Assembly: GCA_015065455.1 (NCBI GenBank)
Contig: SVQI01000001.1
Coordinates: 61,090 to 125,089, forward strand
From: Oscillospiraceae bacterium
GTDB taxonomy: Bacteria; Bacillota; Clostridia; Oscillospirales; CAG-272
Length of the DNA stretch: 64,000 bases
Direction: 5' to 3'
In this document: piece by piece, positions 1-64,000 of the stretch
Layout of the letters: every line of letters begins with the position of its first letter
Numbering within the stretch: the first letter of the stretch is position 1
Notes under the pieces: generated by a model
Databases searched by the model: none
The model's input: the letters and a program-made list of their open reading frames with translations, nothing else
Told to the model about the DNA's origin: nothing
Translations under genes and position numbers: made by a program

Positions 1-302
1 AAGGCGGTTTGGTAAGAGCTTACACCGCAGCGGCAAAGGGCGCAGCAGAAAATGCGGATATTATAACCTATACCGAGTACACCGAATTTGAGATAGTTTG
101 CGGTTACGGTGATTTTGAAAAAATCAGGTATGAATGTCAGTTTTTCGACATCATTGAGGACGGAATTGATTACAGCGATAACGTTACGCTGAAATTGGCA
201 ATAAAAACTCCCTATTTTGAAACGTTTAATACCAAACTCCGCGAATTAAGCGCGGGCAAAATAAACGCCGAAATAACCGGAGAAAGATTTGATAAAATAT
301 AA
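1..302 (+). CDS. 3' end of a possible IMPACT/YigZ-family protein (C-terminal domain); the 5' end lies outside the window
   Basis: The reading frame enters from the window edge and stops at 300-302, followed by a hairpin plus T-run. The family call rests only on resemblance to the YigZ C-terminal domain as I remember it. Confidence 0.35.
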   Translation, partial: GGLVRAYTAAAKGAAENADIITYTEYTEFEIVCGYGDFEKIRYECQFFDIIEDGIDYSDNVTLKLAIKTPYFETFNTKLRELSAGKINAEITGERFDKI

Positions 303-303
303 A

Positions 304-334
304 ATGTAAGCAGAAAAATGCTTACATTTTTTTG
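304..334 (+). terminator. Intrinsic terminator
   Basis: ATGTAAGCA-gaaaaa-TGCTTACAT followed by TTTTTTT. Confidence 0.7.
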
Positions 335-340
335 TAACAG

Positions 341-546
341 CACAAGAGGGGCTTTTTGAAAAAAGCCCCTCTTAAACTCCCCAAAAACTTTAATCGAATA
401 ACCCGTCTTCCGCAGACAAAGGAGGGTGCCGAGGGAGGAAACCCCTCGGTCGTTTTAGGGGTAGGGGGTTACGGGGGTGGGGGAATCGAAACCCTCACCC
501 CCGTATGCCTTCTTTGGTTACTTTCTTGGCACGCAAGAAAGTAACG
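341..546 (+). repeat. Mosaic intergenic repeat, locus A (module H then module S)
   Basis: The H-type hairpin AGAGGGGCTTTTT/AAAAAGCCCCTCT plus a ...AAAACTTTAAT tail, then an S module ending in the invariant hairpin at 517-545. Shares modules with the nine other loci. Confidence 0.85.
411..546 (+). repeat. Module S copy 1 (candidate structured RNA unit)
   Basis: Hairpin 1 is CCGAGGG/CCCTCGG. The G-rich hairpin CGGGGGTGGGGG-aatcgaaa-CCCTCACCCCCG has one G-T pair. The invariant GTTACTTTCTTG-gcacg-CAAGAAAGTAAC lies at 517-545. Confidence 0.7.
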
Positions 547-748
547 AAGAAAAAGAAAAAACGAATGATTTATACCAATTATAAATCTTGCACAAAGACT
601 CTAACCATTTTTTATGACAATCTTCTTTTTTATCCTCGGTTTTATTCAAATTTTTTTAAAAAAGAGGATTTTTTTGTTTTTTTGCGTATATTATATATAC
701 AATCTTTTTAAAGTTTTTGATATGATATAATTTAGGCTGGGTGATTTT

Positions 749-1750
749 TTGAAGAATATTCGTGAATATATGTATGCAGAAGAAAGACTGACTTTGTCCG
801 AATTTGCCTTTTTAACCGAAAACACCCGAGGCAGAGAAAAACCTATTCCGCCTTGCCTTATTCGTACAGAGTTCGGCAGAGACAGAGACAGGATTACTCA
901 CAGCAAGTCCTTTCGCCGACTTATGCACAAAACTCAGGTTTTCTTGGGTCCCGAAGACGACCATTACAGAACCCGTATGTCGCACACCCTTGAGGTAACG
1001 CAGATTGCAAGAACAATTTCACGAGCTCTGCGCCTTAACGAAATGCTTACCGAGGCAATAGCCCTCGGCCACGACCTCGGCCACACACCGTTCGGTCACG
1101 CTGGCGAAAGAGTTCTCCAAAGATGCTATTCCCCGGACTTTTCCCACTACAAACAGTCGTTGCGAGTTGTCGAAAAGCTTGAAAACGACGGCGAAGGGTT
1201 AAATCTTACCTGGGAAGTGCGCGACGGAATAGTTAATCACACAGGAAAAAACTTAGCATCAACACTTGAAGGCGTCGTTGTTAAATTTGCCGACCGAATC
1301 GCTTATATTAATCACGACATTGACGATGCGGAAAGAGCAAAAATACTTCGCCCCGAGGATATTCCGAAAGAGCTTCGCGACGTTCTCGGAAATTCGAGCA
1401 CCGAAAGAATTGCAAGTATGGTTTCTTCGGTCGTTAACGCGAGCGAGGGCAGAAACCAAATTACAATGGAAGACTACGTTCTTGACGCAACCAATAAGCT
1501 TCGCGAATTTATGTTCCAAAACGTTTACACCAACCCAATCGCAAAGGGAGAAGAAGCAAAGGTCGATATAATGCTCGAAAAACTGTATGAGCACTTTGTT
1601 AAACACCCCGAAGAAATGGGCCCCGAATATAAAAAGCATCTTGAAAACGAGGGCGTTGAACGAATCGTGTGCGACTATATCGCAGGAATGACTGACAGAT
1701 ACGCTTTGGCTAAGTATAAAGACATTTTCTTGCCGAAAATGTGGAAATAA
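749..1750 (+). CDS. dgt: dGTP triphosphohydrolase-like HD-domain protein
   Basis: HD-domain motifs HTLEVTQIART and GHDLGHTPFGHAGE are present, and the gene sits just upstream of dnaG-sigA. The start is TTG at 749; an alternative ATG lies at 770. Confidence 0.8.
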   Translation: MKNIREYMYAEERLTLSEFAFLTENTRGREKPIPPCLIRTEFGRDRDRITHSKSFRRLMHKTQVFLGPEDDHYRTRMSHTLEVTQIARTISRALRLNEMLTEAIALGHDLGHTPFGHAGERVLQRCYSPDFSHYKQSLRVVEKLENDGEGLNLTWEVRDGIVNHTGKNLASTLEGVVVKFADRIAYINHDIDDAERAKILRPEDIPKELRDVLGNSSTERIASMVSSVVNASEGRNQITMEDYVLDATNKLREFMFQNVYTNPIAKGEEAKVDIMLEKLYEHFVKHPEEMGPEYKKHLENEGVERIVCDYIAGMTDRYALAKYKDIFLPKMWK

Positions 1751-1794
1751 TTCTTTTTTACAAAAATTTATAAAAAAGAGAAAGGAGGAGAGTT

Positions 1795-3537
1795 ATGCTG
1801 ATACCGCCCGCAGTGATTGAAGAAATCAAATTCAGAAACGATATTGAATCGGTCGTTTCTGCCTACGTAAACTTAAAACCCGCAGGCTCAAACCTGATTG
1901 GACTTTGTCCTTTCCACAGCGAAAAAACTCCCTCTTTTACAGTTTTTAAAAATACGCAAACTTGTTACTGCTTCGGTTGCGGCTCGGGCGGAGACGTCGT
2001 TACTTTCATAATGAAAATGGAAAACCTCGACTACGTCAGCGCTCTTGAGTTTCTTGCAAAACGAGTAGGAATTACTATTCCCAGAAATTCAAACGACGAG
2101 CAGAGACAGGTTCGTTCAACAAGAATTCTTGAAATGAACAAGTCAGCGGCAAAATTTTTCCACAGCTGTCTTATATCGGAATCGGGCAAGGAAGCGCTTG
2201 AATATCTCAAAAAAAGAAAATTCTCCCCTGCCCTTATAAAGCATTTCGGCATTGGCTTCGCTCCGAACAGCTTCGACGCACTTTATAAACACCTTAAATC
2301 ACAAGGCTTTACCGACAAGGAAATGATTTCGGGCTTCCTCTGTAAAATGAGCCAAAAAACGAACAGGCCTTTTGATTTGTTCAGAAACAGAGTTATTATC
2401 CCCATTATAGATACCAAGGGCAACGTTATCGCTTTCGGCGGACGCGTACTTGACGACTCGCTCCCCAAATATTTGAACTCAAGTGATACGCCCGTTTTCA
2501 AAAAATCAAAAAATTTGTTTGCTCTTAACTACGCAAGGCGCGATTGCGCTGACAGAATTATTCTGTGTGAAGGATATATGGACGTTATCGCACTTCACGG
2601 TGCGGGATTTTCAAACGCTGTGGCAACCCTCGGCACAGCCATAACACCTGAGCAAGCGCGTATTATGGAAAAATACACAAAAAGCGTCGTTATTGCTTAC
2701 GACAGCGACGAAGCGGGACAAAGGGCGGCTGACAAGGCGTTTAAGCTTCTCGGTGAGGTAGGTCTTGACGTTAAGATACTGAAAATGACGGGAGCAAAGG
2801 ACCCCGACGAATATATCAAAAAATTTGGCCCCGAAAGATTTAAGAGATTGCTTGATGAAAGCAAGACGCATTTTGACTATAAATTTGAATCGATACTTTC
2901 AAAGCACGACGTATCGCAGACCCCCGAAAAGCTCAAGGCTTTGAGTCAGGTAACAGACGTTATTGCGAACGTTGCTTCGGCTGTCGAACGGGAAATTTAT
3001 ATTGCCAAGGTTTCCGAAAAGCTCGACGTTACAAAAGACAATCTGAAACACGACGTTGACAAAAAAATAAGACAGCAAATAAAAGAAAAACAAAAAAACG
3101 AAAGCAGAAAGATAATGCTTGAAAGCGCAGGCTTCGGCGACAGGATAAACCCCGATTATGCAAAGAACGTCAGGGCAGCTTCTGCTGAAGAATCCATTCT
3201 CAGCATTATTCTCACTTATCCCGAGCTTTTGAAAAAGGTTAAAGACGGAACGGCAGAGCTTTGTGCCGACGATTTCTTTACCGCTTTCGGCAAAAAGATA
3301 TTTGAAAAGAGCATTGAATTATACAGCGACGATATTTCTTTTGATTACGGTCTTCTCGGAAGTGAATTTACACCCGATGAGATGGGCAGAATTACCGCCA
3401 TTGTACTGAAAAGAAATAAGCTTTCTCAAAACGGTGAGCAAGAGCTTTACGACTGCATAAAAGTTCTGAAATCTGAAAAAGAAAAACAGACAGCGTCACT
3501 TACGGATATTATAAACGCAAGAAGAAACAAGCAATAA
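1795..3537 (+). CDS. dnaG: DNA primase
   Basis: Zinc-finger motif CPFHSEKTPSF...CFGCGSGGD and TOPRIM motif EGYMDV are present. AAAGGAGG lies upstream of the ATG. The gene precedes sigA, as in the conserved operon. Confidence 0.95.
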   Translation: MLIPPAVIEEIKFRNDIESVVSAYVNLKPAGSNLIGLCPFHSEKTPSFTVFKNTQTCYCFGCGSGGDVVTFIMKMENLDYVSALEFLAKRVGITIPRNSNDEQRQVRSTRILEMNKSAAKFFHSCLISESGKEALEYLKKRKFSPALIKHFGIGFAPNSFDALYKHLKSQGFTDKEMISGFLCKMSQKTNRPFDLFRNRVIIPIIDTKGNVIAFGGRVLDDSLPKYLNSSDTPVFKKSKNLFALNYARRDCADRIILCEGYMDVIALHGAGFSNAVATLGTAITPEQARIMEKYTKSVVIAYDSDEAGQRAADKAFKLLGEVGLDVKILKMTGAKDPDEYIKKFGPERFKRLLDESKTHFDYKFESILSKHDVSQTPEKLKALSQVTDVIANVASAVEREIYIAKVSEKLDVTKDNLKHDVDKKIRQQIKEKQKNESRKIMLESAGFGDRINPDYAKNVRAASAEESILSIILTYPELLKKVKDGTAELCADDFFTAFGKKIFEKSIELYSDDISFDYGLLGSEFTPDEMGRITAIVLKRNKLSQNGEQELYDCIKVLKSEKEKQTASLTDIINARRNKQ

Positions 3538-3581
3538 AACATTTTGTTTAAAAATATAATTAATATACAGGAGTAACGAAA

Positions 3582-4877
3582 ATGGTTGAAGAAAAGAAAA
3601 AAGAAACCAAGAAAAAAGCTAAAGCTGTCGAACCGGAAAACGAAGCCGAGTTGGAAGCTATGGCTGACGCTCTCCTCGGTGAAACACCCAAGAAAAAGAG
3701 AGCTCCCAGAGCAAAAAAAGAAAAAACCGAAGAAGTTCCATCTTCCGAATTGTCTGCTGAAGAAAAGACAGACGAAAACGGAGAAAAAGGCGAAAAGAAA
3801 TTTAACCTCAAAGAGCTTGTTGAAAAGGCAAAGCAGAAGGGCACTATTTCAAACGCCGAAATTATGGAAGAGCTTGAAGACGTAGACTATGACCTCGAAC
3901 AGATAGAAAAGCTTTACGAGGCTCTTGAATCTGCAGGAGTTGAAGTTACAGGCTATCTTGATACGCCCGAGTTTGGAGAGATACAGTCGGAAATCGAACA
4001 GTACGAAAGTGCTGAGGATATGGAAAAGATGCTTTCTCAGGAAGGTCTTTCCATTGACGACCCCGTTAGAATGTATCTTAAAGAAATCGGTAAGGTTCCG
4101 CTTCTCAGCGCAGAACGCGAGCTCGAGCTTGCTGAGCTTATGGCAAACGGAAGCGAAGCTGCAAAACAGGAATTGGTTGAATCAAACCTTCGTCTTGTTG
4201 TAAGTATTGCAAAGCGTTACGTTGGAAAGGGTATGTTCTTCCTCGACCTTATCCAAGAAGGAAACCTCGGTCTTATGAAGGCTGTTGAAAAATTTGATTA
4301 CCGCAGAGGCTACAAGTTTTCAACATACGCTACGTGGTGGATAAGACAGGCTATCACACGTGCAATAGCAGACCAGGCGAGAACTATCAGAATTCCCGTT
4401 CATATGGTTGAAACCATTCACAAGGTAAGCAGAATTTCCCGTCAGCTTCTTCAGGAAAACGGACACGAAGCTACCCCTGAAGAAATCGCAAACGTTATGG
4501 GTATGAGCGCTGACAAGGTCCGCGAAATTATGAAGATAGCTCAGGACCCCGTTTCACTCGAAACACCTATCGGCGAGGAAGAGGATAGCCACCTCGGAGA
4601 TTTTATCCCCGACGATGCTACTCCGGCACCCGCAGACGCAGCTTCTTATACTCTTCTCCGCGAACAGCTTAACGAGGTTCTCAAGACACTCACTCCCAGA
4701 GAAGAAAGCGTTCTTAAACTCCGCTTTGGTCTTGAAGACGGAAGAACCCGGACGCTTGAAGAGGTTGGTAAGGAATTTAACATCACACGTGAACGTATCA
4801 GGCAGATTGAAGCCAAGGCTCTCCGCAAACTTCGTCATCCCAGCCGTTCAAAAAGACTCCGCGATTACCTCGAATAA
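3582..4877 (+). CDS. sigA: Primary sigma factor (sigma-70/SigA) with a K/E-rich N-terminal region
   Basis: Region 2 ([32 protein letters not shown]) and region 4.2 ([30 protein letters not shown]) are both recognisable. Confidence 0.95.
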
Positions 4878-4972
4878 ACCGCACGGTGTCATTTTTAGAC
4901 AAAAATACGACTTAATTTAAATTAAGTTAATATCTCTTTTACAAATTCCCATCAAGAGCAATCAAAATAACC

Positions 4973-5001
4973 TTGACATATTTTAGCTGTTACGCTATAA
5001 T
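4973..5001 (+). promoter_or_regulatory. Consensus sigma-A promoter for the 605-aa lipoprotein gene
   Basis: TTGACA, a 17-nt spacer, then TATAAT (4973-4978 and 4996-5001). Both hexamers are perfect. Confidence 0.6.
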
Positions 5002-5087
5002 ATATGTTGTATGTTTGAATTGTTTTTGGGCATTTGAATAATATACGAAAAAAAGACAATATTCGCATTTTTTAGGAGGAACAGACA

Positions 5088-6905
5088 ATGAAAAAGTCAT
5101 TGTTGGCATTATTTTTAGCACTCGTTATGTGTTTGTCCCTTTTCTGCACAGCTTGTAGCAGTTCTGGTGATGAAGAAAACCCCGACGTTCTTAATACCTC
5201 GGAGTCTGACATCGCACCTATGACTATTACGCTTTACGCTCCGACAAACAGTACGACAACAAAAGATCAGGTAAAGCTCGTTGAAGCTGAATTTAACAAA
5301 GTTACAGAAGCTAAATTCAACACTCACGTTGTTTTTAACCTTATTCCCGAAGATGACTACGAAGAGGTTATCTACTCCAGACTCGAAGGCCTTCGCAAGC
5401 AGGCTGCAGCAGAGCTTGAAGATGAAACAAAGAAACCTAACGTTACTCCTCTTTCCGACAATTCAAAATATCCCGGTATCAAAGACAACCAGCTTGATAT
5501 ATTCTTGGTAAACACCTTTGAAACATATTACGCTTTGGCTACGGGAACATACTATAAGCCCGAAAATAACGAATTACCCGAAGGCGCGCTTTATCCCCTC
5601 GATGAATCACTCAAAGAAAAAACTACTCTTCTTAACTCATATGCATACCCCTACTTGCTCCGCGCAGCAAGAATAGACGACCTTGATACAGGTACACAGG
5701 GTGTATTCGGTGTATTCAACAACACTATTTTTGGTGAATACCAGTACCTTTTGCTCAACAAAGAGCTTGTTGACAAGTACAACTACGACCCCGAAAATAT
5801 GTTTGACCTTTCTTCTATCTCTCTCTTCTTGAAGGAAGTTAAGCAGAACGAAGCAGGCGTAATTCCCTTCCTCGGAGACCTCGAAGCTCCCGTTGAATAC
5901 TTTAACGGTACAAAGTCACTTATCGGCGCTTACGTTGGAAAAGATTATACTTCTTCCGGCACAATTAACGCTACAAGCTACCTTCCCGCAGCAACCGCAC
6001 CCAACAACCTCTTTAACTCAGCTGAGTACAGAGTATGGATGAGAGAATACAACTCTCTCTTTAATGCAGGTTGTTTCGTTGCAAAGACAGATGCAAACGC
6101 TAACTCCAAGTTTGCAGCTACAGTAGTTACAGGCGACGTAACACTTTCTCCCACATACGCTGACGTATACGGAAACTACAAGGTTGACGATTACGGTTTC
6201 AAGTATATTACATACGAAGACGGTGTTGATTACTACGTATCAGTTTACAAAAGACCCGTTGCAAATGACGAAAACGTATTTAAGGCAGGCTATGTTGTAG
6301 GCGGTTACACAGAAGACGCTGACCGTTGTATGGAAATTATTCAGGCGCTCAACACAGACGCTAAGCTCGCTAACCTCTTCATGTACGGTGTTCAGGATGT
6401 TCACTATACACTTAACGTTGACACAAACGTTGTTCACAAGACAACAGATACATATTCGATGGATATCGAAACTGTTGGTAACATGTACTTGCTCAATCCT
6501 TCCGACGATATGGATGAGTATTGGAAATTTATGAGCGCTAACAAATGGCAGAACGCAAAGAATACAAACCTCGAAGCAGTTATGAGTCCCTTCCTTGCAT
6601 TCCACTATGACCCTGAGCAGCCCGCTGAAGACGAACTTGAAGCAGGCAAGGTTTACATCGATATGTCTTTTGAAGAAGTTATGGCTGAAATCGAAAAGCT
6701 TTCTCCTGCATTCTACGAAAAGGCACTTCACTACGTTGAAACTCCCGAACTTCCCTTTGCTGACTACATTAAGACAGTATATACAGAAGTTTCCGAAAAC
6801 GAATACGTAAGTTCTATCGGTAGCTTTGATAAGGGTATGTACAACATGCAGCTTATCTACAAAGAATGGTATCAGGCTCACTACAACGTAAAGCTTGCTG
6901 ACTAA
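5088..6905 (+). CDS. Large secreted lipoprotein, possibly a solute-binding-protein-like fold; function unknown
   Basis: The N-terminal signal peptide ends in ...SLFCTAC-SSSGD, a lipobox-like Cys. There is a strong RBS (AGGAGG), a consensus promoter upstream and a terminator downstream. No transporter genes are adjacent. Confidence 0.6.
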   Translation: MKKSLLALFLALVMCLSLFCTACSSSGDEENPDVLNTSESDIAPMTITLYAPTNSTTTKDQVKLVEAEFNKVTEAKFNTHVVFNLIPEDDYEEVIYSRLEGLRKQAAAELEDETKKPNVTPLSDNSKYPGIKDNQLDIFLVNTFETYYALATGTYYKPENNELPEGALYPLDESLKEKTTLLNSYAYPYLLRAARIDDLDTGTQGVFGVFNNTIFGEYQYLLLNKELVDKYNYDPENMFDLSSISLFLKEVKQNEAGVIPFLGDLEAPVEYFNGTKSLIGAYVGKDYTSSGTINATSYLPAATAPNNLFNSAEYRVWMREYNSLFNAGCFVAKTDANANSKFAATVVTGDVTLSPTYADVYGNYKVDDYGFKYITYEDGVDYYVSVYKRPVANDENVFKAGYVVGGYTEDADRCMEIIQALNTDAKLANLFMYGVQDVHYTLNVDTNVVHKTTDTYSMDIETVGNMYLLNPSDDMDEYWKFMSANKWQNAKNTNLEAVMSPFLAFHYDPEQPAEDELEAGKVYIDMSFEEVMAEIEKLSPAFYEKALHYVETPELPFADYIKTVYTEVSENEYVSSIGSFDKGMYNMQLIYKEWYQAHYNVKLAD

Positions 6906-6921
6906 TTTAAAATAATTACAA

Positions 6922-6955
6922 AGCTCCCCGAAAAAATCGGGGAGCTTATTTTTAT
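6922..6955 (+). terminator. Intrinsic terminator of the lipoprotein gene
   Basis: AGCTCCCCGA-aaaaa-TCGGGGAGCT followed by a T-rich run. Confidence 0.8.
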
Positions 6956-6957
6956 TA

Positions 6958-7203
6958 TAAAACGGGCGGACAAACAAATCCGCCCCTACATAGTTAGGCT
7001 TTATTGTCTTGCTGTGCGTGTTCGAGATCCTTCGCTGCGCCGCCACGATGTCATTCTTGAGCGAAGCGAAGAATCCCGTGGCGGCTTGCTCAAGGATGAC
7101 AAACGAACACGCAATATAACGCGCTCCCGCGTTTTTTTAAAAGAGGCACAGATTGTCAGCTTCTTCGCTCCCGAACTCTTGACACCGCAAAAACTTTAAA
7201 TAG
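6958..7203 (+). repeat. Mosaic intergenic repeat, locus F (modules R, K, degenerate T, truncated H)
   Basis: Near-identical to 23425-23700 over the R and K modules. Lies in the convergent spacer between the lipoprotein gene and rplS. Confidence 0.9.
7015..7113 (+). repeat. Module K copy (orientation a)
   Basis: TGCGTGTTCG ... CGAACACGCA terminal inverted repeats enclose interleaved repeats B-C-D-B'-C'-D'. The C/C' pair is CCGCCACG/CGTGGCGG. Confidence 0.85.
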
Positions 7204-7235
7204 ATAATCATTTATTATTTTTCTATATTATTTTC

Positions 7236-7279
7236 AAAAAATAAAAACCCGATGGAAGATTGTTTCTTCCGTCGGGTTT
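7236..7279 (-). terminator. Intrinsic terminator of rplS
   Basis: Minus strand: AACCCGACGGAAG-aaacaat-CTTCCATCGGGTT followed by TTTTTATTTTTT. Confidence 0.75.
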
Positions 7280-7289
7280 CTTGCTTTGC

Positions 7290-7634
7290 TTAGTCAATAA
7301 GCTCCTTAACCTTTGAATCCTTACCGATCTTGTTGCGGAGATAATAAAGCTTAGCACGTCTTACCTTACCTGATCTGATGATCTCTACCTTTTCTACGTT
7401 AGGTGAGTGAACAGGGAAAGTCTTTTCAACAGCTACACCGTAAGAAATGCGGCGTACTGTGAATGTTTCGGAAATACCGCCGCCGTGTCTTGCGATGATA
7501 GTTCCTTCGAAAATCTGAATTCTTTCTCTTGTACCTTCTTTAATCTTGTTGTGAACCTTTACAGTATCACCAATGTTAAGTACCGGTACTGTTTCTTTAA
7601 GCTGATCATTTGTTAAAGCCTTTACCAAATCCAT
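7290..7634 (-). CDS. rplS: 50S ribosomal protein L19
   Basis: The L19 sequence is recognisable (GDTVKVH..KEG.RERIQ.FEG..IARHGGG..ETFTVR). I moved the start to the ATG at 7634, which has AAGGAGG 8 nt upstream. The longer track ORF (to 7667) lacks an RBS. Confidence 0.95.
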
Positions 7635-7726
7635 TTGTGGCTCCTCCTTATATATACGAACATTCATGCACAGCTAATACAGAGGACTGTTCAAAAATAA
7701 TGCTCCCTACACAGAGAGTCTATGGT

Positions 7727-7754
7727 ATTATACCATACTTTTGGAAAATTTCAA
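7727..7754 (-). promoter_or_regulatory. Putative rplS promoter
   Basis: On the minus strand: TTGAAA, a 16-nt spacer, then TGgTATAAT (extended -10), about 95 nt upstream of the rplS ATG. Confidence 0.5.
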
Positions 7755-7825
7755 GCATACGCCGTTTTTTTTACATTTTGTTCATAATTAACCCCTGCTC
7801 ACACTCTACTTGTTTTAAAAAATAC

Positions 7826-7854
7826 TTGTATATTTAATAATAATATGTTATAAT
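7826..7854 (+). promoter_or_regulatory. Putative lepB operon promoter
   Basis: TTGTAT, a 17-nt spacer, then TATAAT with TG at the extended -10 position (TGTTATAAT). Confidence 0.45.
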
Positions 7855-7901
7855 ATTTAGGATTAGATATTTATTTCGCTTAACAAAAAACGGAGGATAA
7901 T

Positions 7902-9365
7902 ATGAACAAAGACGATTTCAACAAAACTCCTGACAATACAAACGATAACATAAAAGATAAGGAATTGACCGATATACTCAAAAGGCTGTCCGAAATCCTT
8001 GATACTTCAGTCTCTCTTCAGGACGCCATAGACCTCGTAAAGAGAAAACAGGCAGAAGAAGAGGCTTTAAAAAAGCAGGAAGAACAGGTCAACTTCTTTT
8101 TCTCCGAGTCCGAAACAGATACAAAAGACGAGCCGACAAAAGAGGTCGAAAAAGAATCTGCCGATTCTGAAGAAGAGGCTGTTTCCTACGAAGAAGACAA
8201 CTCACCTGCTGAAGAAGTTGTTTTTGAAACGGAAACAGTTACAGCCGAAGAAAAAAGCAATAGCGTTCCTGATTTTTCCGATTACGCTAATTTTATGATA
8301 AACGAAGAAGAACCCGAAGAACAAAATGATTCATCTGAGGATTTGTCTTTCGTTATCCCCCAAAAAGAAAAAGAAGAAGAGGAAAACAAAGAAGAGCCTG
8401 TCTTTGAGTTTTCTCTTAACGACTCAAACGAAGCTTCCGAAACAAAAGAAACACCCGAAGAAGACAATTCGACTTCCAAAATCTTTGACGAGCTTTTGGC
8501 ATGCTTTGAAAACAGAAAGCTTCCCGACGACTTCCGCTTCTCTTCTTTGCAGGATTATTTAACCAAGCAGGAAGAAGCTTCCAAGGAGCAAACCGCTGAA
8601 GAAGAATCGGTAATTGAAGAAACAACGGAAGATTCTGTTTCCAACGACACAGAAACAGAACAGATTACAGAAAATACAGACGTTCAGGAAGAACAGAACA
8701 CGTTTACTCCCATTTATCATCAGAGTCCCGATGAAGATGATGAAATTTTCTCACAAATCTTTTACGAGGCCAAAAAAGACCGCAAAAACAAGGAAAGAGA
8801 CAAGAAAAAGTGGCAAAAAACAAGCGGAGACGGCGCGGCTTTTCTGCGTGGATTCTTTGACTGGGTAGAAATTGTCGTGTTGTCCTCAGCGTTGGCGTTG
8901 CTTATATTCACCTTTGTTATGCGTCTTGCCGTTGTTGACGGAGACTCAATGAACAACACACTCCACGACAAAGAGCTTCTCGTGATATCCGACCTCATGT
9001 ACGAGCCCAAAAACAACGATATTATAGTTTTTAACGCTCCGTCTTATTCAAAAGAGCCTATCGTAAAGAGAATTATTGCAACGGAAGGTCAGACGGTCGA
9101 TATTGACTTTGAAAACTGGATAGTTACCGTCGATGGAGTACAGCTCAAAGAGGATTACGTAAAAAAACTTCCGCAATATATGAAATCTTCAGATATGCAA
9201 TTCCCACTTACAGTACCCGAAGGCTTCTTATTTGTAATGGGTGATAACAGAAACGATTCGCTTGACTCAAGAGACTCGAGAATCGGCCTTGTTGACGAAA
9301 GATTTGTTCTCGGAGCTGTTAAATTCAGACTCTCTCCCTTGAACAAATTCGGAAAGGTCAAGTAA
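7902..9365 (+). CDS. lepB: Signal peptidase I (S26) with an acidic N-terminal extension of about 320 aa
   Basis: The C-terminal third carries GDSMNNTL (catalytic Ser), KRIIATEG (Lys) and GDNRNDSLDSR boxes after a single TM helix (WVEIVVLSSALALLIFTFV). The N-terminal part is D/E/T/S-rich low complexity. Confidence 0.85.
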   Translation: MNKDDFNKTPDNTNDNIKDKELTDILKRLSEILDTSVSLQDAIDLVKRKQAEEEALKKQEEQVNFFFSESETDTKDEPTKEVEKESADSEEEAVSYEEDNSPAEEVVFETETVTAEEKSNSVPDFSDYANFMINEEEPEEQNDSSEDLSFVIPQKEKEEEENKEEPVFEFSLNDSNEASETKETPEEDNSTSKIFDELLACFENRKLPDDFRFSSLQDYLTKQEEASKEQTAEEESVIEETTEDSVSNDTETEQITENTDVQEEQNTFTPIYHQSPDEDDEIFSQIFYEAKKDRKNKERDKKKWQKTSGDGAAFLRGFFDWVEIVVLSSALALLIFTFVMRLAVVDGDSMNNTLHDKELLVISDLMYEPKNNDIIVFNAPSYSKEPIVKRIIATEGQTVDIDFENWIVTVDGVQLKEDYVKKLPQYMKSSDMQFPLTVPEGFLFVMGDNRNDSLDSRDSRIGLVDERFVLGAVKFRLSPLNKFGKVK

Positions 9366-9391
9366 AAAAGCAATTAAGAAAGGACAGAGAA

Positions 9392-10264
9392 ATGCCTTCT
9401 ACACAGATACAATGGTTCCCCGGACATATGGCGAAAACACGCAGACTGATGAAAGAAAGTCTGCCGTCTGTGGATATATTGATAAACGTTCTTGATTCAA
9501 GAATACCGATAAGCTCAAAGAATCCCGAAATTGATACGTTAGCCGAAAACAAGCCCATTTTGACTCTGCTCAGCAAGTCAAGCCTTGCAGACCCTGCATT
9601 TACTGCAAAGTGGAAGAACTACTACAAGGCAAACAACGAAAACTGCCTTTTTATAGACAGCATAACGGGCGCTAATATAAACGAAATAATGCCTATGATT
9701 CGCAACATTCTCCACGACAAGCTTGCACGTTACGAAGAAAAGGGCATGTCGGGAAGAAACATAAAGGCTATGATAGTGGGTATTCCAAACTCGGGAAAGT
9801 CATCACTTATCAACAAGCTTGCCGGCTCAAAAAAGGTTAAGGTCGAAGACCGTCCCGGAGTTACTTTGACAAAGCAGTGGGTTCCGACCTCAATAGGACT
9901 TGACCTTATGGATATGCCGGGCGTATTATGGCCCAAGTTTGACGACGAAAGAATCGGCGAAAATCTTGCTCTTACAGGAGCTATACGCGACGCGATACTC
10001 GACATTGAGGGATTGGCAGTTGCGCTTTGCTCAAGACTCCGCAATCTTTACCCCGAACTTTTGATGACAAGATACAAGCTCACCGAAAAGGACCTTGACG
10101 AAGATATGCAGGATTACGAGGTTTTTGAAGCCATCGGCAGAAAGAGAGGCTTTCTCATCTCGGGCGGTGAAATAAACTACGAAAGAACGGCGACAATGCT
10201 CCTTGATGAATTCAGGGGCGGAAAAATCGGTAAGATAACGCTTGAGATTCCGCCGACCGACTGA
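9392..10264 (+). CDS. rbgA: Ribosome biogenesis GTPase A (YlqF/RbgA)
   Basis: N-terminal IQWFPGHMAK motif and circularly permuted GTPase motifs (GIPNSGKSSLIN, DMPG) are present. Synteny with rnhB. Confidence 0.9.
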   Translation: MPSTQIQWFPGHMAKTRRLMKESLPSVDILINVLDSRIPISSKNPEIDTLAENKPILTLLSKSSLADPAFTAKWKNYYKANNENCLFIDSITGANINEIMPMIRNILHDKLARYEEKGMSGRNIKAMIVGIPNSGKSSLINKLAGSKKVKVEDRPGVTLTKQWVPTSIGLDLMDMPGVLWPKFDDERIGENLALTGAIRDAILDIEGLAVALCSRLRNLYPELLMTRYKLTEKDLDEDMQDYEVFEAIGRKRGFLISGGEINYERTATMLLDEFRGGKIGKITLEIPPTD

Positions 10265-10300
10265 TTTTTTAAACATTTTCTTTAATTTACGAGGTTTCAA

Positions 10301-10909
10301 ATGCTTAACTGGGATTTGGAAAACGAAATAAAGCTGCAAGGATACAACGTTATATGCGGCTGTGATGAAGCGGGCAGAGGTCCGCTTGCGGGCGAAGTTG
10401 CCGCCGCCGCTTGTATACTGCCGCAGGGAATTGAAATAAAAGGCCTTAACGACTCAAAAAAACTTTCCGAAAAGAAAAGAGAGGAGCTTTTTAAGGTCAT
10501 ACAGGAAGCATCGATAAGCTGTGCTGTTGCAACCTGCTCGGTTCAGGAGATTGAAGAATACAACATTCTCGAATGTGCGCTTCTCGCTATGAGAAGAGCT
10601 GTTGAAATGCTTGACGTAAAGCCCGAATTTATTCTTGTTGACGGAAATATAAACAGAGGGTTCAGTCTTCCTTCAAAGGCTGTTATCGGCGGAGATGCAA
10701 AATCGCCCAATATTGCCGCCGCATCCATACTCGCAAAGGTTACGAGGGACAGACTGTGCTATCAGCTCGACGAAAAATACCCCATGTACGGATTTGCAAA
10801 ACACAAGGGCTACGCGACCAAAGAGCACAGAGAGGCAATTTTGAAATACGGCCCCTGCCCCGAACACAGAAGTCTTTTCTTGCGCAAGATTTTAAACAAA
10901 GATGAGTAA
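10301..10909 (+). CDS. rnhB: Ribonuclease HII
   Basis: CGCDEAGRGPLAGEV and LNDSKKLS motifs are present. The size and the position after rbgA both fit. Confidence 0.9.
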   Translation: MLNWDLENEIKLQGYNVICGCDEAGRGPLAGEVAAAACILPQGIEIKGLNDSKKLSEKKREELFKVIQEASISCAVATCSVQEIEEYNILECALLAMRRAVEMLDVKPEFILVDGNINRGFSLPSKAVIGGDAKSPNIAAASILAKVTRDRLCYQLDEKYPMYGFAKHKGYATKEHREAILKYGPCPEHRSLFLRKILNKDE

Positions 10910-11288
10910 TACCACAAGACAAACGGGAAGACAGGGAGAAAATGCCGCGGCAGAGTGGCTTACAAAAAACGGATATACGGTAATTTGCCGTAATTATACC
11001 TCACCTCACGGAGAAATTGACATAATAGCCGAGGACGAAAAATATATTGTTTTTGTTGAGGTCAAATACAGAAAAAATTCCGTATTTCTTTCTAAATACG
11101 GCAGACCCGTACGCGCGGTAAATAAAAGCAAAAAAGAGCATATAATCTATACGGCAAAGCACTACATAAATAAATTCAGCCCAAATAAAAAACCGCGCAT
11201 TGACGTCATCGAAATAATAAGTGACGAGATGGATAACGGGTTTGTTTCTTTAAGCATCAAACACTACAAAAACGCTTTCGGAGAGTGA
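10902..11288 (+). CDS. yraN: YraN family (UPF0102) endonuclease-like protein
   Basis: G.QGE..A..WL...GY.I..RNY....GEIDIIA......VFVEVK.R pattern. The gene overlaps the rnhB stop. Confidence 0.8.
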   Translation: MSNTTRQTGRQGENAAAEWLTKNGYTVICRNYTSPHGEIDIIAEDEKYIVFVEVKYRKNSVFLSKYGRPVRAVNKSKKEHIIYTAKHYINKFSPNKKPRIDVIEIISDEMDNGFVSLSIKHYKNAFGE

Positions 11289-12187
11289 TTACTATTAAAA
11301 TTTTTGATACGCACTGCGATACCGCTTACTATATGCAGGAAGCGGGATTAGGTTTTGACAACCAAGAAACTCACGTATCAAAGCAAAGGTTAGAAAATTA
11401 CGAGGTGTTCGAGCAGATGTTCGCCATATGGTCGTGCCCAAGACGGACACCGGAAGAATGTTGGGAGCATTTCCACGAAGTAAAAAAGCATTTTGACAGG
11501 GAGATTTACTCTCAAAAAAGTGATAGATTTATTCCGCACCTTGCAGTTGAAGGCTGTTCACTTCTGAACAGTGATCTATCAAGAATAGATGCACTTAAAA
11601 ATTACGGAGTCAGAATGATGACTCTCGTATGGAAAGACGAATGCTGTATGGGCGGAGCTCATAATACAAACGTAGGCCTCACCGATTTTGGCAAGGCGGC
11701 TGTCGAAAAAATGTTTGAACTTAACATCGTTCCCGACATCAGCCACGCGTCAGACAAAATGGCTTACGAAACGTTTGAGCTTGCAGATAAATACAATAAA
11801 CCTATTTTCGCAAGTCATTCAAACCTCAGAAAAATCACAAACCACACCCGAAATATGACCGACGATATGTTTTTGTGTCTCATGAAAACGGGCGGTATGG
11901 CGGGGTTAAATTTTTGTTGTGATTTTTTAGAGGATACAGACATAAAAAAAGCCGATATTACTTCAATCATACGCCATCTTGAGCATTATCTTGAGCTTGG
12001 CGGAGAACATAACGTATGCCTCGGCTGTGATTTTGACGGCATAGACGAACTGCCACTGGGAATAGACGGTGTTCACTCCCTCGGCAAACTTTACGAGGAA
12101 TTGAAAAAAATTAATTACAGCGACGCTTTGATTGAAAATATATTTTATAATAACGCTCACAGCTTTTTTCAAAGCTACATAGATTAG
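11285..12187 (+). CDS. Membrane-dipeptidase family (peptidase M19-like) metallohydrolase
   Basis: DTHCD near the N-terminus, then ISHASD and ASHSN motifs typical of M19 as I recall. GTG start overlaps the yraN stop. Confidence 0.65.
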   Translation: MITIKIFDTHCDTAYYMQEAGLGFDNQETHVSKQRLENYEVFEQMFAIWSCPRRTPEECWEHFHEVKKHFDREIYSQKSDRFIPHLAVEGCSLLNSDLSRIDALKNYGVRMMTLVWKDECCMGGAHNTNVGLTDFGKAAVEKMFELNIVPDISHASDKMAYETFELADKYNKPIFASHSNLRKITNHTRNMTDDMFLCLMKTGGMAGLNFCCDFLEDTDIKKADITSIIRHLEHYLELGGEHNVCLGCDFDGIDELPLGIDGVHSLGKLYEELKKINYSDALIENIFYNNAHSFFQSYID

Positions 12188-12235
12188 TAAAATAAAAAAG
12201 ATAAATAATACAACTGATATAAAGAAGGGCAGAAA

Positions 12236-13723
12236 ATGAAAAACATTAACTACATCAGCACAAGAGGAAACACAAATCCCGTATCTTCCGCGCAGGCTAT
12301 TAAGCAAGGTCTTGCCGATGACGGCGGTCTTTTTATGCCGGAAGCTATTCCCTCTCTTACAGAAAAGGATTTTGACGTATTGAAAAAGGCTTCGTATCCT
12401 GAAAGAGCCGCTTACGTTATGTCAAAGTTCCTTACTGATTACACATACGAAGAGCTTCTTGCAGATTGCAAGGAAAGCTATTCGGAAGCTCGCTTCCCCG
12501 GCGGTGCCGCTCCCTTAACAAACGTAGGAAATCTCCGTTTGCTTGAGCTTTGGCACGGTCCTACCTGCGCTTTCAAGGATATGGCGCTTCAGGTTATGCC
12601 GAGACTTCTTTCAAGAGCTTTGGTAAAGACGGGCGAAAAAAGAACTGCTTTTATCCTCGTTGCAACGTCAGGTGATACAGGTAAGGCTGCGCTTGAAGGC
12701 TACAAGGACGTTGACGGAATTAAAATTATGGTATTCTACCCCGTTGACGGCGTAAGTAAGGTTCAGAAATTACAGATGGCAACTCAGGAAGGAAACAACG
12801 TTACCGTTTGCGCTATCAAGGGTAACTTTGACGATGCTCAGAACGGCGTTAAAAAGATTTTCGGAAACGCTGAAACAGCAGAACTTTTAAACAAGAATGA
12901 CCACTTCTTCTCCTCGGCTAACTCTATTAACTGGGGCAGACTCGTTCCTCAGATAGTTTACTATATTTCTTCATACTGCGATATGGTAAACGCCGGCGAT
13001 ATAAATGAAGGAGACGAAGTAAATATATGCGTTCCCACAGGTAACTTCGGTAATATTTTTGCCGCTTATATTGCAAAAATGATGGGGCTTCCCGTTAACC
13101 GCTTTATCTGCGCTTCAAACTGCAACAATATCCTCACCGATTTTATTTCAACGGGTACGTACGACAGAAACCGTGCGTTCCACACGACTATGTCTCCCTC
13201 TATGGATATTCTTATTTCGAGCAACCTCGAAAGACTCCTCTACGTTATCGCAGGTCAGGAAAAGACTGCTTCTTATATGAAGGAGCTTAACACAAAGGGC
13301 GTATATACAGTAGAAAACGAAGTTAAAGAAAAGATTTCTTCTAACTTCTCAGGCTACTTCTGCGGAGAAGAGGATACCGCTAAAACCATTAAAGAAACTT
13401 TTGATAATTACAACTACCTCATTGATACTCATACGGCAGTAGCTGTTAAGTGCGCAAATGAGTATATGAAGGATACCGGAGATAACCGCAAGATAATCGT
13501 TGCTTCAACGGCATCTCCTTATAAGTTTGCATCAAATGTTTACACGTCTCTTACAGGCGAATCTCTTGAAAACGAATTTGATGCACTTAAGGCAACAGAA
13601 AAGCTTTCGGGTACAAATATTCCTACCCCCTTGGCAACACTTGAAAGCAAGGCTGTACGCTTTACTACCGTTATTAACCCCGATGATATGACTAAGGAAG
13701 TTTTAAAAACCATCGGAATCTGA
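12236..13723 (+). CDS. thrC: Threonine synthase (long form)
   Basis: PLP-lysine context PTCAFKDMALQ and TSGDTG are present. The 495-aa length fits the long ThrC class. Confidence 0.9.
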   Translation: MKNINYISTRGNTNPVSSAQAIKQGLADDGGLFMPEAIPSLTEKDFDVLKKASYPERAAYVMSKFLTDYTYEELLADCKESYSEARFPGGAAPLTNVGNLRLLELWHGPTCAFKDMALQVMPRLLSRALVKTGEKRTAFILVATSGDTGKAALEGYKDVDGIKIMVFYPVDGVSKVQKLQMATQEGNNVTVCAIKGNFDDAQNGVKKIFGNAETAELLNKNDHFFSSANSINWGRLVPQIVYYISSYCDMVNAGDINEGDEVNICVPTGNFGNIFAAYIAKMMGLPVNRFICASNCNNILTDFISTGTYDRNRAFHTTMSPSMDILISSNLERLLYVIAGQEKTASYMKELNTKGVYTVENEVKEKISSNFSGYFCGEEDTAKTIKETFDNYNYLIDTHTAVAVKCANEYMKDTGDNRKIIVASTASPYKFASNVYTSLTGESLENEFDALKATEKLSGTNIPTPLATLESKAVRFTTVINPDDMTKEVLKTIGI

Positions 13724-13761
13724 ATTTTACACTGTTTTTTGAAAACTTTTGGGAGGTAATT

Positions 13762-14472
13762 ATGTCACTGTTTGCTCTGTCGGATACGCATTTGTCCCTT
13801 TATAACGACAAGCCGATGGATATATTCGGCAACAGATGGCAGTCCTACGCCCAGAAATTAGACAAAGGCTGGAAGGCAGTCGTTACCGATAAAGATACGG
13901 TGGTGATTGCGGGCGACGTTTCGTGGGGAATATCACTTGAAGAGGCAAAGCTCGACTTAAAATATATTGACAGTCTGCCGGGAAAGAAGATTATTTCAAA
14001 GGGTAATCACGACTATTGGTGGTCAACTGCATCAAAAATTAACAAGTTTTTTGAAGAAAACGGTATTACGACCATCGGTTGTATGCACAATAACGCTTTT
14101 GTTGTGGATAACGTTACCGTTTGCGGAACGAGAGGCTGGTTCAGCGAGGGCAAAAATGCCCCCAGAGAAGCCGATTTTGATAAGATAGTTGCAAGAGAGG
14201 CAGGACGGCTCGAGCTTTCAATAAAAGAAGGATTGAAGCTGTCGGAAAATAACGAAATTGTTGTTTTTCTCCATTTCCCGCCCGTGTATAACGATTACGT
14301 GTGCGACGAGATACTCGACGTTTTACATAAATATAACGTAAAAAGAGTTTTCTACGGTCACATTCACGGCGTTTATAATCTTCCTCAGACGATAAGCTTT
14401 GACGGAATCGAATTTAGCATAACGTCTGCCGACTATCTCAACTTTGTGCCTTTGCTCGTTAACAAATCTTAA
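13762..14472 (+). CDS. Calcineurin-like metallophosphoesterase
   Basis: Motif series SDTHL, GDVSWG, GNHDYWW and GHIHG. Confidence 0.75.
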   Translation: MSLFALSDTHLSLYNDKPMDIFGNRWQSYAQKLDKGWKAVVTDKDTVVIAGDVSWGISLEEAKLDLKYIDSLPGKKIISKGNHDYWWSTASKINKFFEENGITTIGCMHNNAFVVDNVTVCGTRGWFSEGKNAPREADFDKIVAREAGRLELSIKEGLKLSENNEIVVFLHFPPVYNDYVCDEILDVLHKYNVKRVFYGHIHGVYNLPQTISFDGIEFSITSADYLNFVPLLVNKS

Positions 14473-14524
14473 AACATTTTTCGGCAAAATACCCACATTT
14501 CAGTAAATTTTTTTGTATATTCTA

Positions 14525-14553
14525 TTGACTTTTAGAGTGTATGGATATAAAAT
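14525..14553 (+). promoter_or_regulatory. Putative tig promoter
   Basis: TTGACT, a 17-nt spacer, then TAAAAT. Confidence 0.4.
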
Positions 14554-14592
14554 AATATGATAGGAAAAATATTCATTCCGGAGGAATAACAA

Positions 14593-16047
14593 ATGAGTTT
14601 AAAAAACGTAACAAAGACAGAAAAGAACGTTGTGGAAATTGAATTTTCCATCGACAAAAAGCTTTTCGATGAGGAAGTAAGCCGCGTGTATAAGAAGAAC
14701 GTTGCAAGAATGAACGTTCCCGGCTTCAGAAAAGGTAAAGCTCCCCGTTCCATCATTGAAAAGATGTATGGCAAGGGCGTATTCTATGATGACGCTATTA
14801 ACAATCTTCTCCCCGAAGCATATTCCGAAGCAGTTAAGGAATCCAACGAAATCGTTGTAAGCCAGCCCGAATTTGAGGTTGTTTCTATCGACGACAACGG
14901 CGTTGTTCTTAAGGCTAAGGTTTATGTTAAACCCGAAGTTGAAATAGAAGGCTACAAGGGTATCGAAGTTGAAAAGACAGTTCGCAAGGCAACAGCAGAA
15001 GATATCAATAAGGAAATTGAAGCAGCTCGTCAGCGTAACAGCCGTATGATCGATATTACAGACCGCGCAGCTCAGAACGGCGATAACGTTATTATCGACT
15101 ACGAAGGCTTTGCAGACGGCGTTGCATTTGAAGGCGGCAAGGGCGAAAAGCACGACCTTAAGCTTGGCTCCGGTCAGTTTATCCCCGGCTTTGAAGATCA
15201 GATCGTTGGTCACAACATCGGCGACGCATTCGACGTAAACGTTAAGTTCCCCGAAGAATACCACGCTGATAGTTTGGCTGGCAAAGAAGCTGTATTTAAA
15301 GTAGTTCTTCACGAAATCAAGTTCAACGAACTCCCCGAACTCAACGACGAGTTTGCAAAGGACGTTTCGGAATTTGATACACTTGATGAATATAAAGCTG
15401 ACGTTAAGGCAAAAATCCAGAGTAGATATGAGAAGGAAGCTGAAAATCACGTTGAAGAACAGCTTATCGACGCTCTTATCGAAAAGCTTCAGGCTGATAT
15501 CCCCGAAGCTATGGTTGAAACAGAAGCTGAAAACCTCCTCCGCGACTACGACAACAACCTTCGTATGCAGGGTATGAACCTCGCTGACTTCGTTAAGTAC
15601 ACAGGTATGTCCCTCGATACTATGCGCGAGCAGTTCAAGCCCCGCGCTGAACGTCAGGTTAAGACAAGACTTGCTCTTGAAAAAATTGCTGAACTCGAAA
15701 ACATTGAAGTTTCCGAAAACGAAATTGAAGAAGAATTCAACAGAATCGCTGCTATGTACAGCATAGACGTTGAAGAAGTTAAGAAGAGCATCGAAAGCGA
15801 AAACTTGAAGAAGGACCTCGCTGTTCAGAAGGCAGTTGACTTGGTTAAGGCTGAAGCTGTAGTTGCAAAGGCAAAGAAGACAACAACTAAGAAGACAGCA
15901 GCTAAGAAGGAAGAAGAAGCAACAGCTGAAGAAAAGCCCGCTGCAAAGAAGACAACTACAAAGAAGACAACTACAACAACTGCTAAAAAAACAACAACTA
16001 CAACAAAGAAAACTGCTGCAAAAAAGGCAGAAGACAAGGCTGAATAA
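14593..16047 (+). CDS. tig: Trigger factor with a Lys/Thr/Ala-rich C-terminal tail of about 55 aa
   Basis: Ribosome-binding motif GFRKGKAP and a central FKBP-like domain are present, with clpP-clpX downstream. The tail reads KAKKTTTKKTAAKK...KKTTTTTKKTAAKKAEDKAE. Confidence 0.9.
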   Translation: MSLKNVTKTEKNVVEIEFSIDKKLFDEEVSRVYKKNVARMNVPGFRKGKAPRSIIEKMYGKGVFYDDAINNLLPEAYSEAVKESNEIVVSQPEFEVVSIDDNGVVLKAKVYVKPEVEIEGYKGIEVEKTVRKATAEDINKEIEAARQRNSRMIDITDRAAQNGDNVIIDYEGFADGVAFEGGKGEKHDLKLGSGQFIPGFEDQIVGHNIGDAFDVNVKFPEEYHADSLAGKEAVFKVVLHEIKFNELPELNDEFAKDVSEFDTLDEYKADVKAKIQSRYEKEAENHVEEQLIDALIEKLQADIPEAMVETEAENLLRDYDNNLRMQGMNLADFVKYTGMSLDTMREQFKPRAERQVKTRLALEKIAELENIEVSENEIEEEFNRIAAMYSIDVEEVKKSIESENLKKDLAVQKAVDLVKAEAVVAKAKKTTTKKTAAKKEEEATAEEKPAAKKTTTKKTTTTTAKKTTTTTKKTAAKKAEDKAE

Positions 16048-16106
16048 TTTAGCCTGATACTTACTTAGAGAAAGCAGCAGAAATATACAGACAAGGAGAT
16101 ACGAAT

Positions 16107-16691
16107 ATGGCATTGGTACCAACAGTTATAGAACAAACAAACCGTGGCGAAAGAGCGTATGACATTTACTCCCGTTTGCTCAATGACAGAATTATTTTTC
16201 TCAGCGACGAAGTTAATGACACAACAGCATCTCTTGTAGTAGCTCAGCTGCTTTTCCTTGAAGCGCAAGACCCCGATAAAGATATTTCTTTGTATATAAA
16301 CAGCCCCGGCGGTTCAATAACCGCCGGAATGGCTATTTATGATACTATGAACTACATTAAATGCGACGTTTCTACCATTTGCGTAGGTATGGCGGCAAGC
16401 ATGGGTGCTTTTCTCCTTTCCGCAGGCGCAAAGGGCAAGAGATGTGCTCTCCCCAACAGCGAAATTATGATACACCAGCCTCTCGGCGGTATGCAGGGTC
16501 AGGCTACCGATATTAAAATCCACGCAGACCGTATCATTAAGATTCGCGAAAAGCTTAACTCCATTCTTTCGGATGTTACCGGTCAGCCCATTGAAAAGAT
16601 TGAACACGATACCGAAAGAGATAACTTTATGTCCGCAGAAGAGGCGCTTAATTACGGCCTTATTGACAAGGTTATTACAAAAAAGATTTAA
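16107..16691 (+). CDS. clpP: ATP-dependent Clp protease proteolytic subunit
   Basis: Catalytic contexts [11 protein letters not shown] and IMIHQPLGG. Confidence 0.95.
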
Positions 16692-16712
16692 TTTCCGAAG
16701 GGATATACGTAA

Positions 16713-17993
16713 ATGGCAAATAACGACGGCAAGAAAACAAGCGTTATCCGTTGTTCTTTCTGCGGCAGAGACGAAGACTCTGTTGAGTTTCTTATTCCAT
16801 CACCCATTTTAGAGGGCGCTTTTATTTGCAACGATTGTATAGAAACTTGCGGAAGAATAATTGACGACCACAAGGCTTATGCGGGCAAGAGTGATAAGCT
16901 ATCTCTTAAGACTCTCCCCAAGCCCCAACAGATAAAAAAGACTCTCGACGAGTACGTTATAGGTCAGGATGAAGCAAAAAAAGTGCTTTCGGTCTCGGTT
17001 TATAACCACTACAAGAGAATTCTCAGCAAGGAAAACTCCAAGAAAAAAGACTCCGTTGAAATTCAGAAAAGCAACGTTTTGCTCCTCGGACCTACGGGCG
17101 TCGGTAAGACTTTTCTTGCGCAGACACTTGCAAAAACGCTTAAAGTCCCCTTTGCGATTGCCGATGCTACTACCCTTACAGAAGCAGGATACGTCGGCGA
17201 AGACGTTGAAAACATTTTGTTAAGACTTATACAGGCTGCCGACTACGACGTTGAATTGGCTGAAAAGGGCATTATTTATATTGACGAAATTGATAAGATT
17301 TCAAGAAGAAGCGAAAACCGCTCAATAACCCGCGACGTTTCGGGCGAGGGCGTACAGCAGGCATTGTTGAAAATTCTTGAAGGCACCGTTTCAAACGTTC
17401 CCCCTCAGGGCGGAAGAAAGCACCCGAACCAAGAATTTATTCAGATCAATACCGAAAATATTTTGTTTATCTGCGGCGGAGCTTTTGACGGCCTTACCGA
17501 TATTATCGAAAAAAGAGCAGGTAATCAGCTTATCGGTTTCGGAAGCAATATCCAAACTAAAGAAGAAAAAAAGAAACATAATCTCTACAAAGACGTTGTT
17601 TCTCACGATATAGTAAAATACGGTATTATTCCCGAGCTCGTCGGAAGACTTCCCGTCATTGTAGGTCTTGAAGAGCTCGACAGCGACGCTTTGGTCAGAA
17701 TTTTGAAAGAGCCTAAAAATTCTCTCATAAAACAGTATCAGAAGCTGTTTGAGATGGATAAGGTGACGCTTGATTTTGACGAAAAAGCACTTGAAGAAAT
17801 AGCTAAATTAGCTATTGAAAGAAATATCGGAGCTCGCGGACTCCGCTCTATAATGGAAGGCTTTATGACCGACATTATGTACGACGTACCGTCAAGAAAC
17901 GATATCGATACCGTTACGATCACAGAAGATACAGTAAAGAAACTGGATAGCCCAAAATATATACTTAAGCAAAACAAGGGTGAACAGGCATAA
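16713..17993 (+). CDS. clpX: ATP-dependent Clp protease ATP-binding subunit ClpX
   Basis: N-terminal zinc finger CSFCGR...CNDC, Walker A GPTGVGKT and Walker [10 protein letters not shown]. Confidence 0.95.
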
Positions 17994-18015
17994 ATTGTAG
18001 ATTAAATGACAAAAC

Positions 18016-18048
18016 ACCCTCACATTAGCTTTTGTGAGGGTATTTTTT
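18016..18048 (+). terminator. Intrinsic terminator after clpX
   Basis: ACCCTCACA-ttagctttt-GTGAGGGT followed by ATTTTTT. Confidence 0.75.
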
Positions 18049-18086
18049 GGCTGTAATTTCAGTCTTCGATAAGAAGGATTATTATT

Positions 18087-19025
18087 ATGAGTCTAACGAA
18101 CAGAGAAAAAGTGTTGTTTATCGTTAATCCCACTTCGGGAAAAATGACGATAAAAAATGAATTTTTTAAGGTTATTAAGCTTTTTTCCGATTCAGGCTTT
18201 GAGCCGACGGTTCTGACTACCACCAAAGCCGGGGATGCAACACAGTTTGCCAAGGAATACGGGCCGAATTTTGACCGCATTATTTCGTGCGGCGGCGACG
18301 GGACTCTGAACGAAATTGTTACGGGAATTATGGAGCTTAAGCCCGAAGCCCGCCGTCCCCTAGGTTTTATTCCCGCAGGAACGACGAACGACCTCGCCGA
18401 TACTCTGAGAATTCCCAAAAATCCCATGGACGCGGCTAAAGCAATTATTGATAACCCCGCTCTGCCTAACGACGTGGGCGTTTTCAATAACACAAGATAC
18501 TTTAACTATATTGCATCTTGCGGTGCGTTCACAAGCACGTCCTACGCTACACCTCAGAACCTAAAAAATTCACTCGGACATATGGCTTACATACTTGAGG
18601 GAATAAAATCTCTTAACGAAATTAAACCCGTTTATATGAAGATTGAAAGCGAAGAGCTTAATATTGACGGAGAGTTTGTATTTGCCGGCGTTACGAATGC
18701 GCTTTCGGTTGCGGGTATATATAAGTTTGACCCAAGACACGTGGACCTCAGCGACGGAACGTTTGAAGTTATTCTTATACGTATGCCAAAAAACACTACC
18801 GATATTGTGGATATTTTTGTTCAGCTCGCAAACCTCGATAACAGTGAAAATCAAGTTATTTTCTTCCACACGAAGAACGTGACGATTACTTGTGAAGAAC
18901 CGGTTAAATGGACCGTTGATGGCGAATTTGGCGGTAAGCTTGATAAAGTTAATATAAAAAACAATCCCGGCGCTATCAATATTTTTAAACCAAAACCGCA
19001 AGAGAAAAAAGAAGAAAAAAAGTAA
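18087..19025 (+). CDS. Diacylglycerol/lipid kinase family protein (DagK/YegS-like)
   Basis: DAGK catalytic-domain signature CGGDGTLNEIV and the NPTSG N-terminus. Confidence 0.8.
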   Translation: MSLTNREKVLFIVNPTSGKMTIKNEFFKVIKLFSDSGFEPTVLTTTKAGDATQFAKEYGPNFDRIISCGGDGTLNEIVTGIMELKPEARRPLGFIPAGTTNDLADTLRIPKNPMDAAKAIIDNPALPNDVGVFNNTRYFNYIASCGAFTSTSYATPQNLKNSLGHMAYILEGIKSLNEIKPVYMKIESEELNIDGEFVFAGVTNALSVAGIYKFDPRHVDLSDGTFEVILIRMPKNTTDIVDIFVQLANLDNSENQVIFFHTKNVTITCEEPVKWTVDGEFGGKLDKVNIKNNPGAINIFKPKPQEKKEEKK

Positions 19026-19030
19026 AACAA

Positions 19031-19064
19031 GAGAGCGACACAAATTCGCTCTCTTTATTTTTTG
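19031..19064 (+). terminator. Intrinsic terminator after the lipid kinase gene
   Basis: GAGAGCGA-cacaaat-TCGCTCTC followed by TTTATTTTTT. Confidence 0.8.
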
Positions 19065-19404
19065 AGTAAGACGTGAGAATAGCCCCCTACAAATCTTAAG
19101 TTGCTAATAATTTAGACGACCTCATCCGTCGCGCCGCGTTATATAACAATATATATTTAAATATAATGGCGGCACGCCACCTTCTCCCACCGGAGAAGGC
19201 GCAAAATTAGTGCAAATTATAAGTAATAAAAAATATTTTATGAAATCATAAGACAATGATATAAAAACAAAAGACAAAGACTGTACTCTGTGCCTTCTCC
19301 AGTGGAAGAAGGTGGCACACCGCATACAGATTTTGTTTTTACAAATATAAAAAGCAGTGTGACGGATGAGTTCGTCTATCATACCAAATATTTCACTAAT
19401 TTTT

Positions 19405-19590
19405 ACCTCCATCTGACGAGGGAGGTGGCTCGGCAATAAACAGATATACAGTATAACTATTCTTTGTTGCCGAGACGGAGGGAGAGATATACGTTAATTA
19501 TCTGATTGCAATACTGTTTGTTTAAACCGTTCGTTTTTCTCTCCCTCAGTCAAAAACAAGTTTTTGACAGCTCCCTCCTCAGATGGAGCT
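19405..19590 (+). repeat. Module N, complete copy (nested hairpins, MITE-like 18-bp terminal inverted repeats)
   Basis: The outer arms are CTCCATCTGACGAGGGAG and CTCCCTCCTCAGATGGAG. They enclose three hairpins: CTCGGCAA/TTGCCGAG, GACGGAGGGAGAGA/TCTCTCCCTCAGTC and GTCAAAAAC-aa-GTTTTTGAC. Confidence 0.8.
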
Positions 19591-19708
19591 AAAAGATACA
19601 TTTTTAAAAAACCGAGGCGTCGAGGAAGGGGTTCCCCGAAACGCACGAAGTAAGTTTTGGGGGTTCTCGTGTGCGCCGTCCCCTACCAAATTAGGCAATA
19701 CCACTTTT

Positions 19709-19840
19709 GCAAACCAAGGGGGGTACCGAGGGAGGAACGCCCTCGGTCGTTTCAAGGGTTGGGTTCAAAGGGAGGGGAAATCGAAATCCCCGCCCTTTGT
19801 GCCTTCTTTGGTTACTTTCTTGGCACGCAAGAAAGTAACG
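19709..19840 (+). repeat. Module S copy 2
   Basis: Same architecture. The G-rich hairpin is AAAGGGAGGGGA-aatcgaaa-TCCCCGCCCTTT. Invariant hairpin at 19811-19839. Confidence 0.7.
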
Positions 19841-19933
19841 TAAAAAAGCAAAAGACAATATTATCTAATTAAAACGTTTGCTTTCTCTCCCTCAGTCAAC
19901 TTCGTTGACAGCGTCTACTGCGGTTCGGTCACG

Positions 19934-19981
19934 GCTCGAGAATGACAACGCGGCGGCGCAGCGAAGGATCCCGAACACGCA
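19934..19981 (-). repeat. Module K half copy (orientation b)
   Basis: GCTCGAGAATGACAACGCGGCGGCGCAGCGAAGGATCCCGAACACGCA equals the right half of the locus G copy. Confidence 0.8.
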
Positions 19982-20170
19982 ATTTAACGCGCTCTCGAAC
20001 CCTTGACAAAAGGGGCTTTTTAAAAAAAGCCCCTCTTGACTCCCCCAAAACTTTTAATAAAAATTTTTATATTATTATTTTAAAATAATATTTTAATTGC
20101 GCTTTTTGAAAAAAACTCCTTTGAAATCCGCAAAAACTTTAATAAGAATTTTAATTCTTATGCTTTGTGA

Positions 20171-20208
20171 AAACAAAAATCCCCTCTGTTTTGCTCAAAA
20201 CAGAGGGG
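20171..20208 (-). terminator. Intrinsic terminator of the SGNH hydrolase gene (hairpin usable on both strands)
   Basis: CCCCTCTGTTTT-gctc-AAAACAGAGGGG. The minus strand then reads ATTTTTGTTTT. Confidence 0.75.
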
Positions 20209-20221
20209 TATCTTTTATTTC

Positions 20222-21247
20222 TTATTTTGTGTGGGCTCTTATATAGTCTGTAAGCTTATTAACACCCGTTCTGTTAAGGTGAACGCCGTCGGGTGATTCG
20301 CTCGAATCAAGCCAGAGCGTGCCGTCCGCTTTAACAAACGCTTGTGCTGTATCTACAAAATATATTCCGCGCGACTTTGCTATATCAAGCGCCGCTTCGT
20401 TAAACTCCGCCATATGCTCGTTATTCAATCCCGAGCTTGCCTTGGAATGATCCCTTGATAACGGGAATATTGAGTACATGTATATCGCAGCATTGGGATT
20501 TGCTTCCATTATGGCGTCAATCAATACTTCGTAGTGATGCTTATAGGTTGCCGTTGCCAACCAGAACTCGTTTACACCAAGGCATATATATATCTTTCTG
20601 AATTCAGGATGTCTTGCCAACGCCTGAGGCACGGTGTATTTCTGACCGTTTTCTTCAATAAAGTTATTTGTCATCGCGGTGATAACATTAAGTCCCTGAT
20701 ATGCGTAAAACGTAGTGTTCTTTATGTCCCCGTAAAGCTGTAAGCCTTGCGTTCTTGAGTCTCCAACGAACACCGCGTCAGCAAAAAAGCTGTCGTCAAC
20801 CCTCTCCGATCTGTTAACCGGATATTCCGTTACTGTCGGTCTGCCCGTGTTTATTATTGGAGTATCTGTTATGGGCGGTTCTGTCACAGGCGCATCTGTT
20901 ACGGGTGCATCAGTTACAGGCGCGTCTGTAACCGGTGTATTCGTTGTGGGTGTATCCGTTACAGGTGTATTTGTTGTATCGGGTGTTGCCGTCGTTGTAT
21001 CAACTACCGTCGTAGTAGTATCAGTTGTCGTTGTATCATTTACTTCGGGCTGCTTTGTATCCTCGGGATTTCCCGTCGTATCTTCAGGCTTATCCTTTCC
21101 CGTTTCGTCTATCCCCGTTGTGTCCGATGGCTCATTAACCGTCGGTTCCGAACAGCCGGCTGTAAAGCAAACAGTCATCACAAGAATAACTGCAATAATT
21201 ATGTAAAAAAATGGTCTACATACATTTCTTATCTTTTCCATTTTCAC
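20222..21247 (-). CDS. Secreted SGNH/GDSL-family hydrolase with a Pro/Thr-rich linker
   Basis: Signal/lipobox-like N-terminus (...CFTAGCSEP), then a TDTPTTNTPVTDAPVTDAPVTDAP linker. SGNH block I is VFVGDSRT and block V is DGVHLN. GTG start lies after GAAGGAG. Confidence 0.7.
   Translation of the reverse strand: MKMEKIRNVCRPFFYIIIAVILVMTVCFTAGCSEPTVNEPSDTTGIDETGKDKPEDTTGNPEDTKQPEVNDTTTTDTTTTVVDTTTATPDTTNTPVTDTPTTNTPVTDAPVTDAPVTDAPVTEPPITDTPIINTGRPTVTEYPVNRSERVDDSFFADAVFVGDSRTQGLQLYGDIKNTTFYAYQGLNVITAMTNNFIEENGQKYTVPQALARHPEFRKIYICLGVNEFWLATATYKHHYEVLIDAIMEANPNAAIYMYSIFPLSRDHSKASSGLNNEHMAEFNEAALDIAKSRGIYFVDTAQAFVKADGTLWLDSSESPDGVHLNRTGVNKLTDYIRAHTK
20877..20981 (-). repeat. Imperfect tandem 15-bp repeats (about 7 units) encoding the (T/A)P(V/T)TD linker of the SGNH hydrolase
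   Basis: The + strand units are ggttctgtcacaggc / gcatctgttacgggt / gcatcagttacaggc / gcgtctgtaaccggt / gtattcgttgtgggt / gtatccgttacaggt / gtatttgttgtatcg. Confidence 0.7.
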
Positions 21248-21571
21248 TCTGACTCCTTCTAGCCTAACCTTTTAGGCCAATAATTTAGAGACCGCTAAAA
21301 CAGTCCCTTTAACTCATATTATACTCTCTTATTTAATCAAAATCAACTAATTATATCATAGGGAAAATTACAAATTCAATACATTTTAATTTATTTTTCG
21401 ACATTTGTGGATTTTTGGCACTATTGCACAATTTAACTCTTGTTATTTGATGCATATATTACAAACAAAAATTTGCTGTTTTTTCGAAAAATCACTCTGA
21501 AATTTTTTCGTTTTTGCATAACAAGGCGTTGCTTTGCATATATTGTTTTTTGTTTAATATAGGCTTTTCGG

Positions 21572-21600
21572 TTGACAAAAGCTTTTCTTTAATATACAAT
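21572..21600 (+). promoter_or_regulatory. Putative promoter for the nucleotidyltransferase-HAD pair
   Basis: TTGACA, a 17-nt spacer, then TACAAT, about 110 nt upstream of the ATG. Confidence 0.45.
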
Positions 21601-21707
21601 AATTATTATACTACAGAATTTGAAATCGGGTACTGTTTTTTTGCGGTTTGCAAATGATTTTTACCCCGACTTAACTAATATAATTTCAAATAAAGCGAGG
21701 TAATACT

Positions 21708-22640
21708 ATGGAAAATTACTACACCAAACCCGCACTTATAATTATGGCGGCAGGTATGGGAAGCCGTTTTGGCGGGTTGAAGCAGGTTACTCCCCTCGGT
21801 CCTTCAGGTGAACTTATTATCGACTACTCTATCCACGATGCTATGGAAGCAGGCTTTGAAAGAGTAGTATTTGTAATCAAACACCAGATTGAAGATGTTT
21901 TTAAAGAATTTATTGGAAACAGAATAGAAAAAATCATTCAGACAGACTATGTTTTTCAGGAATTGACTGAGCTCCCCGAGGGCTACTCCGTTCCCGAAGG
22001 CAGAGTTAAACCCTACGGCACAGCGCATGCAGTATGGTGCTGCCGTAATATCGTAAAGGGTCCCTTTGTGGTCATTAACTCCGACGACTACTATGGCAAA
22101 GACTGCTTTAAGCTCCTTTACAATTTTATTACAAAGCCCACCAACGACGGCATTAAACACTTGGCTATGGCGGGATATATCCTTGAAAACACTCTTACGG
22201 AAAACGGCTCAGTTTCAAGAGGCGTTTGCGAAATTGACGAAAACAACAAGATCATCAGCATCGAAGAACGTACAAAGATAGAAATAAGAAATGGCACACC
22301 TATGTACACGGAAGACGACGGCAAAACTTGGACAGAGCTTGACAGAAACGCTTACGTTTCAATGAACTGCTGGGGCTATCCTTCCGATATGTTCGGTCTG
22401 TTCGACAAAGAGCTCCGTATTTTCCTTGACGGACTTGACAGTAACCCCTTGAAAGGCGAATTTTACCTTCCCATCATGGCGGACAAGTTGACAAAAGAAG
22501 GCATCGCAGACATTACTGTTCTTCCCGTTTCTGACAGATGGTTCGGAGTTACGTACGCAGAGGACAAACCGATGGTTATGAAAGCCCTTAAGGATCTTGC
22601 AGATAAAGGCGTTTACGCTCAGAATCTGTGGGATAGATAA
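21708..22640 (+). CDS. Sugar-phosphate nucleotidyltransferase family protein
   Basis: N-terminal IIMAAGMGSRFGGLKQ, the G-x-G-x-R nucleotidyltransferase signature. Substrate unknown. Confidence 0.7.
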   Translation: MENYYTKPALIIMAAGMGSRFGGLKQVTPLGPSGELIIDYSIHDAMEAGFERVVFVIKHQIEDVFKEFIGNRIEKIIQTDYVFQELTELPEGYSVPEGRVKPYGTAHAVWCCRNIVKGPFVVINSDDYYGKDCFKLLYNFITKPTNDGIKHLAMAGYILENTLTENGSVSRGVCEIDENNKIISIEERTKIEIRNGTPMYTEDDGKTWTELDRNAYVSMNCWGYPSDMFGLFDKELRIFLDGLDSNPLKGEFYLPIMADKLTKEGIADITVLPVSDRWFGVTYAEDKPMVMKALKDLADKGVYAQNLWDR

Positions 22641-22732
22641 TTTTTTCAAACGATCTTCTTTAACGGAGATGCTTCCCCCAAAAAGCGTCTCCGTTGTTTA
22701 ACATTTCAGCATTTTATCAGGAGAATTAAAAA

Positions 22733-23383
22733 ATGAAATACGAAGCGGTCATTTTTGACCTTGACGGAACACTTTTGAATACGCTTGACGACCTCGCGGA
22801 CAGCCTTAATTACACCCTAAAAAAGAACGGCCTGCCCGAAAGAACGAGAGACGAGGTCAGACTGTTTGTGGGCAACGGAATAAGAAAGCTTATGGAGAGA
22901 GGAGTTCCCACAGGTACAGAGGTTGACGTTATTGACAAGGTCCATTCGGATTTTACAGAGCATTACAAAATACACTGCAACGACAAGACACGACCCTACG
23001 ACTCCGTTCTTGATATACTTGCAAAGCTAAAAAATGCAGGCGTTAAGCTTGCCGTTCTTTCAAATAAAGCCGACTATGCCGTTCAGGATCTGTGCGTAAG
23101 ATACTTTGAAGGACTTATTGACGTAGCGGCGGGGGAAATTATCGGCATACCAAAAAAGCCGTCGCCCGAGGGAGTTTACAATACTCTTGAAAAGCTTGGC
23201 GTTACAGCCGAAAAATGCGTATACATAGGCGACTCTGACGTTGACGTTCTGACGGCAAAAAATTCAAATATGGACTGTATTGCTGTTGACTGGGGTTTCA
23301 GAGACAGAGATGTTCTTGTAAATGCGGGCGCTGAAGTTATTGTATCTTCCCCCGAGAAGCTTTTTGAAGAATTAATTAAATAA
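22733..23383 (+). CDS. HAD-superfamily phosphatase (phosphoglycolate phosphatase/PpaX-like)
   Basis: HAD motif I VIFDLDGTLLNT, motif II SNK and motif III/IV GDSDVD. Confidence 0.8.
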   Translation: MKYEAVIFDLDGTLLNTLDDLADSLNYTLKKNGLPERTRDEVRLFVGNGIRKLMERGVPTGTEVDVIDKVHSDFTEHYKIHCNDKTRPYDSVLDILAKLKNAGVKLAVLSNKADYAVQDLCVRYFEGLIDVAAGEIIGIPKKPSPEGVYNTLEKLGVTAEKCVYIGDSDVDVLTAKNSNMDCIAVDWGFRDRDVLVNAGAEVIVSSPEKLFEELIK

Positions 23384-23394
23384 TTAAGCAAAAA

Positions 23395-23416
23395 GGAGCT
23401 AAAAAGCTCCTTTTTT
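23395..23416 (+). terminator. Intrinsic terminator after the HAD phosphatase gene
   Basis: GGAGCT-aaaa-AGCTCC followed by TTTTTT. Confidence 0.7.
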
Positions 23417-23424
23417 GTTGTTAA

Positions 23425-23700
23425 AAAACGGTCGGACAAACAAATCCGCCCCTACATAGTTAGGCTTTATTGTCTTACTGTGCGTGTTCTAGATCCTTCG
23501 CTGCGCCGCCACGATGTCATTCTTGAGCGAAGCGAAGAATCCCGTGGCGGCTTGCTCAAGGATGACAAACGAACACGCAATATAACACGCTCCCGCGTTT
23601 TTTAAAAGGAGTCCATACAATCAGGAGCTTCGCTCCCGAACCCATACAAAAGGAGCGCTTTTAAAAAAGCGCCCTCTTGACTCCCTCAAAACTTTAAAAA
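23425..23700 (+). repeat. Mosaic intergenic repeat, locus F2 (modules R, K, T-like, H)
   Basis: Aligns with 6958-7203 and 62596-62820. Confidence 0.9.
23481..23579 (+). repeat. Module K copy (orientation a)
   Basis: Near-identical to 7015-7113. Confidence 0.85.
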
Positions 23701-23786
23701 CCAGCATAATATGACCTGTATATCTCTTACATAGTTTTTGATTTATGCATATTATATTATATAATATATAAAAATAATAAAATATA

Positions 23787-23815
23787 TTTACATTGTTGCA
23801 AAAAAGTGGTATAAT
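23787..23815 (+). promoter_or_regulatory. Putative gdpP-rplI-dnaB promoter
   Basis: TTTACA, a 17-nt spacer, then TATAAT preceded by TGg (extended -10). Confidence 0.5.
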
Positions 23816-23889
23816 GAGTATGATTGCAGATTTTATATTCTGCGATGGGTAGATTTGATTTATGAATTTTTACGCTCGGTGAGGTAATT

Positions 23890-25920
23890 ATGCTGAAAAA
23901 ATTAAAAGAAAAACTGCATAACAAGGCGTTTATCAGAAGGTCTGTTACGGTCATTGTTGCCGTTCTCTACATCACAGGCTTTTCGCTCGTTGCCGATAAC
24001 AGCAAGGGTAACCTTTTCTCAAAAGGTGTCATAACGTCAGGATTATTCCTTTTAACACTCCTTGCCACATATTTTGCCTGGAACATAATCGAAAAGAACA
24101 TAATGAAAAAACGGGGAATTGAAATAGAACCCCTTCTCGGCAATATGACGCTTGATATTCTCCCGCGTCTCCATTCTCCCGTAACAATAAGCGATATGAA
24201 CGGCCGTATAATCTGGTTTAACAGGGCATTTACGGTAGCCGCAGGCACAAAAAGCGGATATTTTGGCAAAAACATCGACCAAATATGCAAAAACTCCCTC
24301 GATGACATCATAAACGCTGAGGATTCGGACAGCGGTCTTGAGACTATTGCATTTAACCAATTCTACAAGGTCAAGGCTTATCCCGTTCAGACATCCAACA
24401 AACACTACTGCATAACAGTATGGAACAGCCAAAAGGAGCTTAACGACGCATACAAGCAGTTAAAAGACGAAAACACCGTAGTTGCTTTTATTATGATAGA
24501 CAACCTTGACGAATTGCTTCAGCATATTCAGGAAAAATACCGCGAGGTTTCAAACGAGGTTGCAAACATACTCAACGAATGGACAGAATCGGTCAACGGC
24601 GTTTTAAAAGAATTCCAGAGAGATAAATATCTCTTTATCTTCCACGAAAAATATCTTGATGAATTTATTGCATCAAAATTCTCCATACTCGACAAGATAC
24701 GCGACGTAAGAGTAGGAAGCGGAAGTCTTCCCGTTACCATTTCCATAGGCATATCCTGCACTGGCAACACTCTTGCCGAAAAGGAAAGAGACGCGCAGAC
24801 AGCTCTCGATATGGCGCTTCAGCGTGGCGGCGACCAGGCGGTTATCAAAATCAACAATGAAATGAACTTTTACGGTGGCAGAACGCAGAGCGTTCAGAAA
24901 AAAACCAAGGTTCGTTCAAGAGTTACTGCAAACGAGCTTGTTTCGCACATGGCGTCAAGCGGAAACGTCTTGATAATGGGACACATCAACCCCGACTTTG
25001 ACTGCTTTGGCGCTTGCGTCGGTATTGCGAGAATGGCTATGTTCTGCGGTATCCCTGTAAACATCATTGTTGACACTGAAGACAAAAACATCGCCAAGTG
25101 CTTTGAAAGCTTGAAACACATGCACGAATATAAGCACATGTTTATCGGCTCACACGAAGCGCTCGACCTTATAAACCACGATACACTTCTGTGTATTTGC
25201 GACGTAAACAACCAAAAACAGTTTGCCGCGCCCGAGGTTGCGGAAAGTGTAGAAAGAGTCGTTTACATCGACCACCACAGAAAGACGGCTGAATTCAAAA
25301 TTAAACCCTTGATAACTTATATCGAGCCGTCGGCATCGTCGACCTGCGAGCTTGTTGCCGAATTCCTCGAGCAAACTCTCTCGGCGGGTATGCTTCCTCA
25401 CGAAGAGGCAAACCTCTTGCTTACGGGTATAATGCTTGACACCAACCATTTTTCAAAGAATACGGGTGTGCGCACGTACAGCGCGGGCTGTTATCTTCAG
25501 AACGAGGGCGCAAATCCTCAAATAATACGAGACTTTTTCAAATCCGACCTCGACGACCTTCGCAGAGAGGCTAAATTTGAAACAAACGTTAAGATTTACC
25601 GTAACATCTTTGCAATTACGACTAACTCTTTAAAAGAAAACGGCATATCAGACCCGTCGGACAGAATTGCGGCAGCAAAGGCGGCAGATAAGCTTTTATC
25701 GGTCGACGGAGTTATGGCTTCGTTTGCAATATGCAAGATTGAAAACACCGTGTTTATTTCTGCAAGGTCAACCGGCAAAATAAACGTACAGATGATAATA
25801 GAAAAATTAGGCGGCGGCGGTCATTTTGACGCGGCAGCAACACAGCTTAAGGATACTACCGTTAACGAAGCTCTCACTCAGCTTAAGGATGCTATTGACG
25901 AGTACGCGGACAATCTTTAA
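23890..25920 (+). CDS. gdpP: GdpP/YybT-like membrane DHH-DHHA1 phosphodiesterase (cyclic-di-AMP phosphodiesterase family)
   Basis: Two N-terminal TM helices, a degenerate PAS/GGDEF-like middle, DHH motifs (GHINPDFD, IDHHR) and DHHA1 GGGGH. Conserved position upstream of rplI-dnaB, as for B. subtilis yybT. Confidence 0.8.
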   Translation: MLKKLKEKLHNKAFIRRSVTVIVAVLYITGFSLVADNSKGNLFSKGVITSGLFLLTLLATYFAWNIIEKNIMKKRGIEIEPLLGNMTLDILPRLHSPVTISDMNGRIIWFNRAFTVAAGTKSGYFGKNIDQICKNSLDDIINAEDSDSGLETIAFNQFYKVKAYPVQTSNKHYCITVWNSQKELNDAYKQLKDENTVVAFIMIDNLDELLQHIQEKYREVSNEVANILNEWTESVNGVLKEFQRDKYLFIFHEKYLDEFIASKFSILDKIRDVRVGSGSLPVTISIGISCTGNTLAEKERDAQTALDMALQRGGDQAVIKINNEMNFYGGRTQSVQKKTKVRSRVTANELVSHMASSGNVLIMGHINPDFDCFGACVGIARMAMFCGIPVNIIVDTEDKNIAKCFESLKHMHEYKHMFIGSHEALDLINHDTLLCICDVNNQKQFAAPEVAESVERVVYIDHHRKTAEFKIKPLITYIEPSASSTCELVAEFLEQTLSAGMLPHEEANLLLTGIMLDTNHFSKNTGVRTYSAGCYLQNEGANPQIIRDFFKSDLDDLRREAKFETNVKIYRNIFAITTNSLKENGISDPSDRIAAAKAADKLLSVDGVMASFAICKIENTVFISARSTGKINVQMIIEKLGGGGHFDAAATQLKDTTVNEALTQLKDAIDEYADNL

Positions 25921-25968
25921 GAACTAATCTAAAAAACATCTCTTCAAACGACGAAAGGAGAAAAACAT

Positions 25969-26418
25969 ATGAAGGTTATACTTACACAAGACGTAAAATC
26001 ACAGGGCAAAAAAGGACAGCTTATAAACGTTTCCGACGGATATGCAAGAAACTTCCTTTTTCCCAAGGGCTTGGCTATAGAAGCTGATGCCGGCGCTATG
26101 AACGACCTCAAGAACAAGGAGTCTTCAAGACTTCACAAAATTGAGCTCGAAAAACAGGCGGCAAACGAAATTGCAAAGAAGCTTGAAGCAGTAACTGTTA
26201 AAATACAGGCAAAATCGGGTGTTGACGGCAGACTCTACGGTTCGGTTACGAGCCTCGAAATTGCAGAAACTCTCGAAAAACAGCACGGAATCAAGGTTGA
26301 CAAACGCAAAATTCAGCTTCCCGACCCTATCAGAACGTTTGGCGCTCACACGGTAAACGTTAAGCTCTATACAGAAATCACAGGCAAAATAAACGTTGTT
26401 ATTTCGGATGTAAAATAA
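25969..26418 (+). CDS. rplI: 50S ribosomal protein L9
   Basis: [36 protein letters not shown] is a classic L9 N-terminus. Confidence 0.95.
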
Positions 26419-26419
26419 T

Positions 26420-27763
26420 ATGAACGGTAACGATATTTTAGGCAGAAAGCTCCCCTTTTCGCTTGAGGCGGAGCAATCGGTCATAGGCTCTGTGCTTATC
26501 AACCCCGAATGCTTTGACGATATAGCGCAGATCGTATCAAGCGAGGACTTTTATCTCCCCGAGCACGAGCAGATTTTCTACGCTATGAAGGGAATGTACG
26601 CGTCAAGCAAAACTCTTGACGTTGTAACCCTTGCCGACGAGCTTGTAAAAGAGGGAGTTTATCAGAACACCGACACGCTTAACAATTATATCAGAACCAT
26701 TATTCAGACAGTTCCCTCTGCGGCAAACGTAGTTGACTATGCAAACATAGTTCACGACAAAAGCGTACTCCGTCAGCTCATTGAAGCGTGCGCGAAGATT
26801 ACCGACGACGCGTATTCGGAGCAGGACGAAGTAAAGAACGTACTCGACTCCGCAGAACAGAAAATATTTGATATAGCCTCGGGTAACGAAACCAAGGGCT
26901 TTACCCACATCAGAGAGGTGTTGAAGGTTGCTCTTGACAACCTGAACTTACTTGCAACAAACAGCGAAGAGGCTCACGGACTTGCAACGGGATTTTCCGA
27001 CCTTGACAATACTCTTGTCGGTATGGGAAAAGGCGACCTCATTCTCGTAGGCGCAAGACCCGGTATGGGTAAGACGAGCTTTGTACTTAATATTGCTTCA
27101 AACGTTGCAAAGAAAAGTAAGAAGGCTGTATGTATATTCTCGCTTGAAATGTCAAACGAGGAACTTGTCGCAAGAATGCTGTCGGGAGAAGGTATGGTTG
27201 ACAGCTACAATATCCGTTCAGGCAAGCTGACACCTGAAGACTGGACAAGTCTTGCTCAGGCATCGTCATCACTTGCAGAATGCGATATTCTTATTGATGA
27301 TACCACAGGACTCACCGTTACGGGCATGAGAGCAAAGCTCCGCAGAGTTAAAAACTTAGGCCTTGTAGTAATTGACTACCTTCAGCTTATGCAGAGTGAC
27401 AGAAGAAACGATAACCGCGTTCAAGAGGTTGCGGAAATTTCAAGAAATATGAAAATTTTAGCAAAAGAGCTTCGCGTTCCCGTTATCTGTTGCGCACAGC
27501 TTTCACGTGGACCCGAAAGCAGAACGGACAAACGCCCGATGCTGAGTGACCTTCGTGACTCGGGTGCTATCGAGCAGGACGCAGACGTTGTAATGTTCCT
27601 TTACAGAGACGAATACTACAACACCGACAAGACGGCGCAGAGCGCGGCTGAAATCATTGTCGCAAAGAACAGGCACGGCGCTGTACGAAACGTCGATATT
27701 GGCTGGCTGCCGCAGTATACTAAGTTTATTACGCTTGACAAGACGAATACAGAGCAGGCATAA
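26420..27763 (+). CDS. dnaB: Replicative DNA helicase
   Basis: Walker A GARPGMGKTSF, plus the SLEMS and IDYLQLM motifs. The gene follows rplI. Confidence 0.95.
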   Translation: MNGNDILGRKLPFSLEAEQSVIGSVLINPECFDDIAQIVSSEDFYLPEHEQIFYAMKGMYASSKTLDVVTLADELVKEGVYQNTDTLNNYIRTIIQTVPSAANVVDYANIVHDKSVLRQLIEACAKITDDAYSEQDEVKNVLDSAEQKIFDIASGNETKGFTHIREVLKVALDNLNLLATNSEEAHGLATGFSDLDNTLVGMGKGDLILVGARPGMGKTSFVLNIASNVAKKSKKAVCIFSLEMSNEELVARMLSGEGMVDSYNIRSGKLTPEDWTSLAQASSSLAECDILIDDTTGLTVTGMRAKLRRVKNLGLVVIDYLQLMQSDRRNDNRVQEVAEISRNMKILAKELRVPVICCAQLSRGPESRTDKRPMLSDLRDSGAIEQDADVVMFLYRDEYYNTDKTAQSAAEIIVAKNRHGAVRNVDIGWLPQYTKFITLDKTNTEQA

Positions 27764-27791
27764 TTTATAAATAAAACAGGAAAGATAAAAA

Positions 27792-29168
27792 ATGGCTTTT
27801 AAAACCGTACTTGACAACATTAAAAAAGCGATAGATAATTTTTCCTTGCTTGAAGAAAACGATTCCGTTTTGGTGGGATTTTCGGGCGGCAAGGATTCTG
27901 TCGTTTTGCTGTACGCGCTAAAGACTCTTTCCGACACCTATAAAATTAAGCTCACCGCCCTTCACGTAAACCATAATATAAGAGGCGGAGAAGCTGAAAG
28001 AGACGAATTGTTTTGCGAAAGGTTTTGCAAAACACACAGCATTGATTTTGTATGCAAAAGCGTAGACGCCGTTGCATATTCAAAAACAAACAAAATCGGG
28101 CTTGAAGAAGCGGCAAGAATTCTCAGATACCAGGCTTTTGATGAAGTGGCAAGAGAAAAAGCAATTACAAAGATTGCAACAGCTCACACGTCTTCGGACA
28201 ACCTTGAAACAATTCTTTTTAACGTTATCAGAGGAACGTCAGCCGAGGGAATAAAGGGCATTTCACCCAAGAGAGATAACATTATAAGACCTCTTATTTA
28301 CTGCTCGACCGACCATATTCTATCCGCTGCAAAAATGCTGTCACTGGAATACGTAACCGACAGCACCAATGCCGACACCCAATACACGAGGAACAATATA
28401 AGACATAATATCGTTCCTCTTATCAAAAAAATAAACCCAAAAGCAGAACAAGCCTTTTCAAATCTTGCTGACAGTATAATGCTTGACATTGACTATCTGT
28501 CAAATTGCGCAAACAAAAACACTACAACAGATCCAAAGGAGCTTTCAGAATTGCACCCTGCAATTCTGAGCAGAGTTCTGGTGAATTTTTACAAGGAAAA
28601 GTCAAATAACGCTCAGCTTTCCTCGGTTCACATTTCGGATATGGTTAATTTACTGCAAAACTACGTCAAGTTAAATTGCAAAGAAATAAAAAAACTCTCC
28701 TTGCCGGATAAGATCAATTTTGTAATTACTCCGGAAAGGGTCTATTTTGAAAAGGCACTACCAAAAAAAATTTTAAACAAGCATGTTTTACGTTACGGAC
28801 TTAACGAATTTGAGGAAACGGGCACTGCCGTGTTCATTTCCGACAACAAAGACGACGTAAATGACATATGCTCAAAAAATATTTACAAAATATCTATACA
28901 CTCTACGCTGAAAAATTCAGTTATGAGTGATACAATATTTGTCAGACATAAACAAGATGGGGACGTTTTTTGTTTTTCGAATATGACAAAAAAGGTTAAA
29001 AAAATGTTTAACGAATCAAAAATCCCCCCACCAGAGCGAGAAGCAATACCTGTTTTTTGTGACAGTAAGGGTATTTTCTGGATTCCGGGATTCCCCTTAC
29101 GCGACGATTTAAAAACCAATATAAACGAAAAAAACATTTATCTTTTCTATCTTACACGGGAGAAGTAA
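27792..29168 (+). CDS. tilS: tRNA(Ile)-lysidine synthetase
   Basis: PP-loop GFSGGKDSVVL. Conserved tilS-hpt-ftsH order. Confidence 0.85.
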   Translation: MAFKTVLDNIKKAIDNFSLLEENDSVLVGFSGGKDSVVLLYALKTLSDTYKIKLTALHVNHNIRGGEAERDELFCERFCKTHSIDFVCKSVDAVAYSKTNKIGLEEAARILRYQAFDEVAREKAITKIATAHTSSDNLETILFNVIRGTSAEGIKGISPKRDNIIRPLIYCSTDHILSAAKMLSLEYVTDSTNADTQYTRNNIRHNIVPLIKKINPKAEQAFSNLADSIMLDIDYLSNCANKNTTTDPKELSELHPAILSRVLVNFYKEKSNNAQLSSVHISDMVNLLQNYVKLNCKEIKKLSLPDKINFVITPERVYFEKALPKKILNKHVLRYGLNEFEETGTAVFISDNKDDVNDICSKNIYKISIHSTLKNSVMSDTIFVRHKQDGDVFCFSNMTKKVKKMFNESKIPPPEREAIPVFCDSKGIFWIPGFPLRDDLKTNINEKNIYLFYLTREK

Positions 29169-29169
29169 T

Positions 29170-29718
29170 ATGAATCAGGATATAAAATCGATTCTCATTG
29201 ACGAGAAGGAAATACAACAGATTGTTGAAAGAATATCAAAACAGATTACCGAGGACTACAAAGAACGTGAGTCTAATTTGCTCCTTCTCGGAATACTTAA
29301 AGGCTCGGTCGTATTTATGGCAGATCTTATGAGAAATATCGACCTGCCTTTTGAAATTGACTTTATGAAGGTTTCTTCGTACGGAAATTCATCAAAAAGC
29401 TCGGGAAAATTAAATATTACTCTCGATATAAAGCGCGAAGACCTTTCAAATCTCGATATACTTATCGTTGAAGATATAGTCGACAGCGGAAGAACGCTCT
29501 CTTATCTTACGGAGTACCTTAAACAAAAGGGTGCCCACAGCGTTAACACAGTCACTCTGCTCGACAAACCGAGCAGACGCGAGGTGCAGTTTACTCCTAC
29601 ATACACGGGCAAACAGATTCCTGATGAATTTGTTGTCGGCTACGGGCTTGACTATGCCGAAAAATACAGATATCTGCCCTACGTCGCTATTTTAAAAAGT
29701 GAAGTTTATTCCAAATAA
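29170..29718 (+). CDS. hpt: Hypoxanthine(-guanine) phosphoribosyltransferase
   Basis: PRPP-binding motif ILIVEDIVDSGRTL. Confidence 0.9.
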   Translation: MNQDIKSILIDEKEIQQIVERISKQITEDYKERESNLLLLGILKGSVVFMADLMRNIDLPFEIDFMKVSSYGNSSKSSGKLNITLDIKREDLSNLDILIVEDIVDSGRTLSYLTEYLKQKGAHSVNTVTLLDKPSRREVQFTPTYTGKQIPDEFVVGYGLDYAEKYRYLPYVAILKSEVYSK

Positions 29719-29790
29719 ATTTATGCGAAATTTTAGTTCTTATTGGGCATAATATAGATTATAAAGACAGTTGGTCAATCGGAGGAAAGA

Positions 29791-31878
29791 ATGAACGGTA
29801 AATTAAAAGTTATTATTTTTTATGTTGTTCTTATCGGTGTGCTTATAATTTCCATAGCATCGGTACTGAGCGGCAGTAAATCTGAAGATTATACGTACGG
29901 AAAGATTGTTGAGCTTTTCAAAAACGAACAGGTAGTAAAGTGCAACGTCGGAAACGATAACGTTATTTATATACAAACTACCGAAGGACAGAAGATAACC
30001 TACGAAGTTCGCGACGTCAGCATTTTTTACAACGACCTCAGCGATATTATTTTACAGCAGGTAGAAGACGGCATAATTACGGAATTTGATTATGAGCCCA
30101 TTCAGAAAACTCCCTGGTGGTTGTCATTCTTACCCTATATCATCGTTATGATCCTGTTTGCTGTTTTGTGGATCTTCGTTATGAATCAGGCAACGGGCAG
30201 AGGCGGAAAGATAAACAGCTTCGGCAAATCAAGAGCAAAGCTTTCATCAGCTGACCCCAAAAACAAGGTTTACTTCAAAGACGTTGCGGGCGCTGACGAA
30301 GAAAAACAGGAACTTGAAGAAATTGTTGCATTTTTAAAGGATCCTTCAAAATACGTTAAGCTTGGTGCAAAGATACCCCACGGCGTACTTCTCGTAGGCC
30401 CTCCCGGAACGGGTAAAACGTTACTTGCCAAGGCTGTTGCAGGCGAGGCTGACGTTCCCTTCTACTCAATAAGCGGCTCTGACTTTGTTGAAATGTACGT
30501 AGGTGTGGGCGCATCCCGTGTACGCGACCTCTTTGATACCGCAAAGAAACACCGTTCAAGTATTATATTCATTGACGAAATAGACGCTGTCGGACGTCAC
30601 AGAGGCGCAGGTCTCGGCGGCGGACACGATGAGCGCGAACAGACATTAAACCAGCTCTTAGTTGAAATGGACGGCTTCGGAAGCAACGACGGCGTAATCG
30701 TTATTGCGGCTACAAACAGACCTGACATTCTCGACCCCGCGCTTCTCCGTCCCGGAAGATTTGACAGACAGATCACAGTAAACTATCCTGATATCAACGG
30801 CAGAGAGCAGATACTCAACGTTCATTCCCGTAACAAACCTCTTGAAAAAGACGTTGACCTCAAGAAAATTGCACAGACAACGGTAGGCTTTACGGGAGCT
30901 GATCTTGCAAACCTTCTTAACGAAGCGGCACTCCTTGCTGCAAGAAAGGGCAAGGCTCTTATCGGTATGGACGATATAGAAGAAGCTTCCATAAAGATCA
31001 TTGTAGGCACACAGAAGAAGTCTATGAAGATCAAAGAATCGGAAAAGCTCAAGACAGCGTACCACGAAGCAGGCCACGCTATTATTGCGCACGTTCTTCC
31101 CTCACTTGACCCCGTAAGACAGATTTCAATTATTCCCAGCGGAAATGCATTGGGTTACACACTCAATCCTCCCAAGGAAGATAAATACAGCGTTTATAAA
31201 AACGGTATCAAAGAAGAAATCGCTATGCTCCTCGGCGGAAGAGCAGCTGAAAAGATTATCTTTGACGACATTTCAGGCGGTGCTTCAAACGATATTCAGA
31301 GAGCTACTAACCTTGCAAGAAGCATGATTACCAAGCTCGGTATGAGTGATGATCTCGGCCCCATCGTTTACGGAAGCGAACACGAAAATGATGAAGTATT
31401 CCTCGGCAGAAGCTACAACCAGTCGCGCAACTACTCCGAAGAAACAGCTTCCAAGATTGATGCTGAAATTAAGAAGATAGTTCTTGACGCTTATGAAAGA
31501 GCTCAGCAGATATTGAAAGACAATATCGACAAGCTCCACTTTATCGCAAAATACCTCGTTTCACACGAAATTATCGACGACAAGCAGTTTGAGGCTATAA
31601 TGAACGGCAATCCCACCGAAGAAGACCTCGAAAATATGCTTGAAGAACGCAAAAAGCAGAGCCGTAAGCAGAACGAGGAACAGAGAAGAATAAACGAAGA
31701 AAACGAAAAGAAAGCTTTTGAAGAGGCTGAAGCTAAAAAGGCAGAACAAGGAAGAAACCTTGACGACTCCGACGAGTCAGGCATTGAAGCCTTTGCAAAG
31801 ATGGCTCGCGAAGAAGCTGAAGAAGATCCTTCGCCCGAAGAATCCGACAAAGACAAAGAAGATAACGAGGGTAAATAA
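29791..31878 (+). CDS. ftsH: ATP-dependent zinc metalloprotease FtsH
   Basis: Walker [14 protein letters not shown], second region of homology and zinc site HEAGHA. Two TM helices at the N-terminus. Confidence 0.95.
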
Positions 31879-31956
31879 AATTTGATTTTAAGGGCTACTC
31901 CTACCGTGTGTAGCCCTTAATTTAGGTAATATTATTATTTTTGAGGACATAAAAAT

Positions 31957-32508
31957 ATGGTTGACTTAATGGCACTTGAAAAGCAGTTTTTATCGGCGCA
32001 TATAAGAGAAGGCGTTGTTGCCGTTGATTTTACGATGGGAAACGGACACGATACCCTGTTTCTTTCTAAGGCAATAGGCGAAAGCGGACGTCTTTACGCT
32101 TTTGATATACAGGACCAAGCACTCGAAAACACAAAGGCGCGTCTTGTCGAAAACGACTGCCCCAATAACTACACTCTTATAAAAGCCTCGCATAGCCTTG
32201 TTAAAGACTACGTAAAAGAAAAATTTGACGTAGGAGTTTTTAATCTCGGCTATCTGCCCGGCGGGGACAAGCGTATTACTACCTTACGCGAAACAACGTT
32301 ACCCGCTGTAGACGCGGCGCTCGAATTACTTAACGACGGCGGAATCATACTTATTGCGATCTACCCCGGACACGCAGAGGGCGAAATCGAAGGAAAGCTT
32401 TTGACAGAAAGACTGTCAACGCTTGAAAGAAAACAGATATGCGTAAGCCGTTTTACAATTTTAAATTCACCAACGTCACCCTATTTTATTGCAGTAGAGA
32501 AAAAGTAA
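31957..32508 (+). CDS. YtqB/MnmM-like class I SAM-dependent methyltransferase (tRNA mnm5s2U pathway family)
   Basis: Close resemblance to the B. subtilis YtqB pattern: VDFTMGNGHDTLFL, YAFDIQ, FNLGYLPGGDK and a C-terminal FIAVEKK. Confidence 0.7.
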   Translation: MVDLMALEKQFLSAHIREGVVAVDFTMGNGHDTLFLSKAIGESGRLYAFDIQDQALENTKARLVENDCPNNYTLIKASHSLVKDYVKEKFDVGVFNLGYLPGGDKRITTLRETTLPAVDAALELLNDGGIILIAIYPGHAEGEIEGKLLTERLSTLERKQICVSRFTILNSPTSPYFIAVEKK

Positions 32509-32509
32509 T

Positions 32510-32944
32510 ATGTTAAACGTTAGAATTATTTGTTGCGGAACTCTTAAAGAACAGTATTTAAAAGATGCGGTAAACGAATACTCAAAAAGACTTTCCGCCT
32601 TTTGCAAGCTTACCGTACAAGAAATCAAGGAAGACACGCTGAACGCCGCATTTTCTGCAGTTTCAAGCTTCAAAGGCTGTAAAATTGCTCTCTGCATCGA
32701 GGGTAAGATGCTGTCGTCGGAAGAACTCGCACGGAAAATTGAATCGCTGACCATAAACGGAACAAGCGATATTGCATTTATAATTGGCGGAAGCGAGGGC
32801 ATTTCTCAGGAAATCAAGGATATGTGCGATATTAAGCTGTCTTTTTCAAAAATGACTTTTCCCCATCAGCTTATGCGCGTTATTTTGCTTGAGCAGATAT
32901 ACAGAGCGTTTACCATTATAAACCACAAGAGTTACCATAAATAA
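32510..32944 (+). CDS. rlmH: 23S rRNA (pseudouridine1915-N3)-methyltransferase RlmH (SPOUT)
   Basis: The C-terminal IGGSEG...LSFSKMTFPHQLMRVILLEQIYRA pattern is typical of RlmH. Confidence 0.85.
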   Translation: MLNVRIICCGTLKEQYLKDAVNEYSKRLSAFCKLTVQEIKEDTLNAAFSAVSSFKGCKIALCIEGKMLSSEELARKIESLTINGTSDIAFIIGGSEGISQEIKDMCDIKLSFSKMTFPHQLMRVILLEQIYRAFTIINHKSYHK

Positions 32945-32963
32945 ATTGCGGAGAATACTAACA

Positions 32964-33266
32964 ATGAAGCTCAATTCACATACAAAACAGCAATTAGTCG
33001 GTCTTGCCGTACTTATACTTATTTTTGCTATGACTATTATGTACAGCAAGGAAATTTTTGAATTCACTTTTATTACGCGTCCCGACAAGGTAGGCTCGCT
33101 TAATTCCTCTCAAACAGATGGGGAAAATAACGGCGTTGTTTCTGATACGGAAAACGGTACAGTCGAAACCGATTCTCCCGCTCCCGATCAAACGGAAGCT
33201 CCGACAGAACAGACTTCGCCCCCCGAAACAAACGCCCCCGATAATAACACACCGGAAACAACATAA
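32964..33266 (+). CDS. Small membrane-anchored protein with a Pro/Thr/Glu-rich tail (hypothetical)
   Basis: One TM helix (LVGLAVLILIFAMTIMY) followed by a low-complexity tail. I prefer the ATG at 32964 over the TTG at 32946. No family recognised. Confidence 0.4.
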   Translation: MKLNSHTKQQLVGLAVLILIFAMTIMYSKEIFEFTFITRPDKVGSLNSSQTDGENNGVVSDTENGTVETDSPAPDQTEAPTEQTSPPETNAPDNNTPETT

Positions 33267-33321
33267 TATACTTATTTTTACATATTTGCTAAATTTTGGA
33301 ACTAAAGAAGGTTAGAAAAAA

Positions 33322-35238
33322 GTGAACTATATTGCAGGACAAGCTGATATAGCAGTAATTGGCGCAGGCCACGCCGGAATTGAAGCGGCATTGGCGGCGG
33401 CAAGACTCGGAATGAAAACTATACTTTTTACAATAAATCTTGACGCGGTGGGCAATATGCCCTGCAATCCCTCGATTGGCGGAACGGGCAAAGGCCACCT
33501 CGTTTACGAAATTGACGCTCTCGGCGGAGAAATGGGATATGCGGCGGATTTAGTTACACTTCAGACGCGTACCCTTAATCTTGGTAAAGGCCCTGCCGTT
33601 CACTCAAAGAGAGTTCAGGCTGACCGTATAAAGTACCGCGAAATTATGAAAAAGACTATCGAGAACACAGAAAATTTGTCTCTCATTCAGGCTGAAATAG
33701 TTGACTTTATTACGGAAGAAGAAAACGGCAATAAGAAAATTACCGCAGTCATAACCAATATGGGTGCTGTATGGAATGTAAAGGCGGCAATCGTTTGCGC
33801 GGGTACTTTTTTGAACGGTAAGGTAATTACCGGTGAATGCGCATACGCTTCGGGTCCCGACGGAATGTTGCCTGCAACCAAGCTCACCGACGCTCTTATC
33901 AGAGAGAATATAGAGGTATACCGCTTTAAAACGGGTACTCCCCCTCGCGTACACGCCGACACGGTCGACTTTTCCGAGCTTGAAATACAGAACGGCGACG
34001 AGAATACTTCCCCGTTTTCTTCAAGAACGGATACTGAATACTATAAAAATATAAAGCAGGTTCCCTGCCACGTAGTATATACGTCAGGCATCACACATGG
34101 CATTATAAAAGACAATCTTCACCGTTCGCCCTTGTATTCGGGTGTAATTAAGGGTACCGGCCCCCGCTACTGCCCCAGTATTGAAGATAAAGTCGTCAGA
34201 TTTTCCGACAAAGAACGCCATCAGCTGTTTGTTGAGCCTTGCGGAAAAGACACAAAAGAGCTGTACATACAAGGCTTTTCATCATCTTTGCCCGAGGAAG
34301 TACAGATAAAAATGCTTCACTCACTCAAGGGCTTTGAAAATGCGCAGATGATGAGAACGGCATACGCCATTGAATACGACTGCATTAACCCCACTCAGCT
34401 TTACCCGACGCTTGAATTTAAGTCTATATCGGGACTTTACGGCGCAGGACAGTTTAACGGAACAAGCGGATACGAGGAAGCGGCGGCTCAGGGACTTATT
34501 GCAGGTATAAACGCGGTTTTGAAGATAAGAAACGAAGAACCGCTGATTTTGACACGCGATTCATCATATATAGGTACACTCATTGACGATATCGTAACAA
34601 AAGGCACGAACGAGCCTTACAGAATGATGACCTCGCGCTCAGAATACAGACTTCTTCTCCGTCAGGATAATGCCGACTTCAGACTTACTCCCATAGGCTA
34701 TAAGCTTGGTCTTATAAACGAGGAAAGATACGAGGCATATCTTGAAAAACAGAAATTGATAAACGAAGAGGTCGAAAGAGCATTAAAAACAACGATTTCT
34801 CCGACTGATTTGCTTAACGAAATACTTGAACAAAACGGCACGACTCCGGTCACGACAGGCATTAAATTAGCCGACCTTTTGCGCCGTCCTCAGCTTAATT
34901 ATTCAATCCTTGCCCCCGTTGATAAAACGAGAAAGGAATTGCCCATAGCTATAATGAACTGCGCTGAGGTTATTATAAAATACGACGGATATATCAAAAG
35001 ACAGCTTGCAGAGGTTCAGAAATTTGCCAAAACAGAAGCTATAAAGCTCCCCGGTAACCTTGACTATTCGGAAATTAAAGGACTTCGCATAGAGGCAAGA
35101 CAAAAGCTTAACCAGATAAAGCCTGAAAACATCGGTCAGGCATCAAGAATAAGCGGTGTCAGCCCCGCTGATATTACAGTTTTGCTTATTTACTGTCAGC
35201 AAAACCGCAGACAAAACGAGGTAGACAAAAATGACTGA
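33322..35238 (+). CDS. mnmG: tRNA uridine 5-carboxymethylaminomethyl modification enzyme MnmG (GidA)
   Basis: FAD-binding motif VIGAGHAGIEAA. Length and the following rsmG both fit. GTG start. Confidence 0.95.
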   Translation: MNYIAGQADIAVIGAGHAGIEAALAAARLGMKTILFTINLDAVGNMPCNPSIGGTGKGHLVYEIDALGGEMGYAADLVTLQTRTLNLGKGPAVHSKRVQADRIKYREIMKKTIENTENLSLIQAEIVDFITEEENGNKKITAVITNMGAVWNVKAAIVCAGTFLNGKVITGECAYASGPDGMLPATKLTDALIRENIEVYRFKTGTPPRVHADTVDFSELEIQNGDENTSPFSSRTDTEYYKNIKQVPCHVVYTSGITHGIIKDNLHRSPLYSGVIKGTGPRYCPSIEDKVVRFSDKERHQLFVEPCGKDTKELYIQGFSSSLPEEVQIKMLHSLKGFENAQMMRTAYAIEYDCINPTQLYPTLEFKSISGLYGAGQFNGTSGYEEAAAQGLIAGINAVLKIRNEEPLILTRDSSYIGTLIDDIVTKGTNEPYRMMTSRSEYRLLLRQDNADFRLTPIGYKLGLINEERYEAYLEKQKLINEEVERALKTTISPTDLLNEILEQNGTTPVTTGIKLADLLRRPQLNYSILAPVDKTRKELPIAIMNCAEVIIKYDGYIKRQLAEVQKFAKTEAIKLPGNLDYSEIKGLRIEARQKLNQIKPENIGQASRISGVSPADITVLLIYCQQNRRQNEVDKND

Positions 35239-35956
35239 TTACAGCAACTTGATAAAAGATATATTTTCTGAAAACGGCCTTGACGGTTTGCTTAATACGC
35301 CCGTTTTGGAAAAATTTAACATTCTCATTGACCGTATGCTCACAGTCAACGAAAAAATGAACATTACCTCTATAACAGACGGCGAGGACGTTATTCTCAA
35401 GCATATTGCTGACTCGGCAACGGTAGTAAGATATATACCAAAAAATGCAAAACTGCTTGACGTCGGCACGGGCGGAGGCTTCCCTTCACTTCCAATTGCA
35501 ATTTTGCGCCCCGACGTATCAGTATATGGGCTTGACAGCACCGCAAAAAAGCTTAAATACATTGATGAAACGGCAGAGCTTCTTTCTCTTGATAATTTAA
35601 AAACTATTTCCGGCAGAGCTGAAGTTTTTGGAAAGAGCGTAAATTACAGAGAAAGATTTGACGTTGTTACTGCAAGAGCGGTCGCAAGTCTTAACGTTCT
35701 TACCGAGCTTTGTTTGCCTTTTGTTAAGCTTGGCGGTTTATTTATATCAATGAAGGGCAGTTCAGCGGCTGATGAAATAGCACTTGCAAGAAGCGGCGTT
35801 ATTCAACTTGGCGGAAGCAAATTCGAGGATATTGAGTTTACTCTGCACTATAATGACAAGGTGATGCAAAGACATCTCGTTATCTCCAAAAAAACTAAAA
35901 ACACCCCCGATTCTTTCCCCAGAATATACAGCCGTATTGCAAAAAAACCTTTATAA
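35231..35956 (+). CDS. rsmG: 16S rRNA (guanine527-N7)-methyltransferase RsmG (GidB)
   Basis: SAM motif LDVGTGGGFPSLPIAI. The gene overlaps the mnmG stop by 8 nt. Confidence 0.9.
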   Translation: MTDYSNLIKDIFSENGLDGLLNTPVLEKFNILIDRMLTVNEKMNITSITDGEDVILKHIADSATVVRYIPKNAKLLDVGTGGGFPSLPIAILRPDVSVYGLDSTAKKLKYIDETAELLSLDNLKTISGRAEVFGKSVNYRERFDVVTARAVASLNVLTELCLPFVKLGGLFISMKGSSAADEIALARSGVIQLGGSKFEDIEFTLHYNDKVMQRHLVISKKTKNTPDSFPRIYSRIAKKPL

Positions 35957-35988
35957 GCCTTAATTAATTTACTTTTGTTTAAATTTTA

Positions 35989-36026
35989 AGAATAAAACAG
36001 CTTTTTTCTGTTTTATTCTTTTTTTA
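35989..36026 (+). terminator. Intrinsic terminator after rsmG
   Basis: AGAATAAAACAG-ctttttt-CTGTTTTATTCT followed by TTTTTTT. Confidence 0.8.
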
Positions 36027-36162
36027 TTTAAATTTATTATAATATAGCTCAGCTTAAATTATTTTTCATCAAAACAAATTATTTTCCACCATCTGTTTTA
36101 CGAGAATTTTTTTATTTCCCATATGATAAGATTTTCTTGCTAAAATAAAGGAGGAATAAAAA

Positions 36163-37026
36163 ATGAATACACTTTACAAAAACCCGTTCAGAAGAATTGA
36201 GGCAAACGAAAAAATACCCCCACAACAAAAAAAGGATATGGTCATTACAGTCGAAACCGACAGACTCTTCCCTAACCCGTCACAACCAAGGTTTATATTT
36301 GAGGACGAGCCTTTGCTGCGCCTTGCCGACAGTATACGAAGATACGGGATACTTCAACCGCTTTCTGTAAGAGTGTCCGACCGTAATTCTAACAATTCAG
36401 AACCGTCGTATCAAATTATTGCAGGTGAAAGAAGATGGCGTGCCGCAAGGATAATAGGTCTTAAAGAAGTTCCGTGCATAGTTTTTGACATTGACAGTCA
36501 AAAATCGGCAGAGCTTGCAATAATCGAAAACATTCAGAGAGAAGATTTAAATATTTTTGAGCAAGCGGCTGCTATTGCCTCTCTTATTGACATTTACGGT
36601 CTTACGCAGGAGCAGGCAGCAAAACAACTTTCGTCAAGCCAATCTTATATTGCAAACAAGCTGCGCATTTTGAAGCTTACACCAAAAGAACGTACGGAAA
36701 TTATAAAACACAAGCTTACAGAAAGACATGCCCGCGCGCTTTTAAAGATAGACGACCCCGAAACAAGACTTGAAACTATTGCATACATAGCATCAAAAGA
36801 ATTAAATGTCAGCGCTACAGAAAAATATATAGATTTGCTTTTGTCGCCCAAACAAGAAGAAACTGTCGACAACAGACAGGTTAAGGCTGTATTAAAGGAT
36901 TTAAGATTCTTTTACAACTCGGTCGACAGAGCTGTTTGTATACTGAAAAATTGCGGTATAGGAGTAGTTACCGAGAAAAAAGAAAGCAAAAGCGAAACGG
37001 AAATTACAATTCGCATTCCCCATTAA
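36163..37026 (+). CDS. noc: ParB-family protein, Noc-like paralogue
   Basis: ParB box IIAGERRWRAA plus an HTH region. The position between rsmG and soj matches Firmicute noc. Assigning Noc rather than a second ParB is inference. Confidence 0.75.
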   Translation: MNTLYKNPFRRIEANEKIPPQQKKDMVITVETDRLFPNPSQPRFIFEDEPLLRLADSIRRYGILQPLSVRVSDRNSNNSEPSYQIIAGERRWRAARIIGLKEVPCIVFDIDSQKSAELAIIENIQREDLNIFEQAAAIASLIDIYGLTQEQAAKQLSSSQSYIANKLRILKLTPKERTEIIKHKLTERHARALLKIDDPETRLETIAYIASKELNVSATEKYIDLLLSPKQEETVDNRQVKAVLKDLRFFYNSVDRAVCILKNCGIGVVTEKKESKSETEITIRIPH

Positions 37027-37033
37027 GTTACAA

Positions 37034-37049
37034 TGTTTCACGTGGAACA
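37034..37049. promoter_or_regulatory. parS-like site (15 of 16 matches)
   Basis: TGTTTCACGTGGAACA versus the Firmicute parS consensus TGTTNCACGTGAAACA. It lies between noc and soj. Confidence 0.75.
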
Positions 37050-37079
37050 TTATCCCCCTACCCTTTTGTTTTACGCCAT

Positions 37080-37095
37080 TGTTTCACGTGAAACA
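37080..37095. promoter_or_regulatory. parS site (perfect consensus)
   Basis: TGTTTCACGTGAAACA is a perfect 16-bp palindrome matching the parS consensus, 46 bp from the first site. Confidence 0.85.
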
Positions 37096-37143
37096 TCACG
37101 TTTAGTGCAATATGTAGAATATTGCTGTTGGAAGGATTTTCAG

Positions 37144-37172
37144 TTGACAACAATCACCTTGGCTGATATAAT
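37144..37172 (+). promoter_or_regulatory. Putative soj-spo0J promoter
   Basis: TTGACA, a 17-nt spacer, then TATAAT, just downstream of the parS pair. Confidence 0.55.
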
Positions 37173-37206
37173 AATATAAGTAAGAATTTTCTCGGAGGAA
37201 GCCAAA

Positions 37207-37971
37207 GTGGGAAAAATAATAACGTTTGCCAACCAAAAAGGCGGTGTCGGTAAGACCACGTCCGCCGTAAATATTGCCGCAGAGGCAGGTTTGGCAGGCA
37301 AAAAGGTTTTATTAGTTGACAACGACCCTCAGGGCAACGCGACAAGCGCCGTTGGACTTTTTGACAAACGAAACATAAAATACTCTACGTACAGCACCAT
37401 AATCGAACCCGAAACCGTTCGCAACGCCGTTCACAAAACTGCTTACAAAAATTTGGACGTTATGCCGTCTAATATGAACCTTGCAGGCGCAGAAATTGAG
37501 ATAATTGAGTTCAACGACAGACACAAAAGATTAAAAAACGCGCTTGACCAGATAAAAGACGATTACGACTACATATTTATAGACTGCCCTCCCACCCTTG
37601 GACTCTTGACAGTGAATGCACTCGTTGCATCTGACGGAATTATAATTCCTATGCAGTGCGAATATTTTGCTCTCGAAGGATTGGCACAGCTTTCTGTCTC
37701 AATCAAAAAAGTAAAACAGATGTACAACCCGTCTCTCGAGCTTGTGGGCATACTGATTACTATGTATAACGGCAGACTCAACTTGTCAATTCAGGTTATG
37801 TCGGAGCTAAAAAAATATTATGCAGACAAGCTGTTTAAGACGGTTATTTCAAGAAACGTAAGACTCAGCGAAGCGCCAAGTTATGGAAAGCCGATTAAAT
37901 ACTTTGATAAGTACTCAAAAGGCTCTTTAAGCTACGCTGAGGTTACACAAGAAATTTTCGAAAGAATTTAA
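37207..37971 (+). CDS. soj: Chromosome partitioning ATPase ParA/Soj
   Basis: Deviant Walker A NQKGGVGKTT. GTG start lies after GGAGGAAG. Confidence 0.9.
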   Translation: MGKIITFANQKGGVGKTTSAVNIAAEAGLAGKKVLLVDNDPQGNATSAVGLFDKRNIKYSTYSTIIEPETVRNAVHKTAYKNLDVMPSNMNLAGAEIEIIEFNDRHKRLKNALDQIKDDYDYIFIDCPPTLGLLTVNALVASDGIIIPMQCEYFALEGLAQLSVSIKKVKQMYNPSLELVGILITMYNGRLNLSIQVMSELKKYYADKLFKTVISRNVRLSEAPSYGKPIKYFDKYSKGSLSYAEVTQEIFERI

Positions 37972-37980
37972 GGGGATATT

Positions 37981-38868
37981 ATGGCTAAGGAAAAGGGGTC
38001 AGGCAGAGGTCTTGACGCGATTTTTATTGATAATTATGAAATGGAATCGGACAAAACACAGGGCGTTACCACACTGCGCTTGAGCGATATCGAGCCCGAG
38101 CCGACACAGCCGCGTTCGATTTTTGATCACGAACCGCTTGAAGAGCTTGCATCTTCAATCGCAACACACGGATTATTGCAGCCCATCGTTGTAAGAGAGG
38201 GCGGCAACGGATATTATAAGATTATCGCTGGTGAAAGGCGCTGGAGAGCTTCAAAAATGGCAGGTCTTACAGAAGTGCCCGTTATTATTATTGAAGCTGA
38301 CGACAGAAAAGCCGCAGAACTTTCACTTATAGAAAACTTGCAGAGAGAAAACCTTAACCCAATCGAAGAAGCATCGGCTTTTAAAGCATTGATTGAGGAA
38401 TATGACCTGACTCAAGAGGAAGTTTCTTCCAGAATTGGTAAAAGCAGGTCAGCTGTTGCAAACTCTATGCGCTTACTCGACCTTCCAAAAGAAGTATTGG
38501 AGCTCGTTAAGGGCAACGACCTTTCAGCAGGACACGCGAGAGCCTTGCTTGGCTTGACAAACAGAGCAATTATGCCCGAGGTTGCAAAAAAAGTAATCGC
38601 GAAAGGGCTTTCGGTAAGACTTACCGAGGATTTAGTACGTTCTTTGAACAAAAAAGAGGCTTTTGCAAATAAAGAAGAAGACGTAATCACCGAAGTTTCG
38701 GTTAACTACATCGCAGATCTTGAAAAAAGAGTTGCATCACATATAGGCAGAATCATTAAGATTCGCGAAAAAGGAAAGAAAAAAAGACTGGAAATTGAAT
38801 ACAGCGACAATTCTGACCTTGAAAATATTATCAAAAAGCTTTGCGGCAGTACGTTTTTTGATGATTGA
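37981..38868 (+). CDS. spo0J: Chromosome partitioning protein ParB/Spo0J
   Basis: ParB box IIAGERRWRAS plus HTH. The gene follows soj. Confidence 0.9.
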   Translation: MAKEKGSGRGLDAIFIDNYEMESDKTQGVTTLRLSDIEPEPTQPRSIFDHEPLEELASSIATHGLLQPIVVREGGNGYYKIIAGERRWRASKMAGLTEVPVIIIEADDRKAAELSLIENLQRENLNPIEEASAFKALIEEYDLTQEEVSSRIGKSRSAVANSMRLLDLPKEVLELVKGNDLSAGHARALLGLTNRAIMPEVAKKVIAKGLSVRLTEDLVRSLNKKEAFANKEEDVITEVSVNYIADLEKRVASHIGRIIKIREKGKKKRLEIEYSDNSDLENIIKKLCGSTFFDD

Positions 38869-39377
38869 TGTTTTTTACAGAATCGAGGTATTGTTATATG
38901 ATGATAAAAATTAACCTTCCCGACTTTTCATTTTTTACAAATTACGACCCCCGAAGCCTTACGATGATTTTTTCCGCCTTTCTTATAGGAATCGTTATAG
39001 CATCGGCGGCCACGATATACAGACAGCTTTTCTTAGGCGGAATCGTGCGCAACGTTCTTTCAAAAAAAGCATTATCCATAGACACCGCGCTGACTCTTGA
39101 AGAATTGGGATATAAGAAAAATAATATTTTTATAAAACTTGCACTCCGAAAGAAATCGACGTTCAGAAAGACCGTACACGCCGAAACAAACGAACAAGGC
39201 AAAACGGTATACTACATTCCCGAAGATATCTCGGCAAGAGAAGAAATAAGATTCCGCAAAAAAGGAAACGGAATCGCATGGATAGCAGTGGGAGTTATAG
39301 TTTTCACAGCTGCCGCATTTGCCGCGCTCACACTTGTTCCTTTCTTTTCAGAAGAAATTAAAAACATTATTTCCTAA
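38868..39377 (+). CDS. Hypothetical membrane protein (two TM helices)
   Basis: The ORF overlaps the spo0J stop (TGATG). An alternative ATG at 38898 has a GAGG RBS. TM helices lie near both ends. No family recognised. Confidence 0.45.
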   Translation: MFFTESRYCYMMIKINLPDFSFFTNYDPRSLTMIFSAFLIGIVIASAATIYRQLFLGGIVRNVLSKKALSIDTALTLEELGYKKNNIFIKLALRKKSTFRKTVHAETNEQGKTVYYIPEDISAREEIRFRKKGNGIAWIAVGVIVFTAAAFAALTLVPFFSEEIKNIIS

Positions 39378-39402
39378 CCTACACTGAATCGAGGTATATG
39401 AA

Positions 39403-40239
39403 ATGAACAACAACATTCAAGCAAGAACTCCCACAAGAAGAAAAAGACCACCTCAAAAGAAGTACAACAAAACAGGCAGACTTTTGCTCGTTATGGCGGT
39501 AGCTTCATTGTTAGCAATACTCGTAATATTTATTGTTGGATTTATTATAGGATACAGATACATTACGGTAAAAACAGACGACGGAACTATTAAATATTTT
39601 GGCACCGTTGATGCTACCGGTATGCTGAAAAAAGGCACTCTTTATTTCTCAAACGGAAACAAAGGTCTGGTTGACGGCAAAAAGAGTACAATAACCTATA
39701 CAAACGGCGACGTTTATACCGGCGGATTATCCCAGCTTCAGAAAAACGGCGAGGGAACACTGAAATATAAGAACGGAGACGTTTACGAGGGTGGATTTAA
39801 GGACAATCAGTTCTCGGGAAAAGGCGTATTTAAATACAAAAACGGAGACGTTTACGAGGGCGAATATAAAGAAGGTCTTATGGACGGAGAAGGAAAATAC
39901 ACCTGGTCCGACGGCTCTTCTTACGAGGGTGAATTTAAAGCAAACAAGCGTAACGGCCTCGGAAAATTTACAATAACCGATAGCTCATACTACGAAGGCA
40001 GCTACGTGAATGATGCAAAAGAAGGCAAGGGTAAGTATGTTTTTGAAAACGGCGACGTTTACGAAGGCGACTACAAAGCCGACATCAGAACAGGCAAAGG
40101 CACGTACACCTGGGCAAACGGTGAATGCTATACGGGTGATTTTGTAAACAACGATATGCACGGCTACGGCAAATACACATGGCCAAGCGGCAGAGTCTAC
40201 GAAGGCAAATTCCATCAGGGAAAAATTGTTGTTGAATAA
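39403..40239 (+). CDS. MORN-repeat membrane-anchored protein
   Basis: One N-terminal TM helix, then about 9 tandem repeats of Y.NGD.YEG....G...G.G. Confidence 0.75.
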   Translation: MNNNIQARTPTRRKRPPQKKYNKTGRLLLVMAVASLLAILVIFIVGFIIGYRYITVKTDDGTIKYFGTVDATGMLKKGTLYFSNGNKGLVDGKKSTITYTNGDVYTGGLSQLQKNGEGTLKYKNGDVYEGGFKDNQFSGKGVFKYKNGDVYEGEYKEGLMDGEGKYTWSDGSSYEGEFKANKRNGLGKFTITDSSYYEGSYVNDAKEGKGKYVFENGDVYEGDYKADIRTGKGTYTWANGECYTGDFVNNDMHGYGKYTWPSGRVYEGKFHQGKIVVE

Positions 40240-40248
40240 TAGAAATTT

Positions 40249-40281
40249 AATGCGCTGTTTTAACAAACAGCGCATTTTTTA
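40249..40281 (+). terminator. Intrinsic terminator after the MORN-repeat gene
   Basis: AATGCGCTGTTT-taac-AAACAGCGCATT running into TTTTTT. Confidence 0.75.
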
Positions 40282-40287
40282 TATTAT

Positions 40288-40960
40288 GTTGTCGGGTCGG
40301 AGGGAGAGATAATTGTTAATTATTTGATTGCAATATTGTTTGTTTAAACCGTTCATTTTTCTCTCCCTCAGTCAAAAACAAGTTTTTGACAGCTCCCTCG
40401 TCAGATGGAGCTAAAAGATACATTTTTAAAAAATCGGGACGTCGAGGAAGGGGTTCCCCGAAACGCACGAAGTAAGTTTTGAGGGTTCTCGTGTGCGCCG
40501 TCCCCTACCAAATTAGGCAATACCACTTTTGCAAACCAAGGGGGGTACCGAGGGAGGAACGCCCTCGGCCGTTTGAAAGGGAGGGGTCAAGGGGAGGGGA
40601 GGATCGGAACTCCCTCTCCCCTTTGTGCCTTCTTTGGTTACTTTCTTGGCACGCAAGAAAGTAACGTAAAAAAAGAAAAGACAATATTATCTGTTTAAAA
40701 CGTTTGCTTTTCTCTCCCTCAGTCAAAAACAAGTTTTTGACAGCGTCTACTGCGGTTCGGTCACGGCTCGGCTCTGACATCACACCGTGATGTCATTCAC
40801 TCCCTCGCCGCCGCTTCGCTACCTCGTCAGATGGAGCCGAGAATTACGCGCTTCGCGCGTAAAAAGACACAGAATGTCAGCTTCTTTGCTCCCAAACCCA
40901 CACAAGAGGAGAACTTTTAAAAAAGTGCCCTCTTGACTCCCTCAAAACTTTTAATAAAAA
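40288..40960 (+). repeat. Mosaic intergenic repeat, locus C (5'-truncated N, L, S, N-arm fragment, degenerate K, T, H)
   Basis: 40291-40666 aligns almost base for base with 19466-19840. Confidence 0.9.
40531..40666 (+). repeat. Module S copy 3
   Basis: Same architecture. Invariant hairpin at 40637-40665. Confidence 0.7.
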
Positions 40961-40983
40961 ATATTATATTATTTTTTTCAAAT

Positions 40984-41018
40984 CAAAAGACATTATTCAA
41001 AAGAATAATGTCTTTTTT
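40984..41018. terminator. Hairpin terminator at the 3' end of the XRE-membrane gene (stronger T-run on the + strand)
   Basis: AAGACATTATTC-aaaa-GAATAATGTCTT. TTTTTT follows on the + strand and TTTTGATTT on the - strand. Confidence 0.55.
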
Positions 41019-41022
41019 CTAT

Positions 41023-41631
41023 TTATTTTCTTTTTCCAAGCATAGACCACATAAATATTATCATTTGCCCCGGTATTCCAACCAGAAACAACATCTTTAT
41101 ATCTATGCCAAATACGTAAAACGTCAAATAAAATGCAAGAAGCGTTGACCACACCAATATAGATATAATCATGTAATTCGTTCTCTTGCTGAACCATATA
41201 GAATTAAACACAAGCCACACAATAGCAGAAACCGGTATCGCATACACAAAAGGAAGCATATGCGCGTACATAATCTTCGTCGTTAAATCAAGAATAACAA
41301 ATATTAAGGTTGCAACAAACCACACAAGCGCAACTGAAAGGCTCATTATATCTATCTGCTTGCGCTTTCTCACACTCTCATCTATAATCGGATTCTGTAC
41401 AGCTTTACTGTGCTTTTCCTCAACCAAATAGTCAAGCGTTACGTCAAACAGATCTGCAATATCTTTTAAAACAACAACGTCGGGTATTGATTCTGCCCTT
41501 TCCCATTTAGATACGGCTTTGTCGGAATAATTCAGTTTTTCGGCAACCTGAAGCTGTGTCATTCCCTTTGCCATGCGAAGCTCGGTTATGTTTTTTGCAA
41601 TTATACGCTTCATATCGTACATATCAACCAT
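41023..41631 (-). CDS. XRE-family HTH regulator fused to a multi-pass membrane domain
   Basis: N-terminal HTH_3 pattern (LRMAKGMTQLQVAEKLNYSDKAVSKWERAESIPD) followed by about 4-5 hydrophobic helices. Confidence 0.75.
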   Translation of the reverse strand: MVDMYDMKRIIAKNITELRMAKGMTQLQVAEKLNYSDKAVSKWERAESIPDVVVLKDIADLFDVTLDYLVEEKHSKAVQNPIIDESVRKRKQIDIMSLSVALVWFVATLIFVILDLTTKIMYAHMLPFVYAIPVSAIVWLVFNSIWFSKRTNYMIISILVWSTLLAFYLTFYVFGIDIKMLFLVGIPGQMIIFMWSMLGKRK

Positions 41632-41835
41632 AACTTATCCCCCGTAAAACGTTTTAGTCTGTTCTTCTTATCAATTACACAAACAAACTCTAAAACATAT
41701 TTTACCATACTTTTCACAATAAATCAAGTCCAAAAAATCAGCCTATTAAGCCACTCTCTCTTGACAGTAGAGTTGCCTCTCTACTACTCTACTACACTGT
41801 TTTTAAACAGTATAGCCGTTTACTTCAATAGTAGG

Positions 41836-41864
41836 TTGATATTATTATCCCAGATATATAGAAT
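41836..41864 (+). promoter_or_regulatory. Putative promoter of the acyltransferase/GT8 operon
   Basis: TTGATA, a 17-nt spacer, then TAGAAT. A 7-bp-stem palindrome ACTGTTT-TT-AAACAGT lies at 41796-41811 just upstream and could be an operator. Confidence 0.45.
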
Positions 41865-41908
41865 AAAAGTATATTTTTTAAAAGCCAACCGAAAGGCGCT
41901 ATGCGTTT

Positions 41909-42700
41909 ATGAAAGAAAATACACCCAAAAAAACAATATACTACACCGACGAGCTGAACGACGAATTTTCCAAGGCAATAATAACACCAAAGAAAATTGA
42001 CTCAAGCTGGAAATACGTCGACGACCGTCCGTTCAAAAAATTTACCCACTTCTTTTGGTACAGAATAATTGCTACCCCTCTTGCTTGGGTATTTTTAAAA
42101 ATAAAATTCGGTCATAAGATAATTGGCCGAGAGCTTTTACCCAAGAAAAAGAAAGACAAAAGAAACGGCTTTTTTATATACGGAAATCACACGCAGGATA
42201 TAGCCGATGCTTTGATACCCTCAATGCTCTGCTTTCCAAAAGACGTATACGTAGTCGTTCACCCCAACAACGTTTCAATGCCTTTTCTCGGCAGAATTAC
42301 GCCAAGCATGGGCGCCTTACCGCTTCCCGAGGACATGGGCGGTTTCAGAAATCTGCTTTCTGCAATAAAGAAAAGAGTAAACGACGGAAACGCGCTCTGT
42401 ATTTATCCCGAGGCACATATATGGCCGTACTACACGTCTATCCGCCCCTTCCCTGATGACTCCTTCGGCTATCCCGTCAATCAGAAAAAGCCGGTGTACT
42501 GTTTTACAAACACGTATCAAAAGACAAAAAGCAAAGTAAGGATAGTAACATATATCGACGGCCCGTTTTTGCCCGACGAAACCAAGTCCCGCGCAGAACA
42601 GAAGAAAGAATTAAGAGATATAGTATATAAAACAATGACCGAACGGTCAAAAAACAGCAACATTAAGGTAATCGAATACATCAGGAGAAAAGATAAATGA
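41909..42700 (+). CDS. Lysophospholipid-acyltransferase (PlsC/LPLAT)-like protein
   Basis: YGNHTQDIAD and IYPEAHIW blocks are present. It is a paralogue of the C-terminal domain of the 597-aa protein downstream, which carries NHFNAFD and FYPEQSMW. The H(x)4D box is atypical here. Confidence 0.55.
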   Translation: MKENTPKKTIYYTDELNDEFSKAIITPKKIDSSWKYVDDRPFKKFTHFFWYRIIATPLAWVFLKIKFGHKIIGRELLPKKKKDKRNGFFIYGNHTQDIADALIPSMLCFPKDVYVVVHPNNVSMPFLGRITPSMGALPLPEDMGGFRNLLSAIKKRVNDGNALCIYPEAHIWPYYTSIRPFPDDSFGYPVNQKKPVYCFTNTYQKTKSKVRIVTYIDGPFLPDETKSRAEQKKELRDIVYKTMTERSKNSNIKVIEYIRRKDK

Positions 42701-43551
42701 TAAACATACTGTACGCAGGAAACGATAAGGTTTTCGACGGAATGTTGACTTCCGCATTATCTATACTCAAGCGCACAAAAACAAAAGAGCCCTTTTGTTT
42801 TTACGTTTTCACAATGGACGTTTCCCACATCAAGCCCGAGTATCTACCCATCAACGAAAGACAGCTCTCTTTTTTTGAAAAAGTAATAAAGGAATACAAC
42901 CAAGACAACTCGGTTAAAATAATCGACGTAACCGACCTATACAAAGAAGAATTTGCAAATTGCCCCAACGAGCAGGCATACTGCTCTCCATATACGCTCA
43001 TTCGTCTTTTTGCAGACAAAATAGACTGTATTCCTCAAAAAATTCTGTATCTTGACGCTGACATTATGTTCAACAGAGATATTACTCTGCTCTATAACTA
43101 CGATATAGAAGAATACGAGTATGCTGCTTCTCCCGACCACTACGGCAAATACTTAATCAGCCCCCATTACATTAACGCGGGTGTATTGCTGTTAAATATG
43201 GATATGATAAGAAAAACAAAGCTTTTGGAAAAAGCAAGGCAGCTTATAAAACAGAAAAAACTTGTCTTTGCTGACCAGAGTGCGATTATACGCAGTACGA
43301 CAAAAAAATACGTACTTCCGCAGAGATTCAACGACCAAAAATTTCTTCACAAATGGACGGTTGTCAGACATTTCAGCAAAAGGCTGTTCTGGCTTCCCTA
43401 TCCGCACACGGCAAACATAAAACAATGGCACGTAGACCTTGTGCATACGGTGTTTAAATATCATCAATTTGACGATATTCTTGATGAATACCTTTACCTA
43501 AAGAAGATTTACCAAAAAGAACAGCTCAAACAAGGAGAAAAAGTAATATGA
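42697..43551 (+). CDS. Glycosyltransferase family 8
   Basis: GT8 pattern: the N-terminal NILYAGNDKVF...S.LSIL block, DxD (YLDADIMF), INAGVLLLN and ADQSAI. Start overlaps the previous stop. Confidence 0.75.
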   Translation: MINILYAGNDKVFDGMLTSALSILKRTKTKEPFCFYVFTMDVSHIKPEYLPINERQLSFFEKVIKEYNQDNSVKIIDVTDLYKEEFANCPNEQAYCSPYTLIRLFADKIDCIPQKILYLDADIMFNRDITLLYNYDIEEYEYAASPDHYGKYLISPHYINAGVLLLNMDMIRKTKLLEKARQLIKQKKLVFADQSAIIRSTTKKYVLPQRFNDQKFLHKWTVVRHFSKRLFWLPYPHTANIKQWHVDLVHTVFKYHQFDDILDEYLYLKKIYQKEQLKQGEKVI

Positions 43552-45341
43552 ATAAAGAAATAATTCCGATTTTCTACGCAGTTGACGACGATTTTGCAAA
43601 ATACGCGGCAGTTTCAATTCAGTCATTAACAGATAACGCTGACAAATCAAGAAAATATCATATATACGTTTTGAATTCGGGTATTTCCGAGGAAAACAAA
43701 ACAGCGCTCAAAAAATACGAGAACGAGGTGTTTTCAATTTCCTTTCCCGACGTAACTTCTTGGCTCGATTCGGTTAACGATAAGCTTCCGGTTCGCGATT
43801 ATTATACAAAAACCACTTATTACAGACTGTTTATTCCCGATATGTATCCCGAATACGAAAAGGCTGTATATATCGACAGCGACACCGTTGTCGTCGGTGA
43901 CATATCCGAGCTTTACGATCACGACTTAAGGGATAATTACGTAGCTGCAGCGCACGAACAGGTAATGCTTCAGGAAAAAGTATATGGAGACTACGTAGAA
44001 AAGGTATTAGGCATTGACCGCAACACCTATTTTAACGCGGGCGTATTAGTGCTTAACTGCCATGCATTCAGAGAAAAGCACTTGCTTGTAAGATTTATCG
44101 AGCTTCTATCAGAGTATAACTTTGTTGTAACTCAGGATGAGGATTATCTTAACATTATCTGCAAGGACAGAGTATTATGGGTTAACTCTGCTTGGAATGC
44201 AGAAGTGTTTGGAACTCTCCCCTGCGAAGAAAACGAAATGAAAATAATTCACTACATTATGGTTTCAAAGCCCTGGCACTACGTTGACTGCCGCCTGGGT
44301 AATTATTTCTGGGAATACACATCAAAAACGTCTTTTGCGGACCTTATAAAGAAAGAATTTGAATCATACACAGATGAACAGAGAAAAAATGACTCTGATT
44401 CCTGTAACCGCTTAATGCAATCAGCTATAAATGAAATAAACAGACCCGACAACTATCTGAACCAACAAAGAAAAGCACAAGCACCCGACAGAATAGAGGT
44501 TTTAAGAAGAATTGAAGCGCTTGAAAACTCAGGCGTATTTGATAAAGACGTCGAAGACGACCCGCCGTGTGAAGAATTATCGGCAGACCAGATAGAATAC
44601 GTAAAAAAGACGTTGATTGACAAAGCAAAGACCAAGACCGCTTTTTTTGCAGCAGGACTTTTTGTTAAAAAATTGCTTCGCGATAAACAGATGATAATTA
44701 AAGATATCGTAGGGATAGAGAATTTTAAAGAGCTTAACAGCGGCGCAATTATAACCTGCAACCACTTTAACGCGTTTGACAGCTTTGCTATGCAGATGGC
44801 TTACTACGCATCAGGACAAAAGTCAAGAAAATTTTATAGGGTTATAAGAGAGGGAAACTATATGAGCTTCCCCGGATTTTACGGCTTTTTGATGAGAAAC
44901 TGCGACACACTCCCGCTTTCATCAAGCAAGGCAACGATGATAAAATTTGTTCGCGGCGTAAACGAAATACTGAAGTCTGGTCATTTTATTCTGTTCTATC
45001 CCGAACAGAGCATGTGGTGGAATTACAGAAAACCGAAGCCTTTAAAAGAGGGCGCGTACACGATGGCGGCAAAAAACAACGTGCCTGTTCTTCCCTGCTT
45101 TATAACGATGAAGGATAGCGACGTTATGGGAAAAGACGGATTTTACGTTCAGGAGTATACAATTCATATAGAAAAGCCCATTTACCCTTGCGCAGACAAA
45201 AAGCACAAGGAAAATTGCATCTATATGATGAACAAAAACTACGAAGTGTGGAAGGAAATTTACGAAAGAGAGTACGGTATACCCTTAAAATACACCACAG
45301 CAAAAAAAGAAGAAGCCGAAAACACAGAAAACGCAGGCTAA
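43548..45341 (+). CDS. Fusion protein: N-terminal glycosyltransferase family 8 plus C-terminal LPLAT-like acyltransferase
   Basis: GT8 blocks (IFYAVDDDFAKYAAVSIQSL, YIDSDTVVVGD, FNAGVLVLN, TQDEDYLN), then acyltransferase blocks (CNHFNAFD with H(x)4D, FYPEQSMWW). Confidence 0.75.
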   Translation: MNKEIIPIFYAVDDDFAKYAAVSIQSLTDNADKSRKYHIYVLNSGISEENKTALKKYENEVFSISFPDVTSWLDSVNDKLPVRDYYTKTTYYRLFIPDMYPEYEKAVYIDSDTVVVGDISELYDHDLRDNYVAAAHEQVMLQEKVYGDYVEKVLGIDRNTYFNAGVLVLNCHAFREKHLLVRFIELLSEYNFVVTQDEDYLNIICKDRVLWVNSAWNAEVFGTLPCEENEMKIIHYIMVSKPWHYVDCRLGNYFWEYTSKTSFADLIKKEFESYTDEQRKNDSDSCNRLMQSAINEINRPDNYLNQQRKAQAPDRIEVLRRIEALENSGVFDKDVEDDPPCEELSADQIEYVKKTLIDKAKTKTAFFAAGLFVKKLLRDKQMIIKDIVGIENFKELNSGAIITCNHFNAFDSFAMQMAYYASGQKSRKFYRVIREGNYMSFPGFYGFLMRNCDTLPLSSSKATMIKFVRGVNEILKSGHFILFYPEQSMWWNYRKPKPLKEGAYTMAAKNNVPVLPCFITMKDSDVMGKDGFYVQEYTIHIEKPIYPCADKKHKENCIYMMNKNYEVWKEIYEREYGIPLKYTTAKKEEAENTENAG

Positions 45342-45342
45342 G

Positions 45343-45760
45343 GAGGGTACCGAGAAAAAAACATTTTAACCCCCAAAAAACAAAAAGTATAACCTAACTT
45401 TCCATCTTTTGCAAACCAAGGAGGGTTCCGAGGGAGGAACGCCCTCGGCCGTTTGAAAGGGAGGGGTCAAGGGGAGGGGAGGATCGGAACTCTCCTCCCC
45501 TTTGTGCCTTCTTTGGTTACTTTCTTGGCACGCAAGAAAGTAACGTAAAAAAGAAAAGACAATATTATCTGTTTGAAACGTTTGCTTTTCTCTCCCTCAG
45601 TCATTTTCTAACGAAAATGCCAGCTCCCTCGTCAGATGGAGCCGAGAATTACGCGCTTCGCGCGTAAAAAGGCACAGAATGTCAGGAGCTTCGCTCCCGA
45701 ACCCACACAAAAGGAGCGCTTTTAAAAAAGCGCCCTCTTGACTCCCCCAAAACTTTTAAA
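45343..45760 (+). repeat. Mosaic intergenic repeat, locus D (S with an alternative leader, N right arm, T, H)
   Basis: Starts 2 nt after the stop codon of the GT8-acyltransferase fusion, with no terminator in between. The S module is near-identical to locus C. Confidence 0.9.
45411..45545 (+). repeat. Module S copy 4
   Basis: The G-rich hairpin AAGGGGAGGGGAG-gatcggaa-CTCTCCTCCCCTT pairs fully with one G-T. Invariant hairpin at 45516-45544. Confidence 0.7.
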
Positions 45761-45771
45761 TATTAAATAAT

Positions 45772-45806
45772 ACAAAAAGGAGCTTTTAAAAGCTCCTTTT
45801 TATTTT
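45772..45806. terminator. Bidirectional terminator (serves ymdB on the minus strand)
   Basis: Perfect 26-nt palindrome AAAAGGAGCTTTTAAAAGCTCCTTTT flanked by T-runs on both strands. Confidence 0.75.
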
Positions 45807-45814
45807 TATTCTGT

Positions 45815-46591
45815 TTAGAATTTTATTCTTCTTATGCCCACTATTTTTGTTTCGTTACCTGTCGTGTCAAAATCAAAAATAACACCGCTGAATTCAATTT
45901 CGCCCTCGGCAAACTCAAATCTTACAGGCATTTTCGTTATCATTTTTTCAATAATAATCTCGCTTTTTACTCCAAGAATAGAATTCTTCGGACCGCACAT
46001 TCCAAGGTCGGTTATATATCCGCTCCCCTTTGGCAATATCTGCTCGTCTGCCGTCTGAACGTGAGTATGTGTTCCGAATATTCCGTGTATCCGTCCGTCA
46101 AAATATCTTGCCAACGCATATTTTTCTCCCGTAGCTTCAGCGTGAATATCAAGCAAGGCTACGTCATACTTCCCTTTTTCTCTTTCAAGCACGGCTTCCA
46201 CCGCACCAAAAGGACAAGAAAGACTTTCCATATACACAGTTCCCGACACGTTCATAACCATAACTTTAACACCGGAACAATCAACTACCGTATATCCGTT
46301 CCCTGCCGAACGGCTTGGAAAATTGAGCGGTCTTACAATATACTTGCTCGAGTCAAGAAACTCTCTCAGCGAATTTTTCTGCCAGATATGGTTCCCGCCC
46401 GTTATAACGTCAACTCCATAGTCGAGTATCTGACGCGCCATTTCGGCATCAAGTCCGTTTCCTCGGCTTGCATTCTCTCCGTTTGCCACAACAAAATCTA
46501 TTTTTTCTTGCTTTCGGTAGCTCCACAGCCTTTTTCCAAGCTCCTCAACAGCCAACGGACTGACTATATCGCCAAGCGCCAAAATCTTCAT
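45815..46591 (-). CDS. ymdB: YmdB-family metallophosphoesterase (2',3'-cyclic-nucleotide phosphodiesterase family)
   Basis: MKILALGDIVS, GENASRGNG and GGNHIW motifs. The gene is immediately downstream of rny, as in B. subtilis. Confidence 0.85.
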   Translation of the reverse strand: MKILALGDIVSPLAVEELGKRLWSYRKQEKIDFVVANGENASRGNGLDAEMARQILDYGVDVITGGNHIWQKNSLREFLDSSKYIVRPLNFPSRSAGNGYTVVDCSGVKVMVMNVSGTVYMESLSCPFGAVEAVLEREKGKYDVALLDIHAEATGEKYALARYFDGRIHGIFGTHTHVQTADEQILPKGSGYITDLGMCGPKNSILGVKSEIIIEKMITKMPVRFEFAEGEIEFSGVIFDFDTTGNETKIVGIRRIKF

Positions 46592-46788
46592 ACACTATGC
46601 CCTTCTATTATTTATAAAACAGTTAATATTACCCTAAACAACAATATCACAATCCGCATTCTTGTCTTGCGGACTGTGATACCGTAAAAGTCATATAAAT
46701 ATATATTCAAACGGATTTTTCCGTTCTCTTGTTTTCGTTACGTGCTTTATATAATTATATGTAAATCCCTATCTATTAAATCCGCTTT

Positions 46789-48336
46789 TTATTTAGCGTA
46801 TTCAATAGCGCGGTTTTCTCTGATAACGTGGATCTTTATCTGACCGGGATATTCAAGATTCTCCTCGATCTTCTTAACAACGTCTCTTGCAATAAGAACC
46901 ATCTGTTCGTCGTTAACCTCATTAGGCTTAACCATAATACGAACTTCACGTCCTGCCTGAATTGCGTAAGATTTTTCAACTCCGTTGAAGCTGTTTGCAA
47001 TTTCCTCAAGCTTCTGAAGTCTCTTAATGTAGTTTTCAAGATCTTCGCGGCGAGCACCGGGTCTTGCAGCCGAAATAGCGTCTGCCGCCTGAACTATCAT
47101 AGCTATTACCGAGCGAGGCTCAACGTCGTTGTGGTGAGCTTCAATAGCGTGAATAATTTCTTTGTTTTCCTTGTACTTCTTAGCAAGGTCAACACCGATC
47201 TGTACGTGTGAGCCCTCAACTTCCTGTGTGAGAACCTTACCGATATCGTGAAGCAAGCCTGCTCTCTTTGCAAGAGTGCTGTCAGCTCCGATTTCATCGG
47301 CAATCATACCCGAAAGGTGAGCAACCTCAATAGAATGACGGAGTACGTTCTGTCCGTAGCTTGTACGGTACTTGAGTCTACCGAGCAATTTAACAAGCTC
47401 GTTGTTGAGTCCGTGAACGCCCGTTTCGAATATTGCCTTCTCGCCCGCCTGCTTAATGGTATTTTCAACCTCTTTGCGAGCCTTTTCAACAGTTTCTTCA
47501 ATTCTTGCAGGATGAATTCTTCCGTCGGAAATAAGTTTTTCAAGAGTAATTCTTGCAACTTCTCTTCTGATGGGGTCAAATCCCGAAAGAGTGATTGCCT
47601 CGGGTGTGTCGTCGATAATCAAATCAACTCCCGTAAGCGTTTCAATAGCGCGGATGTTTCTTCCCTCGCGTCCGATAATTCTTCCCTTCATATCATCGTT
47701 GGGAAGCGGTACTACGGATACCGTCGTTTCGGAAACGTGGTCTGCAGCGCAACGCTGAATTGCAAGAGAAATAATATTTCTCGCCTTGTCGTCAGCTTCT
47801 TCTTTAATCTGAGCTTCAATCTCAACGATCTTCTGCGCCGCCTCGTGTTTAACCTCGTCCTCAATTCTCTGAACGAGTTCTCTTTTTGCCTCAGCCGCCG
47901 TTATGCCTGCAATCTGCTCCAGCTTTTCCTGTTGCTGACCGCGGATAACTTCGAGCTGTTCTTTCAGTTCTTCGTTTTCCTTGATTTTACGGTTTAACTG
48001 TTCGTCCTTCTTTTCGAGCGATTCCATTTTACGCTCAAGCGCTTCTTCTCTGGATACTGCGCGACGTTCAAGTCTTGCAACCTCGTTACGTCTTTCTTTT
48101 ATCTCATTATCCAAATCTTTTCTTGAACGAAGAATTTCTTCTTTTGCTTCAATAAGTGCTTCTTTTTTCTTGGTTTCGGCTTCTTTTTCGCCTTCTTCAA
48201 CAATCTTCTTGGCTCTTTCTTCTGCCAAGCCGATCTTAGCTTCGGTTACCCTCTTGCGATAAGCAATACCTAAAACCATACCAACAGCAATACCGACTAC
48301 AAGGGCTACGATTCCAATTATGACTTTAATAATCAT
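46789..48336 (-). CDS. rny: Ribonuclease Y
   Basis: N-terminal TM helix, coiled-coil, KH domain and HD domain (LLHDIGK). I moved the start to the ATG at 48336, which follows AAGGAGG. The track ORF extends 18 codons further without an RBS. Confidence 0.95.
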
Positions 48337-48497
48337 AGTGTAACTCCTCCTTAAGTCAATATCGATATGGGCAAACAAATACCTACCCATATTACATATA
48401 TTTTATAACATTTTACACAATATGTCAATAAACATTTTAACAAAATTTTAATTAATATAATATATATAATAACCAATAATTATTATATATGTACAGA

Positions 48498-48530
48498 CAA
48501 CAAAAAAAGACGTGCAAAATTTGCACGTCT
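48498..48530 (-). terminator. Intrinsic terminator of the lipoprotein gene at 48543-49283
   Basis: Minus strand: AAGACGTGCA-aatt-TTGCACGTCTT followed by TTTTTTT. Confidence 0.75.
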
Positions 48531-48542
48531 TTTCTGTTATAA

Positions 48543-49283
48543 TCAGCCAATTTTTGAGAACGAAAGAGGAAGAATCATCGCCATAACGCCGTTTCCTACG
48601 GAGTCTTCACCCAAATACTCCTTAAGCTCAAACTTATCACTCGAAAGGGTATATGAATATTCTTCATTTCCCAATAAAAGCTTTCCGTCTTTAAACTCGT
48701 ACTTGCCGTTAGATTTTTCATCCAATTCGCCGAGCAATTCGTCCTTATTCAACGATGCGAGCGCCTGCTGCTTAAATGTTTCCTCTGTCAAGTTTGCCGC
48801 AGCAAGAATTTCTTCAAAAGTAGCCGTTGTTCCTGTTGTAGAGTTATACAAATCCACTGTGTACTGCTTCATTCCTGCATAAAACTGGTCCTGAAGGAGA
48901 GTAAACATAGCGTCTGCAGAAGCTTCATCTATATACATAGTAGCCTTACCGTTGTCTGTAAATTCAGCCACCCATTTAAGTGTAAGGTTTTGAAAGTTAA
49001 AATATTTTGCCATATCGCCGAGCTGAGCTGACAACATATCACCAACGAGCTTGCCAAAGTCAAAATCAGCCGACCACTTTCCAACAATAAGCTCAGCTTC
49101 CGTCTTTTCGGTGTTGTCGTCGTTGTTTTTATCTTCGTCTTTGTTTTCATCCTTGTCATTATCTTTGTTTACGTCACTCATTTCCTTGTCGTCATCGTTG
49201 CCCTCGGGCGCCGTACAGCTCACCAAAGAAAACGCGGACAAAAGCATAATTAATACCAAAAGTAATGCAATCAGTTTTTTCAT
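48543..49283 (-). CDS. Hypothetical lipoprotein with an Asp/Asn/Lys-rich linker
   Basis: Signal peptide with lipobox LVSC. The start is set at the ATG at 49283, with AAAGGAGA 7 nt upstream. No family recognised. Confidence 0.6.
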   Translation of the reverse strand: MKKLIALLLVLIMLLSAFSLVSCTAPEGNDDDKEMSDVNKDNDKDENKDEDKNNDDNTEKTEAELIVGKWSADFDFGKLVGDMLSAQLGDMAKYFNFQNLTLKWVAEFTDNGKATMYIDEASADAMFTLLQDQFYAGMKQYTVDLYNSTTGTTATFEEILAAANLTEETFKQQALASLNKDELLGELDEKSNGKYEFKDGKLLLGNEEYSYTLSSDKFELKEYLGEDSVGNGVMAMILPLSFSKIG

Positions 49284-49484
49284 GATAAATCTCCTTTGTA
49301 TCATTATTTGTCAAAGTCGCAATAATAATTACACTGTCTGACACATATAAAGTATACCAAAAAAAGTCTTGTTTGTCAATTAACGACATTATTTTTCATT
49401 ATATAATTGACACGGTAAAAACAATTTGGTATACTTGTTATTGATATAGTATATATAAATTACATTTAAGAGGTAAAATACAAT

Positions 49485-50027
49485 ATGAAGTGGCTTATTG
49501 CATCAGACATTCACGGTTCAGAGTTTTATTGTAAAAAGCTTCTCAAGGCATTCGAGAGAGAAGGAGCCGACAAAATATTATTACTCGGGGACGTGCTTTA
49601 TCACGGCCCGAGAAACGACCTGCCGAAAGACTACGCGCCAAAATCAGTTATTTCTATGCTTAACGCATTAAAAGAAAAAATAATGTGCGTAAGAGGGAAC
49701 TGCGACACCGAGGTTGACCAAATGGTGCTTGAATTTCCCGTCCTTGCCGACTACGCGATTCTTGCAGTTGGCAACAGAATGATTTACGCGACACACGGGC
49801 ACAAGTACGGCCCCGACAAGCTTCCGCCGTTACAGGAAGGCGACGCTTTGCTTTTCGGTCACATCCACGTACCGAAATGCTACACGGAAAATGGAATTTT
49901 AATCTTAAATCCGGGCTCCGTTTCCATTCCAAAAGAAAACTCGGAGCATTCTTATATGATTCTTGACGATAGTAAATTGTATTGGAAAAATCTTGACGGG
50001 GAAGAGTACGACAGTTTTGTCCTTTGA
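49485..50027 (+). CDS. YfcE/MJ0936-family phosphodiesterase
   Basis: Motifs SDIHGS, LLGDVLYHGPRN, RGNCD, THGH and GHIHVP. Confidence 0.8.
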   Translation: MKWLIASDIHGSEFYCKKLLKAFEREGADKILLLGDVLYHGPRNDLPKDYAPKSVISMLNALKEKIMCVRGNCDTEVDQMVLEFPVLADYAILAVGNRMIYATHGHKYGPDKLPPLQEGDALLFGHIHVPKCYTENGILILNPGSVSIPKENSEHSYMILDDSKLYWKNLDGEEYDSFVL

Positions 50028-50049
50028 CCTGCATAATACGGAGGAAAAA

Positions 50050-50670
50050 ATGAAAAAGACAGTTTCAAGAGCAACGTTGGGCAGAGTTCCCGTCTACTTA
50101 AAATGTTTAAAATCATTACCTGAAGATGAAAAATACGTTTCAGCCACAAAAATTGCAACAAAGCTAAAGCTTGGCGACGTTCTCGTAAGAAAAGACCTTC
50201 AGGCGATAAGCGGAGAGGGAAAACCCAAGGTCGGATATGAAAAAAACGAGCTTATAGAAAAGCTCGCCGAATATCTTGAAAACGTAGACAAAAGAAACCG
50301 CGCTGTCATAGTCGGTGCAGGTAAATTGGGGTGCGCTTTACTTTGCTACGGCGGATTCAAAGATTTTGGAGTTGATATAGTTGCCGCCTTTGACAACGAC
50401 GAAAAAAAGGTTGGAACGGTCGTCGGGGGGAAAAATATATATTCTATTGACGAATTTGAAAAATTCTGCACGGAAAACGAAATAAACATAGGAATTATAA
50501 CAGTTCCGTCAGCATTTGCACAAAGCGTGTGTGACAAAATGGTTTCTTGCGGAGTCAAGGCGATATGGAATTTCGGTTCGGCATCGCTCAACGTTCCTGA
50601 AAACATTATCGTTCAGCAAGAAAACCTTGCATTATCACTCGCATATCTCAACGTCTTAATAACAAATTAA
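50050..50670 (+). CDS. rex: Redox-sensing transcriptional repressor Rex
   Basis: N-terminal winged helix (TLGRVPVYLKCL) and Rossmann motif VGAGKLGCAL. The start is set at the ATG at 50050 after GGAGGA. The track ORF start at 49963 overlaps the previous gene. Confidence 0.85.
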   Translation: MKKTVSRATLGRVPVYLKCLKSLPEDEKYVSATKIATKLKLGDVLVRKDLQAISGEGKPKVGYEKNELIEKLAEYLENVDKRNRAVIVGAGKLGCALLCYGGFKDFGVDIVAAFDNDEKKVGTVVGGKNIYSIDEFEKFCTENEINIGIITVPSAFAQSVCDKMVSCGVKAIWNFGSASLNVPENIIVQQENLALSLAYLNVLITN

Positions 50671-50678
50671 AACACGTC

Positions 50679-50772
50679 AATTATTGAAATTTTTTGAAGA
50701 TTCCAAAGGGGCTTTTTTCAAAAAGCCCCTTTGGCGTGGTTTCAGGAGTGGAACTCCTGACATTTTGTGCCT
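50679..50772 (-). repeat. Mosaic intergenic repeat, locus I (reverse orientation; second T hairpin plus H)
   Basis: The reverse complement reads GGCACAAAATGTCAGGAGTTCCACTCCTGAAACCACGCCAAAGGGGCTTTTTGAAAAAAGCCCCTTTGGAATC... This is collinear with GGCACAGAATGTCAGGAGCTTCGCTCCCGAACCCACACAAAAGGAGCGCTTTTAAAAAAGCGCCCTCTTGACTC at 45671-45742. Confidence 0.8.
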
Positions 50773-50776
50773 CTAC

Positions 50777-50808
50777 AAAAAAACAGGAGCATTTGCTCCC
50801 GTTTTTTA
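50777..50808. terminator. Short bidirectional hairpin terminator between rex (+) and the UPF0371 gene (-)
   Basis: GGAGC-attt-GCTCC with an A-run before and a T-run after. The stem is short, so confidence is modest. Confidence 0.5.
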
Positions 50809-52293
50809 TTTATGATAAAGCTTCTTTGTATTATACTGCGGTTCGCAGGTAAGGTCAATTCCTAATTTTCTGTAAACGTCAACGTCAACAGGTGAAAGAA
50901 TAACCGTAGAATGAGCCTGACAGCCTCGCAGTTTTTCAAGCTGTTCCATCGCCAACTTTGCAACGTCCGATGTCGATGCGGAAATCGCAAGCGCTATCAA
51001 AGCTTCGTCCGTATGTAAACGCGGATTATGGTTTCCGAGTGTTTTGACCTTAAGCTCCTGAATAGGTTCTATTGTTTCGGGCGCAATCATCATCGTTTCC
51101 TTCGGCAATTGTGCCAACGCTTTAACTGCGTTAAGAAGCGCGGCTGACGCAGCCCCGAGGAGTTTTGAAGTCTTTCCCGTCACAATAGTTCCGTCGTTAA
51201 GCTCAATAGCAACGGCGGGCTGATTATTAGTCTCTATAGAACGGCTTATCGCACTTTTAACAGTCTTTCTGTCATCTGACGAAATCTTCGCCTGATTCAT
51301 CAAAACCTCAATCTTTTCAATAACAGCAGGCTTTACCTTTCCGTATCTCTGGTCGCACAAAGCGGCAAAATAACGGCGGATAATTTCCTGATTTGAAGCT
51401 TCTCTTACCACCTCGTCGTCAATAATGCAGTTCCCTACCATATTAACGCCCATATCTGTGGGTGATTTATACGGACTTTCGCCCTTTATTCTCTCAAAAA
51501 TCGCATTGAGAACGGGGAATACCTCAACGTCTCTGTTATAGTTTACCGCAGTTTCTCCGTACGCTTCAAGGTGATAAGGGTCTATCATATTTATATCGTC
51601 AAGGTCAGCTGTCGCCGCCTCGTAAGCAAGGTTAAGCGGGTGCTTCAACGGAACGTTCCAAATAGGGAAGGTCTCAAATTTCGCGTACCCCGCCTTTATG
51701 CCCCTCTCATTCTCGTGGTACAGCTGCGAAAGGCAGGTCGCCATCTTTCCGCTTCCGGGACCGGGAGCTGTTACCACAACAAGAGGTCTTTCGGTTTCTA
51801 TATATTCGTTCTTTCCAAAGCCCTCGGCACTCACGATATGCTCAACGTCGTAAGGATATCCTGCAATAGGGCAGTGTATATACGTCTTTATTCCGAGTGA
51901 TTCAAGTCTTTCCTTAAACTTCAACGCGGCGGGCTGGTCATTATACTTGGAAATAACAACACTTCCAACGTAAAGTCCAAACTCTCTGAAAGCGTCAATA
52001 AGTCTCAAAACGTCGTTATCGTAAGAAATACCGATATCGCGTCTTATCTTCATATTCTCTATATCGCAAGAGCTGATAACGATAACAATTTCAACGTCAT
52101 TTGCAATATTTTTGAGCATCTGGAGCTTACTGTCAGGCTTAAATCCTGGCAGAACGCGTGAAGCATGATAGTCGTCAAAGAGCTTGCCGCCGAATTCAAG
52201 GTAAAGCTTACCCCCAAAATCCGCTATTCTCTCTGCAATTTGCTCCGACTGCTTTCTTATATATTCATCGTTGTCAAAGCCTATACGGACCAC
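50806..52293 (-). CDS. UPF0371/DUF1846-family protein
   Basis: The 495-aa length and the N-terminal IGFDNDEYIRKQSEQI pattern match my memory of the UPF0371 family. GTG start lies 9 nt after AAGGAG. Confidence 0.7.
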   Translation of the reverse strand: MVRIGFDNDEYIRKQSEQIAERIADFGGKLYLEFGGKLFDDYHASRVLPGFKPDSKLQMLKNIANDVEIVIVISSCDIENMKIRRDIGISYDNDVLRLIDAFREFGLYVGSVVISKYNDQPAALKFKERLESLGIKTYIHCPIAGYPYDVEHIVSAEGFGKNEYIETERPLVVVTAPGPGSGKMATCLSQLYHENERGIKAGYAKFETFPIWNVPLKHPLNLAYEAATADLDDINMIDPYHLEAYGETAVNYNRDVEVFPVLNAIFERIKGESPYKSPTDMGVNMVGNCIIDDEVVREASNQEIIRRYFAALCDQRYGKVKPAVIEKIEVLMNQAKISSDDRKTVKSAISRSIETNNQPAVAIELNDGTIVTGKTSKLLGAASAALLNAVKALAQLPKETMMIAPETIEPIQELKVKTLGNHNPRLHTDEALIALAISASTSDVAKLAMEQLEKLRGCQAHSTVILSPVDVDVYRKLGIDLTCEPQYNTKKLYHK

Positions 52294-52518
52294 GCTTTTC
52301 CACTCCTTACTCCAAAAATTTCAAAATATTAAAAAAACACTAATTATTATACTACTTTTGTAAAATCGTGTCAATAAAAAGAACACACTTTTGTAAAAAA
52401 AGTTGTATTATAACCCTTTAACGCGTATTGATTTATGCATTCGTTTGTGTTATCATTAATATAGGGTATATATTTAAATTGTATATAATAAAATTTTGCA
52501 AAAAAGGAGGGGGTCATT

Positions 52519-55500
52519 TTGAAAAAAGCAATACTCATACTATCGGCAGTAATATTGCTTATCGCGTGTGTATTTTGTGTTTGCATAAACGCCGAAGATG
52601 ACAAAGCAGACGTCATATACGACATAAGCCCCCTTGCCTTAAAATCCAACACCGATTCTTTTTTGAACAAATTCAACGAAACCAACGAGGGCTGGGACAG
52701 TGAAACAGAAAAATGCAACGTAACGTTGGCAGAAAAAATCGACACCTTCCCATATACTCCCTTAACCGACAACGGTTGCCTTATAGTAAACCAACAAAAT
52801 GCAAAAACCGGAGAAAAAAACTATATATCAAAAACCTTTCCCACCCCTATTGACATGACTAATTACAACACACTCTGTTTTGCAGTAAACTGCAGTAGGG
52901 TTGAGGACTCAAATTACATTTTACTCATCGAGCTTTACTCAAGCAGAGACGTTTTCGCGGTTGATACAAAAATTGACGCTTCGTGTTGGAACGGAGTATT
53001 TGTTGACATTTCCGAGTGGAAAAATAAAAATTCAGTAACAAAGATAAGACTTTCTGTTAGCTACGAAAGTGAAACCGTGCCCGTATCGTTTTTTGAGTAT
53101 TACGTTGACAGCATCGGGCTAATTTCGTCAGACAAAGCAGTAAATAAGGTCAGATTTTCGGCAGAGGATTACGGAATAACGGGCGGTCGCGCCGTTTACT
53201 CGGATAATAAGCTGGACATCACTACCGTTGGCGACGAATTATTTCTTGCATCGATAGGATTTCCCTACCGCGACATCAGCCCTGCAAACTGCCTGAAAAT
53301 AAGATTCGACTCCGAGGGTAACTGCGGACAGATAAAGCTTGTATGCCACACACAAGACGGCAAGGTCAGCGGATATTCGTACTGCAACGTCGATTCGTCA
53401 GGAGAAGGACTTATAGCTTATCTTCCGCTTGATACCAAAAATATATCAGAAATTAACCTTACGTTTGAAGGCAACGGTCTCGGAAAGCTGGCAATACACA
53501 GTATCGAACCATATTCGACGTATATCAGCGGACAAAGCATCACAGGTACAGTCGATACGTGCGCTATCAATGCAAATACTTCAGAGCTTATTATAAGAGG
53601 AAGCATCGACAAAGACAAAGTTTCTGAATATATGCAAAAAGAGATTCGCCTCTTTGCGCACGATTTAAACGAAAACGTTACACCCGACCTTCTCAGCCGT
53701 TCGCAAGAAATTGCAAAAAGCACCGTCAGTTCAAGAGATTTTATTTTCCGAGTAAGCTACGGCAAAGAAGATGACGAAAGACTGTTTTTATACAAAAAAT
53801 ACACTATTGTCGTAAAGGTCGATAACGGATATGAAATAATCGGTCACCCCACGTGCATAACGAACCCCGAAAGCTTTTCGGGCAACTCAAACGATACCCC
53901 CTATAAAAAAAGCGGAAAGGGTATATACGGACAAAGCATATCCTTTATGCAGGAAATGGGCGCATCGGACACAGCCGTGTGGCTCGATATCGGCAAATTC
54001 TTTTCTCGAAAAGAGGGAACCGACAACAAGTTTGAATGTGGCGGAAACATTTTTTATTACAACGCCGAATACGTTCAAAGCATCGACAACATGATAAATA
54101 ATTACACCGAAAAAAATATTGGCGTAACGCTTATCCTTACTGTAAGCGATACGGAAAATGAGGCGCTTAACCGCCTGCTTATCCATAAAGACGCCAACCT
54201 TAACGCGACCTATTGCGCATACAACACCGAAACAAGATCTGGGCTTATGTATTTGCGCGCAGTAACGGAGTTTTGGGCAGAAAAATACGGAAACGGCAGA
54301 GATATCACAAGATTTGTTTTTGGCGACAGCGTAGCTTTGTCAAAAACAAATTACAATATGGGCAACAAAACTCTTGATGAATTTACAGAGGAGTACGCCA
54401 AGGGCTTTCGAACCGTGTATAATGCAGTGAAATCTTATTCGTCAAATATCGGCGTATATACTTATATAGACGATAACTGGGACAGGGATCTACCCTTTGA
54501 TATGTACACGCGTTACGATAACAGAGCATTCCTTGATTCTTTTAACAGATGTATTTCCGATATGGGAAATATAGACTGGGGATTGGCGCATAACCCTTAC
54601 CCGGCTTACGTTGACGATTATTTTTCATATAACGACGCTTCGCTCGAAAGCAACGATGACACCGACAGAGTTTCTTTTAAAAACATCGGCGTTGCGGTGG
54701 GTTATATAAGAAAAGACAGTATGCTTTACAGCAATACCGGCAGAGATTTTATAATAATAGAAAAATCTTTCTTTTCTAACTTGGATAAAAAAACAATAAC
54801 AGCAGACTACGTTTATAACAGCTACCGCGCTATGAATATTTCCGTTTCCGCTTATATAACCGACAGAAGCTGTAACTTTAATAATGCTATGAAGTATATC
54901 GATACTTCACTGTCGCTGTCTGCTACTCACTTTGCTCCCGACGTGCTAGGCGCTTCGTCCTGGGAGGGAATTATTAAAGGATTTTCCGAAGACAATATTA
55001 TAAAAAGAAAAATTGACCTCTCGGAAATTGAATTCTCAAAAAATGAAATAAAAGGAAGAGTTACAGTTTCCGATTTTTCAGACGGCCACCACGGCTGGAC
55101 CAGATACGGCTTTACCGAAAAGATTACGTCAGGAACCAACGTCGCAGATAGAAAAGGGCTGATGACTTTGTCGTTTGGTAATATACCGAACGGAGAATCG
55201 CGCGGAATAGTAAAGAAATTTGATACTCCCGTCGACTTTACGGCTATGCCCATTCTGCATTTTGACGTAAATATTGCATCTCTCCCCGTAAACGTGAATT
55301 ACGCACTGATAAAAGTTGTTATCTGCTCAGAGAACAACACTTATGAAATAACCGGAAGCGTTAAAGAAGCTTCCTGGACAGAGGTTTATTGCGACTTTTC
55401 AGATTTTTCGGACAAAAACAAGGTTGACGAAATAAGAATACTGTTCGTTGCAAACGAGAATTATTACGATAGCCCGCAGGCGCTTATATCGTCTGTTGAA

Positions 55501-55671
55501 GCGCTGTCTTACGAGCACACTTCAAGACAGCTCGAAAATATTTTGACCCCCAGGGACACCGAAAAAGAAATGCTTGATACTGTCAAAGAATATGCATACC
55601 CCATTCTTTCGGGCGTGATAGTGTTGTGTGTTTTGGTGTTTGTGTGGCGCAGAATACCCAAGAAATATTAA
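52519..55671 (+). CDS. Large (1050 aa) surface protein: signal peptide, N- and C-terminal homologous beta-sandwich-like domains, a central domain of unknown function and a C-terminal TM anchor
   Basis: TTG start 7 nt after AGGAGGGGG. N-terminal signal peptide and C-terminal TM (ILSGVIVLCVLVFVW RRIPKKY). The end domains share the pattern GW....K.F.TP.D.T....L.F.VN...A.W..V..D.S....KN.V..IR. Confidence 0.6.
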   Translation: MKKAILILSAVILLIACVFCVCINAEDDKADVIYDISPLALKSNTDSFLNKFNETNEGWDSETEKCNVTLAEKIDTFPYTPLTDNGCLIVNQQNAKTGEKNYISKTFPTPIDMTNYNTLCFAVNCSRVEDSNYILLIELYSSRDVFAVDTKIDASCWNGVFVDISEWKNKNSVTKIRLSVSYESETVPVSFFEYYVDSIGLISSDKAVNKVRFSAEDYGITGGRAVYSDNKLDITTVGDELFLASIGFPYRDISPANCLKIRFDSEGNCGQIKLVCHTQDGKVSGYSYCNVDSSGEGLIAYLPLDTKNISEINLTFEGNGLGKLAIHSIEPYSTYISGQSITGTVDTCAINANTSELIIRGSIDKDKVSEYMQKEIRLFAHDLNENVTPDLLSRSQEIAKSTVSSRDFIFRVSYGKEDDERLFLYKKYTIVVKVDNGYEIIGHPTCITNPESFSGNSNDTPYKKSGKGIYGQSISFMQEMGASDTAVWLDIGKFFSRKEGTDNKFECGGNIFYYNAEYVQSIDNMINNYTEKNIGVTLILTVSDTENEALNRLLIHKDANLNATYCAYNTETRSGLMYLRAVTEFWAEKYGNGRDITRFVFGDSVALSKTNYNMGNKTLDEFTEEYAKGFRTVYNAVKSYSSNIGVYTYIDDNWDRDLPFDMYTRYDNRAFLDSFNRCISDMGNIDWGLAHNPYPAYVDDYFSYNDASLESNDDTDRVSFKNIGVAVGYIRKDSMLYSNTGRDFIIIEKSFFSNLDKKTITADYVYNSYRAMNISVSAYITDRSCNFNNAMKYIDTSLSLSATHFAPDVLGASSWEGIIKGFSEDNIIKRKIDLSEIEFSKNEIKGRVTVSDFSDGHHGWTRYGFTEKITSGTNVADRKGLMTLSFGNIPNGESRGIVKKFDTPVDFTAMPILHFDVNIASLPVNVNYALIKVVICSENNTYEITGSVKEASWTEVYCDFSDFSDKNKVDEIRILFVANENYYDSPQALISSVEALSYEHTSRQLENILTPRDTEKEMLDTVKEYAYPILSGVIVLCVLVFVWRRIPKKY

Positions 55672-55694
55672 TATTTACATCAAAAGTGGTGTGT

Positions 55695-56117
55695 ATAAAA
55701 CAAAAAGTATAACCTAACCTTCCATCTTTCGCAAACGATGGGGGTGCAAAGGGGGTAATCCCCCTTTGTCGTTTGGTGGTTGGGGGTCGAGGGGGAGGAG
55801 GAATCGGAACCTCCGCCCCCTTGTGCCTTCTTTGGTTACTTTCTTGGCACGCAAGAAAGTAACATAAAAAAGAAAAAGACAATATTATTTAGCCAAACAA
55901 TACGTTTTAAAACAAAAAAACGCTCTCGCGTTTTTCAAAGGAGCACAAACAATCAGGAGCTTCGCTCCCGAACCCACACAAAAGGAGCACTTTTGAAAAA
56001 GTGCCCTCTTGACTCCCTCAAAACTTTTAATAAAAAATTATATATTATTTTTTAAGATAATATTTTAATTACGCTTTTTGAAAAAAGCTCCTTTGGAATC
56101 CGCAAAAACTTTTATTA
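55695..56117 (+). repeat. Mosaic intergenic repeat, locus E (S with an alternative leader, partial T, H, H')
   Basis: It shares the leader ACAAAAAGTATAACCTAAC(C/T)TTCCATCTT with locus D. It has the invariant hairpin at 55835-55863 and H modules at 55980-56117. Confidence 0.9.
55731..55864 (+). repeat. Module S copy 5 (most divergent)
   Basis: Hairpin 1 is replaced by the unrelated CAAAGGGGG-taat-CCCCCTTTG. The G-rich hairpin is GGGGGAGGAGG-aatcggaa-CCTCCGCCCCC. Invariant hairpin at 55835-55863. Confidence 0.7.
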
Positions 56118-56120
56118 AAA

Positions 56121-56153
56121 CAAAAAAAGACGGCTGTTTAAACCGTCTTTTTA
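56121..56153. terminator. Bidirectional terminator (serves ackA on the minus strand)
   Basis: AAGACGG-ctgtttaaa-CCGTCTT flanked by A7 upstream and T-rich sequence downstream. Confidence 0.7.
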
Positions 56154-56164
56154 TATTTTTTAAA

Positions 56165-57367
56165 TTAAAGACCTTTTACAAGCTTTTCTGTATCAGATGC
56201 AATTACAAGCTCTTCGTTTGTGGGGATAAGGTAAACCTTAACCTTAGAATCAGGCTTGGAAAGAAGAACTACGTCTGACTGATGGTGAGCCTTTGCGTTA
56301 ACTTCTGTATCAAGCTTGATACCAAAGTTTTCAAGGTTAGAACAAGCTCTTTCGCGAAGCTCGGGGTTGTTTTCACCCATACCTGCTGTGAAGATTACCG
56401 CATCAAGTCCGTCCATAGCCGCTGCATATGAACCAATGTACTTCTTAATCTGGTATGCCAATGTTTCAGCTGCAATCTTTGCTCTCTTGTTGCCCTGAAG
56501 AATAGCTGCTTCAATGTCACGGCTGTCAGAAGAAATTCCGGAAAGTCCGAGGAATCCGCACTTCTTGTTCATATAGTCGCTCATTTCATCGGGAGTAAAG
56601 CCTTCATGCTTCATTATATAAGTTACAATTGCAGGGTCGATAGAACCGCAACGTGTACCCATAAGAACGCCCGCCAAAGGAGTAAAGCCCATACTTGTGT
56701 CGATACACTTACCGCCCTTTACAGCAGAGATGGAAGAACCGTTACCGATGTGGCAAGTAACAATCTTTGTTTCTTCAACAGGCTTATCAAGAAGCTTTGC
56801 AGCTTCTGCAGCAACGTATCTGTGAGAAGTACCGTGAGCACCGTAACGACGAATGTGGTGCTTTTCGTACATTTCATAGGGAAGGCCGTACATATATGCT
56901 TCTTCAGGCATTGTCTGATGGAAAGCTGTGTCAAATACAAGCACCTGAGGTTTGCCGGGCATAGCTTCAAGACAACCCTGGATACCCATAATGTGTGCGG
57001 GTGTGTGAAGGGGAGCGAGGTCACGGCAAAGCTCGAGTTTTGCCAAAACTTCGTCTGTAAGAAGAACGGATTCGGAGAAATATTCACCGCCGTGAACGAC
57101 TCTGTGTCCTACAGCTTCAATTTCGTCCATAGATTTAATACAGCCAACCTTTTCGTCTGTAAGATATCTTACAACAACTGACGTAGCAACTGCATGGTTA
57201 GGCATATCGATTTCTTCAACATACTTTTCGCCATTGAACTTGTGTTCGATTTTACCGTCAATACCAATTCTTTCACAAATACCCTTTGCGAGAACTTCGT
57301 TTGTTGTTGTATCAAAAAGCTGATACTTAAGAGAGGAACTTCCTGCGTTTACAACAAGTACATTCAT
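56165..57367 (-). CDS. ackA: Acetate kinase
   Basis: N-terminal VLVVNAGSSSLKYQLF and the conserved HRYV/GNG blocks. Confidence 0.95.
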   Translation of the reverse strand: MNVLVVNAGSSSLKYQLFDTTTNEVLAKGICERIGIDGKIEHKFNGEKYVEEIDMPNHAVATSVVVRYLTDEKVGCIKSMDEIEAVGHRVVHGGEYFSESVLLTDEVLAKLELCRDLAPLHTPAHIMGIQGCLEAMPGKPQVLVFDTAFHQTMPEEAYMYGLPYEMYEKHHIRRYGAHGTSHRYVAAEAAKLLDKPVEETKIVTCHIGNGSSISAVKGGKCIDTSMGFTPLAGVLMGTRCGSIDPAIVTYIMKHEGFTPDEMSDYMNKKCGFLGLSGISSDSRDIEAAILQGNKRAKIAAETLAYQIKKYIGSYAAAMDGLDAVIFTAGMGENNPELRERACSNLENFGIKLDTEVNAKAHHQSDVVLLSKPDSKVKVYLIPTNEELVIASDTEKLVKGL

Positions 57368-57533
57368 TTGTATAAACCTCCAAAAAAATTATGAAAAAGT
57401 ATTTTATTATTTTACAATTTATGTTATAATAGTATACAACTGTTTTATTGTACCTCATATTCCAAAAAATTGCAAGGTCTTAATGTTATTTTTAACACAA
57501 AAAACATAATTTCGGGAGGGAAAGCTTACCGCT

Positions 57534-58685
57534 ATGAAAATAACCGCCGTTATTTGCGAATATAACCCCTTTCACAAGGGCCACCTTTCCCAAATTGAAT
57601 ATATAAAAAAACAAGACAGCCTTGTTATCTGTATAATGAGCGGTGGCTACGTTCAGAGAGGAGAGCCCGCCCTCTTTGACAAGTACGCAAGAGCTGAGGC
57701 AGCTGTTGTTTCGGGAGCTGATTTAGTAATCGAGCTTCCGTACCCCTATTCGTGCTCGGCGGCAGAACATTTTTGCAGAGCGGGTGTATATATCGCATCA
57801 TCACTTAACGTTGTTGACGAATTATGCTTCGGAAGCGAATCGGGAGACATTGATTACTTAAAGCAGGTAAGCGAGAGACTTTCCTCAGACGAATTTGTTG
57901 CCGCGCTAAACACCGCAAGAAAAGATAAAAACAATAAAGAAAAGCCGTTTGCAGTCTTGCGCGAGGAAGTGTATTCATTTCTTTACGGCGACAAATTGCC
58001 CATTAAACCGAACGACATTCTCGGAATCGAGTATATAAATTCAATAAACTCTTTAAAAAGCAACATTATTCCAGCAACGTACAAAAGAGAAAAGGGCTTT
58101 TCGGCAACCGAATCGAGAAGCTTGATAAAAGAAAGTAACGATTTTTCGATGTTACCCGACGGTTGCTCTGACTTTTTCAAAAACAAAGACAGATACAACA
58201 TAAAGAACATAGAAAGCGCAATTCTCGCATTTTACCGTTCGGCAGATACTTCAAGCCTCGTAAAATGCGAAAGTATGACAAACGGAATGGCGCAGAAGCT
58301 TATAAAATGCGCCAAAGAATCGACATCTTTTGAAGAATTTACAGAAACGCTGTCGTCAAAATCGTATACGAATGCAAGAATAAGACGGGCAATAATTCAC
58401 GGAATGACGGAAGTTTTGCCATATATGCTAAAGACTCCGCCGAAGTTCACTCAAGTTCTGGCTTGTAACGATAACGGCAGAAAGCTTATAAAACAAATAC
58501 AAAAGACGGGAGATATAGAAATTCTCACCAAGCCGTCACACTACAAAAAACTGTCCGAGGAAGCAAGAAATCAGGCGGAATTTGCCATAAAAGCCGAAGG
58601 CCTATTGACTCTGACTTGCAGTAAACCTAAATCTTACGACTATTTTTTAAAACAGACGCCGTTTGTTTTAAATTCAGAAAAATAA
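57534..58685 (+). CDS. tmcAL: tRNA(Met) cytidine acetate ligase family (YlbM/TmcAL, UPF0348)
   Basis: N-terminal nucleotidyltransferase motif ICEYNPFHKGHLSQI. Length fits the family. Confidence 0.75.
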   Translation: MKITAVICEYNPFHKGHLSQIEYIKKQDSLVICIMSGGYVQRGEPALFDKYARAEAAVVSGADLVIELPYPYSCSAAEHFCRAGVYIASSLNVVDELCFGSESGDIDYLKQVSERLSSDEFVAALNTARKDKNNKEKPFAVLREEVYSFLYGDKLPIKPNDILGIEYINSINSLKSNIIPATYKREKGFSATESRSLIKESNDFSMLPDGCSDFFKNKDRYNIKNIESAILAFYRSADTSSLVKCESMTNGMAQKLIKCAKESTSFEEFTETLSSKSYTNARIRRAIIHGMTEVLPYMLKTPPKFTQVLACNDNGRKLIKQIQKTGDIEILTKPSHYKKLSEEARNQAEFAIKAEGLLTLTCSKPKSYDYFLKQTPFVLNSEK

Positions 58686-58722
58686 ATCTTAAATTCTATA
58701 AACTTAAAGGAGATAACCGGAA

Positions 58723-59658
58723 ATGAAAGTTGAAATTATTGACTACAAAAGCTACGGCAGAGCTTTGAGAATTGCAAACGATAAGATTGAAGCTTACGTT
58801 ACACTCGACGTCGGCCCCCGTATTATCGGGTTCAACGTTATCGGCGGCGAAAATATGATGTTTGTCGATGAAAAAGAAATAGGAACGGTTGATGTTTCCT
58901 CACGCTACGGCGAAGGCAAGGAATGGCGTACGTTCGGCGGTCACAGAATGTGGCTCAGCCCTGAAGACAGACCTATGACTTATTATCCCGACTGCGAACC
59001 TATCGAGCACGAAGTTGTAAACGAAAACGGCAAAGCTGTTTGTACTTTTATCCCCCCTGTACAGAAGGTAAACAACGTACAGCATAAGCTCGTTATCACT
59101 ATGGAAGACGGCTCAACAAAGATGACAGTTGACCACTACCTTACAAACAAGGGAAGCGAAACTATAAGAAGAGGTATCTGGGGAATTACGGTAACCGACA
59201 AAGAGGGAATTGCAGTTGTTCGTCAGCCCGAAAGAAACACAAACCTTTTGCCCAACAGACAGCTCGTTTTCTGGCCCTACACAAAGATGAACGACGATAG
59301 ACTTTTGTTCGGCGAAGATTACATCGCAGTTCAGCAGGACCCCGATATGAATCAGGTTCCCGCAAAGATTGGTTACACAAACTTTGAGGGCAAGCTCTAC
59401 TGTTTCAATCACGGTCAGGCTATGAATATTGAATTTGAATCCGACTACGAAAAGGGTGAATACCCCGACTTTAATATCTGTTGCGAAATCTACACAAACA
59501 GAAAGATTCTCGAAATCGAAAGCCTCGGTCATTTGCACGACGTAGAACCCGAGGGAACTATCACACACAGAGAAGTATGGGAAGTTGTTCCTTGCGAATA
59601 TAAGCCTACGCTTAACGAGTCTGAAATCGATAAGGCTATGAAGATGATTTTAGGCTGA
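58723..59658 (+). CDS. Hypothetical protein, possibly a galactose-mutarotase-like fold
   Basis: Good RBS (AAAGGAGA). The FGGHRMWLSPED motif reminds me of aldose-epimerase-like DUF families. Low certainty. Confidence 0.45.
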   Translation: MKVEIIDYKSYGRALRIANDKIEAYVTLDVGPRIIGFNVIGGENMMFVDEKEIGTVDVSSRYGEGKEWRTFGGHRMWLSPEDRPMTYYPDCEPIEHEVVNENGKAVCTFIPPVQKVNNVQHKLVITMEDGSTKMTVDHYLTNKGSETIRRGIWGITVTDKEGIAVVRQPERNTNLLPNRQLVFWPYTKMNDDRLLFGEDYIAVQQDPDMNQVPAKIGYTNFEGKLYCFNHGQAMNIEFESDYEKGEYPDFNICCEIYTNRKILEIESLGHLHDVEPEGTITHREVWEVVPCEYKPTLNESEIDKAMKMILG

Positions 59659-59747
59659 GACTTGATTCAACTTGACAATCCTACCGATTTGTAGTATCAT
59701 AATACGTAATATGTTATTGATACGGTTATATTGAGGAGGCGGAAATA

Positions 59748-60068
59748 ATGAGCGAAGAAAAATACGTTGAAGGACAGAACCTCGTATTCAGAGGCAAGCC
59801 TCTTTTAAGAGAGGGTAACACGTTCTGTTACGGCAGTATGTCCGATAAATACGTTTTGTTTATGATGGTTCTGAGCAACAAAAAGATAAAAGACGAAGAC
59901 GGAAAAGATATTGAAATTCCCGATAAGATAATATTGCAGGTGTTGAATACGGATGCAAAATTACCCCCGCACGAAAGAGTGGTTAAGCAGTTTGAACGTA
60001 ACGGTCTTTTTGACGCGATGGATATCGGTCTTGTTTGGCTTGACCGTCTTAACAAAGAAGAAAAATAA
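59748..60068 (+). CDS. Hypothetical small protein (106 aa)
   Basis: GAGGAGG RBS and a strong terminator downstream. No family recognised. Confidence 0.45.
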   Translation: MSEEKYVEGQNLVFRGKPLLREGNTFCYGSMSDKYVLFMMVLSNKKIKDEDGKDIEIPDKIILQVLNTDAKLPPHERVVKQFERNGLFDAMDIGLVWLDRLNKEEK

Positions 60069-60078
60069 TTATTTTGAC

Positions 60079-60107
60079 AAAAGCCCAATCGGGCTTTTGT
60101 TTTTTTG
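60079..60107 (+). terminator. Intrinsic terminator after the 106-aa ORF
   Basis: AAAAGCCC-aatc-GGGCTTTT followed by GTTTTTTT. Confidence 0.8.
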
Positions 60108-60163
60108 TTCTCTAATTCAAAAAAGTTTTGCAAATTTGACCTCCTTATGAGGAGATAAAATTA

Positions 60164-60262
60164 TGCGTGTTCGATTGTCATCCTTGAGCAAGCCGCCGCG
60201 AGATTCTTCGCTACGCTCGAGAATGACAACGCGGCGGCGCAGCGAAGGATCCCGAACACGCA
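60164..60262 (-). repeat. Module K copy (orientation b, inverted relative to its downstream flank)
   Basis: The 79-nt interior equals the reverse complement of the interior of 62647-62745 at every position I checked by hand. Confidence 0.85.
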
Positions 60263-60343
60263 ATTTAACGCGCTCCCGAACCCACACCAAAGGTGCTTTT
60301 TGAAAAAAACTCCTTTGGAATCCGCAAAAACTTTTAATAAAAA
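60164..60343 (+). repeat. Mosaic intergenic repeat, locus G (K in inverted orientation, then an H/H' hybrid)
   Basis: 60164-60262 is the exact reverse complement of the K core at 62648-62744. The downstream flank AATTTAACGCGCTCCCGAACCC is in the same orientation as at locus H. Confidence 0.9.
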
Positions 60344-60459
60344 TTTTTTATATTATTTTTTCAAAATAATTATCTTTTGTTTTCCTGCGCCGACAGCGTT
60401 TACTCTTAAAAAATTCACATAAAATTTAACAAATTTTAGTGTATTTCTTCCAAAAGGTC

Positions 60460-60488
60460 TTGATTTAAGACAAGATTTGGGATAAAAT
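60460..60488 (+). promoter_or_regulatory. Putative fba promoter
   Basis: TTGATT, a 17-nt spacer, then TAAAAT. Confidence 0.4.
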
Positions 60489-60536
60489 ATATAAGATGGA
60501 AAAAATTATTATTTAAATAAACAAGGAGTGTACATC

Positions 60537-61502
60537 ATGGCATTAGTTACAACAAAAGAGATGTTTAAAAAGGCTTATGAAGGCGGTTACGCTATCGGCG
60601 CTTTTAACATCAACAATATGGAAATCGTTCAGGCTATCACAGAAGCAGCTCAGGAACTCAACTCTCCCGTAGTTCTTCAGGTTTCCGCAGGTGCAAGAAA
60701 GTACGCAAAGCACGAATACCTTATGGCTTTGGCTAACGCTGCTATTAAGGACACAGGCATTGATATTGCTCTCCACCTCGACCACGGCGCAGATTTTGAA
60801 ATCTGTAAAGCATGTATCGACGGCGGATTTACTTCAGTTATGATCGACGGTTCTCACCACTCTTTCGAGGACAACATCGCTGTTACAAAGAAGGTTGTTG
60901 AATACGCTCACGCTCACGGTTGCGTTGTTGAAGGTGAGCTTGGCAGACTCGCAGGCGTTGAAGACGACGTTAAGGTTTCTGCTGAGGATTCTTCTTACAC
61001 TCGTCCCGAAGAAGTTGAAGAGTTCGTAACTCGCACAGGCGTTGACTCTCTCGCTATAGCTATCGGAACAAGCCACGGCGCATACAAGTTTACTCCCGAA
61101 CAGTGCACAAGAAACGAAAACGGCATTCTCGTTCCCCCTCCGCTCCGTTTTGACATTCTCGAAGAAGTTGAAAAGAGACTTCCCGGATTCCCGATCGTTC
61201 TTCACGGCGCATCTTCCGTTTCTCAGGAAGCTGTTAAGGAAATCAACGAAAAGGGCGGAAAAATGCCCGACGCTATCGGTATTCCCGAAGAACAGCTCAG
61301 AAAAGCTGCAGGTATGGCAGTATGTAAGATTAATATCGACTCTGACATCAGACTTGCTATGACAGCAGGTATCCGCAGAGTATTCACAGAGAACCCCTCC
61401 GCATTCGACCCCAGAGAATACCTCAAGGTTGGTAGAGAAGAAGTTCGCAAGATGGTTGCTCATAAGATCGTAAACGTTCTCGGTTCCAACGGCAAAATGT
61501 AA
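60537..61502 (+). CDS. fba: Class II fructose-1,6-bisphosphate aldolase
   Basis: GYAIGAFNINNME, the LHLDHG zinc site and GTSHGAYKF. The start is set at the ATG at 60537, 8 nt after AAGGAG. Confidence 0.95.
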   Translation: MALVTTKEMFKKAYEGGYAIGAFNINNMEIVQAITEAAQELNSPVVLQVSAGARKYAKHEYLMALANAAIKDTGIDIALHLDHGADFEICKACIDGGFTSVMIDGSHHSFEDNIAVTKKVVEYAHAHGCVVEGELGRLAGVEDDVKVSAEDSSYTRPEEVEEFVTRTGVDSLAIAIGTSHGAYKFTPEQCTRNENGILVPPPLRFDILEEVEKRLPGFPIVLHGASSVSQEAVKEINEKGGKMPDAIGIPEEQLRKAAGMAVCKINIDSDIRLAMTAGIRRVFTENPSAFDPREYLKVGREEVRKMVAHKIVNVLGSNGKM

Positions 61503-61529
61503 TCTGCTCCGAGCAACGCTACGTAATTT

Positions 61530-62252
61530 ATGATTTACACCGAAGAATACAGAATCAACAGCCACGACTGCGACCTTAACGGCTTCGCAAGACCGTCAGC
61601 AATTCTTCGTTATATGCACGAAACCGCAAACTTACAGCTAAACGAATACGGACCGTCAAACGACGCTTTAAGAGCAGACGGCAAGGCTTTCATTCTTAGT
61701 AAAATCAACCTCAGTTTCTACTGCGCCCTGAAGGCGTTTGATAGAATAAGGGTGGAAACCTGGGCTTGTGAAAGCCGAGGCGTAAGCTTTTACCGCTGTA
61801 CGAGGGTGTTGAAGGACAACGACCTCGTAGCTGAAATGGTTGGCGTATTTGCTTTGGTTGACATAAATAACAAGAGCCTTTGCAGAGTTTCTGATATCAA
61901 ATTCGGCTTTGACGAAGAATCGACGATGCTCGAGCTTGACCTTCCCGCGAGATTCAGAATACCCGAAGGGGTTGACCTCGCGTTGCAGGGTGAATATACC
62001 GTCAGCTACAGCGATACCGACGAAAATATGCATATGAACAATACGAATTACCTCGATTTGTTCTGCAATTTTCTTCCCGATAATAAGAATAACCGAGTAA
62101 TTACGGCGGTTATTAATTACCAGTCCGAAGCTCCTATCGGAGAAACGGTGAAGATTTATCGCGGAGAAGACGACGACGTGTATTATTTCAGAACGGTTCG
62201 CCACGACGGCGCGGTTAATTCCGAGTCGCGCATTATGGTTGACAGAATTTAA
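61530..62252 (+). CDS. Acyl-ACP thioesterase family protein
   Basis: Double hot-dog size (240 aa) and the N-terminal Y.I.S.D.D..G......IL.Y..E.A pattern. Confidence 0.75.
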   Translation: MIYTEEYRINSHDCDLNGFARPSAILRYMHETANLQLNEYGPSNDALRADGKAFILSKINLSFYCALKAFDRIRVETWACESRGVSFYRCTRVLKDNDLVAEMVGVFALVDINNKSLCRVSDIKFGFDEESTMLELDLPARFRIPEGVDLALQGEYTVSYSDTDENMHMNNTNYLDLFCNFLPDNKNNRVITAVINYQSEAPIGETVKIYRGEDDDVYYFRTVRHDGAVNSESRIMVDRI

Positions 62253-62259
62253 AAATATG

Positions 62260-62296
62260 ATACCGTTGCATTTTTACGTGCAACGGTATTTTTTTG
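62260..62296 (+). terminator. Intrinsic terminator after the thioesterase gene
   Basis: ATACCGTTGCA-tttttac(g)-TGCAACGGTAT followed by TTTTTTT. Confidence 0.8.
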
Positions 62297-62383
62297 CATT
62301 ACGGGCGGATAGCAAAAACCACCCTACTCACAGATAAGGTCAAAGGATAGAAATTGAACAGAGACGAATTTGCACTAACTTTT

Positions 62384-62571
62384 ACCTCCATCTGACGAGG
62401 GAGGTGGCTCGGCAGTCAGCAAATATCAATTTTAATTTATCTTTGCTGCCGAGACGGAGGGAGAGATATGTGTTAGATTTTTGATTGCAATATTGTGTGT
62501 TTAAACCGTTCGTTCTTCTCTCCCTCAGTCATTTTCTAACAAAAATGCCAGCTCCCTCGTCAGATGGAGCT
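62384..62571 (+). repeat. Module N, complete copy
   Basis: Same outer arms (CTCCATCTGACGAGGGAG / CTCCCTCGTCAGATGGAG). The first hairpin is compensated to CTCGGCAG/CTGCCGAG. The third hairpin is replaced by CATTTTC-taac-(A)AAAATG. Confidence 0.8.
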
Positions 62572-62646
62572 AAAAAGTTAGATTATTTCGGGAAAACGGA
62601 CGTATAGCAAAAACGCCCCTACAATTTTAGGGTTTATTGTCTTAAC

Positions 62647-62745
62647 CGCGTGTTCGGGATCCTTCGCTGCGCCGCCGCGTTGTCATTCTCGAGCGTAGCG
62701 AAGAATCTCGCGGCGGCTTGCTCAAGGATGACAATCGAACACGCA
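62647..62745 (+). repeat. Module K copy (orientation a)
   Basis: Same layout. The C/C' pair is CCGCCGCG/CGCGGCGG, a compensated change relative to locus F. Confidence 0.85.
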
Positions 62746-62962
62746 ATTTAACGCGCTCCCGAACCCACACAAGAGGTGCACTTTTGAAAAAGTGCCCTCT
62801 TGACTCCCTCAAAACTTTTAATAAAAATTTTTATATTATTTTAATTGCGCTTTTGAAAAAAGCTCCTTTGGAATCCGCAAAAACTTTAAATAGAAAAATA
62901 TCTTTACATTTTTTTATTAGTATGTTATACTAAAATGAGAGATAATATATATAAAAAAAGGG

Positions 62963-63304
62963 GTGTTACGTGTGGAAAATAACGTTTGCGACAACAAGGA
63001 TATTGCTTTTATTTGCGACGAAATGAAAAGACTTTTTGACATCGAATTGCTCGTTGTTTTCGGCATTAAACGCAGAGAAAAAGACAATGCAGTTACCGAC
63101 CTCGATATTTGCGTCGTTTGCGAACACGATAACAAAAACGCGTGGATTAAAAAAGCTTACCTCGAAATTGACAGCGATATTCCTTTTGATATTTCTCTGT
63201 ACACACCGTCGGAGTGGAACAGCTTAATTGAAAAACCCGAGAGCTTCGCCTCCCGAATTTTGCGAAAGGGGTGTGTAGTTTATGGCAAGACGCAAAACCA
63301 GTGA
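62963..63304 (+). CDS. Minimal nucleotidyltransferase (MNT) domain protein, putative antitoxin partner
   Basis: Pol-beta NTase pattern LLVVFGIKRREKDNAVTDLDICVV. GTG start at 62963, or at 62972 with an AAGGGG RBS 9 nt upstream. Confidence 0.7.
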   Translation: MLRVENNVCDNKDIAFICDEMKRLFDIELLVVFGIKRREKDNAVTDLDICVVCEHDNKNAWIKKAYLEIDSDIPFDISLYTPSEWNSLIEKPESFASRILRKGCVVYGKTQNQ

Positions 63305-63692
63305 CAGCAAGGTTTACACCGATTGGTTGATTTACGCCGAAAACGACCTCCGCGCCGCCGCTCTTCTGCGAAGAAGTCCGCATACGCTTTTGCTTTCCGC
63401 TTTTCATTCACATCAGGCAATCGAGAAAACCATCAAGGCTTTTATGCTTTCAAATAAGGGATACGCGCCCGACGGGCACAATATAATATTTTTGTGCAAG
63501 ATGGCGTCAAGGATAAACGAAGGATTTTTTGACTGGATTGACGAGTGCGTCGCACTCAACAACTACTACGTTCAAACAAGATATCCGCCCGACTTTCCTC
63601 TCGAAATCGACAAGGCAACCGCAAAGAAGCTTTCGATTATGGCGCAGAATCTATATAAATTTACGCTCAACGAGCTTGCTAAATTTGAGTAA
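63282..63692 (+). CDS. HEPN domain protein, putative toxin partner of the MNT
   Basis: HEPN pattern A..DL..A..L.......A.F..HQAIEK.IKAF...G....GHN...L and the C-terminal YYVQTRYP. The gene overlaps the MNT gene by 23 nt. Confidence 0.7.
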   Translation: MARRKTSDSKVYTDWLIYAENDLRAAALLRRSPHTLLLSAFHSHQAIEKTIKAFMLSNKGYAPDGHNIIFLCKMASRINEGFFDWIDECVALNNYYVQTRYPPDFPLEIDKATAKKLSIMAQNLYKFTLNELAKFE

Positions 63693-63773
63693 TTTTTTAA
63701 TATAATTACATCGCGCAAAATATACTTTAACATATAAACTACATTACTTAAAAACATAAAGGAAATCAGAAAA

Positions 63774-64000
63774 ATGAAAATTGAACTTATGAAGGAACAC
63801 ATCGCGCAGGGAAATTTAAACGAAAAATTTGCCGAACTCTACGGCAAGGACCAAATCGAAATCCAGAAGGCAAGATATATCAAGGCGCTTGACGGATATA
63901 TCGCAGAATTCGGAAACAGCGATAACATTCAGATTTATTCTGTATCCGGAAGAAGTGAAATTTCCGGCAACCACACCGACCACAACAACGGTAAGGTTAT
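63774..64000 (+). CDS. 5' part of a galactokinase-family GHMP kinase (runs off the window)
   Basis: My translation from the ATG at 63774 is MKIELMKEHIAQGNLNEKFAELYGKDQIEIQKARYIKALDGYIAEFG...SGRSEISGNHTDHNNGKV. The G.E..G.HTD motif is the GalK N-terminal signature. This ORF is absent from the track because there is no stop in the window. Confidence 0.65.
   Translation, partial: MKIELMKEHIAQGNLNEKFAELYGKDQIEIQKARYIKALDGYIAEFGNSDNIQIYSVSGRSEISGNHTDHNNGKV

Follow-up and report, generated by a model that had tools for sequence, protein, structure and literature searches.

A palindromic repeat module found in both polarities within mosaic intergenic arrays of a Clostridia bacterium, most likely fixed in orientation at each locus

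Two loci lying 2.4 kb apart in the window, by which we mean the whole 64-kb stretch of DNA analyzed here, from an uncultured gut or rumen Clostridia bacterium, carry the same short module, named K, in opposite orientations, and the question that they raise is whether K is switched in place, inserts independently in either direction, or simply exists as separate copies of fixed and different polarity. The first-pass annotation had offered two explanations, namely a palindrome-ended mini-element that lands either way and an inverton. We conclude that K most likely belongs with the REP/ERIC-like palindromic repeats, keeps a fixed polarity and represents a family of this known kind that had not been described before. 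The whole explanation, in which K is a nested palindromic module of polar mosaic arrays and the copies at 60164 and 62647 are paralogues of one subfamily with opposite, locus-fixed polarity rather than states of a switch, is given a probability of about 0.5.

The geometry of the pair agrees with its first description. The interiors of the two copies had been called reverse complements of each other, and positions 60164–60261 and 62648–62745 indeed form 98-nt arms that are 100% reverse-complementary, without a single mismatch (chance expectation 0). K can be assigned a polarity unambiguously, since just 22 of its 79 interior bases match its own reverse complement in register. The downstream flank, said to keep the same orientation at both loci, is identical and direct over 26 nt (AATTTAACGCGCTCCCGAACCCACAC) at 60262–60287 and 62745–62770. 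The window holds 4.5 copies of K, all intergenic (Table 1), and the orientations first assigned to the others were recovered as well, the copies at 7015 and 23481 sharing the polarity of the 62647 copy and the half copy that of the 60164 copy. The copies at 60164 and 62647 are 100% identical to each other; those at 7015–7113 and 23481–23579 are 91–92% identical to them, and the half copy is 100% identical over 47 nt. This half copy is joined to module N at a GCTCG microhomology and is thus a deletion product.

Table 1. Coordinates of the K copies, adjoining modules and enclosed genes in the window.
Feature	Position	Strand	Remark
K copy, polarity B, subfamily 2, inner stem GCCGCCACG/CGTGGCGGC	7015..7113	-	between J and long L-M
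Half K, polarity A, then L	19934..19981	+	joined to module N at GCTCG microhomology
K copy, polarity B, subfamily 2	23481..23579	-	one mismatch in its left terminal repeat
K copy, polarity A, GTCATCCTTGAGCAAGCC read first	60164..60262	+	upstream of fba
Left terminal inverted repeat GCGTGTTCG of the 60164 copy	60165..60173	.	partner CGAACACGC at 60253-60261
Module L, short form, directly after K(A)	60262..60287	+	identical to 62745-62770
Segment between the two inverted K copies, 2.4 kb	60263..62646	+	candidate invertible segment, via K recombination
fba	60537-61502		own promoter-like site at 60460-60488
Acyl-ACP thioesterase gene	61530-62252		inside the 2.4-kb segment
Module J, directly before K(B)	62596..62647	+	inferred crossover site behind L002 and L030
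K copy, polarity B, exact reverse complement of the 60164 copy	62647..62745	-	upstream of NTase/HEPN gene pair
Left terminal inverted repeat of the 62647 copy	62648..62656	.	partner at 62736-62744
Module L, short form, directly after K(B)	62745..62770	+	identical to 60262-60287
Modules P1 and P2, after L	62772..62896	+	promoter-like, yet facing convergent genes elsewhere

K is a nested imperfect palindrome of 98–99 bp with terminal inverted repeats of 9–10 nt, the layers of which are, from the outside in, a stem of 9–10 bp, ATCCTT/AAGGAT, GCCGCCGCG/CGCGGCGGC and the apical hairpin GTCATTCTCGAGCGTAGCGAAGAATC. The terminal repeat GCGTGTTCG/CGAACACGC (9 nt) stands at both ends of all full copies, with one mismatch in the left repeat of the 23481 copy, and a search of the window returned 8 exact matches vs. 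0.47 expected, every one at a K end. The repeat length of 9–10 bp given at first is thus borne out for 9 nt, a tenth position being gained only through a flanking T/A in 3 of the 4 full copies of the window; the base to the left of the 62647 copy is C and makes no tenth pair. When folded, the 60164 copy forms a long hairpin of -48 kcal/mol as RNA (z = -4.8) and of -30.9 kcal/mol as DNA, with equal stability for either strand, and in the alignment of K copies 6 of the 33 pairs show compensatory changes, with one pair seen as GC, AU and CG. In Rfam, K had no match at the gathering threshold and no meaningful one when the E-value threshold was applied.

Judging from the arrays compared, K belongs as one module to mosaic arrays that are polar and BIME-like. 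Their modules follow roughly the order Q-S-N-Q'-G-D6-J-K-L-M-P1-P2 and occupy many intergenic regions, and in the 10 arrays mapped all modules except K keep one order and one strand, K alone being found both ways. Both polarities occur between the same neighbors J and L, as seen at the 62647 locus of the window (B), in L002 (A) and in the two tandem arrays of L043. The K/L junction falls on the same base in 8 of the 8 arrays where L comes after K, and the J/K boundary on the same base throughout, though the final bases of J differ; a single K occurrence, in L024, is without L. To the left, K is bordered by J, by unique sequence at 60164 or by module N at 19934. The short form of L corresponds to the long L-M form (7114–7184) without the stretch between two GCTCCCG direct repeats. 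A hammerhead-like motif in module Q (CTGACGAG) was briefly considered and found no support in Rfam.

Comparison of orthologous loci in related strains, put forward by the first-pass annotation as a way of detecting switched orientations, turned up none: polarity was constant at each locus in every retrieved assembly (2–6 samples per locus), these being consensus assemblies, from which rare within-population switching or a minority orientation could escape. One polarity was found at the 62647 locus in the window, L001, L028, L029, L030, L031 and L023 (6 samples), at the 7015 locus in L016, L017 and L040–L042, at the 23481 locus in L014 and L015, and at the 60164 locus in L001, L013 and L023. 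The orthologous loci were obtained through exact-protein look-ups (L19, the 605-aa protein, HAD and the 106-aa protein) and come from near-identical strains, L020 being the sole divergent locus; the look-up conceals contigs with the same neighboring genes, so that some flipped contigs could be missed. Several contigs end in or beside K. An A/G difference 3 nt to the left of K tracks polarity, K(B) being preceded by TTAACC (window, L030, L031) and K(A) by TTAGCC (L002, L024); on this marker, K polarity goes with lineage.

The only candidate for a flip is L002, the left flank of which is identical to the window at 1389 of 1390 positions and the right flank at ~90%, leading into different genes. 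An in-place flip at the orthologous locus was rejected on account of this right flank, just ~90% similar, and of the reciprocal product, L030, in the same sample. Together L002 and L030 carry reciprocal combinations of J markers (GGACGTA..AGCC and GGGCGGA..AACC), and by these markers the apparent flip is explained by a reciprocal crossover in the J module, with L030 as the partner product. A third left partner is joined in L031, and the right side K-L-NTase is joined to four different left partners in all, one of them that of L023. Such junctions show the arrays to be breakpoints of homologous recombination between strains.

These observations weigh on the inverton reading, according to which a recombinase encoded elsewhere would flip the 79-bp interior and so alter termination, or the read-through that reaches the promoter-like modules downstream. 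In its favor, the copies differ by an exact flip that extends as far as the terminal repeats, identical neighbors enclose K in both polarities, promoter-like modules do lie downstream of K, and small size is no bar, most invertons called by PhaseFinder being <300 bases (PMC11602134). Nevertheless, no locus has both orientations in any retrieved assembly, L002 is explained by the crossover in J, and no promoter-like site was found inside K on either strand. Neither is there a recombinase nearby: the first-pass annotation had stated that none is encoded in the window, and none was found in Pfam scans of 40 window ORFs (64 kb) or in the other loci fetched; these scans and the gene tables of window-overlapping loci list housekeeping genes alone. 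Its suggestion of a recombinase or Y1 transposase associated with K drew no match (Y1_Tnp included) in the window and ~25 kb more of the source species. A spacer of 79 bp is, moreover, very short for the synapsis of two sites on one duplex. The hairpin is equally stable from either strand, so flipping should change little, and the outer repeats vary by taxon around a conserved core, a pattern more in keeping with a stem than with a recombinase site. On balance, a true inverton is very improbable. Hardly better odds, and if anything slightly longer ones, attach to a dedicated hairpin-processing or recombination activity, also encoded elsewhere, that would flip the 79-bp core in place much as viral terminal hairpins flip-flop; the arrays would then be programmable sites of micro-inversion and of larger rearrangements, and the core, conserved in several Clostridia families, the recognition element.

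Alternatively, K could be a non-autonomous MITE- or REPIN-like element moved in trans by a transposase encoded elsewhere in the genome, with the left edge of L as its preferred target and no fixed direction of insertion, a reading that we consider unlikely while granting it real weight. The palindrome-ended element of the first-pass annotation is upheld in its anatomy, i.e., a hairpin repeat with terminal inverted repeats, present in both polarities between J and L. Mobility would also account for the varied left neighbors of K, its occurrence without L in L024, the lack of K in an 89% relative (L020) at the orthologous 106aa-fba spacer, and the recurrence of its core, in unrelated settings, among other families of Clostridia (L004, L006, L039) and in 10 ORF clusters. 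The independent insertion that had been attached to this picture fares less well: the flanks of nine full K copies share no direct duplication that could mark a target site, the K/L and J/K boundaries are fixed, and no empty J/L site without K was found among the arrays compared. At L020 it is the whole mosaic that differs, not K alone. No transposase was found in the 64-kb window, in ~25 kb of further source-species sequence (mostly L024 and L002) or in ~15 kb from other taxa, and plasmid and phage collections held no K match. The core of K in other Clostridia is 89–92% identical over 65–79 nt, and in L006 the outer stem is replaced by CCCCTGCG/CGCAGGGG with the core kept; a conserved core with varying ends is the reverse of the REPIN pattern. 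Scanning of genome contigs with the K arm GGCGGCTTGCTCAAGGATGAC gave two real K-like matches, both in other Clostridia and none in the source species; the same scan of metagenome contigs gave chance coding matches only, and viral contigs yielded no K, only the apical hairpin motif standing alone. In a literature search by sequence, the core appeared in no bacterial paper, and the Cycas mitochondrial Bpu element alone shares the loop motif. The conserved core in other Clostridia is left unexplained by a repeat of fixed polarity and hints at mobility or function.

A further possibility complements the fixed-polarity reading without excluding it. The functional unit could be the K pair as a whole, with homologous recombination inverting the 2.4-kb fba-thioesterase segment so that both arrangements exist in nature; we hold this tentatively, at somewhat less than even odds. 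A perfect 98-bp inverted pair 2.4 kb apart would be a RecA substrate, making the segment invertible as a by-product, and recA is present in the source species (L024). The pair is 100% identical, vs. 91–92% for the other copies, which fits ongoing exchange within it. Most directly, positions 1–622 of a 939-nt contig (L023, JGI 3300023714) are the reverse complement of window positions 60164–60785 with 1 mismatch, and its positions 525–939 match 62648–63062 at 100%, so that its junction is exactly the one predicted for the inverted state. However, this is a single short contig, and a mis-join through the 98-nt repeat would yield an identical sequence. The reciprocal junction did not turn up in a search through the ORF starting at 60163, which returned no called protein, and fba lies upstream in none of ~15 informative contigs among 18 with the NTase gene. 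The promoter-like site of fba lies inside the segment, so inversion has no apparent regulatory consequence. If the inversion is real, a highly expressed glycolytic gene in an origin-proximal region would run opposite to the prevailing gene direction and probably head-on to replication, the direction of which is inferred from gene-strand bias.

For a K of locus-fixed polarity, the difference between copies may go back to rare events in which the stretch enclosed by the terminal repeats was inverted, a likely route being replication strand-switching at the base of a very stable hairpin. Both forms would then have spread to further loci through duplication and through gene conversion or recombination between arrays. 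Among the loci compared, neither an intermediate nor a recent flip was caught. Within subfamily 1, K copies of the two polarities share 100% identity, which would be expected from recent flips and equally from gene conversion between inverted copies.

Structured palindromic repeats are poorly catalogued in uncultured gut or rumen Clostridia, to which this work adds an undescribed family together with its BIME-like arrays. K-like elements mimic invertons for detectors based on inverted repeats, and K is a likely example of a false positive. The arrays break metagenome assemblies, and as breakpoints of real strain-level rearrangements they affect MAG scaffolding and synteny analysis.

Among known systems, REPINs are mobilized by RAYT transposases (Bertels & Rainey, PMC3116915, PMC3337134), and their REP ends are conserved around a freely varying spacer (PMC3337134). 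K resembles them as an extragenic, hairpin-forming unit of ~100 bp with inverted ends, compensatory changes and higher-order arrangements, but it has a conserved core and a variable outer stem across taxa, and no RAYT was found in the window and fetched sequence. With invertons it shares short inverted repeats around a short segment seen in both orientations, although no within-locus polymorphism, internal promoter or recombinase was found in the material examined. In chloroplast non-coding DNA, small hairpin-loop inversions between short inverted repeats are flipped by lineage with no dedicated recombinase. K would likewise be a segment at a hairpin base flipped by lineage without such an enzyme, in another type of genome, and the flipped segment is here a conserved, dispersed repeat. 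ERIC/IRU and Correia-type elements are intergenic imperfect palindromes of ~100–150 bp, found in either orientation and present or absent at orthologous sites. K is like them in all of this as an imperfect palindrome, with presence or absence at orthologous sites in relatives, but it has no TA or other target duplication and, instead of lying scattered by itself, occupies a single constant junction within larger arrays. Finally, BIMEs combine palindromic units, in both orientations, with other short motifs in the enterobacterial intergenic mosaic. K has no sequence similarity to these units, is longer (~98 bp in three nested stems vs. ~35–40 bp) and belongs to a Clostridia bacterium. The K arrays (10 mapped) nonetheless join a palindrome, turned both ways between J and L, to conserved motifs, and like REP/BIME sequences they are built from few short intergenic modules in fixed order, differ between close relatives and serve as recombination sites.

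The two copies of K, a palindromic repeat of 98-99 bp, that lie upstream of fba and of a nucleotidyltransferase/HEPN (NTase/HEPN) gene pair are exact reverse complements: 60164-60261 matches 62648-62745 over 98 nt at 100%, without a mismatch (0 expected by chance), and both are followed by the same 26-nt flank (AATTTAACGCGCTCCCGAACCCACAC) in direct orientation. The ends of K read GCGTGTTCG...CGAACACGC, and the eight exact end-repeat matches in the window all lie at K ends (0.47 expected). Of the 79 interior bases, just 22 match their own reverse complement in register, so the polarity of each copy (A, as at 60164; B, as at 62647) is unambiguous. The copies at 7015 and 23481 have the 62647 polarity (91-92% identity) and the half copy at 19934 that of 60164. 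Repeat comparison thus agrees with a first-pass annotation, which had described the opposed pair, its direct downstream flank and these further polarities. The perfect identity of the pair is no proof of a recent flip, because copies of opposite polarity are inverted repeats, whose identity gene conversion can maintain.

The surrounding genes are of the housekeeping type (dnaG, rpoD, dnaB, gidA/B, parA and two parB, clpPX, ftsH, tilS, ackA, fba), and no recombinase or transposase gene lies within the 64 kb, as the annotation had stated for recombinases. This gene content and a strong plus-strand bias indicate that the DNA, from an uncultured member of the Clostridia, is origin-proximal and leading-strand. 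About twelve kinds of short module (Q, S, N, G, D6, J, K, L, M, P1 and P2) make up mosaic arrays in ten intergenic regions. Module order and strand are constant among the arrays, except that the one at 50680 runs the opposite way throughout, and no module but K was found in both polarities. By sequence, the arrays appear to derive from a longer composite repeat through deletions. Two deletion scars are visible: the short L beside both focal K copies is the long L-M form without the stretch between two GCTCCCG repeats, and a GCTCG microhomology joins the half K at 19934 to module N. Contig L020 comes from a relative with an 89% identical thioesterase. Its region corresponding to window 60108-60404 (1590-2050) retains the terminator upstream and the promoter region of fba, and the spacer between these consists of wholly different modules, without K; the module content of the mosaics therefore changes faster than the genes do. 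Module Q (TTTTACCTCCATCTGACGAGGGAGGTGGC) and module Q', its complement, are a long-range inverted pair; the roughly 140 nt between them contain a second, inner pairing. The whole, about 195 nt long, may be a structured element, for which Rfam gave no meaningful match. Within module N, GTCATTCACTCCCTCGCCGCCGCTTCGCTACCTCG is similar to the left half of a polarity-A K (GTCAT...GCCGCCGC...TTCGCTAC); it may be a decayed K embedded in another module. Tandem 69-nt repeats occur within a MORN-repeat protein gene.

Coordinates, polarities and junction partners of K and its arrays (window positions unless a contig is named; L numbers denote contigs from other assemblies or collections)
Feature	Position or contigs	Description
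Mosaic arrays	300-600, 6945-7230, 19390-20170, 23410-23700, 40200-40990	
Mosaic arrays	45370-45770, 50680-50750, 55690-56130, 60108-60404, 62290-62920	
K helix 1		9-10 bp terminal repeat
K helix 2		ATCCTT/AAGGAT
K helix 3		GCCGCCGCG/CGCGGCGGC
K helix 4		apical hairpin GTCATTCTCGAGCGTAGCGAAGAATC (motif X)
X loop	62691-62707	
62647 locus	window, L001, L028, L029, L030, L031, L023 (six samples)	polarity B relative to L-P1-P2-NTase
7015 locus	L016, L017, L040-L042	polarity B
23481 locus	L014, L015	polarity B
60164 locus	L001, L013, L023	polarity A
J markers	window	GGACGTA...AACC, K(B)
J markers	L002	GGACGTA...AGCC, K(A)
J markers	L030	GGGCGGA...AACC, K(B)
Left partner 1	at least 9 contigs	thioesterase, window type
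Left partner 2	L030 and 4 similar contigs	helicase
Left partner 3	L031	LRR-protein gene
Left partner 4	L023	reverse complement of L-fba
Promoter-like site	60136-60164	TTGACC, 17-nt spacer, AATTAT
Q-Q' pairs	62380-62408 / 62547-62575; 19401-19429 / 19571-19594	
Inner pairing of Q-Q' region	62453-62466 / 62517-62530	
K-like stretch of module N	40793-40827	
NTase/HEPN genes	62963-63692	overlapping
69-nt tandem repeats	39694-40079	MORN-repeat gene at 39403-40239

Folding predicts a single long hairpin of four stacked helices from either strand of K (-48 and -46.8 kcal/mol as RNA, z of about -4 to -5; about -30 kcal/mol as DNA). As a sequence, K is a reverse-complemented X whose loop is interrupted by GCCGCCGCG - X - CGCGGCGGC, and is thus a nested palindrome. 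When the five source-species copies (four from the window, one from contig L024) were aligned with relatives in L006 (an Oscillospiraceae MAG) and L004 (a Eubacteriales MAG), compensatory changes were seen at 6 of 33 pairs, one inner-stem pair occurring as G-C, A-U and C-G; pairing has therefore been maintained. In L006 the outer stem is swapped for CCCCTGCG/CGCAGGGG and the core is still 89-92% identical; judged by these alignments, the unit conserved across taxa is the K core and not the K ends. A K-encoded peptide compared with 1.84 billion representative proteins retrieved 10 clusters of spurious ORFs, which places the core in further organisms. No Rfam family, no match in plasmid and phage collections and, by sequence, no occurrence of the core in the bacterial literature was found. 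Motif X (TTGTCATTCTKGAGCGWAGCGAAGAATCTCCC) occurs alone in viral contigs L035-L038 from IMG/VR (e.g., L036 10862-10887), so that X exists as an independent unit, and K resembles a reversed X with a second X set inside it. Within the X loop, the 13-nt GAGCGTAGCGAAG also occurs, base for base, in the 36-nt consensus of Bpu, a short interspersed element of Cycas mitochondria (PMC8297867), and in the L006 copy the match lengthens to 15 nt (TGAGCGTAGCGAAGG); either coincidence or a common hairpin element family would account for it.

The annotation had offered two explanations for the opposite polarities, an inverton or a mini-element inserting either way. Across assemblies retrieved by exact-protein look-ups, each locus has one polarity, and the sole apparent flip is L002, with a left flank as in the window (1389/1390 bases) and K in polarity A. 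On the right of K, its similarity to the window falls to about 90%, and different genes (KH, S16, ffh) follow. L030, from the same sample, carries the window-type K(B)-L-P1-P2-NTase with a helicase gene to the left, and the J markers of the two contigs are reciprocal. One homologous crossover within J, between a window-type array and a helicase-J'-K(A)-L'-...-KH array inferred from these contigs, would yield both; L002 was accordingly rejected as an in-place inversion and taken as a rearrangement. Whether the base 3 nt left of K is A or G tracks polarity also at the unrelated L024 locus (...AGCC, K(A)), which suggests two propagated array lineages rather than frequent switching. With polarity constant per locus and no promoter-like site inside K, the inverton reading is unsupported. 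The last base of a promoter-like site does coincide with the first base of K(A) at 60164; transcripts from this site, if it is active, would run towards fba with K(A) at their 5' end.

K nevertheless stands both ways between the same neighbours: J-K(B)-L occurs three times in the window and J-K(A)-L' in L002, and the 784-nt contig L043 holds two tandem J-K-L-P2 arrays with opposite K polarities and J/K and K/L boundaries at the same bases. This implies either a past exact inversion between the terminal repeats or entry of K at one junction in both orientations. The mini-element proposal is broadly right in that K is present either way; for independent insertion, however, neither a target duplication around K nor an empty J/L junction was found. 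For these reasons, and because the K/L junction falls on the same base in 8/8 arrays with L after K (L is absent only in L024), an infrequent inversion at the base of the hairpin is favoured, in which replication strand-switching between the 10-bp repeats, paired by the hairpin, would flip K.

The arrays also mark chromosomal joins, the right side K(B)-L-P1-P2-NTase/HEPN being fused to four different left partners. L023 begins as 60164-60785 in reverse complement (1 mismatch) and continues as 62648-63062 (100%), exactly the junction predicted for K-K recombination inverting the 2.4 kb fba-thioesterase segment. It is a single, short contig, indistinguishable from a mis-join across the 98-nt repeat; the odds that the segment inverts via its K copies are about even. 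Five contigs (L015, L017, L034, L041 and L042) end in or beside K, as expected of a dispersed repeat. The small NTase gene and the HEPN gene, the constant side of the four joins in different samples, look by sequence like a toxin-antitoxin pair.

The most useful outcome is the documentation of these arrays as recombination breakpoints and inverton look-alikes. K, together with its arrays, constitutes an undescribed family within a known kind of bacterial repeat. On consensus assemblies of the window and fetched loci, K departs from invertons in three of four defining respects, and, unlike MITEs, which require a target duplication, it has none. It resembles REPINs in hairpin and size, but lacks their hallmark of conserved ends and a free spacer, and it is similar to ERIC-type repeats as an imperfect palindrome. 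Small, recombinase-free hairpin inversions of chloroplasts provide a mechanistic analogue of the proposed flip. K is most similar to the palindromic unit of enterobacterial BIMEs, ordered motif mosaics in which that unit can face either way.
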